DNA from: Pseudomonadota bacterium
Lineage (GTDB): Bacteria; UBA10199; 2-02-FULL-44-16; JBDRGF01
NCBI GenBank assembly: GCA_043818055.1
Contig: JBDRGF010000147.1
Span: forward strand, 1-23,854
Direction of reading: 5' to 3'
Length of the DNA stretch: 23,854 nucleotides
The notes beneath the pieces were generated by a model. It had not been told where the DNA came from. It saw only the letters and a program-made list of their open reading frames with translations, and made no database searches. Position 1 is the stretch's first letter. Every line of letters starts with the position of its first letter. The translations under genes and the position numbers were made by a program. This document shows positions 1-23,854 of this stretch, piece after piece.

Positions 1-1
1 A

Positions 2-3000
2 CCGACAAAAACGATTCACGGGGTAAGTATTACTCGTTTGACCTCCGTAGCCGGATTGACACGTCGAAGCAAACCCTTCGTCTTTGTAATAGTGAACAAT
101 ATATCTGAACTATCGCAATACAGAAATTCCAGAGTCGATGGTGTCTATAAAAATAAGCATATTTACGTAAATGGTTGGGGTATCAAAGGGGATGCAAATA
201 CGTTGAGCATCTGGGGGATGAAAGAGGGAGATATAGGAACCGGGGCTTGGCTGACAGTGAAAAATGGAAATTTGAGGGAGGCATTCAAGTGCTCGTTTGA
301 GGATGGAATACCTTATATTCCTTTAAAAGGGAGAGATATTGAAAAGCTGACTAAGATCGACTCCGGGTTTATTTTGGTGTTAGGAAGAAATGTTAATGAT
401 CTAAAGCGATTAAATTCTTCTCATCTCAATCATGCAATAATCTATTGCGATCATAGCATGTATAAAAATGTATGGAATTCTAAAGATGCCGGGGAGATTT
501 TGGAGATCTGGGGAATGAATACAAATGCTAAGCCCGGTGCCTGGCAGCTTTCTTATGTAAATTATTATACAAAGAGAGCGCAGCTTCTTCAACGCTTTAG
601 TGCTAAAGTTATAGCTAGACCTAGACCTAGACCTAGACCTACACCGCCGGTAAGGCCGACTCCAAGACCAACAACGCCACCGGCACTGGTAGATGTTGCT
701 CCACCTCCATCACTCGAAACATCTCTCAATGTGGCAAGTGACATTATCGCGTTTTTGGATATCTTATTAAATAGGGGAGATGAAGCGAAAAAGCTCCCAA
801 AACAAAAGTTGAAAGATCTTCTCGATAAATCCTTTCTCAAAACGATAACGTATCTTGCCGCGTATCTTAAGAGAAATGATATAAGAGGATATAATAATTA
901 TGTGAAGAGAGTATCTAAAAGAAAATACCAGAGGGTGTTTATAAGACACGGATGGGCAAAGCAAATAAGAAATTTTAATAAATTTGTAAGGAAGTTTTCT
1001 GATTTTTCAAAGATCATGGAAAAAGGCATTCTTAATGAAATGGATGTAGCACGGATTATTGTTAAGAGGGGGGAGCCTAGTCGTAAAAGAATGCTGGTTC
1101 AAAAGGTGACAATCTGGATAAAAGCTCAAAAAGCAGCCGGAAAATCTAAGAGAGATGTTCTATTTGATATCTCGCCACTCTTTCTGAGAGGGAAGAAAAA
1201 AAGATATATAAATCAGGCAGGGTTGCAGGTTGTTGAAGAGTTGAATTTGATTTATGGAACAACTCCTCCACGCGGACGACCTGTGCTGGTGGGAATAGAT
1301 CCAAAACAAGCGCTTAGAAAAGGTTTTACAGCTCATCTTTCAAAATTTAGTGATAAATTTACACCAGCTCAGATTGGAATATGGATGAAGCTTTCTGTTT
1401 TGTACTTTAAGACTTATAGGAATAAATTCAGAGACAATCCTTTCACAGAGCAGCTTCAGGAATCCCATCGAAAATTGAGAACTCTACTCGCGGGGAAAAT
1501 TTTAGGCCTTAACGGGGCATTCAGGAAAAAACTTCTTAATGGAGAGGCCAGTTTTACCGAATACGAGAAGAGTGCCCGTCCGGTTAAAAGGTTGCTCGCT
1601 GCACTGTTGAAATTAAAAGATGGTGAAGCTCAAACATTAAGGTCGATGGGCTGGAATACTCTGATAGTTTGGATGATGAAAAGGATTAAACGTGTTGATC
1701 TGGAAGCAGGGGGTGTCATCAATAGGAAGACTTCTCATCTAAGGCTATTGATTCAGGGTAGTCCTGCAAGGGAAGTCGCAAGCGCTAAAGCGGCAGATGT
1801 GGAATCTAAGTTAAAGGAGAAGGTGTCCGATGTTCTGTGGTTTGATAATTTGAGTAAAGCTGTTGCGAAAGCCGAAACTTATCGTGATTTGCGTAAAGTA
1901 TATAGGGTTTTCGGATCTAAGTTTCGTCTTGTAAATGCGCGAAAAGCTCCGCGCTATCTAAAAGAGGCGGTGCATAATGTCGGCATAGGATACATGAAGA
2001 ATGCCCTGGAATTATGGTTCAACAGACGACTTGAAGCGGCAGGAACAAAGACTGAGCTGAAAAAACTGCGCAGAGATATGATTCTGGGGATCAGAAAGTC
2101 GGTTCGTGGAGTACCTCGTTATTTAAGCCGCGGTGTTTACCATTTGCGTAGGAAGTTTCTTCGTAAAATTAAGTCTCGTATCGATATCGTCAATAATCGT
2201 GCAAAATCTAATCTGGGGGAATTTCAAAGATTTGCATCACAATTTAATATATCTAAGCAACGTTCAAAACAAATTTTCAGAGCCTCCTCAAATGCAAAAA
2301 AGCAATCCCTCTTTCTCAAAGCTATAGCCCCTTATCTTAAAAGAAAATTTGAACAGATCTTCTATCGTAATGTTCGCGGAAAAAAGGTCTTTCGAAATGT
2401 CATCAAGGAAAATGCGGCAATGATATCAGGGCTCAAAGCTCTTCGTAGTGAGTTGAATAGAAAATTTCAATCACATTTGAGAACCCCTTTTATCAATAGA
2501 GCATTCACTGATATTCGTAGCGCGATCAATTTTAGTTGGATGGATACCAAATGGGTGGGGATGAAAGCTGGTGAGGATAGAAATTCATTGCGTAAAAGAA
2601 TAAATCCAATGCTGGGAAGAGTGAAAAAAGAACTCGATCCACTCATGCGTACAGCAATATTTGGTGTCTATTCCCATGGGAAGTTGTTGTTAACGGCTAT
2701 CATCACAGCGATGTCGCTGGGCGCCGTGAAGGCTTTTGTAGAAGATTTGGGAAGAAGAGAGCTTGGTAGGCGAGCATATCGTTTGATTAAAAGAGCGAGA
2801 GATCATGACGTGATTTTGTCCAATAAAAATGTCAGGGATAGATTGATTAATGCCTTTTATAAAAAGTATATGAAAAACAGTAAGCCATATTTGGCCCTCA
2901 TCAAAATGCGAAAACAGTTGAGGGGGACGATGGCGAGCGCAATTAGGCGCTTGAGGGAAAATACAACTACGATTAAGAATAATCCTGCTTTTGATTCTGA

Positions 3001-4456
3001 TATGTTCAAAAAATATGTAGGGTCATATAGAAGAGTTAAAAAGAGCTATGATATAGCAAATAGCTATCGTGTGAGGATTTCTGCGAATTTTACATCGCCG
3101 GTTAGGATCCTGAAACATTGGATTGATAAAATTTCAAGGAGCACTAATCAGGATAGAGCGAATGCGAAAAAAGTTATTCACGCGATAAAAAATAGTGGTT
3201 TTAGAGGGGGTGTTAAAAGTGCCCTTATGCAATATTATTCTCTGTCTATCAGGCAGCAACCGGCAAGACGGACTCCACCTCCCATAAGGGTGAGTAAGAT
3301 AATCTTTAGTGTTTTTGGTTCTGCGAAATTGAGACCGAAAAAACAAACTTCTGGAGATTTTAGATTAGACGGAAACGATCCCAAAAAGTGGGTTGACAAA
3401 CTTTTAAGTGGAGTAAGAATTTTATCACTTACAGACGTCCAGTGGAGTTATGTTGTTAATAAGTTCGATGAGTGGAAAAAACAAAGTAATATAATGGATA
3501 GAAATAGGTTTAATGCTTCAATCAGATCTCTGCGAAGTGTCAGGGATACATTTTTCAAATTAAATTTGGTAGGTAACTACGTAGCTCTTACATCACATCT
3601 CAATGCTTTATTCGAGGTGAGAGATTTGCTAATCAAGGTGTTATTAAGTGGTTCAACTCAACATCAAAAAATCTTCATACAACAGGCAATCAAGAAGGCG
3701 ACCGTTGGGATTAGAAAGTTTAATTCGATGTATGATCGTAAAATAACAGAGGCACTGACAGAAATAAACAGAATAGGATCTTCTATAACCAAAGCAAGAG
3801 CTTTTACCAAACCAAATTCAGTTACTGCGCTCAGAGTGAAAAAACTGCTCTACTATACCACAGTGCTTAAGAGAAAGGCTGATTATGGAAAATTCAAAAT
3901 GGAGCTGCCGAGTTCAGTTGAAACATTGAGAAAAAAATGGAACGCTCTCATAAAACAGGCCGATAAACCAATAACCATTACGGTAAATGATGTTTCTCTG
4001 ACGCGTCAGATAAATCTCGAAAAATATATCCAACGTCTTGGGGTGAGAAGGAAGGATGTTGTGAGGATTAGGTTATTAAGGCTTGCACCGAATCAAAGTG
4101 GTCTAAGCTTTTTCCTTGCTAAGGAATCTCTTGAGTTTGGAAAGATGATTAAGATAAAAATCAGAAAGATCAGTGGTGGCAGGATGCCTACTAATCAGGA
4201 GATTAATCGATATCTTAATCCTAAATTTACACAGAGACATACCGGTGCTGGAAAAGGATATAAACTCGTTGCAAAATATTCAATACGTTTTTTTAGAAGA
4301 CACATTAAAGCTAGCATAAGTTTTAAGTCTGAATACGATTATGGACAGGAAGCATTGAAACAAAAGATCAGAAAAGATTTTCGATCAATTCTCAAATACA
4401 TTCCCCACCATGCTTCCGGCACTCTACATTACAAAGGTACCTATAATTTTAGATAG
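2..4456 (+). CDS. Very large (>1484 aa) Lys/Arg-rich hypothetical protein, probably 5'-truncated by the window edge
   Basis: Frame 2 has no stop from position 2 (ccg aca aaa acg att cac ggg gta...) to TAG at 4454-4456, so the TTG at 38 is probably not the true start. AT-richer than the downstream operon. Contains a Pro/Arg linker (RPRPRPRPTPPVRPTPRPTTPP) and an N-terminal duplicated module. No family recognised. Confidence 0.85.
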   Translation, partial: PTKTIHGVSITRLTSVAGLTRRSKPFVFVIVNNISELSQYRNSRVDGVYKNKHIYVNGWGIKGDANTLSIWGMKEGDIGTGAWLTVKNGNLREAFKCSFEDGIPYIPLKGRDIEKLTKIDSGFILVLGRNVNDLKRLNSSHLNHAIIYCDHSMYKNVWNSKDAGEILEIWGMNTNAKPGAWQLSYVNYYTKRAQLLQRFSAKVIARPRPRPRPTPPVRPTPRPTTPPALVDVAPPPSLETSLNVASDIIAFLDILLNRGDEAKKLPKQKLKDLLDKSFLKTITYLAAYLKRNDIRGYNNYVKRVSKRKYQRVFIRHGWAKQIRNFNKFVRKFSDFSKIMEKGILNEMDVARIIVKRGEPSRKRMLVQKVTIWIKAQKAAGKSKRDVLFDISPLFLRGKKKRYINQAGLQVVEELNLIYGTTPPRGRPVLVGIDPKQALRKGFTAHLSKFSDKFTPAQIGIWMKLSVLYFKTYRNKFRDNPFTEQLQESHRKLRTLLAGKILGLNGAFRKKLLNGEASFTEYEKSARPVKRLLAALLKLKDGEAQTLRSMGWNTLIVWMMKRIKRVDLEAGGVINRKTSHLRLLIQGSPAREVASAKAADVESKLKEKVSDVLWFDNLSKAVAKAETYRDLRKVYRVFGSKFRLVNARKAPRYLKEAVHNVGIGYMKNALELWFNRRLEAAGTKTELKKLRRDMILGIRKSVRGVPRYLSRGVYHLRRKFLRKIKSRIDIVNNRAKSNLGEFQRFASQFNISKQRSKQIFRASSNAKKQSLFLKAIAPYLKRKFEQIFYRNVRGKKVFRNVIKENAAMISGLKALRSELNRKFQSHLRTPFINRAFTDIRSAINFSWMDTKWVGMKAGEDRNSLRKRINPMLGRVKKELDPLMRTAIFGVYSHGKLLLTAIITAMSLGAVKAFVEDLGRRELGRRAYRLIKRARDHDVILSNKNVRDRLINAFYKKYMKNSKPYLALIKMRKQLRGTMASAIRRLRENTTTIKNNPAFDSDMFKKYVGSYRRVKKSYDIANSYRVRISANFTSPVRILKHWIDKISRSTNQDRANAKKVIHAIKNSGFRGGVKSALMQYYSLSIRQQPARRTPPPIRVSKIIFSVFGSAKLRPKKQTSGDFRLDGNDPKKWVDKLLSGVRILSLTDVQWSYVVNKFDEWKKQSNIMDRNRFNASIRSLRSVRDTFFKLNLVGNYVALTSHLNALFEVRDLLIKVLLSGSTQHQKIFIQQAIKKATVGIRKFNSMYDRKITEALTEINRIGSSITKARAFTKPNSVTALRVKKLLYYTTVLKRKADYGKFKMELPSSVETLRKKWNALIKQADKPITITVNDVSLTRQINLEKYIQRLGVRRKDVVRIRLLRLAPNQSGLSFFLAKESLEFGKMIKIKIRKISGGRMPTNQEINRYLNPKFTQRHTGAGKGYKLVAKYSIRFFRRHIKASISFKSEYDYGQEALKQKIRKDFRSILKYIPHHASGTLHYKGTYNFR
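615..641 (+). repeat. In-frame hexamer tandem repeat (CTAGAC)x4.5 encoding an Arg-Pro repeat
   Basis: ctagac ctagac ctagac ctagac cta, read directly from the sequence. Confidence 0.95.
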
Positions 4457-4485
4457 TCCACAAATCCTATATTTATCAAACACGT

Positions 4486-4499
4486 CAAATTCCCGACAT
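4486..4499 (+). repeat. 14-nt intergenic motif CAAATTCCCGACAT, copy 1 (the inverted copy is at 16345-16358)
   Basis: Exact reverse-complement match to 16345-16358. Both copies are intergenic and lie upstream of a start codon in the same relative orientation. Confidence 0.55.
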
Positions 4500-4544
4500 G
4501 AAGCCCTCGACAACTTTGTTTGTGTGTGGTAGAAGTTACCCACC

Positions 4545-5666
4545 ATGTCAGAAAAGCCATTACAATCCAGAATCGAAGAGCTCGAGAGGCTCTTAGGAAT
4601 CGTCGAGCGTGGCAAGCATATGTGGGAATCGACGTTCGACGCAATTACCCAGCCTGTCCATATCATTTCCAGCGATTACATAATTCAGAGGGCCAATCTG
4701 GCTGAGTCGCAGATTCCGAAACTTCATATCAGGGATGTGATAGGGAAAAAGTGTTTCGAGGCCTTTGCAGGGCGAAATAGCCCCTGTGAGGGTTGTCCCA
4801 TGCAGAGAGCTATAACGAAAAATGGTTCCCACAAAGAGCTCCTGAAAAACGAAATTCATGAGCATGAGTTCGAGGTCAACGCTTTTCCATATAAGTCTGA
4901 TGATGGCGAAAAGGTCAGCGCAGTTGTCTATTATAGAGATGTCACCGAGGAGAAGCGGTTACAAAGAGAGGTTATTCAGCAGGAGAAGATGGCTGCTATA
5001 GGTATTCTCGCTGGTGGAGTCGCGCATGAGATCAACAATCCCCTATCCGGCATCATCGCATTTACCCAGCTCTTGAAGAAGGATGTAGGGGAGCAGGAAT
5101 CGATCAAAGAGGATCTCAAAGAGATAGAGAAGGCTGCGCTCAGGTGCAAGAAGATCGTCGCTGACCTTCTCGATTACTCGAGGGCATCGAGGGAGCAGGA
5201 GCGTTGTCCTGTTGATCTCAACGGGCTGCTCGAGAGGATATTCCCATTCATCAAGGGGGAGCTGACATCATATAATGTTAATTTCAACTTCGAAGAGGGA
5301 AAAGGGATACCTCCCGTCATTGGAAATCCCGACAGGCTCCAGCAGGTCTTTTTGAATTTGATGACCAATGCGTGCCACTCCATGCCCCACGGGGGAAAGC
5401 TCAGCGTGCGCACATCGCAAAAGGATAGCGCAGTCAGGATTGAAGTCGAGGATAGTGGAGTCGGCATTCCTGAGAAGGATATGAATAAAATTTTCGATCC
5501 CTTTTTCACCACAAAAGAGCCGGGAAAAGGGACAGGACTCGGTCTTTCTATAAGCTACAGAATAATAAAGGAACATGGCGGTAGGATAGAAGCGAAGAGC
5601 GAAGAGGGAAAAGGGACGTTGTTCTCGGTAGAGCTTCCGGTTGCGAATTTATCCAAGGGGGAATGA
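4545..5666 (+). CDS. Cytoplasmic PAS-domain sensor histidine kinase (NtrB/ZraS-like)
   Basis: H-box [11 protein letters not shown]-box [11 protein letters not shown]1 VEDSGVGI, F-box [10 protein letters not shown]2 GKGTGLGL. N-terminal PAS-like region ending YYRDVTE. No transmembrane segment evident. Confidence 0.95.
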
Positions 5667-5668
5667 TC

Positions 5669-7048
5669 ATGTCAAAGATCCTGATAGTTGATGATGAAGT
5701 AGTGATAAGGCGCGCGCTTGAAAAGTTTTTGGCATCGAAGGGACATGAAATACTGTGCGCCGAGGATGGAGTGAAGGCGCTTAAAGTTGCTGAAGAAAAT
5801 ATTATAGATCTGGCGCTTGTCGATCTTGTCATGCCTAAGATGGATGGTATCGAATTTATTACAAAGTTGAAAATTCAGCAGCCTGAAGCGGTTGCAATAG
5901 TTCTCACAGCTTTTGGAACGATATCCTCTGCCGTGCAAGCCATGAAAGCAGGTGCTTATCATTACATTACGAAACCCTTTGAACTCGATGATGTCGGGTC
6001 GCTTATCTACTCGGCACTGGAACACAAAAATCTAAAACGCGAAAATGTCGAACTGAAGATTCAGCTCAAAGAGAAGTATCGTTTTGAAAATATAGTCGGA
6101 ACGAGTGAGCCCATCAACTCCGTATTTGATATGGTGGAGAGGGTAGCTCCTACTGACAGCACGATTTTAATATTGGGAGAGAGCGGTACAGGCAAAGAAT
6201 TGATAGCCAAGGCGATACACTTCAACAGTTTGAGACGTGATGCTCCGCTGGTGATCGTCAATTGTGCAGCGATCCCCGAGGGACTTTTGGAATCGGAACT
6301 CTTTGGTCATGTGAGGGGCTCTTTCACAGGTGCGATCGCAAATAAGATGGGAAAATTCGAAGCGGCTGATACAGGAACCATTTTTCTGGATGAAATTGGC
6401 GATATGTCGATGAACCTGCAAGTTAAGCTATTGCGCGTTTTGCAGGAACAATGCTTCGAGTCTGTGGGCTCCACTAAAACTCACAAGGTCGATGTCAGGA
6501 TAATTGCCGCTACCAATCAGGATTTGGAAAAGGCGGTAAAGGAGAAGCGGTTTAGAGAGGATCTCTATTATCGTTTGAACGTTATTCCCGTTTTTATTCC
6601 GCCTCTGCGCGAACGAAGAAGCGACATTCCAATTCTTCTCGATCACTTTATTCAGAAGTTCAATACGAACATGAAGCATAACGTGACCGGAATAGGCGAG
6701 TATGCCATGGAGGCGCTTGAAAGCTATAACTGGCCCGGCAATGTCAGAGAGCTGGAAAATCTGGTCGAGCGCCTGGTCGTCCTGCATAAAGAGGGTTTAA
6801 TTGAACCCGATGAACTTCCCTCTCAATTCAGGAATCTGGTTCCCCATGTCGATAAGAAAGGGGTGTTTTGTACGGAAATCCCTGACGAAGGCATGTCTTT
6901 CAAAGATGCCGTCGATGAATTCGAAAATTCGCTGATCATTCAGGCGCTCAAAAAGACCGGCGGAAATAAAAATCAGGCTGCGACTTTGCTTGGTCTGAAC
7001 AGAACGACACTGGTCGAGAAGATAAAGAAAAAGGGTATTGATATATAG
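5669..7048 (+). CDS. NtrC-family sigma54-dependent response regulator (REC-AAA+-Fis HTH)
   Basis: REC ILIVDDE...LVDLVMP; Walker [15 protein letters not shown] loop; Walker [43 protein letters not shown] 5669 chosen because AAGGGGG lies 7 nt upstream; ATG 5663 overlapping the kinase stop is the alternative. Confidence 0.95.
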
Positions 7049-7071
7049 TCAGTTACCATAGGAGATGCGAA

Positions 7072-8484
7072 ATGAGAGAAGATTTTACTAATCTGTTGGT
7101 TGTTGATGATGATCGCACCCTGACTAAGGTTTTTGAAAAATTATCAAAGGATCACACGTGGTCGTATTCGGTTGCCATGACGGGGACGGAGGCACGGGAT
7201 CTTCTGGGACAGAATTTTTTTGAAGTCGCCCTAATCGATGTTCGACTCCCCGGTTTTACAGGCATACAGATTCTCGAATACATCAAACAGAACAATCTTC
7301 CGACAGAGGTCGTCATAATGACGGGACTCGGCACCGTAGAAACAGCCGTCGATGCCATCAAAAAGGGCGCCTATGATTACCTGACCAAACCCTTTGACGA
7401 TATCGAAAGGGTCGCGAGGGTTATAGAGAAGGCGATGGAGCGCAATAGACTGGTGCGCCGGCTCCATATACTTGAGAGAAAGTCTCCGACAGAGGTTGAG
7501 TATGAGGGCATAATCGGCAAAAGCCCGAGGATGCAGGAGATATACGCAACTATAGATGCCATAGCGCCGACCCCATCCACGGTTTTGATTCTTGGGGAGA
7601 GCGGGACGGGGAAGGAATTGATAGCCAGGGCCATTCATAGACGTTCTACAAGGGTCGATAAACCTTTTGTGGTCATCAATTGCGCAGCGATACCGAGTGA
7701 GCTTTTGGAGTCTGAACTCTTCGGCCACAAACGAGGCTCTTTCACTGGCGCTATAATGGATAAAAAGGGGCTCTTCGAGGAGGCTGATGGCGGAACAGTT
7801 TTTCTCGATGAAATAGCGGATATTCCACCTAACATACAGGTCAAGCTTTTGAGGGTATTGCAGGAGGGAGAAATTAGAGCTGTTGGCGAGAACAATTCAC
7901 AGCAGGTGGATGTGAGAATTGTCGCTGCGACGAATGTAGATCTTGTCAAAGCAGTGCATGATGGGCGTTTCAGAGAAGATCTCTTTTATCGGCTGAATGT
8001 GATAGGTATCAATCTTCCACCGCTCAGAGAGCGATTGGACGACATCCCGATTTTAGCCCAGCATTTTCTCGACAAATACAACAAGCGCGCCAACAAGAGC
8101 ATAACGACAATTTCAATCGATGCGATGCAATCGCTTCAGCATTATCGTTGGGTTGGAAATGTGCGGGAGTTGGAAAATATAATAGAGAGGGCCGTGGTGT
8201 TGACCAGAGACAATGTAATCAGGGCACAGGACCTTCCCTCCAAAGTATTAGGAGACTCTTTTTATCAGGTGGCCGAGGAAGTTAAAGAAGATATCACGCA
8301 TCTCTCATATCGATTGGCCAAGGAGAAGGCTTTGAGTGCCTTTAACAGGGCGTATATAACTGCCCTCATGAAGGATGCTAAAGGGAATATCTCTATAGCG
8401 GCAGATAAGGCCGGTATGGACAGGAGCAATTTTAAAAAGTTGATCAAGCGTTACAAGATGGATATAGGAAAGTTTAGAGACTAA
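7072..8484 (+). CDS. Second NtrC-family sigma54-dependent response regulator
   Basis: REC LLVVDDD...[64 protein letters not shown] upstream. Confidence 0.95.
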   Translation: MREDFTNLLVVDDDRTLTKVFEKLSKDHTWSYSVAMTGTEARDLLGQNFFEVALIDVRLPGFTGIQILEYIKQNNLPTEVVIMTGLGTVETAVDAIKKGAYDYLTKPFDDIERVARVIEKAMERNRLVRRLHILERKSPTEVEYEGIIGKSPRMQEIYATIDAIAPTPSTVLILGESGTGKELIARAIHRRSTRVDKPFVVINCAAIPSELLESELFGHKRGSFTGAIMDKKGLFEEADGGTVFLDEIADIPPNIQVKLLRVLQEGEIRAVGENNSQQVDVRIVAATNVDLVKAVHDGRFREDLFYRLNVIGINLPPLRERLDDIPILAQHFLDKYNKRANKSITTISIDAMQSLQHYRWVGNVRELENIIERAVVLTRDNVIRAQDLPSKVLGDSFYQVAEEVKEDITHLSYRLAKEKALSAFNRAYITALMKDAKGNISIAADKAGMDRSNFKKLIKRYKMDIGKFRD

Positions 8485-8507
8485 CAATTTAATGAAAGCG
8501 AGGAGAG

Positions 8508-8846
8508 ATGAACATCAAAATTCAATCATTGGGTGGAGTAAAGGTTTTACATTGCGATGGTTCATTGGATGCTGATACCGTCGAAGCGTTTAAAGAGGTA
8601 TCCTACAAGCTCATCAATGAAGGGACGAACAATTTCGTAATAGACTGCACTGAGGTTCAGTTTGTGGACAGCATCGGTCTTGGAGCTCTCATCTCACTTT
8701 TGAGAAGGGTTCGCGAGAAAGAGGGTGACGTTAAGATCTCCTCCTTAAACGAAGATGTTAAGACGATTTTTGAAATCACCAGGCTTCATCGCCTGTTTGA
8801 AATCAGCGCGGACTGGAAAACAGCCGCGAAGAGCTTTAACAGATAA
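8508..8846 (+). CDS. STAS-domain anti-sigma factor antagonist (RsbV/SpoIIAA-like)
   Basis: 112 aa; G-x-LD motif; phosphoacceptor motif FVDSIGLGAL; FEITRL; GAGGAG RBS. Confidence 0.92.
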   Translation: MNIKIQSLGGVKVLHCDGSLDADTVEAFKEVSYKLINEGTNNFVIDCTEVQFVDSIGLGALISLLRRVREKEGDVKISSLNEDVKTIFEITRLHRLFEISADWKTAAKSFNR

Positions 8847-8857
8847 TAGGGTTTATT

Positions 8858-9289
8858 ATGTCACTTTATCATCATTCCTTTTCTGTCAAAAGCGATCCTC
8901 ATAATATAAATTCATTGCGCCAGTGGATTTCTGAGGTGGGGGAAAAGCTTGAACTCTCCGGTTTTTGCAGAAAAGCCCGATTTCATATTTCCGCGTCCCT
9001 TGTGGAGGCAGTCGACAATGCCATCTTTCATGCGCACAAGGGAATGAAGGATAATCTCATAGATATATCCTTTACAGTCGATACCCAAACGGCGATATTG
9101 GAAGTCGCTGACAATGGAGAGGGCATCAAAAATTTTTCTCCCAAACTCGTGTCCGAATATGAAGAGCACGGGAGAGGTTTGTATATCATAAATCAGTTGA
9201 TGTCCGAGGTGCAAAGCGTATTTAAAAACGGCAAACATCACCTCGTTATGAAATATAATTTTAATGATAAGAGGGTGGATAATGAATAA
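8858..9289 (+). CDS. RsbW/SpoIIAB-like anti-sigma factor serine kinase (HATPase_c_2)
   Basis: N-box EAVDNAIFH, G1 VADNGEG, G2 EHGRGLYII; follows the STAS gene. Confidence 0.9.
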   Translation: MSLYHHSFSVKSDPHNINSLRQWISEVGEKLELSGFCRKARFHISASLVEAVDNAIFHAHKGMKDNLIDISFTVDTQTAILEVADNGEGIKNFSPKLVSEYEEHGRGLYIINQLMSEVQSVFKNGKHHLVMKYNFNDKRVDNE

Positions 9290-10532
9290 TACATCAATGG
9301 ATACTATCTACAGGTTGAGCCAGGCGATGGTGCAGGTGCGCGATTTGAACGAGGCTCTTGATTCAGTCCTCGATGAAGTTGTTGAATTGCTCAATGTGTC
9401 GAAGGTCTCTGTCATGACCTACGATTCGAAAAATGATGTTTTGAAAGTTATCGCAGCCAGGGGGCTCGATCCTTCAGTGATTGAAAAGGCTCTGGTTCGA
9501 AGGGGAGAGGGGATAAGCGGCAAGGTCTTCGCCTCTTCGGAACCTATTTTGATCGAGGATATCCGTACCAGCAGTTTTGATGAGAAGGGAAAGTATAAAA
9601 CAAGATCTCTGATGTCCGCTCCTGTCACATGTTTTCCAATGAAGGTCGGAGATATTCCGCTGGGAGTGATAAATGTCACCGACAGAAATGACGGAAAATC
9701 TTTTGATGAAAAAGATATGGAACTTTTGAAGACGATCTCAAATCAGTTTGCTGTTTACCTGCATCTGGTAAATCTCGCAATTCGCGATAAGGAACATGAA
9801 CGCATGAGGGAACAGCTCGAGATCGCCCGCCAAATTCAATACCGCCTCTTGCCTCTCACCCCTCCAAAGATCGATGGTCTTGATATAGCAGGAAGGCTCA
9901 TCACCGCGGAGAGGGTCGGGGGAGATTACTACGACTGTTTTGTTCACGATGAGAGAAAATCTTCATTTGTAGTTGCGGATGTATCCGGCCACTCAGTCGG
10001 GGCGGGACTTGTGATGGCCGCATTCAGGGCCGCGCTCAAGGCGCAGCTCGACAACGTATATTCACCTTCGATTTTGATGGAACACGTGAACAAGATCCTC
10101 TTTCAGGATCTCTATCAGGCGGAGCAGTTTATAACTGTCGCTTATATACAATATCAGAAGAGCCGGCAGCAGATAGTCTGCACAGTTGCAGGTCATCCTC
10201 CGATTTTAGTATGGCGCAATCAGGAGGAGAAGTTTGTTGAGATAACGACAGACGATCCGTGCCTCGGAATTGAACCGAGTCCTATGTTTCATGAGAAGAG
10301 TGAGATTCTTTCAAAGGGCGACATAGTAGTGCTCTACACCGATGGGGCTACTGAAGTTGCAAACGCGAGGGGAGAACGCTTTGGTATGCAGAGGCTCAAA
10401 GCCTGTATCGCTGATTCGTCCGAAGTGAGCGCGAAACAGATATCCGATATCATCGTCGAAAATGTTCAGTCGTTTAGTGATCCTAATCCGCTTAAGGATG
10501 ATGTAACGGCGTTAGTGTTGAAGATAGTGTGA
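9282..10532 (+). CDS. GAF + SpoIIE/PP2C phosphatase (RsbU-like)
   Basis: GAF region (GEGISGKV...LGVINVTD); ARQIQ..LLP; VGGDYYD; VADVSGH; LYTDG; DDVTAL. ATG 9282 is preceded by GAGGGTGG and overlaps the end of the RsbW-like gene. Confidence 0.93.
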   Translation: MNNTSMDTIYRLSQAMVQVRDLNEALDSVLDEVVELLNVSKVSVMTYDSKNDVLKVIAARGLDPSVIEKALVRRGEGISGKVFASSEPILIEDIRTSSFDEKGKYKTRSLMSAPVTCFPMKVGDIPLGVINVTDRNDGKSFDEKDMELLKTISNQFAVYLHLVNLAIRDKEHERMREQLEIARQIQYRLLPLTPPKIDGLDIAGRLITAERVGGDYYDCFVHDERKSSFVVADVSGHSVGAGLVMAAFRAALKAQLDNVYSPSILMEHVNKILFQDLYQAEQFITVAYIQYQKSRQQIVCTVAGHPPILVWRNQEEKFVEITTDDPCLGIEPSPMFHEKSEILSKGDIVVLYTDGATEVANARGERFGMQRLKACIADSSEVSAKQISDIIVENVQSFSDPNPLKDDVTALVLKIV

Positions 10533-10544
10533 AAAAACAAAAGG

Positions 10545-10678
10545 CGTATGTAGCATGTGGTATGTAGAAAAACCAGAAGAGCCAAGCCCTTCCCCCTAAG
10601 GGGGAAGGTGGCCAACGGCCGGATGGGGGTGGTCTTTTTGACTACATGCTACATGCTCTGTACTACATACTGGTTTTT
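10545..10678. repeat. Composite palindromic intergenic element: inverted heptamer arrays enclosing a REP-like GC hairpin
   Basis: Left arm tatgtag-catgtgg-tatgtag (10547-10567). Right arm ctacatg-ctacatg-ctctgta-ctacata (10642-10669). Central CCTTCCCCC-taa-GGGGGAAGG (10588-10608), followed by GGCC-aac-GGCC. Confidence 0.8.
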
Positions 10679-10691
10679 AAAAGGAGATTTT

Positions 10692-11894
10692 ATGAATTAC
10701 AATGATACTCTTCAATATCTCGAGACTCTTCGACCGAAGGATTTCAGGATGGAGCTGCAGCCTATGATTCAAGCTTGCAGGGACTTTGGGAATCCTCTCA
10801 AGACGATTCCATCGATCCACATCGGCGGGACAAATGGAAAAGGCTCAACTGCCGCTTTTTGCGAATCGTTGTTGCGAGCGAGCGGATACAAGACAGGGCT
10901 TTTCACATCTCCCCATCTGATTGAAGTCACCGAACGTATTCAGATCAACCGGAGTCCGATTTCTAAGGAGGCGATGGCATCCCTTGCGACAGAGGTTCGG
11001 GATAAACTCTCATATGAAGATTTCTTAAGCTACTTCGAATTTCTGACGCTCACCGGCTTTCTTCATTTCAAATCATCGAAGATCGATGTCGCTGTCCTTG
11101 AGACGGGAATGGGGGGAAGGCTCGATGCGACAAATGTTATATCGCCGACTGTCGTCATCATCACTCCTATCTCGCTTGATCATACGAAACATCTTGGTAA
11201 CTCCGTTGTCGATATAGCCCGTGAAAAATGTGGAATTATCAAACGCGGAGTGCCGACCATATGCGCAGAACAACCTCCTGAGGTCATGAATGTCATCAAT
11301 CACGCATGCAACGATATCGGCTCGCCTCTGATCATCGCTCATCCATCCGATATCGAAACCGAGCTCGGTCTTGAAGGGGAACATCAGAAGCAGAATGCGG
11401 CCTGTGCGCTCAAGGCTGTCAACCTGATGCAGGAGTTTGGATTCAAGATCAAAGATCAAAGAAAAGCCCTGGCAAATACGAAGTGGGAAGGTCGCCTCGA
11501 GGAGGTAAGCTCGAAGCCTAAGGTAATTCTGGATGGGGCTCACAATCCATCAGGGGCCAAAGCGCTTGCGCATTATTTGAAGCTGAATTTCGATAGAACT
11601 AAAACCGTCGTGATGATGGGGATGCTGGCCGATAAGGATGTTCTGGAAGTCGTAAGGATAATCTCCGCGGTTGCCAGAGAGGTGATCTGTGTGGCACCGT
11701 CATCTTCACGCGCGTATTCTCCAAATGATCTGGCTTCAAATTTCAGATCTCACGATGTCAATGTGCATGTGGAGGAGGATATAATAGTAGCTCTCAATAA
11801 ATGGCTCTCGAAGCTCGACAAAACAGATACGCTGGTCGTGACAGGATCCATGTATCTTGTAGGTGCAGCAAAGAAATACTTTGAGGGTAAATGA
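10692..11894 (+). CDS. folC: Folylpolyglutamate synthase / dihydrofolate synthase
   Basis: IHIGGTNGKGS, FTSPHL, ETGMGGRLDATN, ISLDH, IAREKCGI, LDGAHNP, VTGSMYLVG. True start at ATG 10692 after AAGGAG; the ORF-track extension from 10557 only reads through the repeat. Confidence 0.96.
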   Translation: MNYNDTLQYLETLRPKDFRMELQPMIQACRDFGNPLKTIPSIHIGGTNGKGSTAAFCESLLRASGYKTGLFTSPHLIEVTERIQINRSPISKEAMASLATEVRDKLSYEDFLSYFEFLTLTGFLHFKSSKIDVAVLETGMGGRLDATNVISPTVVIITPISLDHTKHLGNSVVDIAREKCGIIKRGVPTICAEQPPEVMNVINHACNDIGSPLIIAHPSDIETELGLEGEHQKQNAACALKAVNLMQEFGFKIKDQRKALANTKWEGRLEEVSSKPKVILDGAHNPSGAKALAHYLKLNFDRTKTVVMMGMLADKDVLEVVRIISAVAREVICVAPSSSRAYSPNDLASNFRSHDVNVHVEEDIIVALNKWLSKLDKTDTLVVTGSMYLVGAAKKYFEGK

Positions 11895-11895
11895 G

Positions 11896-14556
11896 ATGGC
11901 TCATGCCAAAAAGAGATTTGTCCTCATCGATGGCGCGAATTATATCTTTCGCGCATATTATGCGATACGCCCGCTGACCACTTCCAAAGGATTTCCCACA
12001 AATGCGCTGTATGGCTTCACCAGAATGCTCCTCAAAATCTTTCGTGATTTGAAACCGGATTATTGGGTTGTCGTTTTCGATACAAAGGAACCGACATTTC
12101 GCGATGAGGAGTATGCCGATTACAAAGCGAATCGAAAGGAACCTCCGAGCGATCTCGTCCAGCAGTTTCCTCACTTTGAACGCCTCATCGATGCCTTTTC
12201 TATTCCAACGCTTAAAAAACCGGGCTTCGAGGCCGATGATGTTATTGCAACTCTCGTAAAAAAAGAGGCAAAGGTGGATATAGAGGTAGTCATACTCTCA
12301 GGGGACAAGGACCTGATGCAGCTCGTGACGGATGATGTGAAGATGCTCGATGAGATGCGCGATAAATGGATCGGTCCTAAAGAGGTCGTGGAGAAGCTCG
12401 GTGTCGAACCATCGCAGGTCGTAGATCTCTTGAGCCTCTCTGGGGATAGCTCAGATAATATCCCGGGTGTTTCAGGGATAGGTCGTAAGACTGCAGTGAA
12501 ACTTCTTACCGAATACAAGACACTCGATAACATTCTGAAACATTCAGGAGAGATGAAGGGGAGCTTAAGTAAAAAGATCGCCGAAGGTACTGAGTTCGCT
12601 CATCTCTCCAAAAGGCTCGCTTCGCTGCATTATGAAGTTCCTCTTGAATACGTGATGGATGATCTCAAGGCTATTCCCTTCGATCCCGATAAAGTGAGGC
12701 CGATTTTAAAGGAATTTGAGTTCACAAAACTTTTGGCTGAGCTCGCACCTCATTCCAATATCGACTTTTCATCCTACAGGATGATCACCGATCTGAAATC
12801 GCTTCGGGATTTTATTGATCTCATAAAAGAGAAAAAAATATTATCGCTCGATCTCGAAACTACATCGCTCGACGTGATGAAGGCGGACATCGTCGGGATC
12901 TCTCTCGCAGTAGAGCCGATGGTTGCAGCCTATATACCTGTCGGCCATTCGACAGGCGAACAGCTCTCTCTCTCCGATGTGTTGAGTGAGCTATCTTCAG
13001 TCCTGAAAGATTCAAAGATAAAGAAGATCGGGCAGAATCTGAATTACGATCTTTCGATCCTAAAGAGGATCGGCGTCGAAATATCCGGCGTATACTTCGA
13101 CACGATGCTCGCTTCATATCTCATCAACCCCTCATCAGAGCACAACCTTGACGCCATGGCGGAACTCTATCTCGACCATCATACGATAAAATATTCGGAT
13201 ATGGTGGGGAAGGGTAAGAAAGAGATTAACTTTGCAGATGTGGATATGATGAAGGCGAAAGATTATTCGTGTGAGGATGCGGATGTAGCATTGCGCCTCT
13301 ATGAAAAATTTTCCTCCCAGATAGAGGGTACGGTTTTGGAGAAACTTAATCGCGAAATGGAAGTCCCGCTCCTTGCGGTTTTGATCGATATGCAGCTCTC
13401 TGGGATGAAGGTGGACAAGTCTAAACTTCAATCGTTGGGCTCCGAATTTGAGCGACGTCTTGAAGTGCTTTCCAAATCTATTTTTGAGATCGTAGGGAGC
13501 GAGTTCAATATCAACTCACCCGCTCAGCTTGGCGAAGTTCTATTCTCAAAGTTGGGTCTTCCCGGAGGAAAGAGGACGAAAACCGGATATTCCACGGATC
13601 AGAGCGTACTCGAAAAGCTGGCCATCGATCATGATGTGGCTAACCTACTTCTTGAATACAGGACACTTGGAAAATTGAGAAATACATATGTCGATTCGCT
13701 TTTAAAACTCATAAATCAAAAGACAGGCAGGATTCATACCTCGTTCAATCAAACAGGTACTGCGACAGGCAGACTATCCTCATCGAAACCAAACCTGCAG
13801 AATATTCCGGTCAGGGGAGAAGAGGGAAAGAAGATCAGATCCTGTTTTATTTCGGAAGAGGGTTTTAAACTCATTTCGGCCGATTATTCCCAGATCGAAC
13901 TTCGCATATTGGCGCATATCTCTGAAAACGATCTTCTAGTTCAGGCCTTCCTCGACGGACTCGATGTGCATAGCATCACAGCCGCAGGCATTTTCGGCAT
14001 CAGGGTAGGGCAGGTGACAGATGACCAGAGGAGTGTGGGCAAGACAATCAACTTTTCGGTCCTCTACGGTCAGACCCCATTCGGTTTATCAAAACAGCTA
14101 AAAATCCCGCCTGATGAGGCAAAGGACTATATAGATAGTTATTTCAAAAAATATAAAGACGTTAAGAAGCTCAAAGATAAGGTGATCAAAGAGGCGAAAG
14201 AACGCCAATATGTCGAGACGATGTTCGGGCGCCGCAGATATATCCCAGACATCAACAGTCAAAATCAGAATCTTGTTCAAGCGGCCGAGAGGGTGGCCTT
14301 CAACACGCTCTTTCAGGGAAGTGCAGCCGACATCATGAAGATGGCGATGATAGATGTTCATAAAGGATTGCCAAAAATATCGCCAAAATCGCACATGATA
14401 ATGCAGGTGCACGACGAACTCGTGATCGAATCTCCAGAAAGGGATGTAGAAAGGGTATCCGATTTTGTGAAGGAGAGGATGGAAAATATAGTAAAACTAA
14501 AAGTCCCTCTCATCGTCGATGTCGGAGCTGCGGACAACTGGGCCAAGGCACACTAA
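11896..14556 (+). CDS. polA: DNA polymerase I with 5'-3' exonuclease, 3'-5' exonuclease and polymerase domains
   Basis: LIDG..YIFRAYY, YKANR, EADDVIAT; Exo I DLET, Exo II NLNYD, Exo III YSCED; TGRLSS, motif A DYSQIELR, motif B K.INF..LYG, motif C QVHDE. ATG 11896 lies 1 nt after the folC stop. Confidence 0.98.
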   Translation: MAHAKKRFVLIDGANYIFRAYYAIRPLTTSKGFPTNALYGFTRMLLKIFRDLKPDYWVVVFDTKEPTFRDEEYADYKANRKEPPSDLVQQFPHFERLIDAFSIPTLKKPGFEADDVIATLVKKEAKVDIEVVILSGDKDLMQLVTDDVKMLDEMRDKWIGPKEVVEKLGVEPSQVVDLLSLSGDSSDNIPGVSGIGRKTAVKLLTEYKTLDNILKHSGEMKGSLSKKIAEGTEFAHLSKRLASLHYEVPLEYVMDDLKAIPFDPDKVRPILKEFEFTKLLAELAPHSNIDFSSYRMITDLKSLRDFIDLIKEKKILSLDLETTSLDVMKADIVGISLAVEPMVAAYIPVGHSTGEQLSLSDVLSELSSVLKDSKIKKIGQNLNYDLSILKRIGVEISGVYFDTMLASYLINPSSEHNLDAMAELYLDHHTIKYSDMVGKGKKEINFADVDMMKAKDYSCEDADVALRLYEKFSSQIEGTVLEKLNREMEVPLLAVLIDMQLSGMKVDKSKLQSLGSEFERRLEVLSKSIFEIVGSEFNINSPAQLGEVLFSKLGLPGGKRTKTGYSTDQSVLEKLAIDHDVANLLLEYRTLGKLRNTYVDSLLKLINQKTGRIHTSFNQTGTATGRLSSSKPNLQNIPVRGEEGKKIRSCFISEEGFKLISADYSQIELRILAHISENDLLVQAFLDGLDVHSITAAGIFGIRVGQVTDDQRSVGKTINFSVLYGQTPFGLSKQLKIPPDEAKDYIDSYFKKYKDVKKLKDKVIKEAKERQYVETMFGRRRYIPDINSQNQNLVQAAERVAFNTLFQGSAADIMKMAMIDVHKGLPKISPKSHMIMQVHDELVIESPERDVERVSDFVKERMENIVKLKVPLIVDVGAADNWAKAH

Positions 14557-14630
14557 AAACGTACGGCATATGGCGAAAAGGATGTAAAAGTTGTATTCTG
14601 TATGTTTTTCAGAGAGTTTGTTTGATGTTT

Positions 14631-16310
14631 CTAGGGGGTCTTCGGATATTTGTTCATCAATCTCACGACTAATTTATATTTGAGTAGGTAGTTTGTTGAG
14701 TCGTTGATGTTTACGGTATCGACCAAGAATTTAATTATATCGCCGCTGATTTTATCAACAACTCTCTTTGCCTCCTCCTTTCTTCCTTGTGTGTCAAGAA
14801 GTTCTAATGTTGCTATATAGACAGCCGCAGCTTTATAATTTTCGATCCATGTTTTCTTCTCAGATGAAAGTCTTGTTTCAGCGGTTGATATCTTCATTTT
14901 ATTCAGAGAATCAATGAGTTTTTCTGCCTCCTGATAGGACTGAGTGCTGATCAAATATCTGATATATTGATAATAATGGTTGGTTCGATTCTCCAATGGT
15001 GAATTTGCGTTTTCCCTGTAATAGTTTTCAAAATGCTGATTTAGGGTTTGTGCGTCAAAATCTGAATAGATTTCACCTCCAACGATAAGGGTGAACATGT
15101 CAGAATTTCGAAATGCAAATACAGCTTCAGTCCATTCGTATCCCCGATTTATATATATTTTTTTTAGCCTCTCCTTATCATCGTATCTACCTATAAACTC
15201 AATGCATTTCAATGCATCCCTACACATGTCGTCTAAAGCGTTTACCCATCCATTTGAATGGATAAGCCCACTCTTTTTAACCAACAACTCTTCGTGGCCG
15301 ATTCTTGTTTTTAAATATCTGCTGGTATAACTATCACACTCATTGAGTTTTAATGAAAGATCTCCAAATTCACGACCACAGAAGAGATTGTCGCGTATCC
15401 ATTCATATTGTTCTGTTAACAGTTTATTATGTAGTTGTACTTCCTGACGAAAAGTCTCTGGCCAGACAATATAATGTGTGATTTTTTCAACTAAATTATG
15501 TTCTGCTGCTGACACACCGCCTACAACCTGATGCATATTTTTTCTATAATATCCTGCATAATTTTTTTCCGAAAATAAAGGCTCTCCGGTTTTGAGATTC
15601 CATCCAATTTTATAAAAGCTCGTCAACATCTCATCGGATAGAGAGGTCGCAATTCCATGGGCTATCTCATGAACAAAGAAATAATAATTTTTATATTGAT
15701 CCGTATTATTTTTAGTCAGGACAAGTCTTATGATACCATCACCTTTGCCATATGCGGCTGCAGCCGTATCTTTGCCATTATCGATAAAAGGTACGATTAA
15801 AATAGAGCTGACAATACGATCTATATTTGGAATGTTCAGTTCTGCGACCTGTTCAACTATCTTCCTTACCTTTTTTGTATAATCCTCTATAAGATGCTCT
15901 GCCTCATTTTGACTATGTGTTTTTGTCAATTCACTCAATAAATTTGGTGCTTTTTTAATCTCAATATTTTCAAAATGGGTTTGGTTTTTAGAGTCGCTCT
16001 GTCCACAATAGGCGTCATTTGGGAGTTCTGGAGCATATTGACAACTTGGAATGAGTAGTAGCGTTGCTGACAATAGTGCTATGGAGGATAGTTTAGATGT
16101 GTTCCATAAAAAATATCCAAACGGATCGAAAGCCTCTGTATATGGTGTTACGATGAATGGATTGCAACGGGGTTGTGTTTGGGATCGACTTTTCTCACTC
16201 CAAAAGAATCGTTCCTGAGGGGGGGATGCAGGCTGTCGGGGTGGATAGAACCTCTTCTGTGTGTGGATTGTGTTAGGCCTAAAACCGCCTCTATATTGTA
16301 GTGATATCAT
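14631..16310 (-). CDS. Hypothetical exported/lipoprotein-like protein with an HExxH zincin motif and a helical C-terminus
   Basis: AAGGAG RBS upstream of ATG 16310; hydrophobic stretch IALLSATLLLIPSC near residue 90; FVHEIAHG (HEIAH at 15657-15671); AT-rich. Confidence 0.75.
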   Translation of the reverse strand: MISLQYRGGFRPNTIHTQKRFYPPRQPASPPQERFFWSEKSRSQTQPRCNPFIVTPYTEAFDPFGYFLWNTSKLSSIALLSATLLLIPSCQYAPELPNDAYCGQSDSKNQTHFENIEIKKAPNLLSELTKTHSQNEAEHLIEDYTKKVRKIVEQVAELNIPNIDRIVSSILIVPFIDNGKDTAAAAYGKGDGIIRLVLTKNNTDQYKNYYFFVHEIAHGIATSLSDEMLTSFYKIGWNLKTGEPLFSEKNYAGYYRKNMHQVVGGVSAAEHNLVEKITHYIVWPETFRQEVQLHNKLLTEQYEWIRDNLFCGREFGDLSLKLNECDSYTSRYLKTRIGHEELLVKKSGLIHSNGWVNALDDMCRDALKCIEFIGRYDDKERLKKIYINRGYEWTEAVFAFRNSDMFTLIVGGEIYSDFDAQTLNQHFENYYRENANSPLENRTNHYYQYIRYLISTQSYQEAEKLIDSLNKMKISTAETRLSSEKKTWIENYKAAAVYIATLELLDTQGRKEEAKRVVDKISGDIIKFLVDTVNINDSTNYLLKYKLVVRLMNKYPKTP

Positions 16311-16334
16311 CGAATTCTCCTTTATATATATTTG

Positions 16335-16362
16335 TTATCGGCTGATGTCGGGAATTTGTTGT
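16335..16362 (-). promoter_or_regulatory. Sigma28 (FliA)-like promoter for the HExxH gene: CAAC-N15-GCCGATAA
   Basis: Perfect sigma28 -10 consensus GCCGATAA (16342-16335) about 25 nt upstream of the ATG. The -35 position holds CAAC rather than the canonical TAAA. Confidence 0.55.
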
Positions 16363-16451
16363 GTGTTGAGATGCTGAAAAATATTAATAAATTAAATGGA
16401 ATAAAGGATGTTTTGCTTATAGCTTAAAACTTACAGCTAAAAGCTGCATTT

Positions 16452-17462
16452 TTACTCTTTTTCCTGAAACTGGAACTGCATGACGATATCGCCCAACTGG
16501 ATTTCGTCGTTGTGGAGCAGGATGTGTTCGTCGATCCTCTCGTTATTGACGAAGGTGCCGTTTGAGCTGTTGAGATCGCGCAGGATATACTGGCCACCCT
16601 CAAATTTGATCTGCGCATGCTGTCTTGAAATTTTGGGATCGTGAATGCAAATCGTGTTGCTCTTTCCCCTTCCAAAGGTGAGCGTCTGTTTGATCGGATA
16701 GACGGCGCCGGCCTCTTCACCATTTATGATGATGATCCTGGGAGGATGTTTTCCCTTCGATTCTTTCGGTTCATTGGCCACATCTACCTTGGCTGTCGGC
16801 TGCGTCTCCTCGCGTATTTTGGACTCTGATGTTTCGTCGGAACCAGCGAAATAGTTATCCTGGGGCTCTTCGTCGATCAGAAATTCCTCCTCGGGAGCAG
16901 AAGGTTCCTCTTTCACTTCAACTTTTGCAGTAACGTCTTTAACCTCTTTTATCTGTTTTTGACGGGGTGGCGCTTTGACTGCTCCCGCTTCTTCTATTAT
17001 CTCCATCTCTTCCGAGAATATCTCCTGATATCTTTCTATATTCGAATTCACTGCCGTGAGGAGGGTCTCAAATTTATTGATCTTCTCCTTCTTCTCGCGC
17101 GCGCCTTTTTGGAATTCTGTAGCTTTGAACTCGCCAAGGGAATTTCTGAACTCGAGTTCCTCGAGCGCATGTTTTTGTTCCTCGAGCTGAGATTCAATTT
17201 TTTCTTTCGTGCTGGTGAGCGTTTCGATTTCAGATTCGATATCCCTTTGCTTCTCCATAAGTTCCGTTGTGAATTGTTGCAACTGATTCTGATAATCAGA
17301 TTTCACCTTGGCATAGACCTGGCTGGATACCTTATCCTTTTGATCTTCAATCTTAACAAGGCGGTCTTTTATCAGCTGCCAACGCTCCTTGATCTTGGTT
17401 GAATCAGCTAAAAGCTTTTCATTGATAGGAAATTTTGCTTCTTGCTCGCTCTTTTCTTCCAT
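16452..17462 (-). CDS. Coiled-coil protein with an acidic linker and a C-terminal FHA domain
   Basis: FHA signatures TFGR, ISRQHA, DLNSSNGTFVN, GD. The N-terminal ~150 aa are E/K/Q-rich and heptad-like. AGGAGAG RBS precedes ATG 17462. Confidence 0.9.
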   Translation of the reverse strand: MEEKSEQEAKFPINEKLLADSTKIKERWQLIKDRLVKIEDQKDKVSSQVYAKVKSDYQNQLQQFTTELMEKQRDIESEIETLTSTKEKIESQLEEQKHALEELEFRNSLGEFKATEFQKGAREKKEKINKFETLLTAVNSNIERYQEIFSEEMEIIEEAGAVKAPPRQKQIKEVKDVTAKVEVKEEPSAPEEEFLIDEEPQDNYFAGSDETSESKIREETQPTAKVDVANEPKESKGKHPPRIIIINGEEAGAVYPIKQTLTFGRGKSNTICIHDPKISRQHAQIKFEGGQYILRDLNSSNGTFVNNERIDEHILLHNDEIQLGDIVMQFQFQEKE

Positions 17463-17502
17463 TTTTATCTCTCCTAAGCTCATGAGTTTTGAAAGGAGCG
17501 CT

Positions 17503-17531
17503 ATATTAGATCAGAGTTGGCCGCGGGTCAA
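17503..17531 (-). promoter_or_regulatory. Putative sigma70 promoter of the FHA gene
   Basis: Minus strand TTGACC-N17-TAATAT, about 40 nt upstream of ATG 17462. Confidence 0.55.
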
Positions 17532-17548
17532 TGGTTAGAATTAAATGG

Positions 17549-17584
17549 AAACAAAAAGCCCTTCCACACTATTGTAGAAGGGCT
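17549..17584 (-). terminator. Rho-independent terminator on the minus strand
   Basis: AGCCCUUCUACA-AUAG-UGUGGAAGGGCU followed by UUUUGUUU. The 12-bp stem has one U-G wobble that pairs only in the minus orientation. Confidence 0.8.
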
Positions 17585-17607
17585 CAAAAGGGGGGTAAGT
17601 ATTTCAC
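17549..17607 (-). ncRNA. Candidate ~60-nt small RNA with a C-rich seed
   Basis: Bounded by a CAAC-N16-ACCGATAC promoter-like motif upstream and the intrinsic terminator; no credible ORF. The 5' end is estimated. Confidence 0.5.
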
Positions 17608-17612
17608 TTATA

Positions 17613-17641
17613 GTATCGGTAGAGCCACACCCCAAAGTTGC
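17613..17641 (-). promoter_or_regulatory. Sigma28-like promoter GCAAC-N16-ACCGATAC
   Basis: Same CAAC...CCGATA layout as the motif at 16335-16362. Confidence 0.45.
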
Positions 17642-17765
17642 GTCCCTTAAAGAAAAATGTTGGTTTACAGTATAACTACTTGTAATTAAAAGATAATATT
17701 AAGAATAATAACTGATATTTTAGCTCTTTCTGATGCAAAAACAGTGTAAAAATAATAAAGTCTTT

Positions 17766-17802
17766 TCCGATTTATTGACATCGGATTAGGTCATGATATG
17801 AG
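17766..17802 (+). promoter_or_regulatory. Putative sigma70 promoter of deoC with an overlapping palindrome
   Basis: TTGACA (17775-17780), N16, then TATGAG preceded by TGn. TCCGAT-N8-ATCGGA (17766-17785) overlaps the -35. Confidence 0.5.
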
Positions 17803-17832
17803 GGAATTAACGCTATTTTAGGAAGGGGGACT

Positions 17833-18474
17833 ATGAATCTAGCCAGTTATATCGATCATACCCTGTTAAAACCAGAGGCAACTCCAAAGGATGTCGAGCA
17901 TTTGTGCAAGGAGGCTGTAAAGCACAATTTTGCCGCTGTTTGCGTCAATCCGATCTATGTCAGGCTATGCTCAACTTTGATCTCCGGCAGCCCGACCGGC
18001 CTGGCGACCGTCGTTGGATTCCCGCTGGGGGCGAATACAAGCTCAATAAAGACCAGAGAGGCGTGGGAGGCGATAAACGATGGCGCGACTGAGATCGATA
18101 TGGTCATCGCCCTCGGTTTCTTAAAGGCAGGGCGCTATAAAGAGGTTGCGAACGATATCGCTGAAGTTGTGAGGATATGTGAGGATAGATGCGTAAAGGT
18201 CATATTTGAGACGGCCCTTCTCACCAAAGAGGAGATCATCAAGGCCTGTGATATTTCGATCTCAGCGGGTGCTAAATTTGTCAAGACCTCCACCGGTTTT
18301 TCATCGCGTGGAGCGACGCTCGAAGATATCGAAATCATGCGAAAGGCAGTTGGAGCTAAATGCAAGATCAAAGCAAGCGGCGGAATAAGGACGCGCGATC
18401 AGGCCCTTGCCATGATCAAAGCCGGCGCCGACCGAATCGGCACATCGAGTGGAGTATTAATTGTAAATGGGTAG
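17833..18474 (+). CDS. deoC: Deoxyribose-phosphate aldolase
   Basis: IDHTLLKP, VVGFPLG, GATEIDMV, KVIFET, FVKTSTGF (Schiff-base Lys), IKASGGIR, RIGTS. Confidence 0.97.
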   Translation: MNLASYIDHTLLKPEATPKDVEHLCKEAVKHNFAAVCVNPIYVRLCSTLISGSPTGLATVVGFPLGANTSSIKTREAWEAINDGATEIDMVIALGFLKAGRYKEVANDIAEVVRICEDRCVKVIFETALLTKEEIIKACDISISAGAKFVKTSTGFSSRGATLEDIEIMRKAVGAKCKIKASGGIRTRDQALAMIKAGADRIGTSSGVLIVNG

Positions 18475-18508
18475 TTTTTAAACGATAACCAATAATCTAT
18501 TAAATGTA

Positions 18509-19351
18509 ATGGAATATTCATCATATTTTCAAGAAGTCGAAAAGAGTGTCAAATGGTTTGAGAAAAGGATCTTTTCAAACCCTGAGGTTCTACTGGTCTT
18601 ATCAGGCGGGCTCGACGAATTTTTGAATCTGCTTGAGGATAGGATAACAATTCAGAGCGAGGACATACCTAATTTTCCAAAGAGCTGTGCCGAGGGTCAT
18701 AAGGGGAGCATACACTTTGGGAAATATAAAGGGGTGAATCTGGCGCTCATGCAAGGAAGATATCACTATTACGAAGGACATTCTCCGCAAGCAGTTGTCT
18801 TTCCCTATTTTGTCTTTCATGGCCTTGGCATCAAGACTCTCATTTCAACGAATGCTGTTGGGGGTATCAGGAAGGATTTGGCCCCAGGTGACATAATGAT
18901 GATAACCGATCACATCAACATGATGGGAATAAATCCGCTGATAGGTATCGCGGTTAAACGGGATGAAAATCAGTTTACGAGCATGATAGATGCATATGAC
19001 CCTCTCTTGCGGAAGTTGGCTTTGAGCGCTGCTAAAAAAGAGGGCATCGATTTGAAGGAGGGCGTGTATCTTGCCACATCGGGTCCAAGCTATGAGACAC
19101 CATCTGAAATAAAGGTGTTCAGAATGATGGGGGCGGATACTGTCGGAATGTCGACTGTTCCATCGGTCATTGCATGTCGTTTCTTGGGTGTAAGAGTGCT
19201 TTCATTTTGCTGTATTGCCAATAAGTCAGCAGATTTGCACGAGGGCCAGATGCAACACTCCAAAGTTTTGCAAGCGGTAAATCAGATGTCGCCAAAGGTT
19301 GTAAAATTGCTACTCAAGCTGATTCCGGAGATTGGGGAAAAGCGCATGTAG
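18509..19351 (+). CDS. punA: Purine nucleoside phosphorylase, trimeric (PunA/XapA) type
   Basis: GH.G, QGRYHYYEG, TNAVGG, DHIN, GPSYETPSE, GADTVGMSTVP; adjacent to deoC. Confidence 0.88.
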   Translation: MEYSSYFQEVEKSVKWFEKRIFSNPEVLLVLSGGLDEFLNLLEDRITIQSEDIPNFPKSCAEGHKGSIHFGKYKGVNLALMQGRYHYYEGHSPQAVVFPYFVFHGLGIKTLISTNAVGGIRKDLAPGDIMMITDHINMMGINPLIGIAVKRDENQFTSMIDAYDPLLRKLALSAAKKEGIDLKEGVYLATSGPSYETPSEIKVFRMMGADTVGMSTVPSVIACRFLGVRVLSFCCIANKSADLHEGQMQHSKVLQAVNQMSPKVVKLLLKLIPEIGEKRM

Positions 19352-19424
19352 TATGAATAGTTAAATTCCAAATAAAAGCCACATTCTAAATTTCAGACAG
19401 AAGGTTGCTCTTCAGCCTTAATCT

Positions 19425-20333
19425 TCAATCAATCAGCGTCTGTTCTTCGATATTGCGATGTTTTATACGAGTGCCTGCGGTCTTTTTTGTCTTTTTTTCT
19501 TCCAAGTTCACCACATCGACAATCATTGCAGTTGCGTTGTCCTTTGCGATAATCTTTCCGGATGTGGATGATCGCTCCGGAGGGGCTGCCTTTATAGTAT
19601 CCATCATCTGGTCGATAGCCTCCTTTGAATTTTTGATCTTCAGAAAGGATTCTATTTTATCATCTGATAGCACCTTCGTCACACCATCCGTACAGAGGAA
19701 AAAACGGTCGTTCTTATAATACGACATCACATAGATATCTGCTATCGCCTTATCCTTCCCTCCTCCCAGACTCCTTGTGATGATGTTTCTTTTCGGATGC
19801 ACCTTCGCCTCTTCTTTTGTGATCTCGCCATCCCTCACCATTTGATCGACCTTTGAATGAGATCGCGTCAACTGTCTTAGCGTCTGTTCGCTGTAAAGAT
19901 AACAGGGCGAATCCCCTACGTTGAGTACATACGCCTTTTTACCCCGAAACAGCACGAGCACCAGAGTGCACCCCATCTTTTTGAATGCAAGTCTGTCTGT
20001 CTCGTCAACCAATCCTTCGTGAATCTCTTTGACTACCGTCTGTAAAATCTCTTCATATTCATCGATTGAGGCATCCCCGGAATCTGTTGGAAAGATCGTT
20101 ATATCCTTTGTCTCCCCTGTATCTGAAAATAAGGCATCAATCGTTTTTATTAGTTTAAAAGTCAATTCAGATGCGAATTTGCTGGCATACGCTCCACCTT
20201 CGAGTCCCCCCATGCCATCAGCTACGAGATAGAGTTTAGCCTTCTCATCTATGAAATAATAATCCTGATTATCCTTTCGTTCCAGCTGTTCTGTAGAGGC
20301 ATAGCACCGAATCGATGGGGATTTGTTGACCAT
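19425..20333 (-). CDS. PP2C/PPM-family Ser/Thr protein phosphatase (Stp1/PrpC-like)
   Basis: RKDNQD, LVADGMGG, GCTL, NVGDS, HPKRNIITRSLG, LCTDGV, DNAT; AGGAG RBS before ATG 20333. Confidence 0.93.
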   Translation of the reverse strand: MVNKSPSIRCYASTEQLERKDNQDYYFIDEKAKLYLVADGMGGLEGGAYASKFASELTFKLIKTIDALFSDTGETKDITIFPTDSGDASIDEYEEILQTVVKEIHEGLVDETDRLAFKKMGCTLVLVLFRGKKAYVLNVGDSPCYLYSEQTLRQLTRSHSKVDQMVRDGEITKEEAKVHPKRNIITRSLGGGKDKAIADIYVMSYYKNDRFFLCTDGVTKVLSDDKIESFLKIKNSKEAIDQMMDTIKAAPPERSSTSGKIIAKDNATAMIVDVVNLEEKKTKKTAGTRIKHRNIEEQTLID

Positions 20334-20413
20334 AGATTTTCTCCTTTTTTTAGTTTGCTGATTATAGTACAATCGGCGCAAATTTGAAAGAAGCAATTAA
20401 ACATGGGGGGGTT

Positions 20414-21469
20414 ATGATAGATAACGAATCGACAAGAATGGAGTCAGAAGTCCAGGGGCTAAGCGAGATTTTAAAGAACTACATCGTAATTCGGGACTTA
20501 TCGGAAAAAGAAGAGCCAAGCCAATGGACAAAGTCTCAATTCGCGATAGATACGCGAACAAACGAAAAGGTGCTTATATCGAAGCTCGATCCGATAAAAT
20601 TCAAAGTTTATTACAGCGTGATACCGCAGTCAGGATTGCAAACCGACGAAGAGCGCGAGGAGATCAGGAAAAAAGCGCAGGAGAAATACGAGAGCGAGCT
20701 CAGAGGGTTCGTCGAACGCTATAAGAAGGTCGCAGGTTTATCTCACCCAAACATAGCAAAGGTCATAGATGTCGGGATAGACCAGAACAAAGAGGCGATA
20801 GTCGTCACAGAGAAGGTTGAAGGGGTTCCGATTTTCGATGCTACAGATGGTATGAGCATTTTGGGGATGATACCTATATTTTTGGATATCCTGCAGGCCT
20901 TAAACTTCATCCACAGCAAAGATATGCTTCACCTGAACCTCAAATCCAGTCGTATCTTAGTCAAAGCGGATTATCCTTCGCAGACAAAATTAACAGATTA
21001 TGGTTACGCGATCGATACAGGCAACATACCCGACAGGAGATATGGCTCAGCGACCACAGCCGCGCCGGAGGTGTTGATGGGAGAGATCGAAAAGATCGGC
21101 GAAACGGCGGATCTGTATTCCTTCGCTGTGATCGCCTATTATTGCATGTGCAGGAATGTAGCCTTCAAGGCACGGGGAGGAATCTCCGACATCCTCAAAT
21201 TGAGGGACATCGTGAAGAATGAGCATGAACCTATGTATCCATCGAAAATAAATACGCTCATGCTTCAAAAGGAGTGTGACAAGGAATCTGCCGGCAAGAT
21301 ACAAAAGCTGGAAGGAATAATCATGGATGAGTTAAAACCCAATCCCGACGACAGGCCGGTTAAGACGGCGAGGGAACTTGCCAAGAAAATATCCGAACTT
21401 TTTCAAGATGAACTCAATAAAAAGAAATTTGGCGACACGACTACATCCAAAAGTTTATCGTCATTGTAG
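20414..21469 (+). CDS. Hanks-type kinase-fold protein, probable pseudokinase
   Basis: HPNIAKV, APE and ADLYSF are retained. The catalytic loop is HLNLKSSRIL (Asp to Asn, Asn to Arg), DFG is DYG, and there is no Gly-rich loop or canonical VAIK. A G-run RBS precedes ATG 20414. Confidence 0.88.
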   Translation: MIDNESTRMESEVQGLSEILKNYIVIRDLSEKEEPSQWTKSQFAIDTRTNEKVLISKLDPIKFKVYYSVIPQSGLQTDEEREEIRKKAQEKYESELRGFVERYKKVAGLSHPNIAKVIDVGIDQNKEAIVVTEKVEGVPIFDATDGMSILGMIPIFLDILQALNFIHSKDMLHLNLKSSRILVKADYPSQTKLTDYGYAIDTGNIPDRRYGSATTAAPEVLMGEIEKIGETADLYSFAVIAYYCMCRNVAFKARGGISDILKLRDIVKNEHEPMYPSKINTLMLQKECDKESAGKIQKLEGIIMDELKPNPDDRPVKTARELAKKISELFQDELNKKKFGDTTTSKSLSSL

Positions 21470-21480
21470 TTCGATATAAT

Positions 21481-23854
21481 ATGGATATAACAAGACTTTC
21501 CCCAGGCACGATAGTAGATAACAACCGAATCGAACGTGAAATCGGCAGGGGTGGTTTTGGAGTCGTGTATTTAGCTTTTGATCTGGAACGCAAACGACAA
21601 GTAGCATTGAAATTTCTGAATAGGGAATCACTTCTCGAATCATTCAAAATCAAGCACTCTGATAATCAATTAACACAAAATCAATTTGAAGAAAGATTTT
21701 CAGAGCATTATCTCAATGTTACTGAACGTTTTAAAGAGGAATATCAAAAACAATTGACAAGCGCCCGGCATCCTAACATTGCCACTGTTTATCAATTTGG
21801 TTTTTTCGAGGGACTCTTCTTTTTTACATCCGAATATATAGAGGGATACGATATTTTCGTTTTCACAAGAACTCTGTCCGAAGAAGGCATGATTCCTCTC
21901 TTTATACAAATGCTCGAGGGCTTGCAGTTCATTCATGATAACGGTCTGCTTCATGGTGATATCAAGCCTGAAAATATTCTGATAAAAAAGGAAAATGATA
22001 AATCAGTTGCTAAAATAATTGATTTCGGAATTGCAACAGCAATCACAGGAGACAAAAAACAACTGTTGGGCACACCTATGTATGTCTCTCCTGAAATTAT
22101 GTTGCAAAAACCAGATCAGATCGGCATCACATCTGATCTCTTTTCCGCCGCGGCTCTCATGTACTACTGCTTATCGAACACTTATCCCTTTTTGGATAGA
22201 TATGGATGGGATAACAAAGCCAAAAAATTAGCACAGATTATTGAAAAAGAATCCCCGCCGAAGACTCTAAAGAAGCTAATCTCATCTATGCCCGATTATC
22301 TCAACACCATCGTGATGAGATTGCTGGAAAAAGAAACTCACAATCGTTTTTATGGAAGCGCAAGAGCCGTGATAAACGCTTTAAAAACCCGCGCTCCAGA
22401 TGATTTCAAAGAAAATCTGGAAAGTAAATCATCATACCTGATTTCAAATGTGCATATAGGTCAGGAAGATGAGCGGAATCATATCAAAGAAGCTCTAAAT
22501 CTGCTCACATTGGGAAACCAGCCTTCGCCTTTTTCAATCTTCTGTATCTCCGGTGAAACAGGGTTTGGCAAGACCGGCTTTCTCAACGATATAAAGGAAG
22601 TCGCGGAGAAGAACGCAGAAAAATTATCATTGCATTCGATCAGACTTCCCGCCGACTTTGACAGTTTGCAGTCATGGGTTAATCGTCTTTCAATCACGAT
22701 TGACAAAAATATAAAGCCTCTGATTTTACTGATCGACGACCTGCATCTTTTGAATTGCAATCAATCTGAATCTAAGAACTTCATGAATTCAATAGTCGGT
22801 TTATCAACTTTTCTGATTGAAAGAGAAAATCACCCTGCACTACATTTAACAACAAAACCGGTCATCATATGTTTTTCGACCCATCCTGAATATCTCACTT
22901 CTTCGTTGGTCTTTGAATTATCAAAGATCAAAAACATACCGATGAAGAGAATCGATTTACAACCATTTTCGGAAGAGGATGTGAGAACCTTTCTTAATTC
23001 AACGGTAGCGTTGAAAGACAAAGAAATTTCACCCGATTGGATAAAAACTCTCTTACATCAGACAGGAGGTGTGCCAGCCGAACTATGCGAATGCCTTATT
23101 CAAAGAGATAGCCAGGGTTTGTTGTTTGATCTCGAAGGAAAGGTGCATTTTTTTTCAGCACCTTTGCCTGAGGTTATTAAAACTCAGAACAAAATCCCTC
23201 TCACATCTGAAACGCGCTTGTTGAAGAAATATGATGAACTGATACAACAGGAAAAAAACCTCTTAGATTTTATATCCGTTTGGAGTTTTAAATCGTTGAC
23301 TCCCCCACCTCGATTAACCGATCTAAAACACTTTTTTCCTGGGATGAGATTGACTCAAATGCTGACTGACCTTATTCAAAAACAAATTTTAAACTCCCAG
23401 ACATATAATTTTGACAATCCGTATTTTTCGGACATCATCTATAAAAAGGTGGACGACAAAGAGCGACAAAGATTGCACAGCCAGATATCCTTTTATCTAA
23501 AAACCGTATCCGCGCCACAGGGGTCAATCCTGCTTCACTCAGGATTCAGCGGAAAAGATATCACATCCAAATCCAGCCTGATCAAGCTGGCAAGACATCT
23601 TATCTTTCGAAAGGGATGTGTTTCACTAGCCGGGGAAATTTTAGAGCATTCCATTGAAAATGATGGCAATGTCGAGCTTCATATTTATATGAACATCCTT
23701 TTGATACATGCACATTATTATGCGGGTGAATATGAGATAGCAGAACAACTTTATAAAAAATTTTCTGAAACGGTTGATTCCATCCCACAGATATTGTTAT
23801 TGAGGCTTTATTCAGCGATATTACCAGTATATATCGCACTGAAACGATTTGATG
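21481..23854 (+). CDS. Ser/Thr protein kinase fused to a STAND-type P-loop NTPase and a helical (TPR-like) region; 3'-truncated by the window
   Basis: Absent from the ORF track because it has no stop in the window. Hand translation from ATG 21481: IGRGGFGVVY, VALK, HPNIATV, HGDIKPENIL, DFG, GTPMYVSPE, SDLFS; then IGQEDE, Walker A GETGFGKT (22552-22575), Walker B LILLIDD (22720-22740), TGGVP (GxP, ~23062). Confidence 0.93.
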   Translation, partial: MDITRLSPGTIVDNNRIEREIGRGGFGVVYLAFDLERKRQVALKFLNRESLLESFKIKHSDNQLTQNQFEERFSEHYLNVTERFKEEYQKQLTSARHPNIATVYQFGFFEGLFFFTSEYIEGYDIFVFTRTLSEEGMIPLFIQMLEGLQFIHDNGLLHGDIKPENILIKKENDKSVAKIIDFGIATAITGDKKQLLGTPMYVSPEIMLQKPDQIGITSDLFSAAALMYYCLSNTYPFLDRYGWDNKAKKLAQIIEKESPPKTLKKLISSMPDYLNTIVMRLLEKETHNRFYGSARAVINALKTRAPDDFKENLESKSSYLISNVHIGQEDERNHIKEALNLLTLGNQPSPFSIFCISGETGFGKTGFLNDIKEVAEKNAEKLSLHSIRLPADFDSLQSWVNRLSITIDKNIKPLILLIDDLHLLNCNQSESKNFMNSIVGLSTFLIERENHPALHLTTKPVIICFSTHPEYLTSSLVFELSKIKNIPMKRIDLQPFSEEDVRTFLNSTVALKDKEISPDWIKTLLHQTGGVPAELCECLIQRDSQGLLFDLEGKVHFFSAPLPEVIKTQNKIPLTSETRLLKKYDELIQQEKNLLDFISVWSFKSLTPPPRLTDLKHFFPGMRLTQMLTDLIQKQILNSQTYNFDNPYFSDIIYKKVDDKERQRLHSQISFYLKTVSAPQGSILLHSGFSGKDITSKSSLIKLARHLIFRKGCVSLAGEILEHSIENDGNVELHIYMNILLIHAHYYAGEYEIAEQLYKKFSETVDSIPQILLLRLYSAILPVYIALKRFD

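Follow-up and report, generated by a model that had tools for sequence, protein, structure and literature searches.

A co-conserved and co-duplicating cassette of a PP2C phosphatase, a free-standing pseudokinase and a kinase-STAND-TPR protein

A PP2C phosphatase, a pseudokinase and a kinase-STAND-TPR protein form one co-conserved, co-duplicating cassette, a copy of which is carried by the stretch of DNA analysed here (the window, 23,854 nt). The window is the entire contig C147, so that the C-terminus of the long gene is absent from the assembly. A first-pass annotation had described a PP2C gene with intact metal-binding motifs, divergent over 80 bp from a degenerate kinase gene, and, 11 nt past the latter, an intact kinase-STAND gene running out of the window. 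Coordinates and motifs agree with this layout: the pseudokinase ends at 21469, the long gene starts at 21481 and the contig stops at 23854. The features are as follows.

19425..20333, minus strand: PP2C (PPM/Stp1-type) Ser/Thr phosphatase, 302 aa (Pfam, NCBIfam, motifs)
20334..20413, no strand: divergent intergenic region, 80 bp (sequence kept in the C64 and C104 copies)
20414..21469, plus strand: free-standing pseudokinase, 351 aa (motifs, AlphaFold2, Foldseek)
20930..20938, plus strand: degenerate catalytic loop His-Leu-Asn of the pseudokinase (sequence, alignment)
21481..23854, plus strand: kinase-STAND-TPR gene, 791 codons up to the contig end (sequence, complete paralogues)
21520..22404, plus strand: intact non-RD Hanks-type kinase domain of the long protein (motifs)
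22426..23505, plus strand: compact STAND NOD module of the long protein, with a predicted winged helix (motifs, model)
23506..23854, plus strand: first part of the arm/TPR helical repeats, the rest lying beyond the contig (paralogues)

The pseudokinase most likely starts at ATG 20414, which is preceded by a GGGGG ribosome site; this choice leaves exactly 80 bp between the starts of the two divergent genes. The alternative starts TTG 20384 and TTG 20396, overlapping and devoid of a ribosome site, were rejected. Within the 80 bp, ATTATAGTACAAT could provide back-to-back -10 boxes; a promoter scan gave one sigma-70-like site facing the PP2C gene, which is at chance level for the region, and no sigma-54 motif was found there. 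The window copy sits behind deoC-pnp. Public runs covered the C147 stretch in short pieces only, and one RNA run had a small share, so no claim is made as to expression of the cassette. The missing C-terminus was looked for in the other contigs and not found; the downstream architecture was read from five complete paralogues.

The source genome (G000) contains six dispersed copies of the cassette, all of them with the three genes in identical order and orientation, an arrangement beyond chance; in the tree, the six form a single clade. Assembly repeats were rejected as the source of the copies, which are 36-81% identical, and so was insertion at tRNA sites or with prophages, no tRNA adjoining any of the six. 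Of the 93 genomes in the phylum, 12 have pseudokinase loci, 27 in total. At 23 of these loci the next gene downstream encodes the partner kinase, which is two genes on at one, off the contig at one and absent from two; the PP2C gene is adjacent at 18, one gene away at one, absent from seven and of unknown status at one. The neighbourhood check thus upholds the proposal that the trio is co-conserved in relatives. One decayed cassette was identified (L204/L205). The cassette was found in one phylum only; searches of viral contigs gave no match, and pattern scans of named genomes returned nothing, or generic kinases only.

The short kinase is, by its sequence, a conserved and catalytically dead pseudokinase. 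The window protein has a kinase fold (AlphaFold2 pLDDT 85.7, best Foldseek match PknB) and a Thr/Ser-rich tail; it lacks GxGxxG and the αC Glu, has Ser in place of the β3 Lys and HLN in place of HRD, and keeps DYG. Such degeneracy, noted earlier for the window gene, extends to all 28 pseudokinases: the catalytic Asp and the αC Glu are found in none and the β3 Lys in one, against 27 of 27 partner kinases for each residue. None of 23 further library proteins has the catalytic Asp. The 28 proteins (293-373 aa) are all encoded by free-standing genes, and no fused pseudokinase-kinase-STAND of the cassette clade was present among the long proteins within the best 150 matches. The dN/dS of the C147 and C64 pseudokinases (0.12/1.45, about 0.08) indicates that the short kinases are, where measurable, under purifying selection; pseudogene decay was rejected in view of this value and of the identical loss in 51 sequences. 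Complex prediction for the window pseudokinase (residues 17-340) and the long protein (residues 1-665), with both chains entered as alignments, gave a median ipSAE of 0.28 (runs at 0.09, 0.52 and 0.28) against a mark of 0.32, a spread that favours neither binding nor its absence.

The long protein of the window combines an intact kinase (IGRGGFG, VALK, HGDIKPEN with HGD at 21952-21960, DFG) with a STAND module displaying an HIG motif, Walker A (GETGFGKT, 22552-22575), Walker B (LILLIDD, 22720-22740) and GxP (GGVP, 23068-23076), as the first-pass annotation had it. Walker A (GxxxxGK[ST]) is present in 21 of 22 long proteins, the remaining one having GRT; Walker B (hhhhD[DN]) was recognized by pattern in 21 of 22 and seen in the alignment for the last, and in GxP both G516 and P518 are invariant. 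The helical repeats reported after the STAND module are TPRs: the five complete paralogues (1097-1156 aa) all terminate in them and have neither a GAF nor a sigma-54 domain, so that the earlier caveat of a GAF/sigma-54-activator tail fails for the cassette clade. The best Foldseek match of the STAND model was 6MFV (E 1e-13, 760 columns, TM 0.48 by target, rmsd 10.2), and the NOD sequence gave only weak RuvB and DnaA matches in the PDB (E ≥ 0.002). The VIA second look covered the kinase domain only; the atlas neighbours of the long protein are AAA_16, MalT and adenylate-cyclase STAND-TPRs. The STAND consensus comprises a WHD F-x-H motif, whose His contacts ADP (H382 in PH0952), and a sensor-1 Arg. 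In the alignment, the long proteins mostly have F-x-N or F-x-D in the WHD and hhFT without Arg in the sensor-1 region; with the usual Arg and His mostly missing, the switch may be atypical. The sensor diverges faster (dN 0.39-0.72) than the kinase (0.23-0.24) in five pairs of long proteins. All 27 partner kinases are non-RD, which is a family trait, since all 16 unpartnered kinase-STANDs are non-RD as well.

The window PP2C (NQD, ADGMGG, GDS, CTDG and DNAT motifs) matched Pfam PP2C_2 (E 2.9e-14) and NCBIfam Stp1_PP2C (E 9e-53, below the cut-off of that model), and has an acidic C-terminal tail bearing a Thr (EEQTLID). It is one of the 18 cassette PP2Cs out of 19 that possess all five metal-binding motifs. 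More than one PP2C of the cassette family was found in 10 of the 12 pseudokinase genomes and in 4 of the 81 others, a comparison of related, not independent, genomes made with a profile built from cassette PP2Cs.

The pseudokinase likely arose by duplication of the kinase of its partner, because the two have in common a β3-αC insert of about 25 residues (27 of 28 pseudokinases, 21 of 27 partner-clade kinases, none of 16 other kinase-STANDs). Matching subclades appear in the pseudokinase and partner-kinase halves of the tree, a quick version with SH-aLRT only and no outgroup in which the support of the partner-kinase group is 77. Distances in the two halves correlate (0.56-0.79), a co-divergence that linkage alone would give. 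Between C147 and C64 the pseudokinase and the PP2C are younger relatives (dS 1.2-1.5) and the dS of the long kinases is saturated, which speaks against strict one-to-one pairing; four partner-clade kinases have no adjoining pseudokinase (G002 twice, G018, G045:C34).

The neighbours of the cassette point to a possible output. A β-helix surface gene or its secreted subtilase partner, two families first defined from cassette neighbours, lies within 5 kb at 13 of 27 loci (9 of 12 genomes), and also at L202, a locus kept outside profile building; in G000, four of the six cassettes have a β-helix gene within 500 bp, versus 2% of random blocks. The other 14 loci, window copy included, have no such neighbour, nine of them being contig-cut on one side. 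A sigma-54 motif precedes 15 of 15 β-helix genes tested in relatives, and its TGGCCT variant is upstream of all six in G000 (background 0.006 per 300 bp); none was found upstream of 16 subtilase genes, 12 G000 pseudokinase and PP2C genes, or the L203 β-helix gene. The three long relatives tested (about 1670 aa) are all kinase-STAND-TPR-GAF-sigma-54 activators, and G000 encodes two FHA-sigma-54 activators. The β-helix/subtilase pair does not need the cassette, since the two families are present in 12 and 19 of the 81 pseudokinase-free genomes, where kinase-STANDs of another clade, or histidine kinases, often stand beside them. Cassette loci also hold IS elements, MNT-HEPN pairs and RHS-like genes; variable loci attract accessory genes generally, and adjacency may not mean regulation. 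The Gly-rich/Cys/hydrophobic/basic tail of the β-helix proteins may be of MYXO-CTERM type, a type for which no NCBIfam model matched five of these proteins, and their atlas matches are leads only. RHS-core-like genes, recognized by eye and without a Pfam match at E 1e-4, lie beside a β-helix gene or the cassette in G008, G020 and G057, and units of radical-SAM, peptide-binding and sensor-kinase genes adjoin the C42 and C99 copies.

We tentatively favour a reading of the cassette as a phosphorylation switch, in which a TPR-gated STAND kinase, under a pseudokinase/PP2C brake, would act on sigma-54 surface and secreted-protein genes. By analogy with PH0952, MalT and STAND biology in general, the long protein at rest would be an ADP-bound monomer; ligand binding by the variable TPR sensor would cause ATP loading and oligomerisation, bringing the non-RD kinase domains together. 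The pseudokinase would bind the kinase or NOD of its partner as a dead subunit and hold it off, much as MalY restrains MalT, or might instead be the first substrate of the long kinase through its Thr-rich tail; the PP2C would strip the phosphates. A phospho-Thr signal could then pass, for example by way of the two FHA-sigma-54 activators, to sigma-54 promoters, for instance those in front of adjacent β-helix genes, a step suggested by gene neighbourhood and fused relatives. Going by the neighbours, we would guess that the ligand is either a protease product or a modified peptide that the cell imports.

The annotation had seen in the three genes an NLR- or ZAR1-like switch acting in defence or development. 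The co-conserved unit, the pseudokinase and the kinase-STAND-TPR protein stand; the defence half finds no support in the gene context, as no defence system was found in the flanks and the genes that recur next to the cassette encode secreted and signalling proteins. PADLOC (2023) STAND/Avs models matched none of five STAND-TPR parts (best E 5e-6, with a generic TPR model), and the other defence-model matches of cassette proteins were to generic kinase domains. The 105 flanking proteins (26 loci and the window, many contigs being short) included no multi-gene defence system, only generic or single-gene candidates (PDC-S01 twice, a DprA-like ShosA and one PDC-S09). An anti-phage system, with TPRs sensing a phage protein, the STAND oligomerising, the kinase stopping growth by phosphorylating host proteins, the pseudokinase as a ZAR1/RKS1-style adaptor or decoy and the PP2C preventing self-harm, would fit the patchy distribution and lineage expansion of the cassette, its fast-diverging sensor, the kinase as sole built-in output, the pseudokinase gene placed ahead of the kinase as for an antidote, and the decayed copy. 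Active domains of plant tandem kinases are likewise non-RD (PMC8761531, in part), and in the cited part of PMC13581612 defence STAND sensors are mostly TPR-like and defence and non-defence clades interspersed. The non-RD trait is, however, also that of the unpartnered kinase-STANDs, and viral contigs gave no match. We therefore consider this reading unlikely; the probable role of the cassette is the regulation of secreted-protein genes nearby, not resistance to phages. It is similarly doubtful that with this cassette bacteria evolved, independently, an equivalent of the NLR-pseudokinase and tandem-kinase receptors of plants, the dead duplicate being a dedicated guard or decoy and the six copies a receptor set that can be enlarged to recognize cues from phages or neighbouring cells; if the defence reading were true, a plant immune design would have evolved convergently in bacteria.

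A rather improbable alternative, though one to be weighed, is a self-contained accessory module whose targets have nothing to do with the adjacent genes; the pseudokinase and PP2C would damp all kinase-STANDs in the cell, and the β-helix/subtilase link would reflect only shared insertion hot spots. The pseudokinase and PP2C, which C147 and C64 have apparently swapped independently of the long kinase and which occur without a partner in G071, would fit, as would the varying orientation of the neighbours and the proximity of some copies to housekeeping genes (pnp, serS region, ndk). Against it are the recurrence of the same two neighbour families in several families of genomes and at the held-out locus, their association with the other kinase-STAND clade, and the sigma-54 fusion in relatives. 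A cell-contact or kin-recognition module, responding by attack or dormancy to a self/non-self cue that the neighbouring surface, protease or RHS-like proteins produce, would accord with the multi-copy, divergent surface proteins, the RHS-core-like genes and the radical-SAM units, but the RHS-like genes are confined to three genomes and the mechanism overlaps with that of the sigma-54 switch; we judge it improbable. Least credible by far is a repurposed enzyme (cf. SelO, SidJ) in place of a regulator: the DFG Asp is retained in 17 of 28 pseudokinases and the catalytic-loop Lys in most, but conservation in the pocket is limited to structural residues and the replacement of Asp by Asn (80%), with no new invariant polar residue.

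Among known systems, Stp/Stk (PrpC/PrkC-type) pairs set a Stp1-type PP2C beside a Hanks kinase with a membrane helix and a PASTA domain. The cassette has the same adjacency but neither helix nor PASTA, an extra pseudokinase and multiple copies. The TerY-P triad is also a three-gene unit with a PP2C and a Ser/Thr kinase (PMC10542128, in part), whereas the cassette kinase bears STAND-TPR and no zinc ribbon or OB fold. No vWA gene is found in the flanks and the single VWA match of the genome is on another, unrelated contig, in keeping with the earlier observation that no vWA/TerY gene is nearby; the cassette is not TerY-P. Avs/AVAST systems, as far as the cited part of PMC13581612 goes, have the same effector-STAND-TPR order and patchy distribution; the cassette differs by its lack of a PADLOC match or defence neighbourhood and by a kinase effector with a dedicated pseudokinase and phosphatase.

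In the CP1 family and SWACOS, too, a STAND ATPase with TPRs is attached to a cytoplasmic kinase, and relatives in the source phylum add GAF and sigma-54 domains. SWACOS are kinase-STANDs of that type. The name appears in parts of PMC8195603 and PMC13581612; CP1 kinases and pseudokinases are linked to COG3899, every CP1 pseudokinase being fused to an ATPase in the cited part of PMC12599244. In the cassette, by contrast, the fused kinase is intact, the pseudokinase separate (28 of 28), and the long protein has a compact NBD with weak AAA_16 scores and no GAF, PAS or other output. The short kinases of the cassette make up a conserved bacterial family of free-standing pseudokinases, the likely products of partner-kinase duplication, and the cassette would link STAND kinases, in an uncultured phylum, with surface-protein programmes under sigma-54. 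The long protein has the NBD-HD-WHD-arm-TPR layout of PH0952 and MalT, and inhibition of MalT by MalY provides a precedent for a separate protein restraining a bacterial STAND (PMC6468293 and PMC10427625, in part); to this the cassette adds an N-terminal kinase effector, a dead kinase as proposed inhibitor and a travelling PP2C. ZAR1-RKS1/ZED1 and plant tandem kinases also combine a non-RD kinase and STAND switch with a pseudokinase of duplication origin (PMC8761531, in part). The cassette differs in using two genes where the tandem kinases use one and in fusing its kinase to the STAND, and the likeness is one of architecture, not of demonstrated ancestry. With six paralogous sets in one genome, the effect of a pseudokinase on a STAND-gated kinase, and the specificity of their pairing, become testable.

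Contig C147 (23,854 bp) is the entire window and belongs to an assembly (G000) of 2.93 Mb that is 93.6% complete. The named relatives of its DNA polymerase I are uncultured 'Deltaproteobacteria' (50-57% identity); the phylum sample used for comparison comprises 93 species, which form one class in the collection, as would fit UBA10199. The trio of genes noticed in the first-pass annotation is real, and the 80 bp and 11 nt spacers reported there both agree with the layout found:

19425-20333, minus strand, PP2C
20414-21469, plus strand, short kinase (pseudokinase)
21481 to contig end, plus strand, long kinase gene

Elsewhere in the window, a gene 2 kb from the PP2C (16452-17483, minus strand) encodes a coiled-coil protein with an FHA domain at its C-terminus, possibly a phospho-Thr reader, and the next gene (14631-16310, minus strand) a family-less protein of 559 aa. 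Positions 4545-10532 (plus strand) code for a PAS histidine kinase and, in tandem, two sigma-54 response regulators, together with a partner-switching set (STAS, anti-sigma kinase and GAF-SpoIIE). An open frame truncated by the contig start (38-4456, plus strand; 1472 aa or more) matched no Pfam or NCBIfam family.

The trio, or cassette, is present six times in G000 (contigs C147, C64, C42, C104, C2 and C99), with identical gene order and orientation in differing surroundings; identity among the copies is 36-81% for the pseudokinase, 48-81% for the PP2C and 48-54% for the long protein. Screening all 93 genomes with a profile and then fetching the loci identified 28 pseudokinase genes, which lie at 27 loci and belong to 12 genomes; divergent members may be missing from this count, because one (in genome G073) turned up only on fetching. 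At 23 of these loci the next gene downstream is the partner kinase; it lies behind an insertion at one, off-contig at one and is absent from two. The PP2C adjoins the pseudokinase at 18 loci (11 divergent, 7 co-directional); at the other nine it is one gene off (1), absent (7) or unscored (1). The complete trio stands side by side at 17 loci, spread over 8 genomes, and the proposal that the three genes form one unit was borne out by neighbourhood conservation. More than one PP2C of the cassette family was found in 10 of the 12 pseudokinase genomes versus 4 of the 81 others, a single one being the usual state in the phylum. Four partner-clade kinases lack an adjoining pseudokinase.

A few variants were seen. 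Two tandem pseudokinase genes precede one kinase-STAND in G014 (L029:3538-5490), and a nucleotidyltransferase-HEPN pair sits between pseudokinase and partner kinase in G045 (L039:4411-5167). At L204:5598-7273 and L205:2560-4235 the cassette is decayed: the PP2C is intact, the pseudokinase lost and the partner kinase a 150-codon remnant. On C104, an element of ~110 bp, tandemly doubled, lies between PP2C and pseudokinase (L003:1711-1906); it is MITE- or REP-like, with copies 85-95% identical on at least 14 other contigs.

The short kinase, rightly called degenerate in the first-pass annotation, is a maintained pseudokinase, with loss of activity predicted from its motifs. A Hanks kinase fold is predicted (pLDDT 85.7), with PknB as best structural match. 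Among the 28 pseudokinases, none keeps the catalytic Asp, the alpha-C Glu or the Gly loop, one keeps the beta-3 Lys and 17 the DFG Asp; Lys, Glu, Asp and DFG Asp are all kept in the 27 partner-clade kinases, every one of them non-RD. The catalytic Asp is also absent from 23 further single-domain members drawn from 1.84 billion representatives, some of them close to known ones and all sequences without genomic context. Between C147 and C64 the pseudokinase dN/dS is 0.12/1.45.

Of the 28 pseudokinases, 27 have an insert of ~25 residues between beta-3 and alpha-C, as do 21 of the 27 partner-clade kinases but none of 16 other kinase-STANDs, a pattern that points to duplication of the partner's kinase as the origin of the pseudokinase. 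A quick tree, unrooted, puts all pseudokinases in one group (SH-aLRT 100). The G000 sequences fall into a single clade of six in both the pseudokinase and the kinase half, and several subclades match. Pseudokinase and kinase distances are correlated (0.67 for 24 pairs, 0.56 for 11 pairs, one per genome, and 0.79 for the six paralogues), which linkage alone can explain. Between C147 and C64, pseudokinase and PP2C share more recent ancestry than the long genes: DNA identity drops from 70-85% to 45-68% near position 21400, an apparent exchange of the two small genes together. Pseudokinase and PP2C alike have Thr-bearing tails, which we would guess to be phosphosites; the housekeeping PP2C tail is similar.

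The five complete paralogues of the long protein (1097-1156 aa) consist of a kinase, a P-loop NTPase and TPRs, with nothing beyond, contrary to the earlier caution that the C-terminus might carry GAF or sigma-54-activator domains. The STAND assignment is supported: both Walker motifs and GxP are conserved, and the best structural match of the model is the STAND-TPR protein PH0952 (6MFV). The NBD is compact, and sequence matches to solved structures are weak. A language model places the long protein near AAA_16, MalT-type and adenylate-cyclase STAND-TPRs. Across five pairs, dN climbs from 0.23-0.24 in the kinase through 0.39-0.48 in the nucleotide-binding module to 0.39-0.72 in the TPR region. 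Relatives of ~1670 aa in other genomes are kinase-STAND-TPR-GAF-sigma-54 activators (3/3); no such fusion was found among the 14 sigma-54 matches in G000, which has two FHA-sigma-54 activators. Three more kinase-STAND-TPR genes of G000 (C19, C3 and C108; L171-L173) belong to a different clade and have neither a pseudokinase nor a PP2C; two of them abut a beta-helix gene.

All parts of the cassette are of known kinds. The literature searched, mostly outside subscription papers, yielded no description of it, and within that literature its arrangement and pseudokinase family appear undescribed. A review of bacterial pseudokinases gives seven families; the nearest listed there, CP1, is always fused to an ATPase, whereas the cassette pseudokinase is not fused (PMC12599244). 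The clade may already be among 589 STAND clades (PMC13581612) or the 42 bSTK families to which PMC12599244 refers.

Two kinds of secreted protein recur beside the cassette: a beta-helix protein, which ends in a Gly-rich linker, a Cys, a hydrophobic helix and a basic tail, and a subtilase that carries FG-GAP repeats. A beta-helix gene lies within 500 bp of 4 of the 6 G000 cassettes (2% for random blocks). By profiles derived from cassette neighbours, one or other gene occurs within 5 kb, in varying orientation, at 13 of the 27 loci, which represent 9 of the 12 genomes; of the 14 remaining loci, 9 are cut by a contig end. The beta-helix gene was also found at a new metagenome locus (L202) and at the G006 locus in its longer copy (L203). 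A consensus match to the sigma-54 motif precedes 15 of 15 beta-helix genes tested in relatives and that of L202, the G000 genes having a TGGCCT variant (6/6); none was found at L203. Some 50 sigma-54-like motifs precede genes of G000. These genes, many of which encode secreted proteins, lipoproteins or radical-SAM units, make up a putative large surface/secretion regulon.

The sequences show which genes are linked, the state of their motifs, the selection on them, the order of the domains, the neighbours and, by consensus, the promoters; binding, the direction of regulation, the ligand, the substrates and the output are inferred. The STAND kinase of the long protein would be gated by its TPRs and braked by pseudokinase and PP2C, and would feed sigma-54 surface-protein genes; this reading, the likeliest of those weighed, stands at slightly less than even odds. 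The two neighbour families occur in 22 (beta-helix) and 30 (subtilase) of 93 genomes and thus without the cassette too. A self-contained module with a shared damper and unrelated targets is rather unlikely. Anti-phage defence, one of the two settings named earlier, is about as unlikely: no PADLOC model fitted the STAND-TPR part, and the 105 flanking proteins held no multi-gene defence system. Cell-contact conflict is a further reading, an improbable one; that the pseudokinase is a repurposed enzyme is very improbable.

The beta-helix family, unnamed, has a putative C-terminal anchor, a conserved sigma-54 motif in front and the subtilase-FG-GAP gene as its pair; it is multi-copy in G000 (C99:37901-39349, C2:51-1091, C64:2-496, C103/C104, C19, C108, C38 and C46). 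Cassette-free pairs are often near histidine kinases, radical-SAM/peptide-binding units or the other kinase-STAND clade. Units of radical-SAM, methyltransferase, peptide-binding protein and hybrid sensor kinase abut two cassette copies (L002:2133-6774 and L005:13873 onward) and also lie by the beta-helix/subtilase pair on C35 and C38. In three genomes, genes judged by eye to be RHS-core-like (L033:9748-10803, L032:3-623 and L189:2680-3597) stand beside the cassette or a beta-helix gene.
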